Assembly (NCBI GenBank): GCA_002787405.1 | Contig: PCWQ01000014.1 | Location: 1 to 54,850 of the forward strand | DNA from: Candidatus Komeilibacteria bacterium CG11_big_fil_rev_8_21_14_0_20_36_20 | Lineage (GTDB): Bacteria; Patescibacteriota; Patescibacteriia; UBA1558; GWA2-36-10 | DNA length: 54,850 nt | Reading direction: 5' to 3' | Shown here: positions 1 to 54,850 of the stretch, piece after piece | Layout of the letters: each line of letters opens with the position of its first letter | How positions within the stretch are numbered: the stretch's first letter is position 1 | Translations under genes and position numbers: made by a program | The notes under the pieces: model-generated | What the model saw: the letters and a program-made list of their open reading frames with translations, nothing else | What the model was told of the DNA's origin: nothing | The model's database searches: none

Positions 1-233
1 TTTGATGTTTAATTGTTATTTCTACATAACCAATTATATCATCTGTCTATGTCGCATTTTTAATTAGAATAATACGGGAAAGAGGCAGTTTATACTAGAT
101 TGACATCTTTTCTAGTTCGCCTAAAATTTAATTTTAGGCGCTTTTTGTGATATTTATCAAGAAAATAATTGCCCAGCAAGAGCAAATATTTCCGATATTT
201 AATTTTATATTTCCTTGGTATGCACATAACTTT

Positions 234-833
234 TTAAATAAAAGTTCTTAAGATAGCCCGGACAATGCCTTGAATGGAAGGATTTTGAGCATAAATTGGC
301 TTCATGGTTTTATTAGCTGGCTGCAGTCGAATGCGGTCTTTTTCCCGATAATATTTTTTCAGGGTAGCATAAGTATTATCTAAAAGAGCTACCACCACGT
401 CACCATTTTTAGGATAGAAATTTCTTTCCACAATCACATAATCGCCATCTAAAATACCTTCTTCAATCATTGATTCGCCCCTGACCTTAAGAACATAGCT
501 ATTTTCATCCTTTACTAGAGTAGAGGGCACAGCGATCATTTCATTGTCTTGGATAGCTTCTATGGGCTCGCCAGCTGTAATTAGTCCGGCTAAAGGCAAT
601 TCAATTGATTGGCCAAAGCGATGCTTAATTATTTCTAGAGAACGAGCCATATTATGGCCACTCGTGATTAGACCTTTGTCTTCCAGAGCTTTAATATGTT
701 CGTGGACAGTGGCTGTAGAGGAGAGTCCAAAATAATCAGCAATTTCCCGATAGCTAGGAGCATAATCATTTGTTTGAATAAACTGGGTAATAAAGTCTAA
801 AATTTCTTTTTGTTTTTTAGTTAAATTTGGCAT
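234..833 (-). CDS. lexA: SOS repressor LexA
   Basis: N-terminal winged HTH (LTKKQKEILDFI...PSYREIA), Ala-Gly cleavage site (TAGEP), catalytic Ser (GESM) and Lys (TLKKY). Confidence 0.97.
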   Translation of the reverse strand: MPNLTKKQKEILDFITQFIQTNDYAPSYREIADYFGLSSTATVHEHIKALEDKGLITSGHNMARSLEIIKHRFGQSIELPLAGLITAGEPIEAIQDNEMIAVPSTLVKDENSYVLKVRGESMIEEGILDGDYVIVERNFYPKNGDVVVALLDNTYATLKKYYREKDRIRLQPANKTMKPIYAQNPSIQGIVRAILRTFI

Positions 834-860
834 ATATTTTTGTTAAAAACTTATACTTAT

Positions 861-890
861 ATTATATACCGAACAAAAACCGAAAGTCAA
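861..890 (-). promoter_or_regulatory. lexA sigma70 promoter with candidate LexA operator in the spacer
   Basis: Minus strand TTGACT-18-TATAAT; spacer holds the direct repeat CCGAA-N6-CCGAA (GAAC-N7-GAAA). Confidence 0.55.
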
Positions 891-899
891 GGATAATCC

Positions 900-908
900 T
901 GTGGATAA
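900..908 (-). promoter_or_regulatory. DnaA box
   Basis: TGTGGATAA is the reverse complement of the perfect consensus TTATCCACA. Confidence 0.5.
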
Positions 909-1055
909 GTAAAATTATCATATTTAAATAAGATTTTTATTTAAAATGAAGTCAGACCTTCCTGCCCGCTGAAGCTCTGAGTGTTGGCGAGAAGCAAAGA
1001 AGGGTGGACAACGCAACCTTTCTTCGGAGTTTAAAAACAACTCCTAAGTAAATTA

Positions 1056-1100
1056 TAAAATCCCCGCTAATCTAGATAGATCGGCGGGGTGTTTTCTTTT
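1056..1100. terminator. Intrinsic terminator downstream of the PEGA gene
   Basis: CCCCGCT...CGGCGGGG hairpin flanked by A- and T-rich tracts. Confidence 0.55.
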
Positions 1101-1112
1101 TGATTTATTATT

Positions 1113-2405
1113 TTATTGTATAGTTAAATAAAAATTTTCTTCAGGAGTTAAGATAAAAAGCTTGTCTCCTTTTTTGTTAAATAAATACATTTTTTTCCAA
1201 GGATCATCTAAAAGTTCTACTGAATTACGTTGGTCTCGACCGTCAACTTCAGTGATTTTGGTTTTTTCATTGACTTCGCTGATAAAATAACTGCCATTGG
1301 GGTGCCACAAAATATCAGAGACGATTTGCGAAGAGCGATCAATCAACTGCTGTTGACTTTCTTTATAATTATAGAGAACAATTTCATAGCCATTAGTTAA
1401 CAAAAGATTATTATCATGAAGATCGGCTTTGGTAATAGGAATCAAAACTGGTTCTTGATAAATATTTTGAATATATAATGTTGAGCCAATGGTAAAGAGC
1501 AGGTGCCGTTCATCAGCCATTAGGACGTCTAGTTTGCCCAGATTAACATCAGAAATAGTTTGAACAGGGGATAGATTATTTTTATTTAATTGTTCGACGT
1601 AATTGTTTTTATTGTTGGTGTATTGAATAATTAAATAATCATTAAATAAGGCAAAATCATTAATTGTTTTCTCGCTGTCAAAATCAATTGGCTGGGGTTG
1701 GTGATTGACAATTTGGGTGTTGTAGCGAAATATTTTTTCATCTTTGGTATACCAAATAATATTCGATTCTTTATTATCCCAGATAATTTTTTCTATAGCA
1801 GAAAGAGGGAGCCATTGGATTTCTTTTTGGTTAAGGTCAAAAGTATAATAGAGCTCTTCTTTTTTGATTAATAGAAATTGGTTATCAAGCGACCAGTCAA
1901 CTAAATTATAAGCTTGTCCAAGAGTAAAAATAAGGAAATTTTTATCCTGGTTGACATCAGTAATAAACAGTCGGTTTTGTTCATCCAAATAAGCATATTT
2001 ATCCTTATTTTTATTAATTAAAAATTCAACACTACCTGAACCAAGTTCGGTTTTTTCTTGATTTTCTAAAAATAAAACAACATCTTCCACAAAAGTTGTT
2101 TCACCTGAGTAAACAGATAGTTTTTTCTGCCAGGGGGTATAGTTATTTTTAGTTATTTTAAGCGTATAGGTGCCGGGGGCAAGATTAGTTATTTGTTTAG
2201 GAGTTTTATGTTTTGATTTGAGGTCATTAATGTAAATTTCAGCGTTGCGAGGATAAGATTTAATATAAAAAGCACCTGTTTTTTCTATCATGCCAATATC
2301 AAAATTATATCTAAAGCCGGAAGCATAGAGGATTAATAGTGGTGTGACAATAAAAAACAATAGTAGAAAGAATGAATATGTAACTCTTCTGAGGGCTATT
2401 CCCAT
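1113..2405 (-). CDS. PEGA-domain membrane-anchored protein with C-terminal beta-propeller
   Basis: N-terminal TM helix, YASGFR motif, PEGA signature (IKSYPRNAEIYIN...LAPGTYTLKITKNNY), WHPNG-type blade motifs. Confidence 0.8.
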   Translation of the reverse strand: MGIALRRVTYSFFLLLFFIVTPLLILYASGFRYNFDIGMIEKTGAFYIKSYPRNAEIYINDLKSKHKTPKQITNLAPGTYTLKITKNNYTPWQKKLSVYSGETTFVEDVVLFLENQEKTELGSGSVEFLINKNKDKYAYLDEQNRLFITDVNQDKNFLIFTLGQAYNLVDWSLDNQFLLIKKEELYYTFDLNQKEIQWLPLSAIEKIIWDNKESNIIWYTKDEKIFRYNTQIVNHQPQPIDFDSEKTINDFALFNDYLIIQYTNNKNNYVEQLNKNNLSPVQTISDVNLGKLDVLMADERHLLFTIGSTLYIQNIYQEPVLIPITKADLHDNNLLLTNGYEIVLYNYKESQQQLIDRSSQIVSDILWHPNGSYFISEVNEKTKITEVDGRDQRNSVELLDDPWKKMYLFNKKGDKLFILTPEENFYLTIQ

Positions 2406-2463
2406 CTTGTTAGAAATTTAATTTTGCGGTATCATTTAGGATGTAGTTTATTATCACTATACT

Positions 2464-3762
2464 ATGTCTGAATTTATTATTCAAGGCGGTAATACCTTGC
2501 ACGGTAATATCAAAGTGGCTGGTTTTAAAAATGCAGCTACGCCTATTATTGCTGCTAGTATTTTAACTAAAGAGGAAATAATTTTGCATAACGTTCCTTT
2601 AATTGAGGATGTTAAAAAGATGTTGCAGATAATTGTCTCAATGGGCGCTAAAGTCAATTGGTTAGATAAAAACAGCGTTAAAATTGATAATTCCCAATTG
2701 AATCCGGATAAGATAGATATGACGGTCGTTAGTTGTCTGCGTTCTTCAATTTTATTAATGGGGGCACTTTTAGCCCGTTTTGGTAAGGTTAGAATCAAAG
2801 AGCCAGGTGGCTGTCAGATCGGAGCTCGTTCCATGGACGTGCATTTCAGGGCTTTGGAACAATTGGGTGTTGAGATTAAGTCAGATGATAATCAATATAT
2901 TTTGAAGAAAGTTAAACCGGCCCAAGAAGAGATAGTTATGACCGAGATATCTGTGACAGCCACGGAAAATATTATTTTGGCGGCTGCTTTAAATCAAGGT
3001 ACGGTTTCAATTCGATTAGCCGCTAGTGAACCGCATGTGCAGGATCTTTGTTGGTTTTTAGAAAGTTTAGGGGTTGAAATTAAGGGAATTGGCAGTCATG
3101 ATTTGATAATCAAGGGAGCTACTATATTACACGGCGGAGAATATACTATTATTCCTGATTTGATAGAAACCGGCACTTTTATTAGTTTGGCCGGAGCAAC
3201 CCGTTCTAAAATTACCATTGAAAATACAGCCCCGCAGTTTATAGCTTTAGAATTAGAAAAATATAAAGAAGTTGGCTTAAAGTTGGAGATTGAGTATCTT
3301 AATCAAGATCCTCAAGGACATTATAAATTAGCCAACATCAAGGTTGACGGCAAAGTTAATTTAAAAGCTATCAAAAAATTGCATGATATGCCTTATCCCG
3401 GTTTTGCGGCTGATTTAATTCAGCCGTTTGCAGTTTTAATGACTCAAGCTAAGGGTACTTCTTTAATTCATGATTGGATGTATGATGGGCGTTTAAAATA
3501 TATCTCCGAGTTAAAGAAGATGGGGGCCAATATTGTTGTTTCTGATCCTCATCGAGTAGTGGTTATTGGACCGTCGCCTCTTTTTGGTAAAGAAATCAAT
3601 AGTTTTGATCTACGGGCCGGGGCCACTTTAATTATTGCCGCTTTAGCTGCTTCAGGCACCAGTACGGTGACTAATATTTATCAGGTTGATCGGGGTTATG
3701 AGCAATTGGATTTGCGTTTAGCAAATTTAGGAGCTAGAATTAAACGCATTAATGATCAATAA
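2464..3762 (+). CDS. murA: UDP-N-acetylglucosamine 1-carboxyvinyltransferase
   Basis: KNAA, PGGCQIGAR with catalytic Cys, DLRAGA and DRGYE motifs. Confidence 0.97.
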   Translation: MSEFIIQGGNTLHGNIKVAGFKNAATPIIAASILTKEEIILHNVPLIEDVKKMLQIIVSMGAKVNWLDKNSVKIDNSQLNPDKIDMTVVSCLRSSILLMGALLARFGKVRIKEPGGCQIGARSMDVHFRALEQLGVEIKSDDNQYILKKVKPAQEEIVMTEISVTATENIILAAALNQGTVSIRLAASEPHVQDLCWFLESLGVEIKGIGSHDLIIKGATILHGGEYTIIPDLIETGTFISLAGATRSKITIENTAPQFIALELEKYKEVGLKLEIEYLNQDPQGHYKLANIKVDGKVNLKAIKKLHDMPYPGFAADLIQPFAVLMTQAKGTSLIHDWMYDGRLKYISELKKMGANIVVSDPHRVVVIGPSPLFGKEINSFDLRAGATLIIAALAASGTSTVTNIYQVDRGYEQLDLRLANLGARIKRINDQ

Positions 3763-3776
3763 TAGAAAAATTTAAA

Positions 3777-5045
3777 ATGGATCAATTTCAAACTGATATA
3801 ACTACTTCTGTAGAGAAAAAAAATCCTTGGTGGAAAAAGATTGCCAAGGTTTATGCTTTAGTTTTTGTTTTAGCCATTATTTTTATAATTGGAGTGGCTG
3901 TGGGGAGCACCCCTTCTTATCCTCAAACTTCTCAAGAAGTGTTAGAACAAACTAGTAACGAGTTAGCTGATATTTTTTCCGGCAATGATCAAATTAAAGT
4001 TGGTTTATTTGGTGAAGTCTGGGATATTATTCATGAAGATTATCTATACAAGAGTAGTGTCAGCGACCGCGATTTGTTTTATGGGGCTGTTTCGGGCATG
4101 GTTTACGCTTTAGGCGATTCCCACTCTGTTTTTTTGAATCCGGAGATTACAGATGAGTTCACTCGAGAGTTAAATGGTAGTTTTTATGGTATCGGCATTG
4201 AAATTGGCAAAAGAAAGGGTTATTTAGTCGTTATCTCTCCTTTAGCTGATTCTCCGGCAGAAAGAGCTGGTTTAAAGCCCGGTGATAAAATCTTAGCAGT
4301 AGATAATTATGATCTAACAGATGCATCTGTAGATGAAGCAGTAACTTTAATTAGAGGTGATAGAGGCAGCGACGTCACTCTGATGATTTTGTCAAAAAAT
4401 GAGACTTCCACCAAAGAAGTGACTATTACTCGTGATAAAATAGATATACCAAGCGTTGAATATAATTTGGAAGATGATATCGCTATTATTAAAATTACTG
4501 ATTTTAATAATGACACCGGTGATCGTTTTATTAAAGCGGCTCAAAAGGTGCTGCGGGATAATCCAAGGGGCATTATTCTTGATTTACGCAATAATCCTGG
4601 CGGTTATTTAAGTACAGCCGTGGAGATAGCCAGTAGTTGGCTCGAGCCCGGTCAAGTAGTAGTCAGGGAGTCTTTTAGCGATAAGCATAAAGATAAAAGT
4701 TATGAGGCCCTAGTAAAGGACAGTTTAGCTAATTTTAAGACAATTGTGTTAGTTAATGATGGATCTGCTTCTGCTTCAGAGATTGTAGCTGGTGCTTTAC
4801 AGGATTATGGTCAGGCCACGATTGTCGGCGAAACAACTTTTGGTAAAGGTTCAGTTCAACAATTAATTTCTTTAGAAGATGGTTCCTCTGTAAAATTAAC
4901 CACAGCTGATTGGTTAACTCCCAATGGTCGGACTATTGAAAATCAGGGCATCACTCCAGATATTGAAATTAATTTAACAATAGAGGATTATGAAAATGAT
5001 TTAGATCCGCAAATGGACAAAGCAAAAGAACTAATTTTTGAATAA
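3777..5045 (+). CDS. ctpA: C-terminal processing peptidase, S41A family with PDZ domain
   Basis: GIGI PDZ loop, DLRNNPGG, SASASEI and TFGKGSVQ motifs. Confidence 0.93.
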   Translation: MDQFQTDITTSVEKKNPWWKKIAKVYALVFVLAIIFIIGVAVGSTPSYPQTSQEVLEQTSNELADIFSGNDQIKVGLFGEVWDIIHEDYLYKSSVSDRDLFYGAVSGMVYALGDSHSVFLNPEITDEFTRELNGSFYGIGIEIGKRKGYLVVISPLADSPAERAGLKPGDKILAVDNYDLTDASVDEAVTLIRGDRGSDVTLMILSKNETSTKEVTITRDKIDIPSVEYNLEDDIAIIKITDFNNDTGDRFIKAAQKVLRDNPRGIILDLRNNPGGYLSTAVEIASSWLEPGQVVVRESFSDKHKDKSYEALVKDSLANFKTIVLVNDGSASASEIVAGALQDYGQATIVGETTFGKGSVQQLISLEDGSSVKLTTADWLTPNGRTIENQGITPDIEINLTIEDYENDLDPQMDKAKELIFE

Positions 5046-5058
5046 TCAATTAGTATGA

Positions 5059-5141
5059 ATCCCGTTAGAAATTCCCGAATTTTAGCGGGTGCATAAATTA
5101 AATTTTATTTAATTAGTTGTTACTATAATTTCTAACGGGAT
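5059..5141. repeat. MITE-like element with 15-bp perfect inverted repeats
   Basis: ATCCCGTTAGAAATT (5059-5073) and AATTTCTAACGGGAT (5127-5141); second copy at 31971-32040. Confidence 0.8.
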
Positions 5142-6750
5142 GAAACAAACAAAATTTATTTTTATAACTGGAGGAGTTTGTTCCGGCTTGGGCAAAGGAA
5201 TTGCTTCAGCATCAGTCGGAGCGATTTTAAGGGCCTCTGGTTATTCTGTTTTTACTTTAAAATTAGATCCTTATTTAAATGTTGATCCGGGAACCATGAG
5301 CCCTTATCAGCACGGCGAAGTTTATGTTACTGATGACGGAGCAGAAACTGATTTAGATTTAGGTCATTATGAAAGATTTATTGACACTAATTTATCAGAA
5401 TTGTCTAATTTAACCACCGGGCAGATTTATGAAAAAGTTTTAAAAGGTGAGCGTGCTGGGCATTATTTAGGAAAAACAATTCAAATTATTCCTCATATTA
5501 CTGATGAAATTAAAAATTATATTAAAAAGGCGGCGGTTGAAAGTAAAGCGGATTTTTTATTGTTAGAATTAGGAGGTACGGTTGGTGATATTGAAGGCGA
5601 ACCATATCTGGAAGCAGCTCGTCAGTTCCAACGGGAAGTTGGCCGAGAAAATGTGATGTTGATTCATTTGACTTTATTGCCGTTCCTGAAGGCATCCAGC
5701 GAATTAAAAACCAAACCCACACAAGCGTCAGTCAGGGAGTTATACCGCCGTGGTTTGCAGCCGGATATTATTTTAGCTCGTAGTGATAAAAAATTAACCA
5801 AAGAAGTAATTAGTAAAATTGCTCTCTTTGCCGATGTCAAGGAAGAGGCGGTGATTCCGGCCCAGACCGTCAAAACTATCTATGAAGTTCCTTTGTCTTT
5901 TGAGAAAAAGTATAAAATTTCCAGAATTATTTTTAATCGTTTGAATTTGCCGACCAGAAAACCAAAACTTGATGAATGGGAGAAGTTTATTAAGAAAATT
6001 AAAAGTACTAAGAAAAAATTGTCTATTGCCTTAGTTGGCAAATACAATGAAAATATTGACGCTTATATTAGTGTGGTGGAAGCCATTAAGTCAGCTTGTT
6101 ATCACAATAATGTTGATTTAAATTTGGTTTGGGTTAGTTCAATTAAATTGGAGAAGAAAGATAAAGCAGAGTTAAGAAAATTAGATAAAGTTGCTGGTAT
6201 TGTCGTGCCGGGTGGTTTTGGCTATCGGGGTATTGAAGGTAAAATTATGGCCGCTAAATATGCCCGCGAGCATAAGAAGCCATATCTGGGCTTATGTTTG
6301 GGTATGCAAGTGGCTACAATTGAATTTACCAGGCATGTGTTAAATACTAAAGATGTCAATTCTACTGAATTTGATCCCAAGACTGCTAATCCGGTTATTC
6401 ATATCTTGCCGGGGCATACTGCAGATGAAGATAAGGGTGGTACTTTAAGATTAGGCGCCTATCCTTGTGTCTTGGATAAAAATTCCCTTAGCTACAAAGC
6501 ATATGGGCAGCCCAAAATAGAGGAAAGACACCGCCATCGCTATGAATTTAATATGGATTATTATCAGCCATTGGAAGAAGCAGGCATGCGTTTTGCCGGA
6601 CTTTCACCGAATAAAAAATTAGTGGAAATCATTGAATTAAGAGACCATCCGTTTTTTGTCGCTTCTCAATTTCATCCGGAATTCAAATCTCGGCCACTTA
6701 GACCCCATCCATTATTTAGAGATTTTATTAAAGCCAGTTTGAAAGTTTAG
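5140..6750 (+). CDS. pyrG: CTP synthase
   Basis: TGGVCSGLGKG, DPYLNVDPGTMSP, GATase motifs LCLGMQ and QFHPEF. Confidence 0.98.
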   Translation: MKQTKFIFITGGVCSGLGKGIASASVGAILRASGYSVFTLKLDPYLNVDPGTMSPYQHGEVYVTDDGAETDLDLGHYERFIDTNLSELSNLTTGQIYEKVLKGERAGHYLGKTIQIIPHITDEIKNYIKKAAVESKADFLLLELGGTVGDIEGEPYLEAARQFQREVGRENVMLIHLTLLPFLKASSELKTKPTQASVRELYRRGLQPDIILARSDKKLTKEVISKIALFADVKEEAVIPAQTVKTIYEVPLSFEKKYKISRIIFNRLNLPTRKPKLDEWEKFIKKIKSTKKKLSIALVGKYNENIDAYISVVEAIKSACYHNNVDLNLVWVSSIKLEKKDKAELRKLDKVAGIVVPGGFGYRGIEGKIMAAKYAREHKKPYLGLCLGMQVATIEFTRHVLNTKDVNSTEFDPKTANPVIHILPGHTADEDKGGTLRLGAYPCVLDKNSLSYKAYGQPKIEERHRHRYEFNMDYYQPLEEAGMRFAGLSPNKKLVEIIELRDHPFFVASQFHPEFKSRPLRPHPLFRDFIKASLKV

Positions 6751-6754
6751 AGAT

Positions 6755-6792
6755 AATAAAATAACCCCTTTTCTAAAGGGGTATTTATTTTT
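6755..6792 (+). terminator. pyrG terminator
   Basis: ACCCCTTT/AAAGGGGT hairpin followed by a T-rich tract. Confidence 0.75.
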
Positions 6793-6797
6793 AATAA

Positions 6798-6987
6798 AAA
6801 TAAAAAGGGATCAGCCGAAGCCAATCCCTATGGGTGCCTGCATATTTTATGGAGGCAGTATTATAAGGCTCGGTGTCTTATTTACAGACACCATTTGCTT
6901 GGGTAGAGGGGGGCTGGAACTACCCGAAGCGGGGAGGCATTTGTGTAAGAGCACCGAACCATTTTAATTTAATCAAAGGACTGTTAC
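6798..6987 (-). ncRNA. Candidate structured small RNA (6S-like rod, hairpin and UUCG terminator)
   Basis: TTGACA-17-TAAGAT promoter at 7022-6994; stems 6946-6960/6867-6880 and 6920-6930/6897-6906; terminator AGGGAUUGGC-UUCG-GCUGAUCCCU-UUUU; G-U pairs fit only the minus strand. Confidence 0.6.
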
Positions 6988-7135
6988 TTGAGTATCTTAT
7001 ATTATTTTTAAATAGATGTCAACCACTTTAGAGGATTTACCTCTAACGGAGTCAGGTTTTTAAAAACTTGCTTCTAATAAATTTTAATAATATAATCTAG
7101 TTGAAAATAAAAGTACTTTACAAAGGAGATAGAAA

Positions 7136-8548
7136 GTGAAAAAAACACTAATGTTTGTTGTCCTCTTCGGCCTCTTAATTACTAATTTAAGTTGGGCTGA
7201 TTGGCCAATGTTTCAGAGAGATACTCGACATACTGGTCGGGCCAATATTATAGCCGCTCAAACCAATAATCTGAAATGGCAGCTTGATTTAGGAGTGAAT
7301 ATTTCACCCTATGGCGGACCTAGTGTGGGCCTGTATAATGGTTCTCGACGCATTGTGGTAGGAACTGATGATGGCGTTTACGTCATTGATACTAGTGGTT
7401 TTATTTTTGAGCATATTTCTACCGGTTTCCCTGTAGAGACAGTGGTGGCTATTTACAATAATACTCTTTACTTCGGAGCTGGTGATACTCTCTATGCTTA
7501 TCAGCCAAGTGGGCTATATTGGAGTCAACCCTTAGACGATAATGATCTTACTCATGTCACTATTCAGGGTGACACAATTTATGTCTGCGACGAAGATCGG
7601 CTCTGGTCGTTTAGCTTAAGTGGCGATTTTTACTGGATGAGTGACAACTTGAGCGGCAATATCATCTATGCCGCTCCAGCTGTAGACCAAGAAGGTAATG
7701 TTTATGTGGTTAGTAGTCAGGCCCTTTGGGACGACTATGTGCTCTATGCTTATCGTTCAAACGGCAATTTATGGTGGTCTTATGACTACCTTGCCTTTGA
7801 AGGAAATGGAGTGCAGATGACGCCTACTCTTGATAGAGAAGGTAATGTTTATCTGGCTACCTATTGGTCCAGTTTTTGGCCCAGTAGCATCCAGTCACTC
7901 AAAGATGGCGATCGCAATTGGAAACATAGTGCAGAAGCGTTGCATTCCTCGCCAGCTTATCATAACGGGGTGATCTATTACGGCACCACTGAAGGACTAG
8001 AAGCGCGTTCTTCTGACGGAACTCTACTTTGGGCCTATTATACGCCGAGCGCTGTTAAATATTCCTCACCGGCTATTGGTAGAGATGGAACTATTTATAT
8101 TGGCACTGAAGGAGGTAGATTTTTAGCCATTACTAATAGCGGCGGTGCTAAATGGAGTTCAGATGTTTTGCAGTCGGCTGCTAGTTCACCAGCGATTGAT
8201 GAAAATGGCGTGGTTTATGTGGCGGCCGGACAATCTTTATTTGCCTTTGCCGATTCTACAACCGATTTGCCACCTGACAATAGTAATCTAGCTGCTCCCA
8301 CTCATATTTTTATTTATCCCAATCCTTTTAATTCATCTGCTAAGATCAGTTATTATCTTACTGAAGCAGGATGGGTAAAAATAGACTTATATGATATTAG
8401 GGGGAGTCACATCAAAGCTTTAGCTAACCAGCCACAAGACAAAGGTCAACATCAGGTTTCTTTATCCGGTTTAAGTAGCGGGATTTACTTTGTTCGTTTC
8501 AAGACTAATAATTATTCGCATACCAAGCGGGCAACAGTGATTAAGTGA
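7136..8548 (+). CDS. Secreted PQQ/BamB-type beta-propeller with T9SS/FlgD-like C-terminal Ig domain
   Basis: Signal peptide, WPMFQRD.RHTGR start, repeated SSPAI..DG blades, tail YPNPFN...LSSGIYFVR; SD AAGGAG before a GTG start. Confidence 0.85.
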   Translation: MKKTLMFVVLFGLLITNLSWADWPMFQRDTRHTGRANIIAAQTNNLKWQLDLGVNISPYGGPSVGLYNGSRRIVVGTDDGVYVIDTSGFIFEHISTGFPVETVVAIYNNTLYFGAGDTLYAYQPSGLYWSQPLDDNDLTHVTIQGDTIYVCDEDRLWSFSLSGDFYWMSDNLSGNIIYAAPAVDQEGNVYVVSSQALWDDYVLYAYRSNGNLWWSYDYLAFEGNGVQMTPTLDREGNVYLATYWSSFWPSSIQSLKDGDRNWKHSAEALHSSPAYHNGVIYYGTTEGLEARSSDGTLLWAYYTPSAVKYSSPAIGRDGTIYIGTEGGRFLAITNSGGAKWSSDVLQSAASSPAIDENGVVYVAAGQSLFAFADSTTDLPPDNSNLAAPTHIFIYPNPFNSSAKISYYLTEAGWVKIDLYDIRGSHIKALANQPQDKGQHQVSLSGLSSGIYFVRFKTNNYSHTKRATVIK

Positions 8549-8553
8549 TTGTC

Positions 8554-8608
8554 AAAAAACACCCTTTAACTTTTCGAGCTAAAATTCGATTTGCTGAGGG
8601 TGTTTTTT
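8554..8608 (+). terminator. Composite hairpin terminator
   Basis: AAAAAACACCCT...AGGGTGTTTTTT; related to 10408-10462. Confidence 0.7.
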
Positions 8609-8629
8609 ATTTAAATAATTTTTAAATTA

Positions 8630-8658
8630 TTGACATTTTATTAGAAAAATATTATGAT
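8630..8658 (+). promoter_or_regulatory. sigma70 promoter of tRNA-Gln(TTG)
   Basis: TTGACA-17-TATGAT. Confidence 0.75.
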
Positions 8659-8680
8659 TAGTCGCGTATTATATTTATAT

Positions 8681-8754
8681 TCGGGGATCGTCTAATGGTA
8701 GGACACCTGGTTTTGGTCCAGGCAATCGGGGTTCGAGCCCCTGTCCCCGAGCCA
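8681..8754 (+). tRNA. tRNA-Gln(TTG)
   Basis: Acceptor TCGGGGA/TCCCCGA, anticodon arm CCTGG-TTTTGGT-CCAGG, GTTCGA T-loop, encoded CCA. Confidence 0.96.
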
Positions 8755-8770
8755 CGCATAGCGTGGCGGA

Positions 8771-8821
8771 GGGGTTTGCACCCAGACGAAGCCCAAAGGG
8801 CGGAGTCGGGTCCCCGAGCCA
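8771..8821 (+). repeat. Degenerate duplicate of the tRNA-Gln 3' end with an inserted hairpin
   Basis: GTCCCCGAGCCA (8810-8821) is identical to 8743-8754; GGGGTTTGCACCC resembles the T-arm. Confidence 0.7.
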
Positions 8822-8981
8822 ATGAATTTTATTATATTTATTAGTTCTAAAAATTTGCTTTGGATGAAGCATTTTTTTGATCTTGACATTTTATTGATAA
8901 TATGCTTAAATGGAGCATTAATTTACATAACTTTTGTAAACGTACCTATAAATAAACATCCTAATTAAAGGAGACATTGTA

Positions 8982-9494
8982 ATGATAGACCTGAAAAAAT
9001 GGCCGATTGTACTAGCCGTAATCATAATCCTGCTGTTTGTAGGCTTGATTATTTTTCATGCAGCTTTTGTCTCGTTTGTAGACAATTACGAACTGGGATT
9101 AGTCTACAATCGATTCAGTGGTGAAATTACGCCATTGGAGCGCACAGGATACTTTATCTTTCCGCCTTTTAAGTACTCAGTACACTCGATTGATTTGCGA
9201 CCATATCAATTATCTATTACCGCCAGTTTTGGAAATGAATTTTCTTCGCGCGGCGGTTCCGGTATTCCTTCCCGTGTCTTAAATGCTAAATTGGTAAGGT
9301 TTAACCCCGAGGGACTGGAAACCTTTGTGGAATGGCACGGACGCGATGCTGGTGACGATCTTGGTAATCTCAAAGAAATCATGAAGTGTTATGCCTTTGA
9401 CAAGGAAGGCGGGAAAGATTGTCCATTCATCATTGTCTTGAGCGAGATAAATCCGAGCCAAAGCCCCGATGATACGGAAACGGATGGAGAATAA
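8982..9494 (+). CDS. Membrane-anchored SPFH/band-7-like protein (short, paralog A)
   Basis: TM helix, then VDNYELGLVYNRFSGEI...GYFIFPPF...IDLRP resembling the SPFH N-terminal subdomain; SD AAAGGAG. Confidence 0.6.
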   Translation: MIDLKKWPIVLAVIIILLFVGLIIFHAAFVSFVDNYELGLVYNRFSGEITPLERTGYFIFPPFKYSVHSIDLRPYQLSITASFGNEFSSRGGSGIPSRVLNAKLVRFNPEGLETFVEWHGRDAGDDLGNLKEIMKCYAFDKEGGKDCPFIIVLSEINPSQSPDDTETDGE

Positions 9495-9946
9495 TGAAAA
9501 GCAAAAATAAATGGTTAGTTGGGATTTCCACTACTATTTTTGCTATACTTCTCCTGTCTTATTTTATCTTCCTCAATTACACAGAACCTACCGAGATTGG
9601 AATTGCCAGGAATATTTTTACTGGTAAAATGTGGATGCAGGAAGGCGGAGGATGGCACAGAACAGCACCATGGGTCTTAGTAGCAAAGATAGATACCCGA
9701 CCAATGCGGGTAGCCATAACTACTGCTGGGCATGGCTTTAATGCCAGACTAGTTCAGTTTAATTGCAAAGAATGGAGAAGTTTTGTAGAAACTGAAGGGT
9801 TTCGCTACTGGTGGTGGACAAATCGTATTTCCTACAACTTTGGTTATGACGAAGAATACCGAGGTATGAAGGACATAATGAGAGGGTATGCTTTTGCTAC
9901 AAAAGAATATCCTTTCATAAAAATTCTCGAGCAATATACACAATAA
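9494..9946 (+). CDS. Membrane-anchored SPFH/band-7-like protein (short, paralog B)
   Basis: TM helix, TEPTEIGIARNIFTGK...GWH.TAPW...IDTRP; TAATG overlap with paralog A. Confidence 0.6.
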   Translation: MKSKNKWLVGISTTIFAILLLSYFIFLNYTEPTEIGIARNIFTGKMWMQEGGGWHRTAPWVLVAKIDTRPMRVAITTAGHGFNARLVQFNCKEWRSFVETEGFRYWWWTNRISYNFGYDEEYRGMKDIMRGYAFATKEYPFIKILEQYTQ

Positions 9947-9952
9947 TGTGTT

Positions 9953-10000
9953 AAATGGCGTATTAATTCTCACAGGGGAAGATACGCCATTTTGTTTTTC
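9953..10000 (+). terminator. Terminator of the SPFH-like pair
   Basis: AAATGGCGTAT...ATACGCCATTT followed by a T tract. Confidence 0.7.
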
Positions 10001-10049
10001 TATTTTTTATTTTATGTTATAATAGATCTGATTTATAAAAAAATTATCT

Positions 10050-10400
10050 ATGAAGAAAGCAAAGTATTTATTTTTAGTATTATTACTTCTGCCGGGAACG
10101 GCTTTAGCCCAAACTGATCCTTTTGGGTTAAATGAGTTAAGCGAGACAGAATTAGGAACTAAGGATTTGAATGATACCATTGCCGGGGTCATTAATATCG
10201 TTTTGGGTTTTTTGGGCATCCTAGCTATACTCGGCATTATCTACGGCGGTTTTAAAATGATGACCTCCGGAGGTAACAGTCAAGACACTGACGCTGGTAA
10301 ACAGGCAGTGGTGGCCGGAGCGATTGGCTTACTGATAGTTTTTGCCGCTTATGCCATTTCCCGATTTGTCCTTAATTCTCTAGTTAACGAAACAATATAA
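10050..10400 (+). CDS. TrbC/VirB2-like pilin (CPR type)
   Basis: Signal peptide (ALA-Q), two hydrophobic helices with IIYGGF.MMTSGG...GK...AIGLLIVFAAYAI. Confidence 0.82.
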   Translation: MKKAKYLFLVLLLLPGTALAQTDPFGLNELSETELGTKDLNDTIAGVINIVLGFLGILAILGIIYGGFKMMTSGGNSQDTDAGKQAVVAGAIGLLIVFAAYAISRFVLNSLVNETI

Positions 10401-10407
10401 ACAAAGC

Positions 10408-10462
10408 AAAAAACCACCTTGTAACTTTTTGAATTTAGCTCAATTAGCTTAAGGTGGTTTTT
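10408..10462. terminator. Bidirectional composite hairpin terminator
   Basis: AAAAACCACCTT...AAGGTGGTTTTT between convergent genes. Confidence 0.7.
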
Positions 10463-10475
10463 AGGATAAATTTTT

Positions 10476-10649
10476 CTAAGACTGTTTTTTTAACTTTTTT
10501 TCTTTCCTCTTCTTTGCGGCTGCTATTTTAGCTGTAGTAACGGCCTGATTGATTATCTCCTCGGGGTAATATTGAAAGATTGTAGTTAGGATATCGGTAA
10601 GATATTCAACGTTCTCTTCAGGCGGAATTTTTTTATCTTGACCATTCAT
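10476..10649 (-). CDS. Small hypothetical protein, 57 aa (absent from the ORF track)
   Basis: MNGQDKKIPPEENVEYLTDILTTIFQYYPEEIINQAVTTAKIAAAKKRKEKKLKKQS; SD-like AGGAAG, TTGACA-17-TAAATT promoter, downstream terminator. Confidence 0.65.
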   Translation of the reverse strand: MNGQDKKIPPEENVEYLTDILTTIFQYYPEEIINQAVTTAKIAAAKKRKEKKLKKQS

Positions 10650-10794
10650 AGGTTGCTTCCTAGGGTTGATTTAATTTGAGTTTACAAAATATTATTTTAA
10701 TTTAGGAGTTTTAATAAGTTTTGTCAAGTTTATTTTTGATTGAAAAAATCTTGAATTTATGGTATTTTTAATTCATCTAATTTAGCAATAAAAT

Positions 10795-12396
10795 ATGAAG
10801 ATTTCAGAGGAAATTGTACTGTTGTATAAAAAACTGGATCGGATTTACCACAGGAGAGAATTAATCAGCCAGGAAGAAAACAAGATAGAAGTTGAGGACA
10901 TTACCAGTCACTTGGCTTCTCTTTACGAAAAATTAAGGAATAGTATTGATTTTAAAGATGCACATCTGTTACGTCGTTTTGCTATTGAAAGAAACCTAAA
11001 GCGGCGTTTTATTTTAGAAATGCTTAAGCCGCAAATAGCTAAGAGTTTACTGGAGGAATTAATTCGGGCTCATTATTTGCCGAATAATTCTGTGCCGGAG
11101 AGTTATATTAAACAAGTTGAAAAAATCATTGAAAAATATAATGATTTTTTTCTCTTGATGAATGACATGTACCACGGCGACGATATTAAGGATTATTTTG
11201 AATGGTTGATCGGTATTGAGGCCTGCGAAATTGATATGCTTCTACAGCCGGAAGATATTGAGGATGCAGTCATTGAGGCCATGTATCAGGTAACCAAGAC
11301 TCGCATCAAACTTAAAGGTGACGAGATAAATATTGAGGAAAAAAACATTCAGCTTTACATTGCTATTCACAAGTCTTTGGTTAAATCTGATGATACAATT
11401 ATTTCTTATCATTTATTGAATCTATATTTTAATAACTGGCTTAAAGCTGATGATCGTTTAATTAAGTTAATGGCTAGCAAGTTGCCGGCTATTTACAATA
11501 CTATTCAGTATCATCTTAGGCACCCCTACCAAAGAAAAATCTTGCAGTCCATTAAGGAGCCGGTGGTGACCTTTCAAATTTTATATGAATTGATTTTGAG
11601 CAAAGGCCAGGATATTGAGAGTTTACTAGTGGATCCTGAATCGTTGGAATCAGAAGCAAAATTGTTAATTAACCAGAAGTATAAAAAAATTCGCGGACGT
11701 ATTCGCCGGAGTTCATTGCGGGCTATTATATATATCTTTGTTACTAAAGTTCTTTTAGCTTTAATTTTGGAATTTCCTTATGAGGTTTATATAATTAAAC
11801 ATATTAATTATTTTAATTTAGGCATTAATGTTGTTTTTCCTCCTTTACTTATGTTTTTGATTACACTGACCATTGTGCCGCCGAATAAGGAAAATACAAA
11901 ACTTATTTTGGAAAATTTGCATAATTTAGTTTATAATCGTCCCTCCCAATCAATTCTCTGCAAATTAAGCACTAAATTTCGCAAGAGTTTAAGGGCTCAC
12001 ATGTTTTATTATTTTATGTACACACTCCTATACGTCGCTGTCTTTGGTCTAATTATTTACATGTTGCGTCGGCTGGAGTTTAATATTTTGAGTGGTGGTC
12101 TATTTTTATTCTTCTTATCAGCTGTCAGTTTTTTTGCCATAAAAATACGCTCTACAGCCAAAGAGTTGATGGTTTTGAAAAGAAAAGAAAGCATTATTTC
12201 ATTCTTTATGAACTTTTTTTCTTTACCTATTTTAGCCGTTGGTCGTTGGATGTCAGTTAGATTTAAAAAGATAAATATTTTCGCTTTTGTTATGGATTTT
12301 ATTATTGAAGCTCCCTTTAAAATGTTTATTTCCGCTTTTGAAGACTGGTTAGGTTTTATGAAAGAAAAGAAAGAGGAGATTTATCACGAGAAATAA
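10795..12396 (+). CDS. Hypothetical membrane protein (large N-terminal soluble region, C-terminal TM helices)
   Basis: 533-aa ORF; YEKLRNSIDF...LLRRFAIER motif; hydrophobic C-terminal third. Confidence 0.8.
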   Translation: MKISEEIVLLYKKLDRIYHRRELISQEENKIEVEDITSHLASLYEKLRNSIDFKDAHLLRRFAIERNLKRRFILEMLKPQIAKSLLEELIRAHYLPNNSVPESYIKQVEKIIEKYNDFFLLMNDMYHGDDIKDYFEWLIGIEACEIDMLLQPEDIEDAVIEAMYQVTKTRIKLKGDEINIEEKNIQLYIAIHKSLVKSDDTIISYHLLNLYFNNWLKADDRLIKLMASKLPAIYNTIQYHLRHPYQRKILQSIKEPVVTFQILYELILSKGQDIESLLVDPESLESEAKLLINQKYKKIRGRIRRSSLRAIIYIFVTKVLLALILEFPYEVYIIKHINYFNLGINVVFPPLLMFLITLTIVPPNKENTKLILENLHNLVYNRPSQSILCKLSTKFRKSLRAHMFYYFMYTLLYVAVFGLIIYMLRRLEFNILSGGLFLFFLSAVSFFAIKIRSTAKELMVLKRKESIISFFMNFFSLPILAVGRWMSVRFKKINIFAFVMDFIIEAPFKMFISAFEDWLGFMKEKKEEIYHEK

Positions 12397-12471
12397 AATG
12401 GTTGATAGCCTATGGTGTACATAATAGTAGTCTACTATTAGCTATACGTTATCAGCTATAAGCAAAAAAAT

Positions 12472-12699
12472 ATGCCTTTACACAAAATTGCGGAATTAGT
12501 TTTTACTTTAGTGATGCTTTTATTTGTTTCAACAGTAGCTCTAGGAGTTTTGGTAGGAGTTACTATTTTGCAGGAACTATCTACCTTTGAAGTTAGTTTT
12601 AATATCCAGATGATTTTTGTGGCGGGCATGGGCGGAACTTTTTTATATATCATGAAAATGATAATTGATAAAATAAAAGATTATAATCGTTATATTTAA
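12472..12699 (+). CDS. Small 2-TM hypothetical protein
   Basis: 75 aa, two hydrophobic segments, TAATG-coupled to the next gene. Confidence 0.6.
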   Translation: MPLHKIAELVFTLVMLLFVSTVALGVLVGVTILQELSTFEVSFNIQMIFVAGMGGTFLYIMKMIIDKIKDYNRYI

Positions 12700-13688
12700 T
12701 GACTACAAACAAAGTCACGACCATTGGCGGAGCAACTCGCGATATTATGTTTTATACAGATGAAGCGCTTTTGCTCGATAATAAAGAGGATTTGCTTCGA
12801 CAGAAGCTGATTGCTGTTGAATACGGCGCTAAAATTTACAGTCAGGACGTTTTTTTTACTTATGGCGGCGGTGGAGCCAATACGGCAGTTAATTTCGCTT
12901 CTTTAGGTATTAAAACCCAAACCATTTTGTCTGTGGGGGATGATTTTGTCGGACAAAATATAATTAAGTACCTCAAAAGTAAAAAAATAAACACAAATTT
13001 AATTCAAAAACATCCCCAATTAAAAACAGCTACTTCTTTTATTGTTAATGTTGGTCAGTATAAAGAACATGTTATTTTTGTCTATCGCGGCGCTAATGAT
13101 GCTTTGCGTTTAAATAATCAATTAATTAGAAAAATTAATACTCCTTGGGTTTATTTAGCTTCGCCTTCATTTAAGATGATGGGAGATTTTAAAAAACTAT
13201 TTGATCATTGTCGTCGGAAAAAAATTAAGGTGGTTTGGAATCCCGGAGCCGATCAGTTAAAGCTTGGTTTAAAAAAGTTGGCTAAATTTATGAAACAGAC
13301 AGTGGTTTTTGATGTAAATCGCGATGAGGCCTTGGAGCTTTTGGTTTCCTTAAAAAAAGATAAGGTTAAAAATAGTGTTAATTATATTTTAAAGAATTTG
13401 CATCAATATGGACAAAAATTGACAGTGGTGACGGATGGCCATAGGGGAGCTTATATTTATGACGGTCAAAAAATATATTTTCGTCCAGCTTCAAAACGAA
13501 AGGGTATTAATACTACTGGAGCAGGCGATGTTTTTGGTTCCAGTTTAGTGGCTGGTTTAATCAAGTATCATTGGGATTTAGAAAAAGCTTTAAAGTTAGC
13601 CATTATTAACAGTACGGCGGTTATTATGAAAATTGGCGCCCAAGAAGGATTATTAACACAAAAAGATTTAAAAAAATATAAATTATGA
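12699..13688 (+). CDS. PfkB-family carbohydrate kinase
   Basis: GGGGANTA, WNPG, NRDEA, VVTDG.RG and TTGAGD motifs. Confidence 0.92.
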   Translation: MTTNKVTTIGGATRDIMFYTDEALLLDNKEDLLRQKLIAVEYGAKIYSQDVFFTYGGGGANTAVNFASLGIKTQTILSVGDDFVGQNIIKYLKSKKINTNLIQKHPQLKTATSFIVNVGQYKEHVIFVYRGANDALRLNNQLIRKINTPWVYLASPSFKMMGDFKKLFDHCRRKKIKVVWNPGADQLKLGLKKLAKFMKQTVVFDVNRDEALELLVSLKKDKVKNSVNYILKNLHQYGQKLTVVTDGHRGAYIYDGQKIYFRPASKRKGINTTGAGDVFGSSLVAGLIKYHWDLEKALKLAIINSTAVIMKIGAQEGLLTQKDLKKYKL

Positions 13689-14251
13689 AAAAAGCAATTG
13701 CTGAAATTTCAGCGCGACATTTACATATTTCGCCACAGCATTTAGCCAAACTTTTTGGTCCTAATTTTAAATTAAAAAAACAGCATAAACTTTCCCAGCC
13801 AGGTGAATTTGCTTCCAAACAGACTTTGGAAATAATCGGCTTGAAGAATAAACTTGAAAAAGTTCGAATTGTCGGTCCGGTCAGAAAAAAGACTCAGATT
13901 GAATTGTCTTTAACGGATTGTATCTTTTTGGGTATTAGACCTGTTTTAAGATTATCAGGTGATGTTAAAAACTCACCGGGAGTGATCTTGAAAGGGCCGA
14001 AAGGAAAATTAAAAATAAGAGAAGGAGTGATTATTCCTAAGAGACATCTGCATCTTCCAGAAAAGCAAGCCAAAAGTTGGGGTCTTAAGAACAAGCAAAA
14101 AATTAAAGTTTCATTTAAAGGTCCGCGAGCAGCGATTTTAAAAGAAGTAATGGTCAGAGTGGGCGATTATAAAACCCGAGTGCATTTAGACACTGATGAG
14201 GCCAATGCCATTGGCATAAAAAATAATGCCACTGTGGAGTTATCTTTTTAA
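13685..14251 (+). CDS. pduL: PduL-type phosphate acyltransferase
   Basis: SARHLH, LSQPGEFA, KRHLHL and VHLDTDEANA metal-binding motifs. Confidence 0.92.
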   Translation: MKKAIAEISARHLHISPQHLAKLFGPNFKLKKQHKLSQPGEFASKQTLEIIGLKNKLEKVRIVGPVRKKTQIELSLTDCIFLGIRPVLRLSGDVKNSPGVILKGPKGKLKIREGVIIPKRHLHLPEKQAKSWGLKNKQKIKVSFKGPRAAILKEVMVRVGDYKTRVHLDTDEANAIGIKNNATVELSF

Positions 14252-14267
14252 ATAAAGTATAATTTAC

Positions 14268-14342
14268 TGTCTTTGCGAGGAGCCCAGAAGGGCGACGCGG
14301 CAAACTAAAATTATAGATTGCTTCGCTACGCTCGCAATGACG
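14268..14342. repeat. REP/RPE-like palindromic element
   Basis: GTCTTTGCGAG...GATTGCTTCGCTACGCTCGCAATGAC inverted arms. Confidence 0.75.
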
Positions 14343-14353
14343 ATAATTAAGTT

Positions 14354-15517
14354 GTGATGAATAAAAAATATTTATTAATTTTAAACAACGGCAGCAGCAG
14401 TTTAAAATTTGCTCTTTTTGAGTTAAAGAAGAAAATTCTGGGGCGAGAAATATTAGCAGGTTCGGTGACTGGTAATTCACAGCAAAGTGTTTTGCATTAT
14501 TATTTAAAAGGAAAATTAAAAAAAATTAATTATTCCGAACCACATGATTTAAAGAATGCTTGGCAGTATATTTATAGTTTAGTGGAGGAATATAATGTCG
14601 GCTATGTTGGTTTTAGGATGGTTCATGGAGGAGAGGAATTTGTTAAAACAGCTAGGGTTAATAAGCAGTTTCTCAGAAAGATTGTCAAATATAATAAATT
14701 GGCTCCTTTGCATAATCCTTGGACAGTCGAGTTGATGAAATTAGTCAAATTATATTTACCCAAAGTAAAAGTAGCGGCTAGTTTTGATACGGCCTGGTAC
14801 CAGAATCTAGAGCCGGAGGCCTATCTTTATTCTTTACCACTTAAGTATTATGAGCAATATCAGATTCGTAAATATGGTTTTCATGGCTTAAGCCATGAAA
14901 TGGCTACAAAATATGCGGCCAAAAGATTGAATAGAAAACTGAATAAATTGGCTGTCATTACTTGTCATTTAGGTTCAGGCGGCAGTATTACTTTATTCGA
15001 GAGAGGAAAAGTCAAAGACACAACCATGGGGTTTTCACCAAATGAGGGTTTGACTATGGCTACACGTAGTGGTGATTTGCCAGCTAGTATTGTTTTTTAT
15101 CTGGGATCAGAATTAAAGATGTCAAATAATCAGATCAAAAATTTGCTAAATAAAGAAGCTGGTTTATTCGGTCTTTCCGGCATGTCTGATTTGCGGGAGA
15201 TTTTAAGAGCTGCTGGCTATAGAGTGACCAACTATAAATCAAAGAAAAAATTCAGTATTCAGCAAAAAAAAGTAGCCCGACTGGCCTTAGCCGTTTATAT
15301 TTATGATATTAAGCGCTATTTGGCTTCCTATATTAGTTTAAGTAAAAAACTAGAAGCAATTGTTTTTACCGGCGCAGTGGGAGTTAATAGTTCTGTTATT
15401 AGAAAATTAGCGCTCAAGGATTTAGCGGTGCCAAATAAATGTAAAATTTTAATTGCTCCGGAAGGAGAGATAATTAATTTAGTTGATAAAACTATCAAAT
15501 GTCTGATTTCCAAGTAA
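14354..15517 (+). CDS. ackA: Acetate/propionate kinase
   Basis: NNGSSSLK, RMVHGG, LAPLHNP, YGFHGLSH, CHLGSG and TRSGD motifs. Confidence 0.93.
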   Translation: MMNKKYLLILNNGSSSLKFALFELKKKILGREILAGSVTGNSQQSVLHYYLKGKLKKINYSEPHDLKNAWQYIYSLVEEYNVGYVGFRMVHGGEEFVKTARVNKQFLRKIVKYNKLAPLHNPWTVELMKLVKLYLPKVKVAASFDTAWYQNLEPEAYLYSLPLKYYEQYQIRKYGFHGLSHEMATKYAAKRLNRKLNKLAVITCHLGSGGSITLFERGKVKDTTMGFSPNEGLTMATRSGDLPASIVFYLGSELKMSNNQIKNLLNKEAGLFGLSGMSDLREILRAAGYRVTNYKSKKKFSIQQKKVARLALAVYIYDIKRYLASYISLSKKLEAIVFTGAVGVNSSVIRKLALKDLAVPNKCKILIAPEGEIINLVDKTIKCLISK

Positions 15518-15876
15518 TTAAATTAGCTCAAGAATCTGATATTTTGGAGAATTTAGTAGAGTCAGAAGAGAAGCTACAGGATTTAAATGACCGGGCTAAT
15601 ATTATTATTGATAAATATAATTCCATGACTGCGGGCGTAGAACATTCATCATTTTTTAATTTTAACAATATTTATTTTTGGTTGGTTTTAGTTGGTTTAC
15701 TACTATTAGCTTTTGGGTTATTATTTTTATTGGCGGCATTAAAAAATCCGACACCTAAAATCAAAAAAGAAATAGTTAAGCCCCTAAGACCAGTATTAAC
15801 AGTTAAAACTAGCGAAACTTTTCAACCTAAGATAAAAAAACATGCGGTTAAAATCAAAGTGCAGAAAGTTAAATAG
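15499..15876 (+). CDS. Hypothetical single-TM protein
   Basis: 125 aa; coiled N-terminus, TM helix, basic tail; overlaps the end of ackA. Confidence 0.65.
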   Translation: MSDFQVIKLAQESDILENLVESEEKLQDLNDRANIIIDKYNSMTAGVEHSSFFNFNNIYFWLVLVGLLLLAFGLLFLLAALKNPTPKIKKEIVKPLRPVLTVKTSETFQPKIKKHAVKIKVQKVK

Positions 15877-15879
15877 AAT

Positions 15880-15976
15880 ATACCCCTCTGTCCTGCGCCT
15901 GCCTGCCGGCAGACAGGAACATCTCCCCCTAATTTAGGGGGAGAAAAACCCGGCAAATGCCGGGTAGAGGGGGTAT
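15880..15976. repeat. Palindromic element (ACCCCTC...CTCCCCCT/AGGGGGAG...GGGGTA) with nested CCTGCCTGCCGGCAG repeat
   Basis: Terminal inverted arms; same family as 18684-18765. Confidence 0.75.
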
Positions 15977-16003
15977 GAAATAGAATTTATAATAAAAAAA
16001 CAA

Positions 16004-16030
16004 AATAGACTCGCTTGCGGCGAGTCTATT
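16004..16030. terminator. Bidirectional terminator
   Basis: AATAGACTCGC/GCGAGTCTATT perfect 11-bp stem. Confidence 0.75.
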
Positions 16031-16058
16031 AATTTTAGGAGTAAATAATTGAGCTATT

Positions 16059-16448
16059 TTAAGCTTTCGCATGCTTAATTAAATAAGTCAAGCAAAAAAC
16101 AATAGAATATAAAACCAGAAAATACATGTAGTAAAACATATAAGCACTAGTCTCCATCACTGAACCAGCATATAATTTTGGCACTCCGGCATTTATTATA
16201 ATACTCATAGCGGTTATAATAACTCCTGTTGCTATTCCTATTATTATAGGTTTAGGTAGTCTACTGGAGGCTAATATTGCCCCTATTGTTGTTCCTGTAA
16301 GAATTCCTATAACTGTGAAGATGATCAAGCCAAATCCTACAATGTCTTGTTTTTCTAATATTGAAGGATAGAAAAATAAGAAAGCTGAAGTAAGGATTAG
16401 AAGGCAGATTATATAAACAGTCCAACCTTTTTTTGTGAATTTACTCAT
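16059..16448 (-). CDS. Hypothetical 4-TM membrane protein
   Basis: Four hydrophobic segments; SD AAGAGG. Confidence 0.75.
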   Translation of the reverse strand: MSKFTKKGWTVYIICLLILTSAFLFFYPSILEKQDIVGFGLIIFTVIGILTGTTIGAILASSRLPKPIIIGIATGVIITAMSIIINAGVPKLYAGSVMETSAYMFYYMYFLVLYSIVFCLTYLIKHAKA

Positions 16449-16591
16449 AATATTACCTCTTAATAAAAAGAACTATTATAAATATTAACTTCAGTATATT
16501 ATATTTATAATTTTTATTCAATAACAAGAATTAATTAGCCAAAAACAGAAAATATTGCTACAATAAATGGCGTTATTAAAGCTATTTTTTT

Positions 16592-18298
16592 ATGTCATAT
16601 CTTTGGAACTTACCGCAGAAAATTGATCCAACTATCTTTGATAAATTCCCGGAATTACATCCCATTGTTGCCCAGTTACTTTATCATCGCGGATTAACTA
16701 CCCAGGAAAAAATTGATGAGTTTTTATACCCTGATTACAGTCAGGATATTCATGATCCCTGTTTATTTAAGGACATGGACAAGGCCTGCGACCGCATTTT
16801 TCAAGCCATAGACCAGCAAGAATTAATTACTATTTTTGGAGACTATGATGCTGATGGAGTTAGTGCGGCCGTGATTTTATGGTCTATTTTAAAAAATTTA
16901 GGAGCTAAAGTAGATGTTTATCTGCCTCATCGGGAAAAAGAGGGTTATGGTTTAAATAAAAACGCAATTAAAGAATTAGCTCAAAAACAAACAAAATTAT
17001 TAATTACCTGTGATTGCGGAATTAGTAATGCCGAAGAAGTTGATTTGGCTAACAGCCAGAAAATTGATGTCATTATTACTGATCACCATAGTATTCCTGA
17101 AGAAGTTCCCAAAGTATTAGCGATTATCCATCCGCAGATGAAAGACGAAAAATATCCTTTTAAATTTTTATCTGGTGGGGGAGTGGCTTTTAAATTAACT
17201 CAAGCTTTGATTAAACATTCAGGTAATAAAATTTCTGATCCGGAAAAAGAAATTCAGGAAAAGTGGCTTTTGGATATGGTGGCTATTTCTACAGTAGCTG
17301 ATATGGTGCCCTTGCTTGGTGAAAATAGGACTCTATTAAAATACGGCTTGATAGTTTTAAAAAAAACACAGCGTCTTGGTTTGCGAAAAATGATTGAAGT
17401 AGCTAGTATTGATTTTAATAAAATAGACGCTCGAGCAATTAGCTTTGGCTTGGCGCCACGGATTAATGCTGCCGGTCGCATGGATCATGCTAATTTAGCT
17501 TTTTATTTATTAACTGAGGAGAATGAAGATAAAGCTTTAAAATTAGCTACGGAATTAAATCAATCAAATCTAGAAAGGCAGCGACTTACTGAACAGATTT
17601 TTAATCAAGCCCAAAAATTAGATATTGACTTAAAAGAAAGTCTTTTAATTTTTTATCAGTCAGACTGGCCGGCTGGTTTAACTGGCTTAGTTGCTTCACG
17701 ATTAGCTAGAAAATACTCTCGACCTTGTTTGGTGGTTACTGACAGTTCAGATGGTTTGGTTGGCTCTGGACGAAGTATTGAGAATTTTAATATTACAGAC
17801 GCTTTAGAAAAAAATAATCAACTATTAATAAAATTTGGTGGCCATCCGCAAGCTTGTGGTTTTTCTTTAGTAAAAGAAAATTTTGAAAAATTGAGTATTA
17901 GTATGAAAGAAATTGCCAACCAGCAATTAAAAGATATTGTTTTTCAAAAGAAGCTAAATATTGAAATAATGATTGATTTTGAGGAGATTAATTGGGAAAT
18001 TGTTGATATCTTAGAAAAATTTAAGCCCTTTGGCAAAGATAATCCTGAACCGCTGTTTATGTCAAAAGACGTGGCCATTACCAGCGCCAGAAAAGTTGGC
18101 AGAGACGGCAGCCATTGGAAATTAGAATTAATAAAAGGCAGCAAAAAACGGGGAGCCATTGGCTTTGGTTTAAGCAACATTAATTTGGAAATAGGTCATC
18201 AAGTTGATCTGGTTTATAATTTAAGCATTAATGAATGGAATGGCAATCGGGAAATTCAATTAATTATTAAAGATATTAAGCATCATGATAAAGGGTAA
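16592..18298 (+). CDS. recJ: ssDNA-specific exonuclease RecJ
   Basis: GDYDADG, ITDHH, PRINAAGRM, GSGRS and GGHPQACG motifs. Confidence 0.96.
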   Translation: MSYLWNLPQKIDPTIFDKFPELHPIVAQLLYHRGLTTQEKIDEFLYPDYSQDIHDPCLFKDMDKACDRIFQAIDQQELITIFGDYDADGVSAAVILWSILKNLGAKVDVYLPHREKEGYGLNKNAIKELAQKQTKLLITCDCGISNAEEVDLANSQKIDVIITDHHSIPEEVPKVLAIIHPQMKDEKYPFKFLSGGGVAFKLTQALIKHSGNKISDPEKEIQEKWLLDMVAISTVADMVPLLGENRTLLKYGLIVLKKTQRLGLRKMIEVASIDFNKIDARAISFGLAPRINAAGRMDHANLAFYLLTEENEDKALKLATELNQSNLERQRLTEQIFNQAQKLDIDLKESLLIFYQSDWPAGLTGLVASRLARKYSRPCLVVTDSSDGLVGSGRSIENFNITDALEKNNQLLIKFGGHPQACGFSLVKENFEKLSISMKEIANQQLKDIVFQKKLNIEIMIDFEEINWEIVDILEKFKPFGKDNPEPLFMSKDVAITSARKVGRDGSHWKLELIKGSKKRGAIGFGLSNINLEIGHQVDLVYNLSINEWNGNREIQLIIKDIKHHDKG

Positions 18299-18689
18299 AC
18301 TTTTTACAGATGGGGGAGCCAGAGGTAATCCCGGGCCATCAGCCATTGGTGGAGTTTTATATTCTGAAGATAAATTAATAGACAGTTTTTCTGAATATTT
18401 AGATCATGGCACTAATAATCAAGCCGAGTATCAAGCGTTGATTTTTGGTTTAAATATAGCTTTAAAAAATAAAATTACAGAGTTAGAATGTTTTTTAGAC
18501 AGTGAATTAATCGTTAATCAGCTTAATCAAGAATATAAAGTTAAAGATAAAATTTTGGCTAAATTATTTGTCAAAGTTTGGAATTTAAGTCAATTATTTA
18601 AAAAAATATCTTTTACGCATATTGAACGCTCTAAAAATAAAGAAGCTGATGCTTTGGTCAATAAAGCTTTGGATGAGTATTTAAAATAA
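18285..18689 (+). CDS. rnhA: Ribonuclease HI
   Basis: TDGGARGNPG, TNNQAEY, DSEL and N.EADAL motifs. Confidence 0.93.
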   Translation: MIKGKLFTDGGARGNPGPSAIGGVLYSEDKLIDSFSEYLDHGTNNQAEYQALIFGLNIALKNKITELECFLDSELIVNQLNQEYKVKDKILAKLFVKVWNLSQLFKKISFTHIERSKNKEADALVNKALDEYLK

Positions 18690-18765
18690 TACCCCCTCTA
18701 AATCCGCCTAACAGCGAATTTTTTCTCCCCCTTGATAAGGGGGAGATATAGTGGGGGTATTATTT
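18684..18765. repeat. Palindromic element, same family as 15880-15976
   Basis: AAATAATACCCCC...GGGGGTATTATTT arms with internal CTCCCCCTT/AAGGGGGAG hairpin. Confidence 0.75.
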
Positions 18766-18776
18766 GATTAATCTTA

Positions 18777-18804
18777 AAAGCCTTTGGTGTTCACCAAAGG
18801 CTTT
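18777..18804. terminator. Bidirectional terminator
   Basis: AAAGCCTTTGGTG/CACCAAAGGCTTT inverted repeat. Confidence 0.7.
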
Positions 18805-18833
18805 GTTGATGTAGCTATTTATTTTATGACATT

Positions 18834-19049
18834 TTAAGCCCATTTGTTTTTGTAAAATTTGTCAACCGCTGCGTTAGCAGCTAAAACAGCTTTATTGTAA
18901 GAATCAAATTTTTCAAGTGGCACTTTTGGTAATATTTGTTTGCTCGTACTTATAGCTGGTTTAAATTGCACGGAAAAACTACCTGAATTATTTTTGATAA
19001 TAATTTTAACAAAACGATAATTCAATGTTTCAATAACTGGTTGAGTCAT
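18834..19049 (-). CDS. Small hypothetical protein, 71 aa
   Basis: SD AAGGAG 7 nt upstream; fills an intergenic gap; terminator downstream. Confidence 0.7.
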   Translation of the reverse strand: MTQPVIETLNYRFVKIIIKNNSGSFSVQFKPAISTSKQILPKVPLEKFDSYNKAVLAANAAVDKFYKNKWA

Positions 19050-19181
19050 AGTTAATCTCCTTGATTATATATTTTAAAACAACATTTTTTCATTTTTTAT
19101 GAATAAGTTATTTTTATAATATTATTTAAATTATGTCGAGATTAGGTTGTTTTTTTATTGGAAAAATGGTATTTTATTAAC

Positions 19182-20186
19182 ATGGCTTATCAGTTTAATT
19201 GGTCAATTTTTGGCCATAAAAATCAGCTTAAATTTTTACAAAACATAGTCAATTCAGGCAATCTGGCTAATACTTATTTGTTTTATGGCTCTCGCGGTTT
19301 AGGTAAAAAGTATACGGTCAACTATTTTGTCCAATCAATATTTTGCCAGGATGATAAGATACGGCCTTGTCAAAAATGTCATCATTGCCGTTTAGTTAAA
19401 AAAAACACTTTTTTGGATTTATACCGACTTGGTAAGCAAGGGCAGAGTTTAAGTGCGGATGAACTGCGTTATTTTTTGCACAAATTATCTTTGTCTAATG
19501 TCAGTGGCGACCGTAAGATTGCCATTATTTGTGGAGGAGAAAATATTAATTTGTTTGCCGCCAATGCTTTATTAAAAACTCTGGAAGAGCCACCACGCCA
19601 GACAACTATTATTTTAATTAGTGATGATATTAATAGCTTGCCAGCCACGGTTATTTCCCGCTGTCAGTTAATTAAATTCAAATCGCTTAACACTAATGAT
19701 ATGGAAAAATGGCTGAAACATTTTGATTTTAGCGAGCAGGAGAAAGAAACGATTATTAATTTATCTTTTGGTAAGCCGGGTCGGGCTTTAAAACTTATGG
19801 AAGATAAGCTAGAAAAATTTAAGCAAAGTTGTGACTTTATAATTAAATTACTATCCGGTAGTACTTTTTATTATATGCAGACTATTGATAAGTGGTTTGA
19901 TGTTTTAAAGAAAGAATACCCTAATTTTAAAGTTTATGAATTGGGTGATTTAACTAAAGAATATCTTGATCTATTTGAGTTGTTTCTGAGAGATCTATTA
20001 TGGATCAAATTGGACCGTCCAATCACTAATGTTTTATATGTTGATCAGTTAAAAAGAATAGCCCCTCAATTTACTAAAGATGATTTATTGAATAATCTTT
20101 TGTCTTTGAATGAAATGCGACAAAAATTAAAATATAATGTTTCGCCACAGCTATTGTGGGAGAATTTATTTTTAAACGTTAAATAA
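19182..20186 (+). CDS. holB: DNA polymerase III delta' subunit
   Basis: YLFYGSRGLGK, Cys4 zinc module, ANALLKTLEEPP, TVISRC; ATG at 19182 preferred over TTG at 19158. Confidence 0.9.
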   Translation: MAYQFNWSIFGHKNQLKFLQNIVNSGNLANTYLFYGSRGLGKKYTVNYFVQSIFCQDDKIRPCQKCHHCRLVKKNTFLDLYRLGKQGQSLSADELRYFLHKLSLSNVSGDRKIAIICGGENINLFAANALLKTLEEPPRQTTIILISDDINSLPATVISRCQLIKFKSLNTNDMEKWLKHFDFSEQEKETIINLSFGKPGRALKLMEDKLEKFKQSCDFIIKLLSGSTFYYMQTIDKWFDVLKKEYPNFKVYELGDLTKEYLDLFELFLRDLLWIKLDRPITNVLYVDQLKRIAPQFTKDDLLNNLLSLNEMRQKLKYNVSPQLLWENLFLNVK

Positions 20187-20191
20187 AATAT

Positions 20192-21433
20192 ATGGTAAAA
20201 CAAAAAGTAATTTTATTGTTAATTTTGCCGCTAATTTTATCTGGCTGTATTATTAGCAAAAAAAAAGAAAATACGGTTACTGTTAATTCAGGAGGAATTT
20301 ATAGAAGCGCAGATGTCGGTAAGACTTGGCAACACACTACTCAAATTTATACAGTTGGAGCCACTCAAGCGGATTTTAATACGGCCAATATCACAACTTT
20401 GGCTTTAGATAATCGAGACGTCGCTGCTATTTATGTAGGCACTCAAGCTAAAGGCATATTTTATAGTTATGATTACGGCAAGGGCTGGTTTAATACTTTA
20501 ACTGGTCAGGGCGTAGTTAATGATATAGCGGTTGATTCTAAATACAATTGTACAATTTTCGCTGCCGTCCATAATACTATTTATAAAAGCATTGATTGTT
20601 CACGCACTTGGGAACCCACTTATTTTGAAACCCGCTCAGGACAGTTTATTACGGCTTTAGCCATAGACAAAAACGATAGTCGTTTTGTTTTTGCCGGCAC
20701 CGTAGAAGGTTCTTTTCTGATTAGTGAAGACTATGGATATTCTTGGGATGTCATTAAACGTTTTGATAAACGGATAAATGATATAATTATTCAGGATCAT
20801 ACTAATAGTAACATTTTGTATGTAGCTACTGAAGATACCGGTGTTTTTAAAACAAGCGATCGCGGCAAGAATTGGGAGGATTTGATGTTAATAGATGTTG
20901 ATGAAGCGGAAGTTGATGAAGAGGCATTATACCAGGAAGCAGTAGTTGAGTTGAGGCAAAAAAATAAAATTGATGAAATGTCAGAAGAAGAATACAATGA
21001 ATTTATAAATTCAAGTAAATTTAAAAAATACGAGGACGGTATGATATATTTAGAAGAAAATAAATATAAACCATTTAAAAAAATAAGCGGTTCCGGCACA
21101 TCATTTGCCCTAAGCCAAGATCAGAGCAAACCTGATGCCATAATTTATGCCAATAAAGTTGGAATTTTTAGATTAACAGTAGGACAGGATGAAATGTGGC
21201 AGCAAATAAAATTATTAACTCCGGAGAAAAAAGAAAACATCCATTCTCTAATTGTTAATAAACAAGACGGTAATGAAATTTTTTATGGCACAGCTAAAGC
21301 CATTTATCATTCTGTTGATAATGGTGAGAATTGGTCCATTAGTGAATTACCGACTGCTTATACCGCTAAAGTTCTACAATTTTCTTTAGATAATAAATTT
21401 TTATATTTAGGAGCTTATAATATTGCGAAATAA
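20192..21433 (+). CDS. Lipoprotein with BNR/Asp-box (YCF48-like) beta-propeller
   Basis: Lipobox LSGC; repeated S.D.G.(T/N)W motifs. Confidence 0.85.
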   Translation: MVKQKVILLLILPLILSGCIISKKKENTVTVNSGGIYRSADVGKTWQHTTQIYTVGATQADFNTANITTLALDNRDVAAIYVGTQAKGIFYSYDYGKGWFNTLTGQGVVNDIAVDSKYNCTIFAAVHNTIYKSIDCSRTWEPTYFETRSGQFITALAIDKNDSRFVFAGTVEGSFLISEDYGYSWDVIKRFDKRINDIIIQDHTNSNILYVATEDTGVFKTSDRGKNWEDLMLIDVDEAEVDEEALYQEAVVELRQKNKIDEMSEEEYNEFINSSKFKKYEDGMIYLEENKYKPFKKISGSGTSFALSQDQSKPDAIIYANKVGIFRLTVGQDEMWQQIKLLTPEKKENIHSLIVNKQDGNEIFYGTAKAIYHSVDNGENWSISELPTAYTAKVLQFSLDNKFLYLGAYNIAK

Positions 21434-21446
21434 TTAAAATAATTTT

Positions 21447-22001
21447 ATGAATAGTATTATAGAAAAAGATAAACCACAATTTGAGAAGGTTTTAGAGTTT
21501 TTTAAAAAGGATATTACTTCTTTGCGAACTGGTCGGGCCGCTCCCAGTTTGGTAGAAGCGGTTAAGGTGGAATGTTACGGCACCAAATCTGATTTGATGC
21601 AACTGGCTTCCATTACCGCTCCAGAGCCACAAACGATTACCATTAAGCCATGGGATAAAAATATACTCAAAGACATTGAAAGAGCTTTGCAGAGTTCTGA
21701 TTTAAATATCAATCCGGTGGTTGACAGTGATTTAATTAGAATTAATTTTCCTTCTTTAACTGAAGAAAGCCGCAAAGAATTAGTTAAAATTTTACATAAA
21801 AAACTGGAAGAAGCTCGTGTTTCTCTTCGTTCCCAGCGGGAAAAGACAAGAGAAGAGGTTATCACTCTGGAAAAAGAAAAAAATATCTCTGAAGATGAAA
21901 AATTTCAAGCTCTGAAGGATTTAGAGATTATTACCAAAGAGTATAATGATAAACTTAAGGAAGTAAGCGATGCTAAAGAAAAAGAAATTATAACAATTTA
22001 A
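21447..22001 (+). CDS. frr: Ribosome recycling factor
   Basis: LRTGRA, IKPWDK and PSLTEESRKELVK motifs. Confidence 0.97.
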   Translation: MNSIIEKDKPQFEKVLEFFKKDITSLRTGRAAPSLVEAVKVECYGTKSDLMQLASITAPEPQTITIKPWDKNILKDIERALQSSDLNINPVVDSDLIRINFPSLTEESRKELVKILHKKLEEARVSLRSQREKTREEVITLEKEKNISEDEKFQALKDLEIITKEYNDKLKEVSDAKEKEIITI

Positions 22002-22004
22002 ATT

Positions 22005-23108
22005 ATGGCCACAATTATTTCATTTATATTAATTTTAGCTTTATTAATCTTAGTTCATGAACTAGGTCATTTTGTCACGGCCATTAAGCTTGGTGTTGAT
22101 GTAGAGGAATTTGGTATTGGTTTTCCACCTCGTCTTTTTTCTTTTAAGAAAGGCAAGGTGATTTATTCGGTGAATTTGATACCCTTAGGCGGTTTTGTTA
22201 AAATTAAGGGTGAAGCAGGAGATCACGGCGATGATCCACACAGCTTTGTTAATCAAAAATTTTGGAAAAGAGCTTCAATCATCTCAGCCGGAGTTTTAAT
22301 GAATTTTGTGGTGGCTTTTGTGCTGTTGGCGGTTAGTTTTTATTTTGGTTTACCTCAAGCTTTAGATGGCACCGAAGATGTTAGTCAAGTCAGAGATCGG
22401 CACACTGTTATTGCCGAAATTCTAGAGGACAGTCCAGCTCAAGGAGTCGGATTGGAAGTGGGTGATATTATTGTGTTGATTAATAATCAACTAGTGATAG
22501 ATGCCGAAATGGTTTCAAATCAAATCACAGAAAGTCAAGGACAGGAGATTAATTTAGTAGTTGATCGACAAGGACAAGAATATCAGTTTGAAATTCAACC
22601 TCAATCAATAACAGATAGCCAAGGACCCATTATTGGAGTTGGCATGGTAGAAACTGGGGTGATTGATTATGGTTTTTTTGCCAGTATTTGGCAGGGCATA
22701 AAAATAGGTTTTCTAATAATGATTATGACTGTCAAAGCTTTTTATAATTTGATTGTTAATTTAATTAGCCACGGCCAATTAGACGCTCGTTTATCCGGTC
22801 CGGTAGGGGTGGCTGTTTTAACTGGAGAGATGGTCAAATTGGGTTGGATTTATGTTTTGCAGTTTATGGCGATTTTATCCATCAATTTAGGAATAATCAA
22901 TTTTTTGCCTTTTCCCGCTTTAGACGGAGGAAGAATTTTATTTTTAATGATTGAAAAAATTCGCGGACGAAGTTTGAATATGAAGTTAGAAAATTGGCTT
23001 CATAACAGCGGCTTTATTATTTTAATAGTCTTGATAATTTTTATAACTTTTCGCGACATTAATCGTTACAGCAATAACATTATGGATTTTTTTAAAAATT
23101 TATTTTAG
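22005..23108 (+). CDS. rseP: RIP metalloprotease RseP (M50, PDZ)
   Basis: HELGH, PLGGFV and NFLPFPALDGG motifs. Confidence 0.95.
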   Translation: MATIISFILILALLILVHELGHFVTAIKLGVDVEEFGIGFPPRLFSFKKGKVIYSVNLIPLGGFVKIKGEAGDHGDDPHSFVNQKFWKRASIISAGVLMNFVVAFVLLAVSFYFGLPQALDGTEDVSQVRDRHTVIAEILEDSPAQGVGLEVGDIIVLINNQLVIDAEMVSNQITESQGQEINLVVDRQGQEYQFEIQPQSITDSQGPIIGVGMVETGVIDYGFFASIWQGIKIGFLIMIMTVKAFYNLIVNLISHGQLDARLSGPVGVAVLTGEMVKLGWIYVLQFMAILSINLGIINFLPFPALDGGRILFLMIEKIRGRSLNMKLENWLHNSGFIILIVLIIFITFRDINRYSNNIMDFFKNLF

Positions 23109-23114
23109 TGGCTT

Positions 23115-23396
23115 ATGAAGTTTTTGGTAAAAGACTCAAAATATAATCCCGTCGCTTTGATGAGATTTTTAGGTTATCATCAAGAAAGAAACGGAAGTTT
23201 TGCCCGTCGCTTGAGCTCAGCACGATTTCCAAGACTACATGTTTATTTAAATGAAAAGAATAAAGTTCTAGAAATATCACTTCATTTAGATCAAAAAGGG
23301 GCTTGCTATGGAGGGCAAACTGCTCATAGTGGAGATTATGAAGGTAACATTTTAGAACAGGAAAAGAAACGAATCAATAAATTATTAGAAAATTAA
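23115..23396 (+). CDS. Hypothetical protein
   Basis: 93 aa, in operon; FPRLH...LHLDQK...HSGDY motif. Confidence 0.75.
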   Translation: MKFLVKDSKYNPVALMRFLGYHQERNGSFARRLSSARFPRLHVYLNEKNKVLEISLHLDQKGACYGGQTAHSGDYEGNILEQEKKRINKLLEN

Positions 23397-23397
23397 T

Positions 23398-24642
23398 ATG
23401 AAACAATCAAAATTATTTGGTAAAACTCGCAAAGATATCAGTCAGGATGAAAAAAGCATTAATGCCGAGCTTTTAACTAAAGCTGGTTTTGTGGAAAAAC
23501 AGATGGCAGGAGTTTATGATTATTTACCTTTAGGTTTGCGGGTTTTGCGCAAAATAGAGAACATTATTCGTGAGGAAATGGAAGCCATTGGCGGTCAGGA
23601 AATACTAATGACTGCTCTGCAAGCTAAAGAATTGTGGCATCAAACCGGACGCTGGCAGGAGCTAGAGCCGATTATGTATCAATTTCAGGATCATCATGGC
23701 AGTCAAATTGGGCTGGCTACAACTCACGAGGAAGTGATTACAGATATTGTGAAAAAGCATCTGAGTTCATATAAGGATTTACCTCTTTATCTTTATCAAA
23801 TTCAAAATAAATTTCGAGATGAAAAAAGGGTTAAATCAGGACTGTTACGCGGTCGTGAATTTTTAATGAAAGATTTGTATAGTTTTCATATTGATCAAAA
23901 GGATTTGGATGAATATTATCAAGTGGTTTATCAGGCCTATTTGAAGATTTTTAAGAGATTAGGGTTGGAAGCTTTTGCTGTAGAAGCTTCGGGTGGAGCA
24001 ATGAGTAAACAGTTTTCTCATGAATTTATGGTTAAAACAGAGGCCGGAGAAGATGAGACTGTTTTATGTGAAAAATGTGGCTGGGCCCAAAACGCTGAAA
24101 TTGCTAAGGTGAAATCAGGTGAACAATGCCCTCAATGCCAAACGATAGTCAAGAAATTTAAAACTGTGGAAGCGGGTAATATATTTCGTTTAGGTGATAA
24201 GTACTCCCGACCTTTAAAATTACAGTTTACCAATCAAAAAGGGAAATTGCAGGAGGTTGTAATGGGTTCTTATGGTATTGGTCTAGGCAGAGTAATGGGG
24301 ACTATTGTTGAAGCCAGCCATGATCAGGATGGAATTATTTGGACAGAAACAACTAGTCCTTATCAAGTACATTTGCTAAATTTGGCAAAAAATGATAAGA
24401 CACAAGGGAAAGCAGAGCAAATTTATAAGGAATTACACCAGCAAGGACTGGAGGTATTATATGATGATCGAGATATCTCTTTTGCCCGAAAATTAAAAGA
24501 CGCCGATTTAATTGGTGTCTATTGGCAGTTAATAGTCAGTGATAAACAGACAGAATTGGAATTAGTTAAACGTAAAGATCATCAAAAAATTTTAGGAGAT
24601 CTGAATAAGGTTTTATCAACTATTAAAAAGAGTGTGAGATAA
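23398..24642 (+). CDS. proS: Prolyl-tRNA synthetase (short form without INS editing domain)
   Basis: THEE, FRDEKR.KSGLLRGREF, MGSYGIG, anticodon-binding domain. Confidence 0.95.
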   Translation: MKQSKLFGKTRKDISQDEKSINAELLTKAGFVEKQMAGVYDYLPLGLRVLRKIENIIREEMEAIGGQEILMTALQAKELWHQTGRWQELEPIMYQFQDHHGSQIGLATTHEEVITDIVKKHLSSYKDLPLYLYQIQNKFRDEKRVKSGLLRGREFLMKDLYSFHIDQKDLDEYYQVVYQAYLKIFKRLGLEAFAVEASGGAMSKQFSHEFMVKTEAGEDETVLCEKCGWAQNAEIAKVKSGEQCPQCQTIVKKFKTVEAGNIFRLGDKYSRPLKLQFTNQKGKLQEVVMGSYGIGLGRVMGTIVEASHDQDGIIWTETTSPYQVHLLNLAKNDKTQGKAEQIYKELHQQGLEVLYDDRDISFARKLKDADLIGVYWQLIVSDKQTELELVKRKDHQKILGDLNKVLSTIKKSVR

Positions 24643-25694
24643 TGTTTAGAAATCTTTTTAAAAATTTTTCCAAGGACCTCGGCATTGACCTAGGCACCGC
24701 TAATACTCTGGTTTATGTAAAAGATCAGGGTATTGTTATCAATGAGCCCTCAGTAGTAGCTATCAACAACAGAAATGAAAAAATTATTGCTATTGGTGAG
24801 GATGCTAAAATCATGTTGGGAAAAACACCAATGCATATTACAGTTATTCGTCCTTTGGTTGATGGAGTGATTTCTGATTTTGAAGTTTCTGAAAAAATGA
24901 TTAAGCATTTTATTGGAAAAATTCACCGTGAATCTTTTACTTTTATGCCTCGACCAAGAGTTTTAATTGCTATTCCTCTAGACGTTACGGAAGTGGAACG
25001 AAAAGCGGTTGAAGATGCAGTTATTGGCGCCGGAGCAGCTGAAGTGCTATTGGTGGAAGAAGCGCTGGCCGGAGCGATTGGCGCCGGTTTGCCGATTCAG
25101 GAAGCTTCTGGCAGCATGATTGTTGACATTGGGGGTGGTACTACAGAGATTGCCGTTATTTCATTAGGAGGAGTAGTTTCCTGGAAATCTTTAAAATTGG
25201 CCGGTGATAAATTAAATGATGCTATTATTCAATATGCTCGCGATAAATTTAATATCATTCTCGGCGAAAGAACAGCTGAAAGAATTAAAGTACAAATAGC
25301 TTCGGTTACACCTTTAGAAGAGAGTTTAGAGGCAACCATGCGTGGTCGTGATTTATTAACTGGTTTACCTAAAGAAATCAAAATCACCGACGCTAATATT
25401 AGGGAGGCAATTATTAAGCCAATTAAATTAATAGTAGATAATATTAAAACAACTATTGAGAATACTCCGCCGGAATTAGTAGCTGATCTCTATGAGCGGG
25501 GAATGGTTTTGTCTGGTGGGGGAGCTTTGTTAAGAGGCTTGGATGATTTGATTACCCAAGAGACAAAAATTCCTGTTTATATTACTGATGATCCATTAAC
25601 AACGGTGGTGCGGGGCACAGGTAAAATATTGGACGACATTGATAATTTAAAAGAAATACTTTTGCCTTCAACTAAAGATATTGGTTTAGGATAA
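24642..25694 (+). CDS. mreB: Rod shape-determining protein MreB (copy 1)
   Basis: GIDLGTANT, DIGGGTTE, LSGGGALL. Confidence 0.96.
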   Translation: MFRNLFKNFSKDLGIDLGTANTLVYVKDQGIVINEPSVVAINNRNEKIIAIGEDAKIMLGKTPMHITVIRPLVDGVISDFEVSEKMIKHFIGKIHRESFTFMPRPRVLIAIPLDVTEVERKAVEDAVIGAGAAEVLLVEEALAGAIGAGLPIQEASGSMIVDIGGGTTEIAVISLGGVVSWKSLKLAGDKLNDAIIQYARDKFNIILGERTAERIKVQIASVTPLEESLEATMRGRDLLTGLPKEIKITDANIREAIIKPIKLIVDNIKTTIENTPPELVADLYERGMVLSGGGALLRGLDDLITQETKIPVYITDDPLTTVVRGTGKILDDIDNLKEILLPSTKDIGLG

Positions 25695-25703
25695 AGATTA
25701 TTT

Positions 25704-26441
25704 ATGTTAAAGTCTAATCTAAAGACTTTCCTACTTTTTTTGATTATTATTATATTTTTTATTTTATTAAAAAATAGTGATCTTTTTGATATAGGGATTA
25801 TTTTCCGCGGTTGGCTAATACCGCAAAAATCAATTAACACTTTATTCAATCCGCCAGATAATTTAACGGAAGAATATCAAAATTTGTTAGCTGAGAACAG
25901 TCGTTTGCAGACTTTGACAGCGGAGAATCAACAACTGAAAGAATTATTGGATTTAAAAAAGGATAAAAATTATACTTTGCAGGTGGCTCATATTTTAAGT
26001 CGAGACTCTATTAATAATAATATTTTGATTATTGATGTTGGTCGTAATCAAAATATTGAAGAAGGGCAAGCCGTGGTTATTAACAACGGGATCATTGTCG
26101 GTAAAATTATCGATGTTAATGTTGATTCAGCTAAAGTTAGACTTTTGACGGATAGATTGACTAAGCTGGCGGTGAGAATTGGCGATGAGCAGAATATTTC
26201 TGGTCTGTTGACTGGGGCTTTGGGTTTGGGTATGGATTTGGATTATGTGCCTCAAAATCAAGATATTAAAGAAAATGATTTAGTCGTTACTGCTGATATT
26301 GATGTAAAAATTCCAGCAGGACTAGTTGTGGGGCAGATAGAAAAGGTTGAATTTTCTGAAGAAGAAGTATTTAAAAAAGCGGTGGTTTCTCCTTTAGTGG
26401 ATTATAGTAGCTTAGTGCTGGTGGCGGTTATTACCTCCTAA
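25704..26441 (+). CDS. mreC: Rod shape-determining protein MreC
   Basis: TM plus coiled coil (ENQQLKELL), IDVG, IPAGLVVG; synteny. Confidence 0.92.
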   Translation: MLKSNLKTFLLFLIIIIFFILLKNSDLFDIGIIFRGWLIPQKSINTLFNPPDNLTEEYQNLLAENSRLQTLTAENQQLKELLDLKKDKNYTLQVAHILSRDSINNNILIIDVGRNQNIEEGQAVVINNGIIVGKIIDVNVDSAKVRLLTDRLTKLAVRIGDEQNISGLLTGALGLGMDLDYVPQNQDIKENDLVVTADIDVKIPAGLVVGQIEKVEFSEEEVFKKAVVSPLVDYSSLVLVAVITS

Positions 26442-26448
26442 ATTTATT

Positions 26449-26943
26449 ATGAAATATTTATTTATTATTTTATTTTTTTTAATAGCAATTTACGCTTTCA
26501 CTCTTTTGAATTTCTACAGCGATCATTGGCTTTATGTGCAGCCAATGTTAATTGCTGTTCTGTTAGTTTATTATAACATCAGCCAAAGTTGGTTATATTA
26601 TTCTTTTGCCTCTTTAGCCGGTTTGTTCGTGGATTCTTTAAATGGTATTTTTGGCCTACAAGCTATTATTTTTGTGATTATTATTTTTATATTAAGGAGT
26701 CTACAGTTGACCCTTTTTACTTCCAAAAATATTCTAACTATTATTTTATTGACCATTTTAGCTTTTATCATCTTTTGGCTTCTATTATGGAGTACTAGTT
26801 TTATTTTTAATTTTCAATTATATTTTTTAACTAAAGAAATATTTATTATGATCTTAAGGGGGCTAGTGGTTAATACTTTTATGACCATTTTTCTGCACAT
26901 TTTATTCTTTAATTTCTGGCTTAAGAAACAAGAGCGGCATTAA
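26449..26943 (+). CDS. mreD: Rod shape-determining protein MreD
   Basis: Highly hydrophobic, GLFVD...FG motif, between mreC and mrdA. Confidence 0.8.
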   Translation: MKYLFIILFFLIAIYAFTLLNFYSDHWLYVQPMLIAVLLVYYNISQSWLYYSFASLAGLFVDSLNGIFGLQAIIFVIIIFILRSLQLTLFTSKNILTIILLTILAFIIFWLLLWSTSFIFNFQLYFLTKEIFIMILRGLVVNTFMTIFLHILFFNFWLKKQERH

Positions 26944-26948
26944 ACACT

Positions 26949-28850
26949 ATGAAAAGTAACCCTTTTAAAATACAGGAAGGTTCAGTCGGTGATGCTAAAG
27001 TGGCTGGTTTTGTTAGTGATCGAGACAGTGGTAATTATTTGGATTTAGAAGCAGCCGGTAAGTCTCAATATTTAGGTAAATTTTTTGACAGTCGCCGAAG
27101 CGTCAATTTAAGTATGGTTTTTTTGTTTCTATTATTGACTTTGTTTATTAGGGCAGTTTATTTGCAAGTAATTAGAGGTGATAATTTTCGCAACATTGCG
27201 GAAGGTAATCGTATTCGTTCGGATATTATTCCCAGTAATCGTGGTTTAATTTACGACCGGTTTGGTAATCTTTTAGTTAAAAATGAGTCTTACTTCTTTC
27301 TTTACCTGACTTCGGATTTATTACCGGAAGATGAATTAACAAAAGAGAAGTTGTTTGACGATTTAGCCAACGTTTTAAAAATTAATAAAGATGAAATTAA
27401 AGAAAGAATTAACACTAACAATGTAAACGGAGAGGTTTTAATTTATGAAAACTTAGAATATGAGCAAGCTATTCAATTGATGATAATGTCAGAAGACAAT
27501 CTGAGTATTAAAGTGACTCATGAACCCCGTCGACAATATTTTGCAGAATTAGGATTATCTCATATTTTAGGTTATCTTGGCGCAGTGACAGAGGATGATT
27601 TAGAGGATGGTAAATATCAGTCGCATGATCGTTTAGGTAAGAGTGGTATAGAATTAATTTACGAAGATGTTTTAAAGGGTCGGGATGGAATCAGGCACGT
27701 AGAAGTGGATGCTTTATATAGAGATAAAAATATTGTTTCAATGACAGAGCCCATAGATGGTAGTGATATAGTTTTAACTATTGATGCCCAAGCGCAAAAA
27801 AAATTGGCTGAAATAATGGATGATAATTCGGTGAGATATAATAAGCCGAAAATGGCGGCAGTAGTTTTAGATGCTAAAGATGGGGGAGTATTAGCCATGA
27901 ATAGTTTGCCTACTTTTGATAATAATATTTTTACGACAGTCTTAAATCAGGATGATTACCAGAAGATTATCAGCGATCCAAATGCTCCTTTATTAAATAG
28001 AGCAATGTCAGGCACTTACCCTCTCGGATCTATTTTTAAAACAGTAGTAGGTAGTGCCGCCTTGGAAGAAGGATTGATTAATGCTAGTTTTACAGTTCGT
28101 AGTACTGGTGGAGTAACTGTTGGCAATAATTTTTTTCCCGACTGGAGACCGGGCGGACACGGTTTAACTAATATTTATTGGGCGATTGCCGATTCTGTTA
28201 ATACTTTTTTCTATTCTATTGGTGGTGGAAATAACCAGTGGTTGAACGTTGGTTTAGGTGTTGATAAGATGATGGACTATGCCAAAAAATTCGGTTTAGG
28301 CAAAGAAACAGGGATCGATTTAAACATGGAATCTGCCGGATTTTTACCAAGTAAAGAATGGAAAGAGAAGACTTATGGGGAAAGATGGTATTTAGGCGAT
28401 ACTTATAATCTATCCATTGGTCAAGGGTATTTATTAGCTACACCTTTGCAAGCGGCCGTCTTAATGTCTTATTTTGCCAACAATGGCCAGGTTTATCAAC
28501 CGCACTTGATTAGACAGACTGAAGAGGATAAAATAATTGAAGATTTTGATCCTCAGCTGGCTTTGACGAATATTATTTCATCTGATAATTTAAATATTAT
28601 TAGGCAGGGCTTAAGGGAGACAGTAGCGCGAGGAACAGCCCAAAGTTTGCAGTCAGTGCCAGTCAAAGTAGCGGCTAAAACCGGCACAGCCCAGTTTAAC
28701 AACAATAAATCACCTCATTCTTGGTTAGCAGCTTTTGCCCCTTATGATGATGCAAAAATTGTCATAACTGTCATGGTAGAGGAAGGCGGAGATATTGGAT
28801 TAGCGGTGACTATAGCCCGGGAATTTATGGAGTGGTATTTTTCCCAATAA
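26949..28850 (+). CDS. mrdA: Penicillin-binding protein 2
   Basis: RGLIYDR, GSIFK (SxxK), SVN (SxN), KTGTAQ. Confidence 0.95.
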   Translation: MKSNPFKIQEGSVGDAKVAGFVSDRDSGNYLDLEAAGKSQYLGKFFDSRRSVNLSMVFLFLLLTLFIRAVYLQVIRGDNFRNIAEGNRIRSDIIPSNRGLIYDRFGNLLVKNESYFFLYLTSDLLPEDELTKEKLFDDLANVLKINKDEIKERINTNNVNGEVLIYENLEYEQAIQLMIMSEDNLSIKVTHEPRRQYFAELGLSHILGYLGAVTEDDLEDGKYQSHDRLGKSGIELIYEDVLKGRDGIRHVEVDALYRDKNIVSMTEPIDGSDIVLTIDAQAQKKLAEIMDDNSVRYNKPKMAAVVLDAKDGGVLAMNSLPTFDNNIFTTVLNQDDYQKIISDPNAPLLNRAMSGTYPLGSIFKTVVGSAALEEGLINASFTVRSTGGVTVGNNFFPDWRPGGHGLTNIYWAIADSVNTFFYSIGGGNNQWLNVGLGVDKMMDYAKKFGLGKETGIDLNMESAGFLPSKEWKEKTYGERWYLGDTYNLSIGQGYLLATPLQAAVLMSYFANNGQVYQPHLIRQTEEDKIIEDFDPQLALTNIISSDNLNIIRQGLRETVARGTAQSLQSVPVKVAAKTGTAQFNNNKSPHSWLAAFAPYDDAKIVITVMVEEGGDIGLAVTIAREFMEWYFSQ

Positions 28851-28889
28851 TTTGCTAATATTTAACTGACAAACAATATAAAAAATTTT

Positions 28890-29348
28890 ATGGAAAAAAA
28901 GGTATTAACTCAAGAAGGATTAAATAAATTAAAAAAAGAGTTAGATTATCTATCTAACACCAAAAGGCAGCAGGTGGCTGAGCGCATTAAACAAGCCAAG
29001 GAGTTCGGTGATTTATCAGAAAATGCCGAATATCAAGATGCGAAAGAAGAACAGAGTTTTGTGGCAGGCCGCGTGCATGAATTAGAGTATTTAATCAAAA
29101 CATCTGAAGTGGCCGACAGTAGTGATAATAAAGATTTGGTATCAGTTGGTTCGCAAGTAACAGTGGAGAAAAATGGACAAGTCACCACTTTTACCATTGT
29201 TGGTAGTACTGAAGCAGATCCTATTAATAATAAAATTTCTTTAGAGTCTCCCATGGGAGGAGCTTTATTAAATAGAAAAGTTGGTGAGGAGGTAGAAGTG
29301 GAATCACCGGTTGGAAAAATGATGTATAAAATTTTAGAAATAAACTAA
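28890..29348 (+). CDS. greA: Transcription elongation factor GreA
   Basis: GDLSENAEY, ISLESPMG. Confidence 0.97.
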   Translation: MEKKVLTQEGLNKLKKELDYLSNTKRQQVAERIKQAKEFGDLSENAEYQDAKEEQSFVAGRVHELEYLIKTSEVADSSDNKDLVSVGSQVTVEKNGQVTTFTIVGSTEADPINNKISLESPMGGALLNRKVGEEVEVESPVGKMMYKILEIN

Positions 29349-30361
29349 TGTTTATTAAAAAGATTGGAATTGATTTAGGGACAACCTACACTTTGGTTTA
29401 TATTCCTAAAAGGGGGATTGTTATTCATGAGCCATCAGTAGTGGCTATTTCAGTATTTGATAAAAAAGTAATGGCCGTAGGTGATGAAGCAAAAGAGATG
29501 ATTGGCCGTACACCTGATTCAATTGTAGCTGCTCGGCCGCTTAAGAGTGGAGTTATTGCTGACTATAAAACAACAGAAAGCATGTTAAAATATTTTATTA
29601 ACAAAGCAGTTGGTGGTATAAGAATTTTTCGACCAGAAGTGATGATTGCTGTGCCAGCTGGGATTACTTCTACAGAAAGAAGAGCGGTTATTGATGCTAC
29701 TTTAAATGCCGGCGCTAAAGCGGCTTATATTATTAAAGAGCCGATCGCTGCTGCTATTGGAGCGGATATTCCCATTGGTTCTGCTTCTGGGCATATGATT
29801 GTGGATATGGGCGGTGGAACCAGTGAAATTGCTGTTATTTCTTTAGGGGGCATTGTAGCCAATACTTCTGTAAGAATCGGCGGCAATCGTTATGATGCGG
29901 CTATTAGCGAACATATTAAAAAGAAATATAATTTAGCCATTGGCGAAAGAACAGCTGAAGATATTAAAATTAAAATTGGCTCAGCCCAATTTTTACCAAA
30001 AGAGGAAAAATTGTTTTTAGATATTAGAGGCAGAGATATGGTTACCGGTTTGCCTCGTACCGTTTCTGTCAACTCTGATGATGTCACCGAATCTCTACAA
30101 AATGAACTGCAAGGTTTGATTTCAGCTGTGAAGTCGGTTTTGTATAAAACTCCACCTGAATTGTCAGCTGATATTATGGATAAAGGTATGGTTTTGTCAG
30201 GTGGAACGGCTTTATTGCGTAATATGGATAAACTACTAGCGCAAGCTATTGGTGTGCCTGCCTATGTGGCTGATGATGCTTTACTATGTGTTGCTCGTGG
30301 TACGGGCATTGCTTTAGAAAATTTAGAATCTTATAAACGCAGTATTTTATCTGCTAAATAA
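29348..30361 (+). CDS. mreB: Rod shape-determining protein MreB/Mbl (copy 2)
   Basis: GIDLGTT, DMGGGTSE, LSGGTALL. Confidence 0.95.
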   Translation: MFIKKIGIDLGTTYTLVYIPKRGIVIHEPSVVAISVFDKKVMAVGDEAKEMIGRTPDSIVAARPLKSGVIADYKTTESMLKYFINKAVGGIRIFRPEVMIAVPAGITSTERRAVIDATLNAGAKAAYIIKEPIAAAIGADIPIGSASGHMIVDMGGGTSEIAVISLGGIVANTSVRIGGNRYDAAISEHIKKKYNLAIGERTAEDIKIKIGSAQFLPKEEKLFLDIRGRDMVTGLPRTVSVNSDDVTESLQNELQGLISAVKSVLYKTPPELSADIMDKGMVLSGGTALLRNMDKLLAQAIGVPAYVADDALLCVARGTGIALENLESYKRSILSAK

Positions 30362-30368
30362 TTAAATT

Positions 30369-31487
30369 ATGGCTACTATTGGTTTAGAAGCCACCCGGGC
30401 TAATAAAAAACATAAAACCGGTACTGAATGGTACGCCTGGCATTTGCTCCAGCAATTTAAAGAATTGGCTAACCTGCATAATAATAAGTTTATAGTTTAT
30501 TATAATCAGCCGTTAGATCAGGAGTTATCATCTGTGGCGGCTAATTTTTATTTTAAACAATTAAATTGGCCCTTTAGAAAATTCTGGACTCATTACCGAT
30601 TGGTGTGGGAATTGCTCTGGCATCCCGTAGATAAATTCTTTGCCAGCAATGCCGTACCCTTATTTATTCGCGGTGAAGTGATTTTAACCGTTCATGATCT
30701 GGGATTTTTAAAAAACCCAGAATTATATCATCCTTTAGAAAGAATTTATCAAAAAATATCCCACTGGTTAGCTATTAAAAGAGCTAATAAAATTATTACT
30801 ATCTCAAAAACAACTAAAAAAGACATTATTAAATATTTTCCTGAGTCTAAAAATAAAATTAAAGTTATTTATCTTGGCTATAATCAAGATGAATTTAAAC
30901 CAACGGTAAAGGAAGATAAGCAAAAGATTAAAAATAAATATCAGCTAGCAGAGAAATTTATTTTATATATTGGTCGTTTGGAAACTAAAAAAAATATTCA
31001 GAATTTAATCAAAGCGTATAAATTACTGCTAGATAAAAATTATAATTTAGTCTTGGCTGGTCGGCCTGGTAATTATGGTTATGATCAGATTTTAGATCTA
31101 GTTAAAGATCATCAAGATAATATAAAAATTTTAGGTTATATTAATCAAGTAGATTATCCTAAATTATTGGCGGCGGCTGATTTATTTGTTTTTCCTTCAA
31201 AGTTTGAAGGTTTTGGTTTGCCGGTTTTGGAAGCTATGGCCTCTGGCGTGCCGGTGGCTTGTTCGGATATTCCCGTTTTGCATGAAATTGCTGATCAGGA
31301 AGTTTTATTTTTTAATCCTGATGATTCTCAAGACATGGCTCAAAAAATTCAGCAATTAATTGAAGATAAGAATTTACAGTCAGATTTAATCAATAAAGGA
31401 TTACAAAAAGCCCATAATTTTTCTTGGCAAAAATGCGCTCAACAGACTTTAGAGTATATTGACCTGCCAAAGCCTAGCGAATGCTAG
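30369..31487 (+). CDS. Glycosyltransferase family 4
   Basis: TVHDL, GRLETKKN, EGFGLPVLEAM. Confidence 0.93.
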   Translation: MATIGLEATRANKKHKTGTEWYAWHLLQQFKELANLHNNKFIVYYNQPLDQELSSVAANFYFKQLNWPFRKFWTHYRLVWELLWHPVDKFFASNAVPLFIRGEVILTVHDLGFLKNPELYHPLERIYQKISHWLAIKRANKIITISKTTKKDIIKYFPESKNKIKVIYLGYNQDEFKPTVKEDKQKIKNKYQLAEKFILYIGRLETKKNIQNLIKAYKLLLDKNYNLVLAGRPGNYGYDQILDLVKDHQDNIKILGYINQVDYPKLLAAADLFVFPSKFEGFGLPVLEAMASGVPVACSDIPVLHEIADQEVLFFNPDDSQDMAQKIQQLIEDKNLQSDLINKGLQKAHNFSWQKCAQQTLEYIDLPKPSEC

Positions 31488-31564
31488 GCTTTGGATGGTA
31501 GGCAAATACAGTGATTAAATTTTTAAATTATTGACAAAATTACTATTATATGTTATATAATAGA

Positions 31565-31957
31565 AAAGGCTTAAATTGATTGAGATGATCGCTTTGATGT
31601 AAAAATCGGAGAGGAAAGTCCGAACACCTTAAAAAGAGTAGTTGGTAACACCAACCGTTTTAGATAGCAATATCTAAAACAGGACAAGTACAACAGAAAA
31701 TATTCCTATTCCGCTTTGCGGGGTTAAGGGTGAAATGATTAGCTAATAAGCTAATCCGTTCTGTTGGTGACAACAGAAATGAGGCAAACTCTACTTGGTG
31801 CAACTTTGAGTAGGCCGAGCTCAGTCAAGCTTAGCTTGATCAGTTCGGCGGGTTGAAGGCTTGATCTTGACGGCAACGTCAAGACTAGATAGATGATCGT
31901 CGCCCTTGCTTAGCAAGGGAACAGAATTCGGCTTATGATATCAATTTAGGCCTTTTT
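31565..31957 (+). ncRNA. rnpB: RNase P RNA
   Basis: GAGGAAAGTCCGAACAC and AACAGAATTCGGCTTA P4 signatures; ends pair (AAAAGGCTTAAATTGAT/ATCAATTTAGGCCTTTT); TTGACA promoter at 31531. Confidence 0.93.
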
Positions 31958-31970
31958 TAATTGTCTTTTT

Positions 31971-32040
31971 TATCCCGTTAGAAATTATTTATAAAGTTGT
32001 TGTTATTTTGGTTAAATTGCGTGAATTTCTAAACGGGATA
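31971..32040. repeat. MITE-like element, second copy
   Basis: TATCCCGTTAGAAATT / AATTTCTAAACGGGATA. Confidence 0.78.
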
Positions 32041-32074
32041 AATATTTACTAAAAAGCTATCAAGTGATATTATA

Positions 32075-33481
32075 ATGATAGCAGATTATATGAAAAAAGC
32101 TGATTTTATTATGAATATTGCCTTGATGCCGATTGATTTCGTTGTTTTATTTTTGGCGTCTATTTCTGCCTATTATTTAAGATTTTCTGATAGTATCACT
32201 CAACTTCGTCCGGTTTTATATGAAATGCCTAGTCATGATTATTTAATTTTGACTTTACAAATGGCTATTTTTGGCATTTTTATTTTTGCTTTATCCGGTT
32301 TTTATACCATGACCAGTAAAAAATTAACTACGGAATTACCGAAGATTTTTACAGGTGTTTCAATGATTGTTATTTTCTTAGTGCTGGCTATTTTTTTACA
32401 ACGAGAGTTATTTTCCTCTCGTTTTATTATAATTTTTGGCTGGGCGCTAGCTATTGTTTATTTATCTATTATTCGTCTGATTATCTTTTCTATTAGAGAT
32501 TATTTTTTTAAAAAAGGATACGGTTTAGCTAAAGTTATCGCTTTAGGTGAAGCTAACAATCGCCAGATCATTATCGATGCTTATAAAAAAAATCCTCGCC
32601 TAGGTTATCAGGTGGTTGGTGAGATTGATGATGTTAAAGAGTTGATGAAGTCTTCAGTGGCTAGAGATTTAATCAAGGAGAAACAAATTGACAGCATTAT
32701 TCAAACTGATTCTTCAATGTCTAAAGATGAAACATTGGATCTTTTGACTTTTTGTCAGGAGAATCACATTGCCTTAAAGTATGTGGCCAGTCTTTTTCAA
32801 ACACAAAATATTAATTTAAATTTAAGCAGTGTTGGTGGTTGGCCAATTGTAGAAATTAAAGCGTCACCTTTAGATGGTTGGCGTCGAGTCATCAAAAGAA
32901 TTTTTGATTTAATTGTCGCTCTTTTTTTACTGATTATTTTATCCCCTTTGTTTTTAATTTTAGCAATTGTTATTAAATCAACTTCCCTTGGTCCGATTTT
33001 TGTTAGTTTAGACAGAGTGGGTAGTAAAGATCAAAAATTTAAGCTTTATAAATTTCGTTCTATGATTAAAGAAGCGCATAAATTGAAAAAGGAAATGATG
33101 GTTTATAATGAAAGAAGTGATGGACCTTTATTCAAAATTAAAGATGATCCACGAGTTACTAAGTTTGGACGTTGGTTACGACGTACCAGTCTCGATGAAT
33201 TACCTCAACTATTTAATGTAGTTAAAGGGGAAATGAGTTTAGTAGGGCCTCGCCCTCATGAGCCAGAGGAAGTTTCTAGATATCAGCGTGGTTATAAAAA
33301 ATTACTGGCGATTAAACCAGGTATGACCGGCATGGCTCAAGTATCAGGCCGATCGAGCTTGCCTTTTTCCGAAGAAGCAAAACTAGATATTTTTTATGTG
33401 GAAAACTGGTCTATTTTGTTGGATTTAATAATTTTGATAAAAACCACAAAAGTATTTTTGAAGAACGATGAAGCTTGCTAA
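32075..33481 (+). CDS. Polyprenyl glycosylphosphotransferase (WcaJ/WbaP-like initiating sugar transferase)
   Basis: KRIFD, YKFRSM, DDPRVT, SLDELPQL, MSLVGPRP; the start may be ATG 32090. Confidence 0.93.
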   Translation: MIADYMKKADFIMNIALMPIDFVVLFLASISAYYLRFSDSITQLRPVLYEMPSHDYLILTLQMAIFGIFIFALSGFYTMTSKKLTTELPKIFTGVSMIVIFLVLAIFLQRELFSSRFIIIFGWALAIVYLSIIRLIIFSIRDYFFKKGYGLAKVIALGEANNRQIIIDAYKKNPRLGYQVVGEIDDVKELMKSSVARDLIKEKQIDSIIQTDSSMSKDETLDLLTFCQENHIALKYVASLFQTQNINLNLSSVGGWPIVEIKASPLDGWRRVIKRIFDLIVALFLLIILSPLFLILAIVIKSTSLGPIFVSLDRVGSKDQKFKLYKFRSMIKEAHKLKKEMMVYNERSDGPLFKIKDDPRVTKFGRWLRRTSLDELPQLFNVVKGEMSLVGPRPHEPEEVSRYQRGYKKLLAIKPGMTGMAQVSGRSSLPFSEEAKLDIFYVENWSILLDLIILIKTTKVFLKNDEAC

Positions 33482-33490
33482 TTTTGATTT

Positions 33491-34579
33491 ATGAAAAAGA
33501 TTGCTTTAGCTCATGATCATTTATTTCAGATAGGAGGCGCTGAAAAAGTTCTGGCCGCTTTAGCTAGCTTGGATGAAGAAGCGCCTATTTTTACATTAGT
33601 TAATAATACTAGAATTACGCAAAATATTTTAAAGCAGAGTCGTATCATAACTTCTAGTTTGCAAAAAATTCCCGGTACCAGTATTTTTAAAATTTTTAAA
33701 TATTTCTTAGTTTTTATGCCCAAAGTTTGGGAAAAAACAGACTTATCAGCTTATGATTTAATAATCAGTTCTTCATCAGCTTTTGTTAAAGGAGTTAAAA
33801 TCGGGAATAATTCTAGACATATTTGCTATTGCTATGCGCCAACCAGATATTTATGGGATGATAAAGAGGAATACATCGGTAATTTACCGGAAGGTAAAAT
33901 TTTAAAAATATTTTTGCCAAAAGTTTTAAATCGCTTACAAATTTGGGATTTTAATAAAGCCCAACAAATTGATTATTTTATTGCCACTTCCAAGTTTATT
34001 GCCGATAAGATTTTAAAACACTATAAAAAGAGAGCGATCATTATTTATCCGCCGGTAAAAATTGATGATTTTACCATCGTTGACCAAGTGGAGGATTATT
34101 ATTTGATTGTCAGTCGTTTACGTCCTTATAAAAAAGTTGACCTAGCGATTAAGGCCTTTAATAACCTAAAGCTACCTTTGAAAATTATCGGCGGCGGTTC
34201 TGAACTACGACGTTTAAAAAGAATGGCCCATAATAATATAGAGTTTTTGGGAGAATTAAATGATCAGGATCGAAATTATTATCTATCGCGCTGTAAAGCT
34301 TTTATTTATCCGCAAATAGAAGATTTTGGCATCACGGCCATTGAGGCCATGGCTTCCGGACGGCCAGTGATTGCTTATGCGGAAGGAGGAGCTTTAGAAA
34401 CAGTGGTGGAAGGAGTAACCGGAACGTTTTTTTATGATCAGACTTGGGAATCTTTGGCTCATAAAATTTTGCATTTTGATGACCGGAAATTTAATTCACA
34501 AATTTTACGCTCTCATGCGGCCCAATTTGATGAAGTAATTTTTAAACAAAAAATATTAAATTTTATCAATAGTTTATGA
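33491..34579 (+). CDS. Glycosyltransferase family 4
   Basis: GGAEKV, SRLRPYK, EDFGITAIEAMASG. Confidence 0.92.
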   Translation: MKKIALAHDHLFQIGGAEKVLAALASLDEEAPIFTLVNNTRITQNILKQSRIITSSLQKIPGTSIFKIFKYFLVFMPKVWEKTDLSAYDLIISSSSAFVKGVKIGNNSRHICYCYAPTRYLWDDKEEYIGNLPEGKILKIFLPKVLNRLQIWDFNKAQQIDYFIATSKFIADKILKHYKKRAIIIYPPVKIDDFTIVDQVEDYYLIVSRLRPYKKVDLAIKAFNNLKLPLKIIGGGSELRRLKRMAHNNIEFLGELNDQDRNYYLSRCKAFIYPQIEDFGITAIEAMASGRPVIAYAEGGALETVVEGVTGTFFYDQTWESLAHKILHFDDRKFNSQILRSHAAQFDEVIFKQKILNFINSL

Positions 34580-35703
34580 ACATCGGAATAGATATTAGAG
34601 CTCTAGGGCAGAAGAAAGTTACCGGCATTGGCAATTATATTGTTAATTCATTAAAGTATATTTTTGAGTTGGATAAAGTAAACAATTATTATTTGTTAAG
34701 TTCTGGTTTAAGAAGTAAAATTGATCCAGATATTAAGTTTAAACAAGAAAATGTTTCTTATATTCATGTCTCTATTCCAAATAAAATATTAAATCTTAGT
34801 CTAAAGGTAGGATTTTGTCGGAGCTTAAACAAATTTTTTCCAGAAAAAATTGATTTACTTTGGCTACCCAATATTAATTTTTATAAATTTGATCAGACTG
34901 TACCCACCATTCTCACTATTCATGATTTGTCCTTTTTACACAGTCGAGAATTTTACTCTCTCAAAAGAAGAATATGGCATAGATTTATCAATGTTGATCA
35001 GCTGGCTTCTGAAGTTGATAAAATTATTGCTGTTTCAGAAAATACGAGAAGAGATATTATTAGATTTTTAAACATACCTAAAGAAAAAATTTCTATGATT
35101 TATCCCGGGGTGGAAGTCAATAAGATGGACAGAGAGAAAGCTGCACAGCTAATTGCTCCCTTTAATCTGAAGAGAAAATATTTTATTTTTGTCGGTACTT
35201 TGGAACCAAGAAAAAACATCTCAGGTTTAATTAAAGCTTTTGATAGATATCGGGCTAAATATGAAGATACGGATTTAGTAATCGTTGGCAGTAAAGGATG
35301 GATTTATAGAAGTTTGATTAATAAAATTAATAAACGTCAATATATTCACTATTTAGGCTATATTAACGGTCCAACGAAGGATGCCTTATATTATTTGAGT
35401 CAGGGTTTGATTTGGCCTTCTTTTTATGAAGGTTTTGGCTTTCCGCCATTGGAGGCAGCTTATCATGGAGTACCGGTGATTGTCAGTTATAAAACATCTT
35501 TGCCAGAAGTTATGAAACAACAGGCCCTTTATATTGATCCTTATAACTCTTCCGATATTTACCAAGCTTTGAAGCAGTTGACTGTTGATAGGGCTTTAAG
35601 AGAACAGTTTAAGGTATCTGGAAAACATTTTTCAGTGCCTAATTGGACTAGGGAAGCCAAAAAGATTATCAGACTATTTGAATCGTTTAATAAGAATAAA
35701 TGA
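34576..35703 (+). CDS. Glycosyltransferase family 4
   Basis: TIHDL, GTLEPRKN, EGFGFPPLEA. Confidence 0.92.
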   Translation: MNIGIDIRALGQKKVTGIGNYIVNSLKYIFELDKVNNYYLLSSGLRSKIDPDIKFKQENVSYIHVSIPNKILNLSLKVGFCRSLNKFFPEKIDLLWLPNINFYKFDQTVPTILTIHDLSFLHSREFYSLKRRIWHRFINVDQLASEVDKIIAVSENTRRDIIRFLNIPKEKISMIYPGVEVNKMDREKAAQLIAPFNLKRKYFIFVGTLEPRKNISGLIKAFDRYRAKYEDTDLVIVGSKGWIYRSLINKINKRQYIHYLGYINGPTKDALYYLSQGLIWPSFYEGFGFPPLEAAYHGVPVIVSYKTSLPEVMKQQALYIDPYNSSDIYQALKQLTVDRALREQFKVSGKHFSVPNWTREAKKIIRLFESFNKNK

Positions 35704-36791
35704 AGATAGTTATTGATTTAAGAATATTTGGACTTGAGTCAGGCGGCCTGGGTCGCTATAATCAGAAATTGTTTGAAAATCTGATTGTTCTGGATGATAG
35801 GAATAATCAATATATTTTATTATTTAAAGAAAAGCCGGATGATCTTCCGCCACTACCGGATAATTTTAAAATTAAAGTCTGTAATTGTCATTGGTATACT
35901 TTAAAAGAACAAATAATTTTACCTTTTGTTTTATCAAAATTAAAGCCGGATTTAGTTCATTTTACTCACTTTAATGTGCCGTTATTTTATAAAGGAAAAT
36001 TTATTGTTACTATTCATGATTTAATTATGAGCCGTTTCCCTAGTCGGGGAGCTAGCACTTTGAATAGAGTTCTATTTTTTTTAAAATATCGTCTTTATAA
36101 TCAAATAATCAAACATGCAGTTAAAAAATCAATAAAGATCATTGCTGTTTCAAAATTTACAGCCCAAGATATTAAAGATTATTTTAAATTAAGTGAACAG
36201 GAAGCCAAAAAAATAAAAGTAATTTATGAAGGAGTGACTATTCCTCAAGCCACAGAAACCAAAATTGACCTGCTGGAAAGATTTTTTCTATATATTGGTA
36301 ATGCTTATCCTCATAAGAATTTAAAATTTTTAATTAAAGCTTTTCAAGAATTTTTAAAAAAGCATCCGGATTTTTATTTAATTTTAGTAGGTAATAAAGA
36401 TTATTTTTATCAGAGATTAATTAAAAAAATAAGTAATAAAAATATAATCTTTACCGGCTTTGTGCCGGACAATCAGCTGTCTAATTATTATCAACAGGCC
36501 ACGGCTTATATTTTCCCTTCTTTGTATGAAGGTTTTGGTTTGCCACCTTTGGAAGCCATGGCTTATAATTTGCCAGTTTTGTCCAGTAAAGCAGCTAGTT
36601 TGCCAGAAGTTTTAGGGCAAGCGGCTTTGTATTTTGATCCCGGCGACGAGCGTGATCTATTAAATAAAATGGAATTAATTGTCGATGATCAAAATTTGAG
36701 AGATAAATTAAAATCAGCTGGACAAGAACAGATTAAAAAATATTCTTGGCAAAAAATGGCTCAAAAAATAATAGAGTTTTATAGAAAATAA
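35700..36791 (+). CDS. Glycosyltransferase family 4
   Basis: TIHDL, GNAYPHKN, EGFGLPPLEAM. Confidence 0.92.
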   Translation: MKIVIDLRIFGLESGGLGRYNQKLFENLIVLDDRNNQYILLFKEKPDDLPPLPDNFKIKVCNCHWYTLKEQIILPFVLSKLKPDLVHFTHFNVPLFYKGKFIVTIHDLIMSRFPSRGASTLNRVLFFLKYRLYNQIIKHAVKKSIKIIAVSKFTAQDIKDYFKLSEQEAKKIKVIYEGVTIPQATETKIDLLERFFLYIGNAYPHKNLKFLIKAFQEFLKKHPDFYLILVGNKDYFYQRLIKKISNKNIIFTGFVPDNQLSNYYQQATAYIFPSLYEGFGLPPLEAMAYNLPVLSSKAASLPEVLGQAALYFDPGDERDLLNKMELIVDDQNLRDKLKSAGQEQIKKYSWQKMAQKIIEFYRK

Positions 36792-36801
36792 TTTTTAAAC
36801 C

Positions 36802-36839
36802 AAACATAAAAACTATCTGTAAAGATAGTTTTTATGTTT
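36802..36839. terminator. Bidirectional terminator
   Basis: Perfect 17-bp stem with GTAA loop between convergent genes. Confidence 0.8.
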
Positions 36840-36854
36840 AATAAAGAGAGAAAT

Positions 36855-37526
36855 TTAGGCCGCTTGCCTTATATCGTTTATATTTATTACTTTATCATCT
36901 TTACCTTCATCTGTTTCAAGTGTTTTTAACACATTTTGGACAAGTTCATAGGTCTTATTATCTCCGGCTTCCATTGCTGCCTCACCGAACTCTTTAAGTG
37001 TAGTTTTAGCTTCTTTTATCCGTAATTCATAATTTTCTTTTTTACCCTTAAAGTTATGATAAGGCCAATTTTCAGCAGTAAGATTATAATCATTACCGTC
37101 AACACTTGAAGTATAATAAAAATTTTTTTTTATCATTTCTTCAATTTCTTCTGGTTTTATTGGATCGGCTTTGGCAACATCTTCTTGACTTTGCTCGATA
37201 AATTTTTTAAAAGCGTCAATGTATTCCGTTGGGTGATTCACCGGATTTTCCGGTTTAAAATTAGTATGTCCGAAGTATAAAGCGCCATGCTTTACTGTGT
37301 TTTCTAAATGAGGATATTTAATTCCGTCCTCATCATTAGTTAATTCTGCATAAGCGCTACGGCCGCAATCTCCAGAAAAGTCAAAATAGTCTTTCCTTTC
37401 TTGCTCCATACGCTCTGCTTCAGATAGCTCAGTTTTCTTTTCTTTACTACCTTCTAAAATTCTAATACCCACTTTACCTCTTCTATCTATTGGAGGTTGA
37501 TCAGGTATAAATTTTCTGATTTCCAT
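36855..37526 (-). CDS. Hypothetical charged protein
   Basis: 223-aa ORF filling the gap; no recognisable domain. Confidence 0.75.
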   Translation of the reverse strand: MEIRKFIPDQPPIDRRGKVGIRILEGSKEKKTELSEAERMEQERKDYFDFSGDCGRSAYAELTNDEDGIKYPHLENTVKHGALYFGHTNFKPENPVNHPTEYIDAFKKFIEQSQEDVAKADPIKPEEIEEMIKKNFYYTSSVDGNDYNLTAENWPYHNFKGKKENYELRIKEAKTTLKEFGEAAMEAGDNKTYELVQNVLKTLETDEGKDDKVININDIRQAA

Positions 37527-37668
37527 AATTTTATAATTTTAATTATTGTCTAATTATATAGATAACATATCATATTATCTACTATTTATCAAATTGTTTT
37601 TAGAAGGCCGAGGTAAGTAAGGTGTTTTTTATTTTGTCTTTTTATTTAAATCTGTTATAATATAGTCA

Positions 37669-40164
37669 ATGCCAATTAAGAAAAAAACAACTAAAACTAC
37701 TAGAAAAACTGTTTCTAAAAAAATTGACTTCAAGGCTTTAAAGAAAGACCTGCTTGATGATTTAGACCAATTTCTTTTAGAAGAAACCGACATTAGTCGT
37801 CAGCAAAGGCAAACAGAGAAACAAAAAGCTTTAGCTGAATTGGATCGTCTGATTAAGCAGGATTTATCTGAGCGGGAGTTATTGTACCGTTTACAAGAAA
37901 TAAAGAATAATAAGAAGGAAGACCTTCTAAAAAAAGAAAATATTCAAAATATTGATGTGGTTAATCATTCTCACTATGTTTTGGATTTAAGACAGTCAAG
38001 AGAAGATAAAAAACCAACTAGAACCAAATTAAAAACTTACAAAAACAGCTGGACAAAACTTAAAGAAAAATTTGATCAGCCAAAAGTTACTGAGAAACGG
38101 GAATTTCATTATCCTCAAGAGGAAAAGAAATTTTTTGATTTCAACGGAACTTTGAGTTTAGCAGTTAAACCTCTGAAACTACAGAGTATTGGCAGTCGGG
38201 TGATTGTTTTTGCTTTGGTTATGGGTGTAATTTTGATGCCAATTAGAGGATTATTTTGGCTAGGACAAATTCAAAGCGATAAAGATGAAATTTTGAACTT
38301 TGGTAAACAGGGGATTATTAATTTACAGACCGGTGTAATTTCTGCTTCAGAAAATTCTTATCAAAATGCTCAGGCCGATTTTGAAAAAGCGTTAGAGCAA
38401 TTTAATCAAGCCCAAGATGTCTTAGATGAGTATCATCAATGGATGTTAAAAACAGCTTCTTTAATGCCGGTAATTGGTAAGCCAATATCTTTAAGTCAAA
38501 ATATGCTGGCTATTGCCACTAATATCTCTGAAGCAGCCGCCGTTTTAAACCAAAAATTACAAAAAGAGCAGACTTTAACCGAAAATTTAGTTTTTATTAA
38601 TCAACAAATAGAGAAAACACTACCTTATCTAACTAAGGCCCAGAAAGATTTAAACGGCATTTCTGCCTCTGCTTTGCCTAATGATCTTAGACCATATTTT
38701 AACGGTTTAAAAGACTATCTACCATCAACACTTGATAATTTACATAGTGTTCATGAAATATTCACTATTTTGGAAGAAGTGCTTGGTCATGATACTGAAA
38801 AAAGATATATAGTTTTATTTCAAAATAATAATGAGTTGAGAGCCACCGGCGGATTTATTGGCAGTTTTGCTTTATTTGATGTTTATCAGGGAGAAATTGT
38901 TAATTTGGAAATACCGCAGGGCGGGATGTATGATCTGGAAGCTGGGTTAACAGTAAAATATCAAGCGCCTCAAGCATTATCTTTGATTAATTCTCACTTT
39001 AATATTTGGGATGCTAATTGGTGGCCTGATTTTCCCACTTCAGCTGAAAAAATTACTTCTTTATATGAACAAAGCGGGGGGTCTTCAGTGGATGGGTTGA
39101 TTGCTATTAATGCAGATGTTTTAAAAAAATTACTAGAAATTTTAGGACCGATCACGATGGATGATTATGGTGTCACTATTACAGCCAATAATTTATTCTC
39201 CGTTATTCAAGAAGAAGTGGAATTTAATTATGACAAAGAAGCCAACACACCTAAGGCAATTATTGCTGATTTGGTACCGCGAGTCTTGGAAAAATTACTA
39301 AGCTTTAAGGAGAATCAAAAAGAGGTAGTTACTGCCTTTGCTAAAATATTATCCACCAAAGATATTCAAATTTATCTACATGATGATAATTTGCAGAAAA
39401 AAATAGACGGTTTTGGTTGGTCAGGCAGAATGTATGCTACGGATCGGGATTATTTAAATATAATTAGCACTAATATTGCTGGTGGTAAGACTGACAATGA
39501 CCTTTATCAGACCATTGATCATCAGGCCGAAATTCAACCAAATGGTGAAATTATTAATACCCTTAGAATCACCAGAACTAATAAAGGTCAGGAGGACAAT
39601 CCCTTGGCTGGCATAGAAGGCGGTAATGTTTCTTATCTAAGAATCTATGTGCCTCTTAATAGTCAATTTATTGAGGCCGTAGGTTTTGATAAAATTCCTA
39701 ATGCTTATTTCCATCCAGCTGATGATAATGCTCAAATTGATCCAGATATTGCTCAAGAGGAAAATAAAATGATAGATAATGTTTCTAATACCGAAATTTA
39801 TAATAGTTTAGGTAAAACAGTGTTCGCCAATTGGACAGCTCTTAAGCCAGGTGAAACAAAAACTGTTTCTGTTAAATATAAACTACCTTTTAATTTAAAT
39901 TTAGGCGATCCTCTAGTTAATAATTGGTGGCAGAAACTTTTTCAATCTAATTGGCGTTTAGATAATTATAGTTTATTAGTTCAATCACAATCTGGCAGTA
40001 AAAGGACTATTTTTAATTCTTCTATTTTATTGTCAGATAACATAAAGGTTGTCTGGAATAATGCTTCAGAAAAAGAAAAAATGAGCATTACGGATGATTT
40101 GGTCGCTTATAGTCAAGATTTGATTTATGATCAATATTTTGGTTTTATAGTGGCGACAAAGTAA
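37669..40164 (+). CDS. DUF4012 domain membrane protein
   Basis: TM, helical region, YIVLFQNNNELRATGGFIGS and DANWWPDFPTSA motifs. Confidence 0.88.
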   Translation: MPIKKKTTKTTRKTVSKKIDFKALKKDLLDDLDQFLLEETDISRQQRQTEKQKALAELDRLIKQDLSERELLYRLQEIKNNKKEDLLKKENIQNIDVVNHSHYVLDLRQSREDKKPTRTKLKTYKNSWTKLKEKFDQPKVTEKREFHYPQEEKKFFDFNGTLSLAVKPLKLQSIGSRVIVFALVMGVILMPIRGLFWLGQIQSDKDEILNFGKQGIINLQTGVISASENSYQNAQADFEKALEQFNQAQDVLDEYHQWMLKTASLMPVIGKPISLSQNMLAIATNISEAAAVLNQKLQKEQTLTENLVFINQQIEKTLPYLTKAQKDLNGISASALPNDLRPYFNGLKDYLPSTLDNLHSVHEIFTILEEVLGHDTEKRYIVLFQNNNELRATGGFIGSFALFDVYQGEIVNLEIPQGGMYDLEAGLTVKYQAPQALSLINSHFNIWDANWWPDFPTSAEKITSLYEQSGGSSVDGLIAINADVLKKLLEILGPITMDDYGVTITANNLFSVIQEEVEFNYDKEANTPKAIIADLVPRVLEKLLSFKENQKEVVTAFAKILSTKDIQIYLHDDNLQKKIDGFGWSGRMYATDRDYLNIISTNIAGGKTDNDLYQTIDHQAEIQPNGEIINTLRITRTNKGQEDNPLAGIEGGNVSYLRIYVPLNSQFIEAVGFDKIPNAYFHPADDNAQIDPDIAQEENKMIDNVSNTEIYNSLGKTVFANWTALKPGETKTVSVKYKLPFNLNLGDPLVNNWWQKLFQSNWRLDNYSLLVQSQSGSKRTIFNSSILLSDNIKVVWNNASEKEKMSITDDLVAYSQDLIYDQYFGFIVATK

Positions 40165-40170
40165 TACATC

Positions 40171-41757
40171 ATGTGGCATAAATTGTGGTTTAAAATCAAC
40201 AACACAGTCACTGGGGGCGCTTTCTTAATCGCCTTTTTTTCTCTACTTTCAAAATTATTTGGCTTGCTTAGAGAAAGATTAATTGCTCATAATTTTGGAG
40301 CTAGTGAGTTATCGGATATTTATTATGCGGCTTTTCGTTTGCCTGATTTGATTTTTAATACCTTAGTTTTAGGAGCCTTAACTTCCGCTTTTATTCCTGT
40401 TTTTCAAAAAGTTTGGCTGAAAAACAAAAAAGAAGGATTATTGCTGGCAAATTCAGTTTTAAATCTTTTTCTATTGTTAATCGGTTTCCTAGTAGTTATT
40501 GCTGTGATTTTTACACCACAGATTGTGCCTTTAATTACACCGGGTTTTGCTGATTGGCAATTGGAGCAGACTGTTAAACTGACTAGAATTATGCTCTTAG
40601 CTATAATATTTTTTGTAGGTTCCAATCTTATTGGTGGTATTTTAAATTCATGGAAAAGATTTTTTAGTTTTTCTTTAGCAGCTAGTTTTTATAACATTGG
40701 CATTATTATTGGTATTATCTTCTTTTATCCAAAATTCGGCTTAATTGGTTTGGCTTGGGGAGTATTTCTAGGTGCTTTTTTACATTTAATTGTACAATTG
40801 CCAGAAGTTTTTAAATGCGGTTGGCGTTATCAATTTTTTTTAAAGTGGACTAGTGATCTAAAAAAAATATTAAAACTTATGCTCCCGCGAACTATTGGCT
40901 TAGCAGCCGGGCAAATTAACTTAGTGGTCATTACCATGATTGCTTCAACTCTGTCCGCGGGAAGTATTGCAGTTTTTAATTTAGCTAATAATTTACAGAG
41001 TTTACCGGTCAGTCTTTTTGCAGTGTCTTTAGCAGTAGCGGTATTTCCTACTTTTACCCAAGCGGTTACAGAAAAAAATCAGGAATTATTTAAAAAAAAT
41101 TTTTCGGTTAGCTTAAGGCGTATTTTATTTTTACTGATCCCTATTTCAGTGCTTTTGGTGATTTTACGAGCTCAAATTGTTAGAATTATTTTAGGCACTG
41201 GCGCCTTTGATTGGAACAATACTTATTATACTGCTCAAACTTTAGGATTTTTTGCTCTATCTCTTTTTGCCCAAGGCCTTATTCCTCTTTTAGCCCGTTC
41301 TTTTTATGCTTTTGAAGATACTAAAACGCCAATGACCATCAGTATTTTAAGTATTTTATTAAATATTGTGCTTTCTTGGTTTTTGTCCCATGCTTTAGGA
41401 GTGATGGGTCTGGCTCTGGCTTTCTCTTTCTCTAGCATCGTTAATATGTTACTTTTATATATTGTGTTACATTTCCGAATTGAACATATTAATGACACCT
41501 TAATTTTTAATTCTTTAATTAAAATTTCATTTAACTCTTTAATAGCTGGAATTACCACCTATGGCTCTTTGCATTTACTTGCTCCTTTGGTTAATATGCA
41601 CAGTTTTTTAGGAGTGTTTATTCAAGGTTGCGGAGCCGGGCTGATAGGATTGCTAACTTATTTGATTTTGAGTATATTATTTAAACTTGATGAAGTGCAA
41701 ATTATCAAAAAATTGTTAAAAAAATTTATTTTATTTTTCAAAAATGGCCAACATTAG
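40171..41757 (+). CDS. murJ: Lipid II flippase MurJ
   Basis: LSKLFGLLRE, YYAAFRLPD, SAFIPVF, RSFYA..DTKTPM. Confidence 0.94.
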   Translation: MWHKLWFKINNTVTGGAFLIAFFSLLSKLFGLLRERLIAHNFGASELSDIYYAAFRLPDLIFNTLVLGALTSAFIPVFQKVWLKNKKEGLLLANSVLNLFLLLIGFLVVIAVIFTPQIVPLITPGFADWQLEQTVKLTRIMLLAIIFFVGSNLIGGILNSWKRFFSFSLAASFYNIGIIIGIIFFYPKFGLIGLAWGVFLGAFLHLIVQLPEVFKCGWRYQFFLKWTSDLKKILKLMLPRTIGLAAGQINLVVITMIASTLSAGSIAVFNLANNLQSLPVSLFAVSLAVAVFPTFTQAVTEKNQELFKKNFSVSLRRILFLLIPISVLLVILRAQIVRIILGTGAFDWNNTYYTAQTLGFFALSLFAQGLIPLLARSFYAFEDTKTPMTISILSILLNIVLSWFLSHALGVMGLALAFSFSSIVNMLLLYIVLHFRIEHINDTLIFNSLIKISFNSLIAGITTYGSLHLLAPLVNMHSFLGVFIQGCGAGLIGLLTYLILSILFKLDEVQIIKKLLKKFILFFKNGQH

Positions 41758-43510
41758 AAATTTTTGTATTATTGCTCATATAGATCATGGTAAATCTACT
41801 TTAGCTGACCGAATGCTGGAAATAACCGGCACCGTGGATAAGCGGAAAATGAAGAATCAACTCTTAGACCAAATGGAACTAGAGAGAGAAAGGGGAATTA
41901 CCATTAAATTACAACCAGCCCGAATGGAGTGGGATGGTTTTATTTTAAACTTAATTGATACCCCTGGTCATGTTGATTTTACTTATGAAGTTTCCCGTTC
42001 TCTGGCGGCTGTAGAAAGCGCTGTCTTACTGGTTGACGCCACCCAAGGCGTAGAAGCGCAAACTCTAGCTAATTTATATTTAGCTGTAGAACAAAATTTA
42101 GAGATAATTCCAGTGATGAATAAAATTGATCTGCCGGCAGCTAATGTCGAAAAAGTCAGCCAGGAAATTATCAATCTCCTAGGGTGCAATAAAGAAGATA
42201 TTTTACTTATTTCTGCTAAAACCGGTCAAGGAGTAACAGAAGTTTTAAAAGCCATCTGTCAAAAAACACCCGCTCCTATAGAAGAAAACAAAGAACTGCA
42301 AGCTTTAATTTTTGATTCCAATTATGATGAATATAAAGGAGTAGTGATTTATATTAGAGTTTTTGGCGGTCAAATAAACAAAGGGGATAGAATAAAATTT
42401 TGCGCCACCGGAGAAATTAGCGAAGTTTTAGATTTGGGCTATTTTAAACCGCATTGGGTCAGTGCTAAGGAATTAAATTCAGGAGAAATCGGTTACTTAG
42501 TCACCGGACTTAAAGATTTAGAAAAAGCACAAGTGGGAGATACAATCATTTCTCCAAAAAGCCAAGTTAAGCCCTTGCCCGGTTACAAAAAAGTTAAACC
42601 AATGGTTTATGCTGGTATTTTTCCGCAAGAAGGAAATGATTATCACAAATTAAGAGAGGCCATTTTAAAATTAAAATTAAGTGACGCTAGTTTAGAATTT
42701 GAACCAACCAATTCATCGGCCTTGGGTTTTGGCTTCCGCTGTGGATTTTTAGGGCTCCTTCATTTAGAAATTTTTCAGGAACGGTTAAAAAGAGAATTTG
42801 ATTTAAGCCTAGTTGTTACCACACCAACCGTAGCTTATAAACTTCACTTAAGAAATAAATCTGAGATGATTCTAACCACTCCAACAGAAATGCCAGATCC
42901 TAGTCATATTGATTACATTGAAGAGCCGTATATGAGCATAGAAGTTTTAACACCTCAAGAATATCTGGGTAGCTTAATGTCATATATCACCGAAAAAAAT
43001 GGATCACATAAGGATACCAAATATTTGAATGAAAATCGGGTAATTTTAAGTTATGCCATCCCCTTGTCCAGTATTCTAGTGGATTTCTACGATAATATTA
43101 AAAGTATTTCTTCGGGCTATGCTTCCTTAAATTATGAATTTTTTGATTATCGCCGTTGTGAATTAGTGAGGATGGATATTTTAGTGGCTGAGCATCCAGT
43201 CGAAGCTTTAACTAGTTTAGTTTATAAAAATCGGGCTCATCATGTCGGTAAAAGCATAATTAAGAAATTAAAAGACGTTTTGCCACGCGCTCAATTTGCC
43301 ATTAAACTACAGGCAGCCGTAGGCGGAAAAATCGTAGCCGCTGAAAAAATTTCCGCTATGAGAAAAGATGTTACCGCTAAACTTTATGGCGGAGATGTTA
43401 CTCGTAAACGTAAACTTTTGGAAAAGCAAAAAAAAGGTAAAAAAAGAATGGCCCAGCAGGGCAAAATTGATATCCCCCAAGAGGCCTACTTGGCTGTTTT
43501 AAAACGTTAG
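41744..43510 (+). CDS. lepA: Translation elongation factor 4
   Basis: IRNFCIIAHIDHGKST, GFRCGFLGLLH, LYGGDVTRKRKLLEKQ. Confidence 0.98.
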   Translation: MANIRNFCIIAHIDHGKSTLADRMLEITGTVDKRKMKNQLLDQMELERERGITIKLQPARMEWDGFILNLIDTPGHVDFTYEVSRSLAAVESAVLLVDATQGVEAQTLANLYLAVEQNLEIIPVMNKIDLPAANVEKVSQEIINLLGCNKEDILLISAKTGQGVTEVLKAICQKTPAPIEENKELQALIFDSNYDEYKGVVIYIRVFGGQINKGDRIKFCATGEISEVLDLGYFKPHWVSAKELNSGEIGYLVTGLKDLEKAQVGDTIISPKSQVKPLPGYKKVKPMVYAGIFPQEGNDYHKLREAILKLKLSDASLEFEPTNSSALGFGFRCGFLGLLHLEIFQERLKREFDLSLVVTTPTVAYKLHLRNKSEMILTTPTEMPDPSHIDYIEEPYMSIEVLTPQEYLGSLMSYITEKNGSHKDTKYLNENRVILSYAIPLSSILVDFYDNIKSISSGYASLNYEFFDYRRCELVRMDILVAEHPVEALTSLVYKNRAHHVGKSIIKKLKDVLPRAQFAIKLQAAVGGKIVAAEKISAMRKDVTAKLYGGDVTRKRKLLEKQKKGKKRMAQQGKIDIPQEAYLAVLKR

Positions 43511-43603
43511 AAATAAGAAGCGCCAAAAGTCCAAAGAATCATGGAAAGGATTATAAAAGTAGATAAGATAATCCAAATAATTTTTTGAGTTTTTCTATTC
43601 ATT

Positions 43604-44044
43604 ATGAATAAGTTTAGCAAATTTTTAAAAACAAGGGAAGGTTTGCTTTTAGTAATTAGATCCAGAGACAAAAGTCATAAGCCATTTTTTATATTTATTT
43701 TACTCTTGACCACTTTTTTTCTTTTATTTCCTATGTGGCAGGCCGGACGATTAGGAGTGATCTTGTGGGTAATTTTAGCAATTTTCCTGATTTTCATCTT
43801 TACCACTTATCTTTTAGAACAGCATAATTATTATCTTTTAACTAATCAAAGAATTATCTATTTGCAAGCTCTCAATAAAAAAACCTACACTATGCAGGGA
43901 GCAGTACAATTGCGTAATATTAGTCAAATCAAGAAAAAGGGCCGGCACGATATTTGTTTGCTAATTAATCAAAAAACATATTATTTAGTTAATATAGAAA
44001 AAAGAGATATAGTTTATAAAAAAATTAAGAATTATATTATCTAG
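43604..44044 (+). CDS. 2-TM protein with bacterial PH-like domain
   Basis: Two TM helices followed by YLLTNQRII. Confidence 0.6.
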   Translation: MNKFSKFLKTREGLLLVIRSRDKSHKPFFIFILLLTTFFLLFPMWQAGRLGVILWVILAIFLIFIFTTYLLEQHNYYLLTNQRIIYLQALNKKTYTMQGAVQLRNISQIKKKGRHDICLLINQKTYYLVNIEKRDIVYKKIKNYII

Positions 44045-44111
44045 TTCTTGACATAATATCTGTTATATATTATTTTTTATTAGATCTTAGAACTTTGAAA
44101 GGAGTATAGTT

Positions 44112-44507
44112 ATGCAGAAAAAAGAGCGAGAATGTTTGATAACTTTCAGTGCTGTTATCCTGATAAATATCGTGTTATTTATCGTTTTTCAAGACCAATT
44201 GCCAAGATGGTATAATGAGCTTAAAAACAATCTTTCCAAGGATATTCTTTTAATAATGACCTACAGCGGTGCGTTTATCGGTTTTGTTTATTATTTCTTA
44301 TCCAGAATGGATGTGAAAATAAAATTTACATTCCATGTAGGCACTTTTTTAGGATCTATGAGTGTCATAGGTTTATGGTTTATACAGGGTGCTCCTGTAG
44401 GAACATTAATAATCTATGAGTTCTGTTGTTTATTTTCTTATAGCTTAGTTTTCTACGGGCTATCTGGAATAATAAAAAACAACTCAATGATTTTAGTCTT
44501 GGAATAA
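44112..44507 (+). CDS. Hypothetical 4-TM membrane protein
   Basis: Own TTGACA promoter (44048), SD AAAGGAG, terminator 44525-44556. Confidence 0.72.
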   Translation: MQKKERECLITFSAVILINIVLFIVFQDQLPRWYNELKNNLSKDILLIMTYSGAFIGFVYYFLSRMDVKIKFTFHVGTFLGSMSVIGLWFIQGAPVGTLIIYEFCCLFSYSLVFYGLSGIIKNNSMILVLE

Positions 44508-44620
44508 GCGCCGATTCTAATCTTAAAACCGTCGAGCTCAGCTCAACGGTTTTTTTGTTTTGCCTTACCTAAAAACCTCAAATCTGTTATAATATATTTA
44601 TCTAATTATCAATAAAAAAT

Positions 44621-45097
44621 ATGCCTGATTTAGTAAATATAGAAAAAACACCAATTAGTCCTGAACAGTCAGTAGAATCAGCTGAACAAAAAACTGCTCC
44701 AGAAAAATCGCCTGAACAGTTTACTGAAAAAAAAGCCGAGCAAGATGCGTCAGCCCAATCGGTGGTCTTGCCAGATGATTCAGATTCACAGGATAAAACC
44801 AAAATTTCGACCAGCACTGTTACTTTGCGTAAAGTAGAAAGTATTTTGTCCCGGGACATGGACAAAGTATTTTTGTCAATGGATGCGGCTACTCAACAAA
44901 AATTTAAAATTAAAGGCGAAGAAACAGCCCGTCAAATTACTACCATTTTACAAAAAGGTAAATTTAAAGTTAAACAAATTATTAATTTAATTGTTGGCTG
45001 GCTGCGTATTATTCCGCGAGTTAATAAACATTATATAGAACAGGAAGCAAAAATCAAAGCTGATTTGATAATAAAAATGCATCAAAACAAAAAATAA
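44621..45097 (+). CDS. Hypothetical protein coupled to the TrwB-like ATPase
   Basis: Disordered N-terminus, WLRIIPRVNKHYIEQEAKIK C-terminus; TAATG overlap. Confidence 0.8.
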   Translation: MPDLVNIEKTPISPEQSVESAEQKTAPEKSPEQFTEKKAEQDASAQSVVLPDDSDSQDKTKISTSTVTLRKVESILSRDMDKVFLSMDAATQQKFKIKGEETARQITTILQKGKFKVKQIINLIVGWLRIIPRVNKHYIEQEAKIKADLIIKMHQNKK

Positions 45098-47553
45098 TGT
45101 CTTTAGATCTAACAACTTTAATCATCTTAGCCGGATTTATTTTAGTAATCATTATTGCTATCTGGTTGGTCTTAAAATCTTTCAAGAATAAATCCAATAA
45201 AAATTTAGATTTGGATATTTTATTAATTAAAATTCCCAAATATACCAAACAGGAAAAAGAGGAGCTAAACAAAGAATATATTGTCAGCACTCTTGGTAAA
45301 ATTGAAAATTTCTTTGCTTCTTTAGCTGCTCTAAAAGCGGAAAAAAAAGTAGTCGGCACTCGGACTGATATCTTTTCTTTAGAGTTAGTCTCTCACAATG
45401 GCCAAATCAGTTTTTATGCCGCTGTAGCTCATCGCTTCCGTGATTTTTTTATTCAACAGCTCCAGGCGGTTTACGGAAAGATTTATTTTGAAGAAATTTC
45501 TGATTATAATATTTTTGAAGCCAATAGCCAAATCGCAGGCGGCAGTTTAAGATTAGCTAATGATTTTTCTTTACCGATTAAAACTTATCGGACTTTTGAA
45601 AACGATCCTTTAGAGGGGATTACTAACAGCTTAAGCAAATTAAACGATAATGAATCAGCTGTTGTGCAGTATATTTTTAGATCAGCGCCAAAAAAATGGC
45701 ATAGGCGGGGAAGAAAAATAGCTAGAAATATGTATCAAGGCATGTCTTTTCATGAGGCCCTAAGTAAAGAGGGTGGCGGAGGATTTTTCGGAATTGTCGA
45801 AAAAATAATAAATTTTTCCACTAGTATGTTTTTTACCACCCGTCAGAAAGATGAAGAAAAACTTACAAAGCCAGAAGAAAAAGAGCAATTATCCAGCATG
45901 GAGCAGGAAAGAGCTAAGGGATTAGAAGAAAAGACTTCTAAGCCAGGCATGGACGTTAATATTAGAGTTGTTGTCTCTGCCCCAGATAAAACTAGATCAA
46001 ACGCTATTTTATCTGACATTTTAAACAGCTACAGCCAGTATAATATTTATGAATTTGGTAATAGTTTTAAAGCCCAAATACCTCGTCATCCTGATTCTAT
46101 TATTAATAATTTTATCTACCGAAATTTTATATCTAATCATAATGTTCTTTTAAATGCTGAAGAAATGGTTTCTGTGGTCCATTTGCCGTTACCAACCACT
46201 GAAACTCCTAATATTGACTGGCTGGATGCTGCTAAAGCTCCACCGCCTAATAATATGCCACGCGAAGGTATTATTTTAGGTAAAAATGAGTATCGCAGCA
46301 AAGAAACACTAGTTAGAATAAAACAGGAAGATCGGCGTCGCCATATGTACGTCATTGGTCAAACTGGTGTGGGAAAATCCGTATTCATGGAAAGTTTGCT
46401 TATTCAGGATATTAAAGAAGGACGAGGGGTGTGCGTAGTTGATCCGCACGGTGATTTAGTGGAAAAAATTCTGACTCATGTGCCTAAGGAAAGAGCAGAA
46501 GAGGTTATTCTATTTGATCCGGCTGATATAGAACGACCAATGGGTATGAATATGTTGGAATACGAAAACGGTGAGCAGAAAACTTTTGTTATTAACGAAA
46601 TGATTGCCATTTTTGACAAGCTTTATGATCTTAAAGCCACTGGCGGACCAATGTTTGAACAATATATGAGAAACGCCATGCTCTTGATTATGGATGATAA
46701 AGATTCAGGGGCGACTCTTTTGGAAATTCCCAAAGTACTAGCTGATGAATCATATCGCCGTTATAAATTATCAAAAGTGCAAAATCGTTTTGTTAAAGAT
46801 TTTTGGGAAAAAGAAGCGCAAAAAGCCGGTGGTGAAGCTGCCCTAGCCAATATGGTCCCTTACATCACTAGCAAATTAACTCCTTTTATTTCCAACGACA
46901 CTATTCGTCCAATTATTGCTCAAGAAAAAAGTGCTTTTAATTTTAGAAAAGCCATGGACGAAAACAAAATTATTTTACTCAATTTATCCAAAGGAAAAAT
47001 CGGCGAGATGAACAGCAATTTATTAGGTATGATTGTTATCGGGAAATTGCTTTTTGCTGCCATGAGTCGAGTTAATATCTCTGAAGAACAGCGAAATGAT
47101 TTTTATTTATATATTGATGAGTTCCAAAATTTTATCACCGATACTATTTCTGTTATTTTATCAGAAGCAAGAAAATACAAATTAAATTTAATTTTAGCCC
47201 ATCAATTTATCGCTCAATTGACCAAAAATAATAATACCAGCATCAGAGATGCTATCTTTGGCAATGTCGGCACTATTATTTCATACCGCATTGGTGTGGA
47301 AGATTCCGAAATAATCGCTAAGCAAATGGCCCCAATAGTCTCAGAATATGACTTGATTAATATGCCGAAATATACCTGTTACATTAAATTATTAATTGAC
47401 AATGCTAATCCACCAGCTTTTAATTTTCAGCCAATTTATCCGGAAAAAGGAAATTTTGAACTAGCTCAAGCTATTAAAGAGTTATCGCGCTTGAAATACG
47501 GCCGCGAGCGTACTATGGTGGAAGAGGAGATTAGCCGGAGAACTAATGTCTGA
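45097..47553 (+). CDS. VirD4/TrwB/TraD-like coupling ATPase (HerA-FtsK superfamily)
   Basis: N-terminal TM, DRRRHMYVIGQTGVGKS (Walker A), DPHGD, YIDEFQNF (Walker B), EARKY, AHQ. Confidence 0.9.
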   Translation: MSLDLTTLIILAGFILVIIIAIWLVLKSFKNKSNKNLDLDILLIKIPKYTKQEKEELNKEYIVSTLGKIENFFASLAALKAEKKVVGTRTDIFSLELVSHNGQISFYAAVAHRFRDFFIQQLQAVYGKIYFEEISDYNIFEANSQIAGGSLRLANDFSLPIKTYRTFENDPLEGITNSLSKLNDNESAVVQYIFRSAPKKWHRRGRKIARNMYQGMSFHEALSKEGGGGFFGIVEKIINFSTSMFFTTRQKDEEKLTKPEEKEQLSSMEQERAKGLEEKTSKPGMDVNIRVVVSAPDKTRSNAILSDILNSYSQYNIYEFGNSFKAQIPRHPDSIINNFIYRNFISNHNVLLNAEEMVSVVHLPLPTTETPNIDWLDAAKAPPPNNMPREGIILGKNEYRSKETLVRIKQEDRRRHMYVIGQTGVGKSVFMESLLIQDIKEGRGVCVVDPHGDLVEKILTHVPKERAEEVILFDPADIERPMGMNMLEYENGEQKTFVINEMIAIFDKLYDLKATGGPMFEQYMRNAMLLIMDDKDSGATLLEIPKVLADESYRRYKLSKVQNRFVKDFWEKEAQKAGGEAALANMVPYITSKLTPFISNDTIRPIIAQEKSAFNFRKAMDENKIILLNLSKGKIGEMNSNLLGMIVIGKLLFAAMSRVNISEEQRNDFYLYIDEFQNFITDTISVILSEARKYKLNLILAHQFIAQLTKNNNTSIRDAIFGNVGTIISYRIGVEDSEIIAKQMAPIVSEYDLINMPKYTCYIKLLIDNANPPAFNFQPIYPEKGNFELAQAIKELSRLKYGRERTMVEEEISRRTNV

Positions 47554-47667
47554 TTTTACGATAAATTAGTGTTTAGTTGGCCAAAAACATCGGATTGCCA
47601 AAACCGGTGTTTTATGATAAATTTAAGTCAAACATCTTGACTTCGCTCAAGATAAACAAAAATAAAA

Positions 47668-48267
47668 ATGTCAAAATCAAAAAAAATAAAAGAGTTAGAA
47701 TCTTTCATATATAATTTGGAACTAGAGCTAAAAAAAGCCAAAGTAACTTTAGGAGAAATATTAGGTAAGAGTTCTACGGAAGCGGTTGATTATAGTTTAA
47801 AAGCGGCTCAAGAAGGCCAAGAACACCAAGGCGAAGAAGGTTTAGTGATCGAAGGTGTTTTTAATGGCCAATTAATGATCGGACCTGACGGTAAAAAATA
47901 TTCAGTGCCAGCCAACTATGCTTCAAAATCAAAACTGGTGGAAGGGGATATATTGAAATTAACTATTGATTCAAGCGGATCATTCATTTTTAAACAAATA
48001 TCTCCGGTAGAAAGAAAAAGACTGGTCGGACATTTAGTTAAAGATAAAAAATCAGACGAATTTGTCATCATAGCCGGAGATAAGATTTATAAAGTTTTAT
48101 TGGCCAGCATCACTTATTTTAGAGGGGAAGAAGGAGATGAAGTTGTTATCTTAGTGCCTAAAGATAATGATAGTAATTGGGCAGCGGTAGAAAATGTTAT
48201 TAAAAAAAATTATAGCAGTGGTCCGGTTGACAGCAACTCTATGGACGATCTTGATATCACTTTATAA
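47668..48267 (+). CDS. Hypothetical protein
   Basis: 199 aa; IEGVFNGQ.MIGPDGK.Y.VPANYASKSKLVEGD; directly upstream of dnaX. Confidence 0.8.
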   Translation: MSKSKKIKELESFIYNLELELKKAKVTLGEILGKSSTEAVDYSLKAAQEGQEHQGEEGLVIEGVFNGQLMIGPDGKKYSVPANYASKSKLVEGDILKLTIDSSGSFIFKQISPVERKRLVGHLVKDKKSDEFVIIAGDKIYKVLLASITYFRGEEGDEVVILVPKDNDSNWAAVENVIKKNYSSGPVDSNSMDDLDITL

Positions 48268-48276
48268 ATCATTAAT

Positions 48277-49773
48277 ATGCCAGAAGTCATTTATCGTAAA
48301 TATAGGCCAAAGACCTTTAAGGAGGTTGTTGGCCAAAAACCAATCAAACTTACTCTGCAAAATGAAATTGTTTCTAAACAAATAGCTCATGCATATTTGT
48401 TTGTTGGTCCGCGTGGGACTGGTAAAACAACTCTAGCCAGATTGTTTGCCCGTTCTTTAAATTGTCTAGATCGCTCAGTTGATCAATCTGAACCTTGTAA
48501 TAAATGCGAAATTTGTCAGCTCATCTTAAACAACCGATCAATGGACATTATTGAGATTGACGCTGCTTCTCATACTGGTGTTGATAATGTAAGAGAAAAT
48601 ATTATTGCTAACGCTCAAATCCCTCCTTTTAATAATAAGGGTTGTAAGGTTTTTGTGATTGATGAAGTGCATATGCTTTCTAAATCCGCCTTTAATGCCC
48701 TGCTAAAAACATTAGAGGAGCCGCCTAAACACGTTATTTTTATTTTAGCGACCACTGAAATTCATAAAGTGCCGGAAACTATTATTTCCCGCTGTCAGAG
48801 GTTTGATTTTAAAAAAATTCCTCAACAGGATATTATCAAAAGATTGACGGAAATTATTGAATGGGAAAAAATTGAAGTACCAGAGCATATCTTAGCTGAG
48901 ATCTCTAGAAAATCAGAGGGTTGTTTAAGAGATGCGGAATCATTGCTTGGTCAGATTATTTCTTTAGACCAAACTAAAATCACTGATGAATTGGCTTCTT
49001 TAGTTCTGCCGCGCAGTAATTGGCAAGAAATCAATAATTTAGTAGAAGGTTTGCGTCTTAATAATTTGGCCACTACTTTAAACCAGATTAATAAATTAGT
49101 GGAAGAGGGGATTGATTTAAAAATTTTTATAGATGACTTAATAGATTATCTGCGGCAAATAATGCTCTATCAAATTATTGGTCCTAGCTTTAATTTAGAT
49201 TTCGCCGATGACATAGTCGAAAATCTTAAAGAACATGCTCAAGAATTTCCTTTAGACGATTTATCGCGACTGTTAAACATTCTCTTGGATAAATTATCAA
49301 TAAAAGAATCAATAATAGATCAGTTGCCTTTAGAACTGGGCTGTGTAGAATTTTTAACAGATAAAAAATTAGACCAAGACTATCAGATCCCCAAAATTGA
49401 TTCATCCGATCTGCCAGAACATCAACCCTCCAATGACGATTTTAAAAAAGTCCAAGATCATTGGTCTTTAATAATCAAAGAAACCAAACCCTTTAATCAT
49501 TCTTTATCGGCTATTCTGCAGACTAGCCATCCTTTATCAATTGATCAGCAAAAATTGATTATTGGTTTAGAATACGGTTTTCATTTGGAGCAACTAGATA
49601 AACCGAAAGTTAAAAATCATTTATCCGGAATTTTAAGTAGAATTTTAGGTCATAAAATAAATGTTGGTTTTCAAGTAGATGAAGATTATAAAAAAAGTCA
49701 TCAGAAATTTAAAGGTGGTCATGAAAAAGAAGTAGAGGAGGCCATTGACACTTTTGGCGGAGAAATAGTATAA
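48277..49773 (+). CDS. dnaX: DNA polymerase III gamma/tau subunit
   Basis: YRKYRP, GPRGTGKT, EIDAAS, IDEVHML, TIISRC. Confidence 0.96.
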   Translation: MPEVIYRKYRPKTFKEVVGQKPIKLTLQNEIVSKQIAHAYLFVGPRGTGKTTLARLFARSLNCLDRSVDQSEPCNKCEICQLILNNRSMDIIEIDAASHTGVDNVRENIIANAQIPPFNNKGCKVFVIDEVHMLSKSAFNALLKTLEEPPKHVIFILATTEIHKVPETIISRCQRFDFKKIPQQDIIKRLTEIIEWEKIEVPEHILAEISRKSEGCLRDAESLLGQIISLDQTKITDELASLVLPRSNWQEINNLVEGLRLNNLATTLNQINKLVEEGIDLKIFIDDLIDYLRQIMLYQIIGPSFNLDFADDIVENLKEHAQEFPLDDLSRLLNILLDKLSIKESIIDQLPLELGCVEFLTDKKLDQDYQIPKIDSSDLPEHQPSNDDFKKVQDHWSLIIKETKPFNHSLSAILQTSHPLSIDQQKLIIGLEYGFHLEQLDKPKVKNHLSGILSRILGHKINVGFQVDEDYKKSHQKFKGGHEKEVEEAIDTFGGEIV

Positions 49774-49792
49774 AGAAGTTTGTTCCAAATAT

Positions 49793-49847
49793 TCGGGGAT
49801 CGCCCGCCTGCAACGCTTCGCGTAGCGATGCGGGCAGGTAGAACACT
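49793..49847 (+). pseudogene. tRNA-Gln 5' fragment 1 interrupted by a palindrome
   Basis: TCGGGGATCG-[CCCGCCTGCA...TGCGGGCAGG]-TAGAACACT. Confidence 0.65.
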
Positions 49848-49848
49848 T

Positions 49849-49914
49849 ATTAAAACTTATATGAAGACTGATTTTGGAAGAACATACTTGAATAAAAGAA
49901 TCAGTAAAACATAA
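49849..49914 (+). pseudogene. GIY-YIG nuclease C-terminal remnant
   Basis: Frame reads IKTYMKTDFGRTYLNKRISKT*, resembling the Y-x-K-T/S-x-x-G-R tail of small GIY-YIG proteins. Confidence 0.45.
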
Positions 49915-49926
49915 TTTATATTTTAT

Positions 49927-49987
49927 TCGGGGATCGTCTAATGGTAGGACACTAGGTTCTCCTGCCTGCCGGCAGGTAAGGGTCCTG
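49927..49987 (+). pseudogene. tRNA-Gln 5' half 2 with a 20-nt palindrome in the anticodon
   Basis: TCGGGGATCGTCTAATGGTAGGACACTAGGTTCT-[CCTGCCTGCCGGCAGGTAAG]-GGTCCTG; no T-arm or 3' acceptor strand. Confidence 0.85.
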
Positions 49988-50015
49988 TCCAAAACTATAA
50001 ATAAGAAGAGTGATT

Positions 50016-50150
50016 ATGAAACATTTTGTTTATATTTTAATCAGTCAAAAAAGATCTAATTGGTCATATGAACGTGAAATTTATTTAAAATCCGGAATAG
50101 GTCGAGAAGAAAAAGACAAAATTATTAAAAAATATTTCGGGATCGTCTAA
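50016..50150 (+). pseudogene. Internally deleted GIY-YIG nuclease (44 aa)
   Basis: MKHFVYILISQKRSNWSY joined directly to EREIYLKSGIGRE; stop codon lies inside the tRNA. Confidence 0.7.
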
Positions 50151-50209
50151 TGGTAGGACATCAGGTTCTGGTCCTGAGAATCTAGGTTCGAGTCCTAGTC
50201 CCGAAGCCA
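50136..50209 (+). tRNA. tRNA-Gln(CTG)
   Basis: Acceptor TTCGGGA/TCCCGAA, anticodon arm TCAGG-TTCTGGT-CCTGA, GTTCGA, CCA. Confidence 0.96.
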
Positions 50210-50244
50210 AAACAAAAAACGAAAATTATTAATATAAATAAATT

Positions 50245-50736
50245 ATGAAAAATTTTAATCGAGGTAATAGATTTAATGATAGAAGAGGAGGAGGCGATTT
50301 TGCTGGAAGAGATCAAAAACGTGGTTTTAATCGAGGGGGCGGTAGACCAGTTATGCATCAAGCTATTTGTGACGCTTGCAAACAAAATTGTGAGGTGCCA
50401 TTTAAACCAAGTGGTGATAAACCAATATTTTGTAATACTTGTTTTTCCAAACAAGGTGGTGGTGCTTCCAGATCACATAGATTTAACAGTGATAGAAGAG
50501 AAAGCCAAAGACCTCGTTTTGAAGATAGAGGTGGTAGCCAGTCAAATCAAGATTCTCAAGAAATCCTAAAAGGTATTAAGACTTTAAATTATAAACTTGA
50601 TGAGCTGATAAAAGCATTGGGTTCTAAAGCTCCAGCCAAAGGTACGGAAAAGACTAAAGAAGTGAAAACTACTTCTAAAAAGAAAGTAGCAAAGAAAAAA
50701 ACTGTCAAAAAATCTGCCAAAAATAAAAAGAAATAG
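50245..50736 (+). CDS. CxxC-x17-CxxC zinc-ribbon protein with RG-rich N-terminus and Lys-rich tail
   Basis: MHQAICDACKQNCEVPFKPSGDKPIFCNTCF. Confidence 0.88.
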   Translation: MKNFNRGNRFNDRRGGGDFAGRDQKRGFNRGGGRPVMHQAICDACKQNCEVPFKPSGDKPIFCNTCFSKQGGGASRSHRFNSDRRESQRPRFEDRGGSQSNQDSQEILKGIKTLNYKLDELIKALGSKAPAKGTEKTKEVKTTSKKKVAKKKTVKKSAKNKKK

Positions 50737-50755
50737 TTTTTTGATTATAAAAACA

Positions 50756-50790
50756 AAAAGCCGTTAATTAAATAATTAAACGGTTTTTTG
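50756..50790 (+). terminator. Intrinsic terminator
   Basis: AAAAAGCCGTT...AACGGTTTTTT. Confidence 0.7.
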
Positions 50791-50852
50791 ATTAAAATGA
50801 TCTCACTACTACCCCTTGCTAAAAATTAATATTTTTAGTAGTATTAGAGCTT

Positions 50853-52643
50853 ATGGAGATTAGAAACATTGCCATCATTGCTCACGTTGACCATGGTAAA
50901 ACAGCTTTAACTGACGCCATACTTAAACAAACCGGTATGGTTTCGGATGAAAATGCCACTATGGATTCAAACGCTTTGGAAAAAGAGCGGGGTATTACGA
51001 TTTATTCAAAAAATGCTTCCGTATTTTATAAAGACACTAAGATTAACATTGTTGATACTCCTGGACATGCAGATTTTGGTTCAGAAGTTGAAAGAGTCTT
51101 GCGCTCCATTGATAGTGTCTTGTTAGTAGTTGACGCTCAAGAAGGACCAATGCCGCAAACCAGATTTGTTTTAAAAAAATCTTTAGAATTGGGCCACAAA
51201 CCAATCTTAGTCCTAAATAAAATTGATAAAACAGCTGCTGATCCTCATCGAGCTCACGAGCAAGTTCTGGAATTATTTATGGATCTCGGAGCAACTGATG
51301 AACAATTGGATTTTACAACCATCTATAGTATTGCTAAAAATGGTATTGCTAAACGATATTTAACTGATGAATCATTAGATATAACACCATTGCTAGATAT
51401 GATTCTAGAAAAAGTTGACCCCGCGCAATCACAAGTTGATTTACCTTTACGATTTCAATCATTTAATCTTGGCTATGACAATTTTTTGGGTCGTTTAGCA
51501 ATCGGTCGAGTTTATGAAGGAACAATTTCTATTAAAGATAATTTAATTCTCAAAAAAACTAATGGCCAGAATATTAAAGGCAAGGCCACGAAATTATTTA
51601 CTTTTCATGGTTTAGAAAGAAAAGAAATAGACCAAGCTATCGCTGGTGATATTGTTATGATTGCTGGTTTTCCAGACATTGATATTGGTGAGACTATTTG
51701 TGTCTCTCTTGAGCAGCCACCTTTACCAGCTATTATGGTAGATGAACCAACTATTTCTTTAAATTTTTTAGTAAATAATTCTCCCTTTGCTGGTCGCGAA
51801 GGTAAATATGTAACTAACAAACAACTTAAAGAAAGACTAGAAAAAGAATTAGAAATCAATGTTGGAATGAAGATTGATTTTTCCAGCGATACTTTCAAAG
51901 TATATAGCAGAGGAGAGTTACATGTTGCTATATTGATTGAAACTATGCGTCGGGAGGGTTATGAACTACAAGTATCTCAACCACAAGTCATTATAGAAGA
52001 AAGAGAGGGTAAAAAATTTGAACCCTTTGAAGAAGTAACTATTGATGTTCCAGAAGTTAGTTCTGGTATTGTTATGGAAAAAATGGGCAAACGAAAAGGA
52101 GTTGTTACTGCTATGAAAAACGACAACGGTCAAATGCGTCTCATATTTGAAATACCAACTAGAGGTCTGCTTGGTTATCGTGGTGAATTTACTATCGATA
52201 CCCGTGGCGAAGGTATTTTATGTTCTCGGGTGCTTGATTATCGTCCTTATACTGGCACCATAAAAAAACGCGATGTTGGCTCTATGATTTCAATGGCTAC
52301 TGGCAAAGCTTTAGGATTTTCTTTATTCAATCTTCAAGACCGCGGCACACTCTATATTGGACCAAACATAGAAGTCTATGAGGGTATGGTTATCGGTAAC
52401 ACTGCCAAAGGATTTGATATGATGGTCAACCCCATTAAGGGTAAACAACTAAGCAATATGCGTAGCTCAGGGGCTGATGAGGCTATTACTTTGACTCCAC
52501 CAAATATCTTAACCATTGAAAAAGGATTAGAGATTATTTCTGAAGATGAATACTTGGAAGTAACCCCAAAATCCATTCGTTTACGTAAACAAGGTTTGAC
52601 TGAAAATGAACGACGTAAATCTCAGCGTCAGCCAGCAAAGTAA
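50853..52643 (+). CDS. typA: Translational GTPase TypA/BipA
   Basis: IRNIAIIAHVDHGKT, RGELH, EVTPKSIRLRK. Confidence 0.97.
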   Translation: MEIRNIAIIAHVDHGKTALTDAILKQTGMVSDENATMDSNALEKERGITIYSKNASVFYKDTKINIVDTPGHADFGSEVERVLRSIDSVLLVVDAQEGPMPQTRFVLKKSLELGHKPILVLNKIDKTAADPHRAHEQVLELFMDLGATDEQLDFTTIYSIAKNGIAKRYLTDESLDITPLLDMILEKVDPAQSQVDLPLRFQSFNLGYDNFLGRLAIGRVYEGTISIKDNLILKKTNGQNIKGKATKLFTFHGLERKEIDQAIAGDIVMIAGFPDIDIGETICVSLEQPPLPAIMVDEPTISLNFLVNNSPFAGREGKYVTNKQLKERLEKELEINVGMKIDFSSDTFKVYSRGELHVAILIETMRREGYELQVSQPQVIIEEREGKKFEPFEEVTIDVPEVSSGIVMEKMGKRKGVVTAMKNDNGQMRLIFEIPTRGLLGYRGEFTIDTRGEGILCSRVLDYRPYTGTIKKRDVGSMISMATGKALGFSLFNLQDRGTLYIGPNIEVYEGMVIGNTAKGFDMMVNPIKGKQLSNMRSSGADEAITLTPPNILTIEKGLEIISEDEYLEVTPKSIRLRKQGLTENERRKSQRQPAK

Positions 52644-52672
52644 TAAAAATAAACTTATGATATAATTTAGGT

Positions 52673-53683
52673 ATGCAAAAAGATAGAGATAATACCATAG
52701 ATCAAGCTTTTAAAAACAATAAAGTCAGCGGGCTTTTAGAAATCGGTCATCAACCAGAACATATTGAATCACTGATTTCCCATCTTTATCTTTATCCCCA
52801 GACAGTCTATAAAATATATAAAAGAAATAATCAGGATTTTAATCAGAAATTTGTTAATCTTGCTGATGATAAATTAAGAAAAAAATTTATTAGGCAGGAC
52901 TTTTTTTGGAATAATTATTTTAATAAAGAGGTTTATCAAAGATTATTTGGTTTTAATGTTACGGATGGAACTGTAGAAATCGTGACTGACCCAGAATTAG
53001 CAGAGGATTTAGTTATTCAAATGTCGCGCATTAATGCTCAACATAATCTGACCTCTGTTTTAAAACAAGGCCAATTAAAAAAAGATGACTTACGGACTAT
53101 TGGTTATAAAATGACCAAACAAATAGCGGAATTTCCCCAACAGCCAGATCAAAATTTTGACTATTTTGTCAACTTTATGCAACGGCTCCATGATTTAAGA
53201 GAATGGGGATATTTAGCAGCCCCTCATATTTATAAAGAAAATATTGATCAATCCATCAATAGCTTAATTGCCTTCACTGAAAAAAGGAAACAAAAGTTTA
53301 TTCCCATCACAAACCAGGCTCCAGTAATCTCTATAGATAGCCACTCAGATAATGTTGTTTATAAAAACAACCAGCTTCAGTTTATAGATGTAATGCTACC
53401 AAAAGAAGCTTGGCAAGCATCAGAACCAATCCATAATATCGCTCGTTTATCATTGGATATACTTATCTGGCTGGGTCAGAAAGAAGCTGATACTTTTATT
53501 CAGGGATACAAAGATTATTATAAAATTAGCAAAATTGAAGAAGATGTTTTGCTGTTTCATCAATTATACAGTGCCCTAGTCAAAGCACCTTATATTTTTA
53601 TGCTGCCTGCTGATAAAGAGGATCGGACAAAAGAAGCTAATCAATATAAAAAATTTATTTTAGAAAATTATCAAAGACTATAA
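52673..53683 (+). CDS. Aminoglycoside phosphotransferase-like kinase domain protein
   Basis: IESLISH, VYKIYK, DSHSDN catalytic-loop equivalent, FID metal motif. Confidence 0.65.
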   Translation: MQKDRDNTIDQAFKNNKVSGLLEIGHQPEHIESLISHLYLYPQTVYKIYKRNNQDFNQKFVNLADDKLRKKFIRQDFFWNNYFNKEVYQRLFGFNVTDGTVEIVTDPELAEDLVIQMSRINAQHNLTSVLKQGQLKKDDLRTIGYKMTKQIAEFPQQPDQNFDYFVNFMQRLHDLREWGYLAAPHIYKENIDQSINSLIAFTEKRKQKFIPITNQAPVISIDSHSDNVVYKNNQLQFIDVMLPKEAWQASEPIHNIARLSLDILIWLGQKEADTFIQGYKDYYKISKIEEDVLLFHQLYSALVKAPYIFMLPADKEDRTKEANQYKKFILENYQRL

Positions 53684-53688
53684 AATTT

Positions 53689-53724
53689 AAAAAACACCCT
53701 GAGCGTAGTCGAAAGGTGTTTTTT
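53689..53724. terminator. Bidirectional terminator built on a CCCTGAGCGTAGTCGAA palindrome
   Basis: AAAAACACC...GGTGTTTTT between convergent genes. Confidence 0.7.
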
Positions 53725-53732
53725 AAATAAGA

Positions 53733-54200
53733 TTATTTCAATAACTTTGGCATTCTCATACTACTAGCAAAACTACTACTAGAAGCTAGCTGACCTCCAG
53801 AATAATTTGGGCTTAAAGGATTATTAAGAGAATCGTTTGGTTTATAAAGTTGAGTGCGGGGAAGGTCTTTTTTTGGTTTTGGCAATTCTTTTTTCACTGC
53901 CTTGGGGATTGATTTTGGCGAAGCTAGTTTTTGCGATTGAGTACCCCAAGTATTTAATAATTTTTTAACATCTTTTTTATTTCTATCAGTCAAGCTTGAG
54001 TCTGCTTTTAAGATTCTCTGATAATCTCCTCTTTGCCGTGAAGTATCATATTCGCCTCTGCGAATAGCTTGCGTCCTTTCTTTAATAACGCTATCTATAG
54101 CCTCTACTTTATTATGCAAACCCTTAAATTCACCCTGTCTGGTAAACTCCTGAATCTTTTTTGGGTCATATTTTTTTACTTGATTATCTGAATCACTCAT
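53733..54200 (-). CDS. Hypothetical basic, low-complexity protein
   Basis: 155-aa ORF filling the gap; no recognisable domain. Confidence 0.7.
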   Translation of the reverse strand: MSDSDNQVKKYDPKKIQEFTRQGEFKGLHNKVEAIDSVIKERTQAIRRGEYDTSRQRGDYQRILKADSSLTDRNKKDVKKLLNTWGTQSQKLASPKSIPKAVKKELPKPKKDLPRTQLYKPNDSLNNPLSPNYSGGQLASSSSFASSMRMPKLLK

Positions 54201-54282
54201 ATAATTTTATAATAATTAACTCTTAAAATATAGCATATTTATGATATATTGACAAAAATTAAAGATAAAATAAACTTTTAAT

Positions 54283-54394
54283 ATTATAGTTCTCTTAACC
54301 GCACATAGGAGAAACATTCACAGTCCTAGCTCCCTCTCCTATCCAGCGGATGTCCCGGGTTGTTTATGTGCCTCCTTACCCGGGACTATTTTTA
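54283..54394 (+). ncRNA. Candidate small RNA (two hairpins)
   Basis: TTGACA-16-TAAACT upstream; CCGC..ATAGGAGA/TCTCCTAT..GCGG stem; GTCCCGGGT/ACCCGGGAC stem followed by a T tract. Confidence 0.5.
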
Positions 54395-54423
54395 TTGACA
54401 AAAACTAACTTTTGTGTTAGTTT
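54395..54423 (+). promoter_or_regulatory. Promoter with overlapping palindromic operator
   Basis: TTGACA-17-TAGTTT; AAACTAAC-N6-GTTAGTTT. Confidence 0.6.
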
Positions 54424-54487
54424 GACCTAACTATATTTTCATGTTAATTTATACATTCGAATATTTAACTTTAATTTAATTAACCAT

Positions 54488-54765
54488 ATGTTATCAAGAA
54501 GAATAAATAAAATTAGCATTTTATCCCTTTTATTAATCATTACTGTTATTTTTAGTGGTTGTAGTGTTAAAAGTGACGCCAGCGAGGGAAATGCTCCTAA
54601 AAAACAAGTACAAGTACAGAAAATTGCTAGACAAAATCAAGTCACTACCGATTTAGTTGTCAGCGGCACTGTCATTCCTAAAGAATACAGCTTGATACGC
54701 AGTTTAACGCCTGGCACTATTGAATATTTAGCTCCGGTTGGCTCTCAAGTTTATCTTGGTCAGCC
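54488..54765 (+). pseudogene. Efflux (RND/MacA-type) periplasmic adaptor lipoprotein, 5' part, interrupted
   Basis: Lipobox FSGC, SGTV.P, lipoyl half-motif GTIEYL..VGSQVYLGQP, then abrupt foreign sequence. Confidence 0.7.
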
Positions 54766-54850
54766 TGGTGGGTACCCATTTCTTTAGACAATCTGTCTAT
54801 ACTCTAATTGGCACATAATTAGTTAATAATCTTTGCTTCCTAGCATATAT
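54766..54850 (-). mobile_element. Probable IS3-family right end
   Basis: Minus strand: open frame ...IYARKQRLLTNYVPIRV* followed by TGTCTAAAGAAATGGGTACCCACCA (CA terminus). Confidence 0.55.

Follow-up and report, generated by a model that had tools for sequence, protein, structure and literature searches.

What, if anything, is transcribed from the minus strand between pyrG (5140-6750, plus strand) and a gene for a beta-propeller protein with a Por_Secre_tail domain (7136-8548, plus strand) in this Komeilibacteria genome? A preliminary description of the window, by which we mean the whole 54,850-nt stretch of DNA that was analysed, proposed a stand-alone structured RNA and offered two identities for it: a shrunken 6S RNA with a miniature 6S-like switch, or a new class of small RNA (sRNA). 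It is the second option that stands, because the RNA has no match in Rfam 15 and a covarying set of relatives was found. We consider it very likely that the window RNA is a member of this family of hairpin sRNAs with a C-rich loop, most members of which come from another phylum. The paragraphs below deal with the gene and its fold, with the identities that can be set aside, with the family, and with what the window copy may be doing in its present genome.

The locus is a stand-alone sRNA gene of ~190 nt on the minus strand, with expression predicted from the sequence signals in Table 1. The TTGACA-17-TAAGAT promoter, the second hairpin, and the UUCG terminator followed by its T-run are all present as first described, and no gene follows downstream. 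Taken by itself, the promoter match is not significant (2 promoter-like sites versus 2.7 ± 1.4 expected), whereas terminator-like sites are enriched (6 versus 0.9 ± 0.9 expected). The minus strand over 6985-6790 (196 nt) has a folding energy of -65.8 kcal/mol, compared with -40 on average for shuffled sequences (z -5.85), and none of 200 shuffles is as good; for the plus strand the z score is -2.94, and one shuffle in 200 does as well. The locus also forms a G+C island, reaching 0.51 in a genome of 35.5% G+C.

The gene is present in a single copy in this 0.98-Mb, 97%-complete genome. Contigs from two other sequencing runs extend from the end of pyrG through the RNA into the following gene without a single difference, and the locus is therefore not an assembly chimera. 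Across four public runs the contigs over the locus likewise show no differences, although the runs and the source sample may not be independent of each other. A perfect palindrome separates the sRNA promoter from the divergent beta-propeller gene; it may be an operator, perhaps one shared with that gene. Just past pyrG there is, in addition, a hairpin at 6764-6782 flanked by T-runs on both strands, probably serving as the terminator of pyrG and as a back-up to that of the sRNA.

Table 1. Positions of the features discussed in the text, in window coordinates unless another contig of the same genome (C16, C21) is given. R2 is a covariance model of the family.
Feature	Position	Strand	Description and basis
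Promoter-like site, sigma-70-type	7022-6994	minus	TTGACA (7022-7017), 17 nt, TAAGAT (6999-6994); 10 of 12 consensus matches
Predicted transcription start	near 6987-6985	minus	placed from the -10 hexamer
Predicted 5' leader	6986-6963	minus	~24 nt, A/U-rich, not G+C-rich; from the position of the -10 hexamer and the fold
Main rod-shaped hairpin	6960-6867	minus	~95 nt; predicted fold and R2 match 6952-6867
Closing helix	6960-6946 with 6880-6867	minus	14 bp, bulged C: GGUUCGGUG-C-UCUUA with UAAGACACCGAGCC
Inner pairs of the rod		minus	ACA/UGU and AUGCC/GGUGU; predicted fold
Internal loop		minus	UCCCC/AAAU; predicted fold
Conserved family module (internal loop, apical helix, loop)	6937-6890	minus	42 of 48 positions shared with locus L074
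Apical helix	6930-6920 with 6906-6897	minus	10 bp, bulged C: GCUU-C-GGGUAG with CUACCCAAGC
Apical loop	6919-6907	minus	UUCCAGCCCCCCU, 13 nt; proposed seed/recognition element
Alternative hairpin	6892-6872	minus	GGUGUCU/AGACACC; mutually exclusive with the closed rod
Second hairpin	6857-6835	minus	UGCCUCCAUAAAAUAUGCAGGCA; holds a further CCUCC; window-specific, absent from homologues
Terminator, intrinsic, separate	hairpin 6829-6806, T-run to 6796	minus	10-bp stem, UUCG loop
Perfect palindrome	7029-7047		TTAGAGG-TAAAT-CCTCTAA (7-5-7), 6 nt upstream of the -35 hexamer; sequence reading
Palindromic elements between convergent genes	15877-15985; 18692-18743; C16:6816-6898; C16:47473-47521; C21:8539-8623		two in the window, three elsewhere in the same genome

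The predicted fold is dominated by a rod whose 14-bp closing stem and 10-bp apical stem with a C-rich loop agree with the initial drawing. The central region between them does have the lengths given for it (15 nt in the 5' strand and 16 nt in the 3' strand), but it is not an open bubble: the strands AUGCC/GGUGU are paired at P 0.96-0.999, the minimum-energy fold adds ACA/UGU, and an internal loop of only 5/4 nt is predicted to remain. Similarly, the alternative 3' hairpin on which the proposed switch depended can be drawn, but the state that contains it is 6 kcal/mol less stable than the closed rod (-29.5 versus -35.5 kcal/mol; equilibrium P ~1e-4), and of the 37 family sequences the window copy is the only one that can form it.

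These results bear directly on the reading of the locus as a miniature 6S-like RNA, that is, an open-promoter mimic that binds RNA polymerase and is switched to the 3' hairpin by pRNA synthesis. In 6S RNA, a rod of ~150-200 nt, long helices enclose a large central bubble that is open. The window RNA resembles it (RF00013) in that its fold is rod-like, with an internal loop, and its gene stands alone; a 3' hairpin can be drawn for it, and no canonical 6S RNA is detected in this genome. Yet the rod of ~95 nt (75-90 nt in the family form) is half the size of 6S RNA or less; the strands of the supposed bubble are paired at P>0.96, and their equivalents pair in the homologues too; the internal loops of the homologues are small and vary in both length and sequence; and the conserved part is the apical loop, the opposite of what is seen in 6S RNAs. 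No 6S model matches the RNA either, and we regard a 6S-like function as extremely improbable. A 6S-like drawing made from a single sequence can thus mislead, even where the call of a structured RNA is itself right.

The searches against known families were as follows. At the gathering score, Rfam 15 gave no match for the window sRNA; at E<=10 there were 11 weak, unrelated matches at the locus, with 6S not among them. Across the whole genome, in which tmRNA and RNase P RNA were both detected, RF00013 had 0 matches at E<=10; in a control search the same 6S model found matches in 7 of 14 named genomes. A full-text search joining 6S RNA and the Candidate Phyla Radiation (CPR) returned no paper. 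An identity as signal recognition particle (SRP) RNA was also considered, and dropped: the bacterial models RF00169 and RF01854 had 0 matches at E<=10 in the genome, the locus included, and the RNA is missing the GNAR-loop/helix-8 motif expected of SRP RNA. A divergent SRP RNA may be hidden elsewhere in the genome. Among other RNA genes, a class A RNase P RNA lies at 31573-31951 (222 bits), and two tRNA genes lie at 8681-8751 and 50136-50206.

There remains the question of whether the locus encodes a small protein instead. An open reading frame of 26 codons does exist at 6962-6882, but no Shine-Dalgarno sequence precedes it, and it is not conserved: the ATG reading frames of the homologues run to just 0-6 codons, and the homologues carry 1- and 2-nt indels and compensatory pair changes. 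We see next to no chance that this frame is the product of the gene.

Finding the relatives of this RNA depended on the apical part of the rod. A BLAST search with the 188-nt RNA against 60 relatives of the organism returned short chance matches only, and a single-sequence covariance model (R1, 6964-6836) found nothing at E<=1 in any of 38 genomes of the organism's taxonomic family. In the 21 of 30 pyrG loci in which the region downstream of pyrG was searched, the best R1 score was 14.3 bits (E 0.58), so that these 21 loci lack a syntenic homologue after pyrG. Contigs of another organism, on the other hand, match just 6890-6937, with 6 differences over 48 positions, and a string flanking this match placed it at a locus (L074) in a Zixibacteria MAG. 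The 13-nt loop is identical in the two RNAs; of the six differences, two are double changes, from G-C to A-U, within the apical helix, and the basal helix of L074 keeps its pairing in a sequence unlike that of the window.

A pattern based on the loop then identified 11 metagenome loci, which comprise 8 distinct true members, two duplicates (L076 of L074, and L084 of L079), and one chance match. The last, L082, lies at the end of a contig of 60% G+C and was dropped as a member. A second covariance model, R2, was built from 10 sequences, the window copy among them. It scores the window copy at 6952-6867 with 58.7 bits (E 4.9e-11), which is a score on a training sequence; the next best match in the same genome reaches 18.6 bits (E 0.67). 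In the phylum that holds the Zixibacteria MAG (hereafter the home phylum), R2 finds matches at E<=1e-3 in 59 of 151 genomes, and the motif was present in all of the best 30 loci (at least 40.7 bits) when these were read. In the window's own phylum, none of 150 other genomes had a match. BLAST with the 70-nt core gave the same picture, with 0 of 85 genomes of the order and 2 of 400 genomes of the class, both of these matches being inside coding sequence without a hairpin and thus not real. Phage records gave terminator-like chance matches only (E 0.2-0.6), and two loop patterns found 0 viral contigs. We know of no described regulatory RNAs in the home phylum, and full-text searching on Zixibacteria combined with small RNA or RNA motif turned up nothing relevant.

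What do the members of this family have in common? They are hairpin RNAs of 75-90 nt, with a basal helix RGGGUG.../...CACCCUY directly followed by a U-run, so that the helix doubles as a terminator. The internal loop is variable; its 5' side is often CCUCCUC, but the CCUCC is not kept in every subfamily. Above it comes a second helix of ~10 bp, often interrupted by a bulge or a 1x1 mismatch; the top of this helix, GGGUAG/CUACCC, is almost constant. The apical loop, UUCC(U)AGCCCCCCU, is near-invariant: UUCCAGCCCCCCU occurs in 19 of 37 sequences, UUCCUAGCCCCCCU in 11, and UUCUAGCCCCCCU in 3, with four single variants, two of which were taken from the alignment. The GCCCCCCU at the end of the loop is identical in all 37 sequences, window included, and a loop ending in it on a GGGUAG/CUACCC helix is found at 6925-6901 of the window as in every sequence of the alignment (A5, 37 distinct sequences). 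Part of this invariance is ascertainment, since the pattern that supplied 10 of the 37 sequences demands the loop and R2 was trained on these 10; the copies found by the model nevertheless vary at the 5' end of the loop and never in GCCCCCCU.

The structure is supported by covariation, which the preliminary description had named as a check and for which 36 homologues were available. In A5, 87.9% of the cells are paired, against 34-51% when the partners are slid; double changes occur in 16 of 21 pairs, against a shuffle mean of 8.6; and the covariation score was reached by none of 500 shuffles. These values should be read with the knowledge that fitting A5 to the structure of the model favours pairing, and that the sequences of A5 are related. 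The strand of the RNA was assigned because the paired columns hold more G-U than A-C cells (36 versus 16), R2 scores are far higher in sense (41-98 bits) than in antisense (14-31 bits), and promoters are conserved on the assigned strand.

The promoters fall into two types. A TTGAC[AT] followed by a -10 hexamer precedes 17 of the 22 copies that are not beside a regulator gene, window included (16 of 21 homologues), and a box TAGGGT-N5-6-ACCCTA abutting a TTGC-type -35 precedes 14 of the 15 regulator-adjacent copies, none of which has TTGACA; the regular expressions for both were written after the data were seen. The regulator-adjacent copies lie 96-184 nt downstream of a response regulator. Nine of nine tested upstream reading frames chosen as regulator candidates have Response_reg and GerE domains, and a shorter tenth candidate, upstream of L091, matches GerE only; at L111 the upstream frame is a PCMT methyltransferase instead of a regulator. 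Further upstream, both of the two frames tested have HisKA_3 and HATPase_c domains. Two loci carry tandem copies of the RNA (L081, at 1470-1557 and 1677-1764, and likewise L092), each copy with its own box-type promoter; in the second copy the loop is 12 nt long and the apical helix shows a compensatory change from G-C to A-U. We infer that in the home phylum the family RNA is probably the output of a two-component system made up of a HisKA_3 kinase and a NarL-type regulator. The family thus comes with a likely dedicated two-component system and an operator box, which makes for a directly testable circuit.

The neighbourhood of the other subfamily is different. In subfamily 1, a convergent reading frame of ~350 aa ends in or beside the 3' end of the RNA at 20 of 23 loci, from -36 to +66 nt in 18 of them and past a second RNA copy in the other two. 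Of two such frames tested for domains, one gave a PHP match, a weak one. Subfamily-2 copies have no convergent frame.

How might such an RNA act? By analogy with known sRNAs, we lean tentatively, and with somewhat less than even confidence, towards a base-pairing regulator that uses its C-rich loop as a seed on G-rich, Shine-Dalgarno-like sites in mRNA. In the home phylum, the two-component system would act through the palindromic box, with the RNA as its dedicated output, and the RNA would then act in trans through the exposed loop. In the window copy, the CCUCC-containing internal loop could serve as an additional seed. Pairing of these seeds with G-rich, Shine-Dalgarno-like stretches would block initiation or alter the stability of the mRNA, as may be compared with the CU-rich loops of RsaE and LhrC. 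The RNA is, in other words, a new family of a known kind, that of the C-rich-loop sRNAs, with an action presumed to be in trans.

Two published systems are the nearest in kind. In RsaE, a conserved unpaired C-rich motif (UCCC) binds the ribosome-binding region of the targets (PMC2790875). The RsaE/RoxS group of UCCC-motif sRNAs in Staphylococcus and Bacillus shares with the present family a C-rich unpaired motif that is conserved far beyond the rest of the molecule (PMC2790875), but it is an unrelated family in unrelated phyla, the motif here is longer (GCCCCCCU in a loop of 13-14 nt), and the likeness is functional only. LhrC1-5 of Listeria monocytogenes have CU-rich sites, depend on LisRK, are multicopy with some in tandem, and act through mRNA pairing that blocks translation (PMC4132741). 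They share with the family a short stand-alone form, exposed C- or CU-rich sites, a link to a two-component system, and several or tandem copies (PMC4132741). There is no sequence or model similarity to LhrC; the system here consists of a NarL-type regulator and a HisKA_3 kinase, and the RNA is one long hairpin that doubles as a terminator. Neither for the window copy nor for two typical family members did Rfam give a matching family, and no homology to RsaE or LhrC was found.

A search for targets gave little to go on. Loci of ~3 kb around family members showed no complementary site that recurs close to start codons (the most promising one is inside a ferredoxin-like coding sequence), and the ribosome-binding sites of the regulators themselves are not complementary to the RNA. 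An exact 11-nt complement, sought in five home-phylum genomes, was found in four only as the antisense of the gene itself and in the fifth not at all. That no conserved mRNA complement was found in the loci and genomes scanned speaks for a different mode of action, in which the loop and the GGGUAG/CUACCC helix are a decoy that titrates a conserved RNA-binding protein. The invariance of an 8-nt stretch and the 6 bp below it across two subfamilies would suit recognition by a protein, and so would the wiring. RsmY and RsmZ titrate RsmA (CsrA/RsmA) downstream of GacS/GacA, and the family has the same arrangement: a response regulator of the NarL family, a palindromic box upstream, and a dedicated sRNA gene that is the main output. 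The Rsm RNAs, however, carry many GGA loops, as sponges usually carry many binding modules, whereas each RNA of this family has a single C-rich loop; no GGA of the Csr/Rsm-type sponge was found in any loop. In addition, no candidate gene for such a protein is linked to the RNA in the loci read, and a decoy in the window's genome would call for the partner protein there too. We hold a decoy to be unlikely, if the most serious of the competing modes of action.

The convergent frames of subfamily 1 suggest yet another role, that of a cis-antisense RNA or a bidirectional terminator for the 3' end of the convergent gene's mRNA. The 20 of 23 loci with this arrangement are what commends it, but it would leave subfamily 2 unaccounted for. 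In the window, both neighbours lie on the other strand from the RNA and pyrG has its own terminator at 6764-6782. A terminator, moreover, needs neither an invariant 13-nt loop nor a conserved promoter, and we think this role very improbable. Base pairing in trans by the C-rich loop is the account that we carry forward.

Where, then, does the window copy stand within the family? Its core is closest to L091 (88.9% identity) and L074 (86.7%), both of the box-promoter subgroup. Its basal part is its own: where the family has the RGGGUG/CACCCUY helix, it has AUGCC/GGUGU, ACA/UGU and the 14-bp helix, and in place of the built-in terminator there is a separate one 40 nt further on. Counting this terminator, it has two extra hairpins, together with a sigma-70-type promoter, and the usual neighbours of the family (the convergent ~350-aa frame, or the kinase and NarL-type regulator) are missing. 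A profile search for the regulator in the window's genome found three receiver-only reading frames and no NarL-type regulator with a helix-turn-helix domain. The palindrome upstream of the promoter resembles the family box TAGGGT-N-ACCCTA in style, yet does not match it. The copy appears to have been rebuilt, with the apical module kept, the basal helix swapped, and the terminator made separate.

Since the family is found in 58 of 150 genomes of the phylum of the Zixibacteria MAG and in 0 of 150 of the window's phylum, lateral acquisition is the simplest account of the window gene. We think it probable that the gene, now a single copy in an ultra-small CPR-type genome from groundwater, was acquired in this way, the direction of transfer being read from the distribution alone. 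A joint arrival of the RNA and the neighbouring Por_Secre_tail gene was considered and rejected, as the best full-length relative of that protein is in the window's own order (43% identity, versus 34% over a partial length in the other phylum).

A transferred gene need not be a working one, and the window copy could be a neutral or decaying relic of a family that is functional in Zixibacteria. It is, after all, a lone copy among the 150 relatives sampled with the model and the 485 sampled with BLAST, and the basal helix, the neighbours, and the cognate regulator of the family are all missing. Against this, the intact, consensus-like promoter, the added terminator, and the longer and very stable helix have the look of rebuilding and not of decay. 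Identity to the nearest relatives still stands at 87-89% in the apical module, two of whose six differences from L074 are compensatory, and the contigs of the four runs, which may not be independent of the source, agree over the locus. A relic therefore seems to us rather improbable. For the whole combination, a rebuilt and laterally acquired family sRNA that acts through its C-rich loop, we would put the chances at about even. The locus is, on that account, a candidate case of an sRNA gene that crossed phyla into a CPR genome and was rebuilt around its seed, and the retention of the seed alone points to the part of the RNA that carries the function.

One further set of sequences in this genome touches on the seed. 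The palindromic elements between convergent genes (Table 1) have an outer helix CCCCCUCU(A)/(U)AGAGGGGG that closes three hairpins, giving a four-way junction with an GGGUAGAGGGGG arm. The element at 15877-15985 folds in this way on both strands (z ~-7.5), and Rfam had no match for these elements at the gathering score. A 12-mer, GGGTAGAGGGGG, is the complement of the sRNA over the 3' part of its loop and the 3' strand of its apical helix. The window's genome has five copies of this 12-mer, one as the antisense of the sRNA gene and four in the palindromic elements, whereas 38 other genomes of the taxonomic family have one between them. This link could be due to chance, to shared sequence ancestry, or to a target relation. 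One might go on to imagine a CPR-type, ultra-small, and probably episymbiotic cell that captured the signalling sRNA of another phylum, with the seed on its new scaffold acting either on the regulon of a Zixibacteria-like host or on the cell's own transcripts, the four elements among them; we mention this as a long shot, to which we attach very little weight.

Finally, the neighbouring gene deserves a comment of its own. The protein of 7136-8548 is a secreted-type beta-propeller with a Por_Secre_tail, a sorting domain of type IX secretion, in a phylum of ultra-small genomes. At E<=1e-10, this C-terminal domain is shared by 22 of 85 further genomes from the order, where most of the matches are ~80 aa long.

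Follow-up and report, generated by a model that had tools for sequence, protein, structure and literature searches.

Two dead 5' pieces of tRNA-Gln genes and the remnants of two small GIY-YIG nuclease genes lie between dnaX and the tRNA-Gln(CTG) gene of a Candidatus Komeilibacteria bacterium (Table 1; the window, i.e. the whole stretch of DNA analysed, is 54,850 nt long). This arrangement probably arose through two successive invasions of tRNA-Gln(CTG) by homing-type cassettes, each made up of a nuclease gene and a tRNA gene, which then decayed. Intact copies in related genomes suggest that the nuclease gene, which is probably selfish, is part of a little-known mobile element directed at tRNA genes. 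The host is an ultra-small groundwater bacterium (Patescibacteria/CPR), and the 24 DNA sequencing runs that contain its sequence are all groundwater or aquifer metagenomes; no RNA run with its sequence was listed.

Table 1. Features of the region between dnaX and tRNA-Gln(CTG), in window coordinates
Feature	Position	Strand	Remarks
dnaX	48277–49773		Pfam DNA_pol3_delta2 match, 7.5e-41
Promoter-like TTGACA-18 nt-TATAAA	49745–49774	+	Inside the last dnaX codons and stop; by eye
Dead piece A1, tRNA-Gln nt 1–10, TCGGGGA-type (resident)	49793–49802	+	TCGGGGATCG; repeat family D2
GC-rich palindromic insert A, 36 nt	49803–49838		In D arm of dead piece A
Dead piece A2, D-arm 3'-side remnant, approximately tRNA nt 19–27	49839–49846	+	Read against GGTAGGACA of intact tRNAs
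ORF-A, whole open frame	49780–49914
ORF-A remnant, last 17–19 codons and stop of a c-type GIY-YIG gene	49855–49914	+
Dead piece B1, tRNA-Gln nt 1–35, TCGGGGA-type	49927–49960	+	Repeat D1; ends at second anticodon base
GC-rich palindrome B, CCTGCCTGCCGGCAGG plus 4 nt	49961–49980		In anticodon loop
Dead piece B2, GGTCCTG, tRNA nt 36–42	49981–49987	+	Aligned with G066 and live tRNA (D9)
Conserved leader of GIY-YIG gene	49992–50015	+
ORF-B, 44 codons, core-deleted GIY-YIG gene	50016–50150 (open frame from 50010)	+
Live tRNA-Gln(CTG), TTCGGGA/TCCCGAA acceptor allele	50136–50209	+	ARAGORN; Rfam tRNA, 59.3 bits

All of the elements named in the original prediction, which described a decayed tandem array of selfish nuclease-tRNA units, were found. 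The promoter-like motif is present at the end of dnaX, and the same layout occurs at loci L019, L035 and L036. A consensus scan returned six promoter-like sites (3.5±2.1 expected) that did not include this motif, because its second hexamer ends in A and the rule needs T at position 6; terminators were not found by a consensus scan of the locus. The tRNA 5' fragment at 49793 and the intact tRNA-Gln(CTG) gene are both as predicted, and both dead pieces do begin with the resident-type TCGGGGA and not with TTCGGGA. The second piece, at 49927, had been described as a tRNA 5' half. It is present, and over 26 nt from its start it is 100 % identical to the tRNA-Gln(TTG) gene at 8681 (31 nt are 93.5 % identical to tRNA-Gln(CTG)), but it does not stop there, as a palindrome and tRNA nt 36–42 follow. 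In both dead pieces, a GC-rich palindrome has been inserted at a loop position of the tRNA and a tRNA remnant follows it; hence, the 'halves' are interrupted, truncated tRNA copies. The start of dead piece A1 matches the dnaX-linked tRNA-Gln of relatives, while A2 ends at the cassette junction (tRNA nt 26–28), as in genomes G050, G023, G069 and G081. An Rfam search of 49000–51000 at E≤10 recognised the live tRNA alone, leaving the dead pieces unrecognised and finding no intron and no riboswitch. The palindromic inserts, the ancestral type of the dead pieces and the rare allele of the live tRNA described below had been missed. A type IV coupling-protein-like gene is found nearby.

The two decayed units are 134 and 209 nt long. 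A search of their translations (49780–49914 and 50010–50150) for PF01541, proposed as a check of the prediction, failed, with no Pfam family matched even at E≤10. Tested against a profile built from 107 relatives, however, the tail of ORF-A, previously read as GIY-YIG-like, came first (E 0.0018, profile positions 63–79) among the 3736 six-frame segments into which the window was divided. Its local alignment to the ORF of G050 scored 63 (maximum 44 in 300 shuffles), and the region shares 78 % DNA identity with the end of that ORF and the start of the tRNA that follows; a three-way global DNA alignment of this unit was poor at the 5' end, and the 3' half alone was used. ORF-B ranked second against the same profile (E 0.26), and local alignments of its halves to 32 GIY-YIG ORFs were borderline against shuffles (the C-terminal part alone scored 42, with the 95th percentile of shuffles at 40). 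The identity of ORF-B therefore comes from a match found after these alignments, to the intact 86-aa ORF of G066, which itself matches PF01541 at 1.6e-15. The BLASTP alignment (5e-13) has one gap of 42–44 residues, and the DNA alignment a single gap of 129 columns, the deletion being in-frame with its junction at about 50070/50071. In addition, 49992–50040 matches gene starts in several relatives as well as, in the same genome, the start of an intact GIY-YIG gene (C6:1704–1754; 85 %, E 1.3e-8). By these alignments, both remnants are homologous to proteins that match PF01541.

The GIY-YIG catalytic core includes the second Tyr motif, Arg and Glu. It is absent from ORF-B, where the 43 codons that would link the N-terminal strand to the last helix are missing, as expected of the predicted fusion of a GIY-YIG N-terminus to its C-terminus; the TAA stop codon also lies within the D arm of the live tRNA, as stated. 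The core is likewise gone from ORF-A, of which the last 17–19 codons alone are kept. Inactivation of both units through internal deletions, which the original prediction had included, is thus supported by the alignments. The nearest relative of each unit is in another genus or family and the two represent different GIY-YIG lineages, which excludes a simple tandem duplication. Of the predicted selfish-unit tandem array, what stands is the minimal nuclease-tRNA unit, found intact in relatives; the repetition of one and the same unit does not.

In its intact form, the cassette is a gene of ~250 nt that encodes a single-domain GIY-YIG protein of 80–91 aa and immediately precedes a tRNA gene of the same orientation, with its stop codon inside the first 14 nt of the tRNA or within a few bases of them. 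Small ORFs of this kind abut or overlap the 5' end of tRNA-Gln in G023 (at the dnaX locus), G066, G050, G081 and G069, bearing out the expectation of intact ORFs of ~80–90 aa in relatives. Intact relatives of the window units contain this one ORF and nothing else. The ORFs of G023 and G050 match PF01541 at 3.7e-12 and 7.8e-18, respectively. The intact ORFs of G066, G023 and G050 are located at L085:1551–1808, L019:1229–1489 and L076:1501–1746, respectively. No DNA-recognition module is present in the intact ORFs (82–87 aa), where PF01541 spans residues 1–2 to 69–77. The nearest solved structures are the uncharacterised single-domain UPF0213 proteins 1zg2 (E 0.0018) and 1ywl (E 0.013), a name under which Escherichia coli YhbQ presumably also belongs. 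Matches to the NCBIfam model of group I intron endonucleases were below threshold (20.6 bits, cut-off 56). In all five of the c-type tRNA-Gln units (window unit A, G050, G023, G069 and G081) the junction falls at tRNA nt 26–28. In the G066 array, the ORF end together with tRNA nt 1–35 is repeated almost exactly.

The dnaX-tRNA-Gln locus was compared in 28 relatives for which the dnaX end was in hand, and in G069. The locus is empty in 19 of the 28, with tRNA-Gln 0–90 nt past the dnaX stop codon and nothing between; four contain units or remnants (an intact 87-aa ORF in G023 and remnants in G003, G025 and G034) and in five it is otherwise different or cut. In G069 an intact unit follows the same post-dnaX spacer, but the contig does not extend as far as dnaX and the placement is only probable. 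Empty (G036), occupied (G069) and decayed (G034 and G003) states are all found within the single genus g4. The TCGGGGA-type tRNA-Gln genes of loci L035–L041 were missed by ARAGORN and were found using BLAST and Rfam. Unit number varies from 0 to 2, as predicted, and in this comparison of sequences the cassettes show presence/absence polymorphism at one conserved site. In the window's own organism the array is unchanged in four metagenome runs, which gave one 605-nt contig over 49651–50255 with 0 differences. No contig joining dnaX directly to the live tRNA was found in these four runs, which is weak evidence given that only their contigs were covered. The single joint reported, from 49951 to 50178 with 17 other letters between, fits a tRNA-Gln of another organism.

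The live tRNA-Gln(CTG) is the sole CTG isoacceptor found in the genome. The TCGGGGA acceptor start of the dead pieces is the usual type at the dnaX locus, seen immediately after dnaX in 19 of 28 relatives, and marks the ancestral resident; the first 15 nt of the live tRNA, TTCGGGATCGTCTAA, are found in only two of 86 genomes of the order, the window's and G023. Both copies of this TTCGGGA allele sit behind a GIY-YIG unit at dnaX. Judged by this distribution, the live tRNA is probably a rare incoming foreign allele and not the original gene. A second variant allele, TGCCGGA, lies behind remnants in G003 and G025 and also at the apparently empty locus of G004, and hence allele differences can be ordinary variation. 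In G050, G066, G069 and G081 the 5' sequence of the live tRNA is the same as that of the dead piece, so that no immunity of the occupied allele is visible.

In the sequence of events that we favour, with at least two insertions, comparison with relatives indicates that the first brought a c-type gene, like those of G050 and G023, joined to the resident tRNA at nt 26–28, and the second a G066-type gene into the tRNA brought by the first. Each event moved the 5' part of the older tRNA upstream, where it became a dead piece, while the tRNA on the downstream side was complete, and both nuclease genes later lost their cores through internal deletion. At each step, the nuclease may cut or nick an unoccupied tRNA gene, and the occupied allele, held in register by conserved tRNA sequence, may then serve as the template for repair, which would resemble the homing with co-conversion of mobile endonuclease ORFs in fungal mitochondria. 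The displaced tRNA promoter would transcribe the ORF, and the nuclease gene would be expected to decay once fixed.

The association with tRNA genes extends across the order. When the best PF01541 locus was taken from each of 30 genomes, a same-strand tRNA was present within about 330 nt in 18, and the linkage depends on type: none of 11 a-type genes is linked, compared with 14 of 15 b-type and all four c-type genes. In a second sample, the best 30 loci for the G066 ORF, a same-strand tRNA starts between 37 nt before and 114 nt after the end of the ORF in 15; ten of the remainder have a tRNA upstream only and five have none. From about 40 tRNAs in 0.98 Mb, we estimate that adjacency is expected by chance in <2 %. 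A 5' tRNA piece lies upstream of the ORF in eight of the 15 tRNA-followed loci, and in L076 and L019. Where the ORF is downstream of a tRNA, 3' pieces follow it in L119, L122 and L130 (13–16 nt exact), with weaker cases in L077 (9 nt exact) and L004 (by eye, with mismatches). The b-type genes are syntenic across genera, flanked by the same tRNAs, and it is possible that some of the tRNA-linked GIY-YIG genes reside there stably and serve the cell. This synteny can be turned against mobility altogether, if the nuclease drives nothing and its gene is either a passenger or a resident of a tRNA operon with a cellular function. ORF and tRNA DNA could then have arrived by natural transformation, with tRNA-anchored recombination on one side and an illegitimate joint on the other, or the locus could have grown through unequal crossing-over between tRNA repeats. 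Indeed, tRNA homology and one illegitimate joint suffice for the structure, the proteins have no recognisable DNA-binding domain, the near-exact repeat in G066 looks like a local duplication, and the coupling-protein-like gene near the window locus could be counted on the same side. We nevertheless regard such an origin as unlikely, as the junction stays at nt 26–28 in five of five c-type tRNA-Gln units, although these come from several genera and loci, what is carried is invariably a nuclease gene, the window's two units are of different lineages, and the a-type genes of the same genomes are never linked to tRNAs (0 of 11).

The GC-rich palindromes are an integral part of the structure. The segment 49793–49852 has a predicted fold of −25 kcal/mol (z −2.62), while the fold of 49927–49992 is no better than that of shuffles (z −0.56). 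A relative of insert A is at the same tRNA position in G034 and its inverted form (26 of 26 nt) is in the D loop of the dead fragment in G050; palindrome B is at the identical tRNA position in G066 and has at least nine further sites in its own genome. In four metagenome runs palindrome A is common to many unrelated contigs, with a summed depth of 33–519 (2–5 beside it) and loose ends at both borders. With many copies, unrelated contexts and defined ends, the inserts are dispersed palindromic repeats (REP/MITE-like). It could be asked whether the palindromes themselves move, as small non-autonomous elements with tRNA loops as their insertion sites, with GIY-YIG a structure-selective nuclease for hairpin or cruciform DNA and not for a tRNA sequence, and the dead tRNA pieces and duplications by-products of repair. 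A palindrome is present in every displaced tRNA piece inspected (two in the window and those of ten relatives' loci), palindromes of one family are found in both orientations and within pieces of various tRNAs, copies are numerous as detailed above, and E. coli YhbQ is placed in the family of the structure-selective nuclease Slx1 in the review PMC7017083. Still, we consider it quite improbable that the palindromes are the agents: most genomic copies of palindrome B adjoin neither a GIY-YIG gene nor a tRNA, the sequence and position of the palindromes vary between loci and the ORF-tRNA junction is constant, and several units are without a palindrome-bearing fragment, 7 of 15 having no detectable 5' piece at all.

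tRNA genes are common attachment sites of integrase-type elements, and partial tRNA repeats are their hallmark. However, that the locus is what is left of an island or prophage with an attachment site in tRNA-Gln, later almost wholly deleted, is hardly credible, because the repeats are 5' parts located upstream and not 3' ends, the units measure only 134 and 209 nt, and the intact relatives of the units have a single ORF of 80–91 aa. As predicted, no integrase was found either; Pfam identified no tyrosine or serine recombinase among ORFs of ≥120 aa at 37.7–54.2 kb, and an island of this type was rejected. A group I intron with a GIY-YIG ORF in the tRNA anticodon loop was likewise rejected, as Intron_gpI had no match at E≤10 in 49000–51000 and the downstream tRNA is complete and no mere 3' half.

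A bolder version of the cassette reading is that GIY-YIG gene, tRNA gene and GC palindromes together make up an undescribed class of minimal bacterial mobile element that replaces tRNA genes, though we think this rather doubtful. Such an element would bring its own working tRNA copy and disable the resident through truncation and a palindrome at a tRNA loop position, the host would then depend on the cassette tRNA, an addiction or drive-like strategy, and the nuclease, which has no DNA-binding domain, would find tRNA-gene DNA by its structure and not by its sequence.

If the two-invasion account is correct, tiny endonuclease cassettes regularly invade the tRNA genes of ultra-small groundwater Patescibacteria/CPR, exchanging tRNA alleles among lineages, leaving scars stacked at the locus and offering a way in which tRNA genes can be replaced horizontally. 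It would explain the many genes for 'GIY-YIG nuclease family protein' and the odd tRNA-like fragments in CPR annotations, and would offer nucleases of 80–90 aa, possibly with unusual target recognition, for study. The scars mislead both tRNA finders and ORF callers in CPR genomes. No description of tRNA-linked GIY-YIG cassettes in bacteria was found in the main texts of the literature searched. The cassettes would be a chromosomal, tRNA-directed counterpart to the mobile endonuclease ORFs known from fungal mitochondria and, in T4-like phages, to the seg genes.

Integrase islands and prophages share with the cassettes the tRNA gene as target and a partial tRNA copy as scar, but the cassettes have no recombinase, form units of 134–350 nt with one ORF, and have repeats that are mostly 5' parts. 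The Seg family of T4-like phages consists of free-standing GIY-YIG enzymes, with SegB in a tRNA gene cluster, and spreads by a break and co-conversion of flanking markers. As in the cassettes, the GIY-YIG gene has tRNA genes on one or both sides, and there is neither an intron nor an integrase. Seg proteins, however, are about 200 aa or more, have DNA-binding regions and act between co-infecting phage genomes; to our knowledge, characterised GIY-YIG homing enzymes (Seg, I-TevI) carry a separate DNA-binding domain and seg genes leave no stacked partial tRNA copies.

The UPF0213/YhbQ/Slx1-like (URI) proteins are of the same size as the cassette ORFs, have a single domain and include their nearest solved relatives by sequence, and neither mobility nor tRNA linkage was found for them in the literature searched. 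Slx1 has an extra zinc finger and needs Slx4, according to PMC7017083. Insertions in the rRNA genes of CPR bacteria, which are neither group I nor group II introns, carry GIY-YIG ORFs (PMC11270868), and thus the same bacterial radiation has such ORFs in structural RNA genes. There they were judged to be sparse and probably not spreading by homing, and the paper deals with rRNA genes only, the term 'tRNA' occurring 0 times.

The known counterpart in fungi is the mORFs of mitochondria (Allomyces macrogynus atp6; Glomus atp6, atp9, cox2 and nad3), in which, according to PMC3630166, an endonuclease ORF inserts together with a foreign copy of the end of the target gene and the native end persists as a displaced duplicate. 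The mORFs resemble the cassettes in being free-standing endonuclease ORFs (LAGLIDADG; GIY-YIG in atp9) in a conserved gene, in bringing a gene end that differs from the native one and in their later erosion. They differ in that the targets are organelle protein genes, the 3' end is duplicated and the enzymes are larger, whereas the cassettes occupy bacterial tRNA genes, duplicate the 5' end (the 3' end at other loci), encode a bare catalytic domain of 80–91 aa and leave a displaced piece that carries GC palindromes.

The 362 nt separating dnaX (3' end at 49773 by Pfam) from tRNA-Gln(CTG), at 50136–50209 and the sole tRNA-Gln gene with this anticodon found genome-wide, contain two truncated 5' copies of tRNA-Gln, here called dead pieces, and the remnants of two small ORFs, ORF-A and ORF-B (see table). 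Every part listed in the original prediction, the putative promoter included, is present in the sequence; the two palindromes were missing from that list. The source genome is 978 kb in 23 contigs (35 % G+C; the window is on C7), groundwater and aquifer metagenomes contain the window DNA, and its small GIY-YIG proteins have their named relatives in Patescibacteria. An 818 aa ORF (45097–47553, + strand) with the type IV secretion coupling-protein domains TrwB_AAD_bind (4e-10) and T4SS-DNA_transf (1.4e-7) is located two genes upstream of dnaX.

Parts of the dnaX–tRNA-Gln(CTG) interval and, outside the window, partial tRNA copies immediately upstream of live tRNAs in the source genome
Contig	Position	Feature
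C7 (window)	49793–49802	tRNA-Gln, first 10 nt
C7 (window)	49803–49838	GC-rich palindromic insert (A), 36 nt
C7 (window)	49839–49846	Remnant of D-arm 3' side
C7 (window)	49855–49914	ORF-A, last 17–19 codons and stop
C7 (window)	49927–49960	tRNA-Gln nt 1–35
C7 (window)	49961–49980	Second GC palindrome (B)
C7 (window)	49981–49987	tRNA nt 36–42
C7 (window)	50016–50150	ORF-B, 44 codons; its stop codon is the D-arm TAA of the live gene
C4	11746–11830	tRNA-Gly look-alike, 50 nt, 98 %; T arm replaced by small GC hairpin; anticodon reads GCT
C16	55929–55978	tRNA-Ile copy, 50 nt
C16	84527–84548	tRNA-Val piece, 22 nt, then palindrome
C11	about 221700–221830 (-)	tRNA-Pro-like gene; GC-rich insert; hairpin replacing T arm

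The proposed GIY-YIG origin of the ORF remnants found no support from PF01541, which matched neither piece even at E≤10, a result that counts against the original prediction if its refuting condition is read to the letter. The homology is all the same clear from alignment with intact relatives. Most decisively, both ends of ORF-B match an 86 aa ORF (PF01541, 1.6e-15) in G066, a genome from the same order and a different family, with a blastp E of 5e-13, and the DNA alignment contains a single clean in-frame gap of 129 nt on the window side; as aligned, ORF-B has lost its catalytic core. The tail of ORF-A aligns with the end of an 82 aa ORF in a second relative, G050 (local score 63; shuffle maximum 44), and the end of ORF-A and the tRNA start share 78 % DNA identity with G050. 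A family profile was built from those 107 of the 120 homologues listed for the G050 ORF that are 75–95 aa long; scored against the window's full set of 3736 six-frame segments, it ranked 49774–49911 (ORF-A) first (E 0.0018, profile positions 63–79) and 50001–50147 (ORF-B) second (E 0.26). As ORF-B matches the G066 ORF and the ORF-A tail the G050 ORF, two different lineages of small GIY-YIG ORFs are represented. Elsewhere in the genome, a GIY-YIG match at C19:21420–21638 (+; L002) includes one in-frame TAG near its start and is either a pseudogene or has a later start.

When dnaX 3' ends were compared in 28 relatives, the locus was empty in 19, with tRNA-Gln 0–90 nt past the dnaX stop and nothing intervening; these tRNAs start with TCGGGG(A/G) in 17 cases and TCGGAGA in two. 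In G023, a resident 5' piece with a D-loop palindrome is followed by an intact 87 aa GIY-YIG ORF (PF01541, 3.7e-12), a complete tRNA-Gln(CTG) and then what is left of the resident tRNA, riddled with palindromes. Dead pieces without an ORF are found in G003, where the two-piece layout of the window recurs, G025 and G034. In G069, on a contig that stops before dnaX, an intact unit (small GIY-YIG ORF and adjoining tRNA) lies after the same post-dnaX spacer as in the congeners G036 (empty) and G034 (decayed), and all three states thus occur in a single genus. The other five relatives have a different intervening ORF, no tRNA or a cut contig. With empty, decayed and occupied loci, the unit number ranges from 0 to 2, and the copy-number variation and intact nuclease–tRNA units (G023, G069) predicted for relatives do exist.

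At seven loci (L035–L041), ARAGORN reported no gene where BLAST matches tRNA-Gln at near or full length (query nt 1–74 in six, 1–70 in L039; 86–91 % identity). The missed tRNAs are TCGGGGA-type with a U1–A72 pair, and the tRNA counts of these genomes may be too low. In L035, L039 and L040, GC-rich elements of ~70–90 nt follow tRNA-Gln, each closing with a repeat of the 3'-terminal ~10 nt of the tRNA (CCCCGAGCCA); in L040 (G011) element and repeat occur twice in succession, resembling target duplications at a tRNA 3' end.

As originally noted, both dead pieces start with TCGGGGA and not TTCGGGA. At this locus relatives usually carry the TCGGGGA type. The live tRNA starts with TTCGGGA, to which its 3' strand is matched. 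Among 86 genomes in the order, the first 15 nt of the live tRNA occur in only two, G023 and the source genome, in both behind a GIY-YIG unit at dnaX. Because this start is rare and so placed, and the dead pieces are of the usual type, the live gene is most simply read as the incoming allele and the dead pieces as leftovers of residents. A caution against this reading comes from another variant allele, TGCCGGA: in G003 and G025 it follows remnants, yet the apparently empty locus of G004 has it too.

A GC-rich palindromic insert occupies a tRNA loop position (after nt 10–18, after nt 35, or the T loop) in every displaced tRNA piece inspected, i.e. the two in the window and one each in L019, L076, L085, L102, L112, L113, L115, L117, L123 and L125. 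Palindrome B has the same sequence and tRNA position in G066, and palindrome A is inverted in the dead fragment of G050. These palindromes are dispersed repeats; B is present at at least nine other genome sites, mostly not near tRNAs, and A is common to many unrelated contigs in four metagenome runs. A second CCTGCC..GGCAGG-type palindrome, at 15898–15917 in the window, adjoins a CCCCCTAATTTAGGGGGAG repeat, and the pair is found at three further sites in the genome.

Of 61 related genomes, 57 contain PF01541 matches (286 in total). At the 30 top-ranking loci, each from a different genome, the ORFs form three groups, which Rfam tRNA hits separate sharply: none of 11 a-type ORFs (94–105 aa) had a tRNA within 1.5 kb, 14 of 15 b-type ORFs were flanked by co-oriented tRNAs, and all four c-type ORFs adjoined a tRNA. 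The 30 loci that best match the G066 ORF include 15 with a same-strand tRNA starting between 37 nt ahead of the ORF end and 114 nt past it, ten with one upstream only (25–425 nt) and five with none. An exact copy of the first 9–16 nt of the tRNA lies upstream of the ORF at eight of the first 15 and in G050 and G023. Where the ORF is downstream of the tRNA, a copy of the tRNA 3' end follows it in L119, L122 and L130 (13–16 nt exact), with a weaker 9 nt match in L077 and, by eye, one with mismatches in L004. Units linked to tRNA-Gln are present in G023, G069, G050, G081, G066, G043, G001 and G067. In all five c-type tRNA-Gln units, the one in the window among them, the dead piece breaks off at nt 26–28 of the tRNA.

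In L004, in the source genome (C13:39990–40450, -), a 5' piece of tRNA-Ser that bears two GC hairpins comes first. It is followed by the live tRNA-Ser(TGA), then by a c-type GIY-YIG gene containing an in-frame TGA, and last by the diverged tRNA-Ser 3'-end copy. A b-type gene (L003; C11:220306–220566, -) lies between tRNA-Met and tRNA-Asn, its TAG stop within the tRNA-Asn 5' end; its C-terminal ending recurs in two other genera (L062, L078), and the gene is possibly not mobile but stably resident. A group I intron (Rfam, 81.2 bits) was found at L115:2219–2442 (G003:C5), downstream of a tRNA cluster with two GIY-YIG genes.

We conclude that the feature is genuine and clearly structured, and its description is secure: there were two independent insertions, of different lineages, older tRNA 5' parts were displaced, the live allele is rare and the nuclease genes have decayed by internal deletion. 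In line with the unit without integrase that was originally proposed, Pfam searches of the neighbouring ORFs of at least 120 aa (37.7–54.2 kb) found no recombinase. By analogy, we infer that the nuclease would break or nick an unoccupied tRNA gene, and that an occupied allele would then serve as the repair template, anchored by homology in the conserved tRNA. The weak points of this mechanism are that intact cassette proteins are bare catalytic domains, their nearest solved relatives being uncharacterised UPF0213 proteins, and that several occupied alleles are not visibly immune to the nuclease they carry.

A search of main texts in the literature found no account of bacterial GIY-YIG cassettes linked to tRNA genes; work on insertions in CPR rRNA genes does mention GIY-YIG ORFs, and not tRNA genes (PMC11270868). 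The feature is read as a new form of the free-standing homing-endonuclease or mobile endonuclease ORF (mORF) kind, with a putative mechanism. The endonuclease ORFs of fungal mitochondria are documented to bring a replacement end of the target gene (PMC3630166), the same insertion logic as that proposed here for the tRNA-Gln cassettes.
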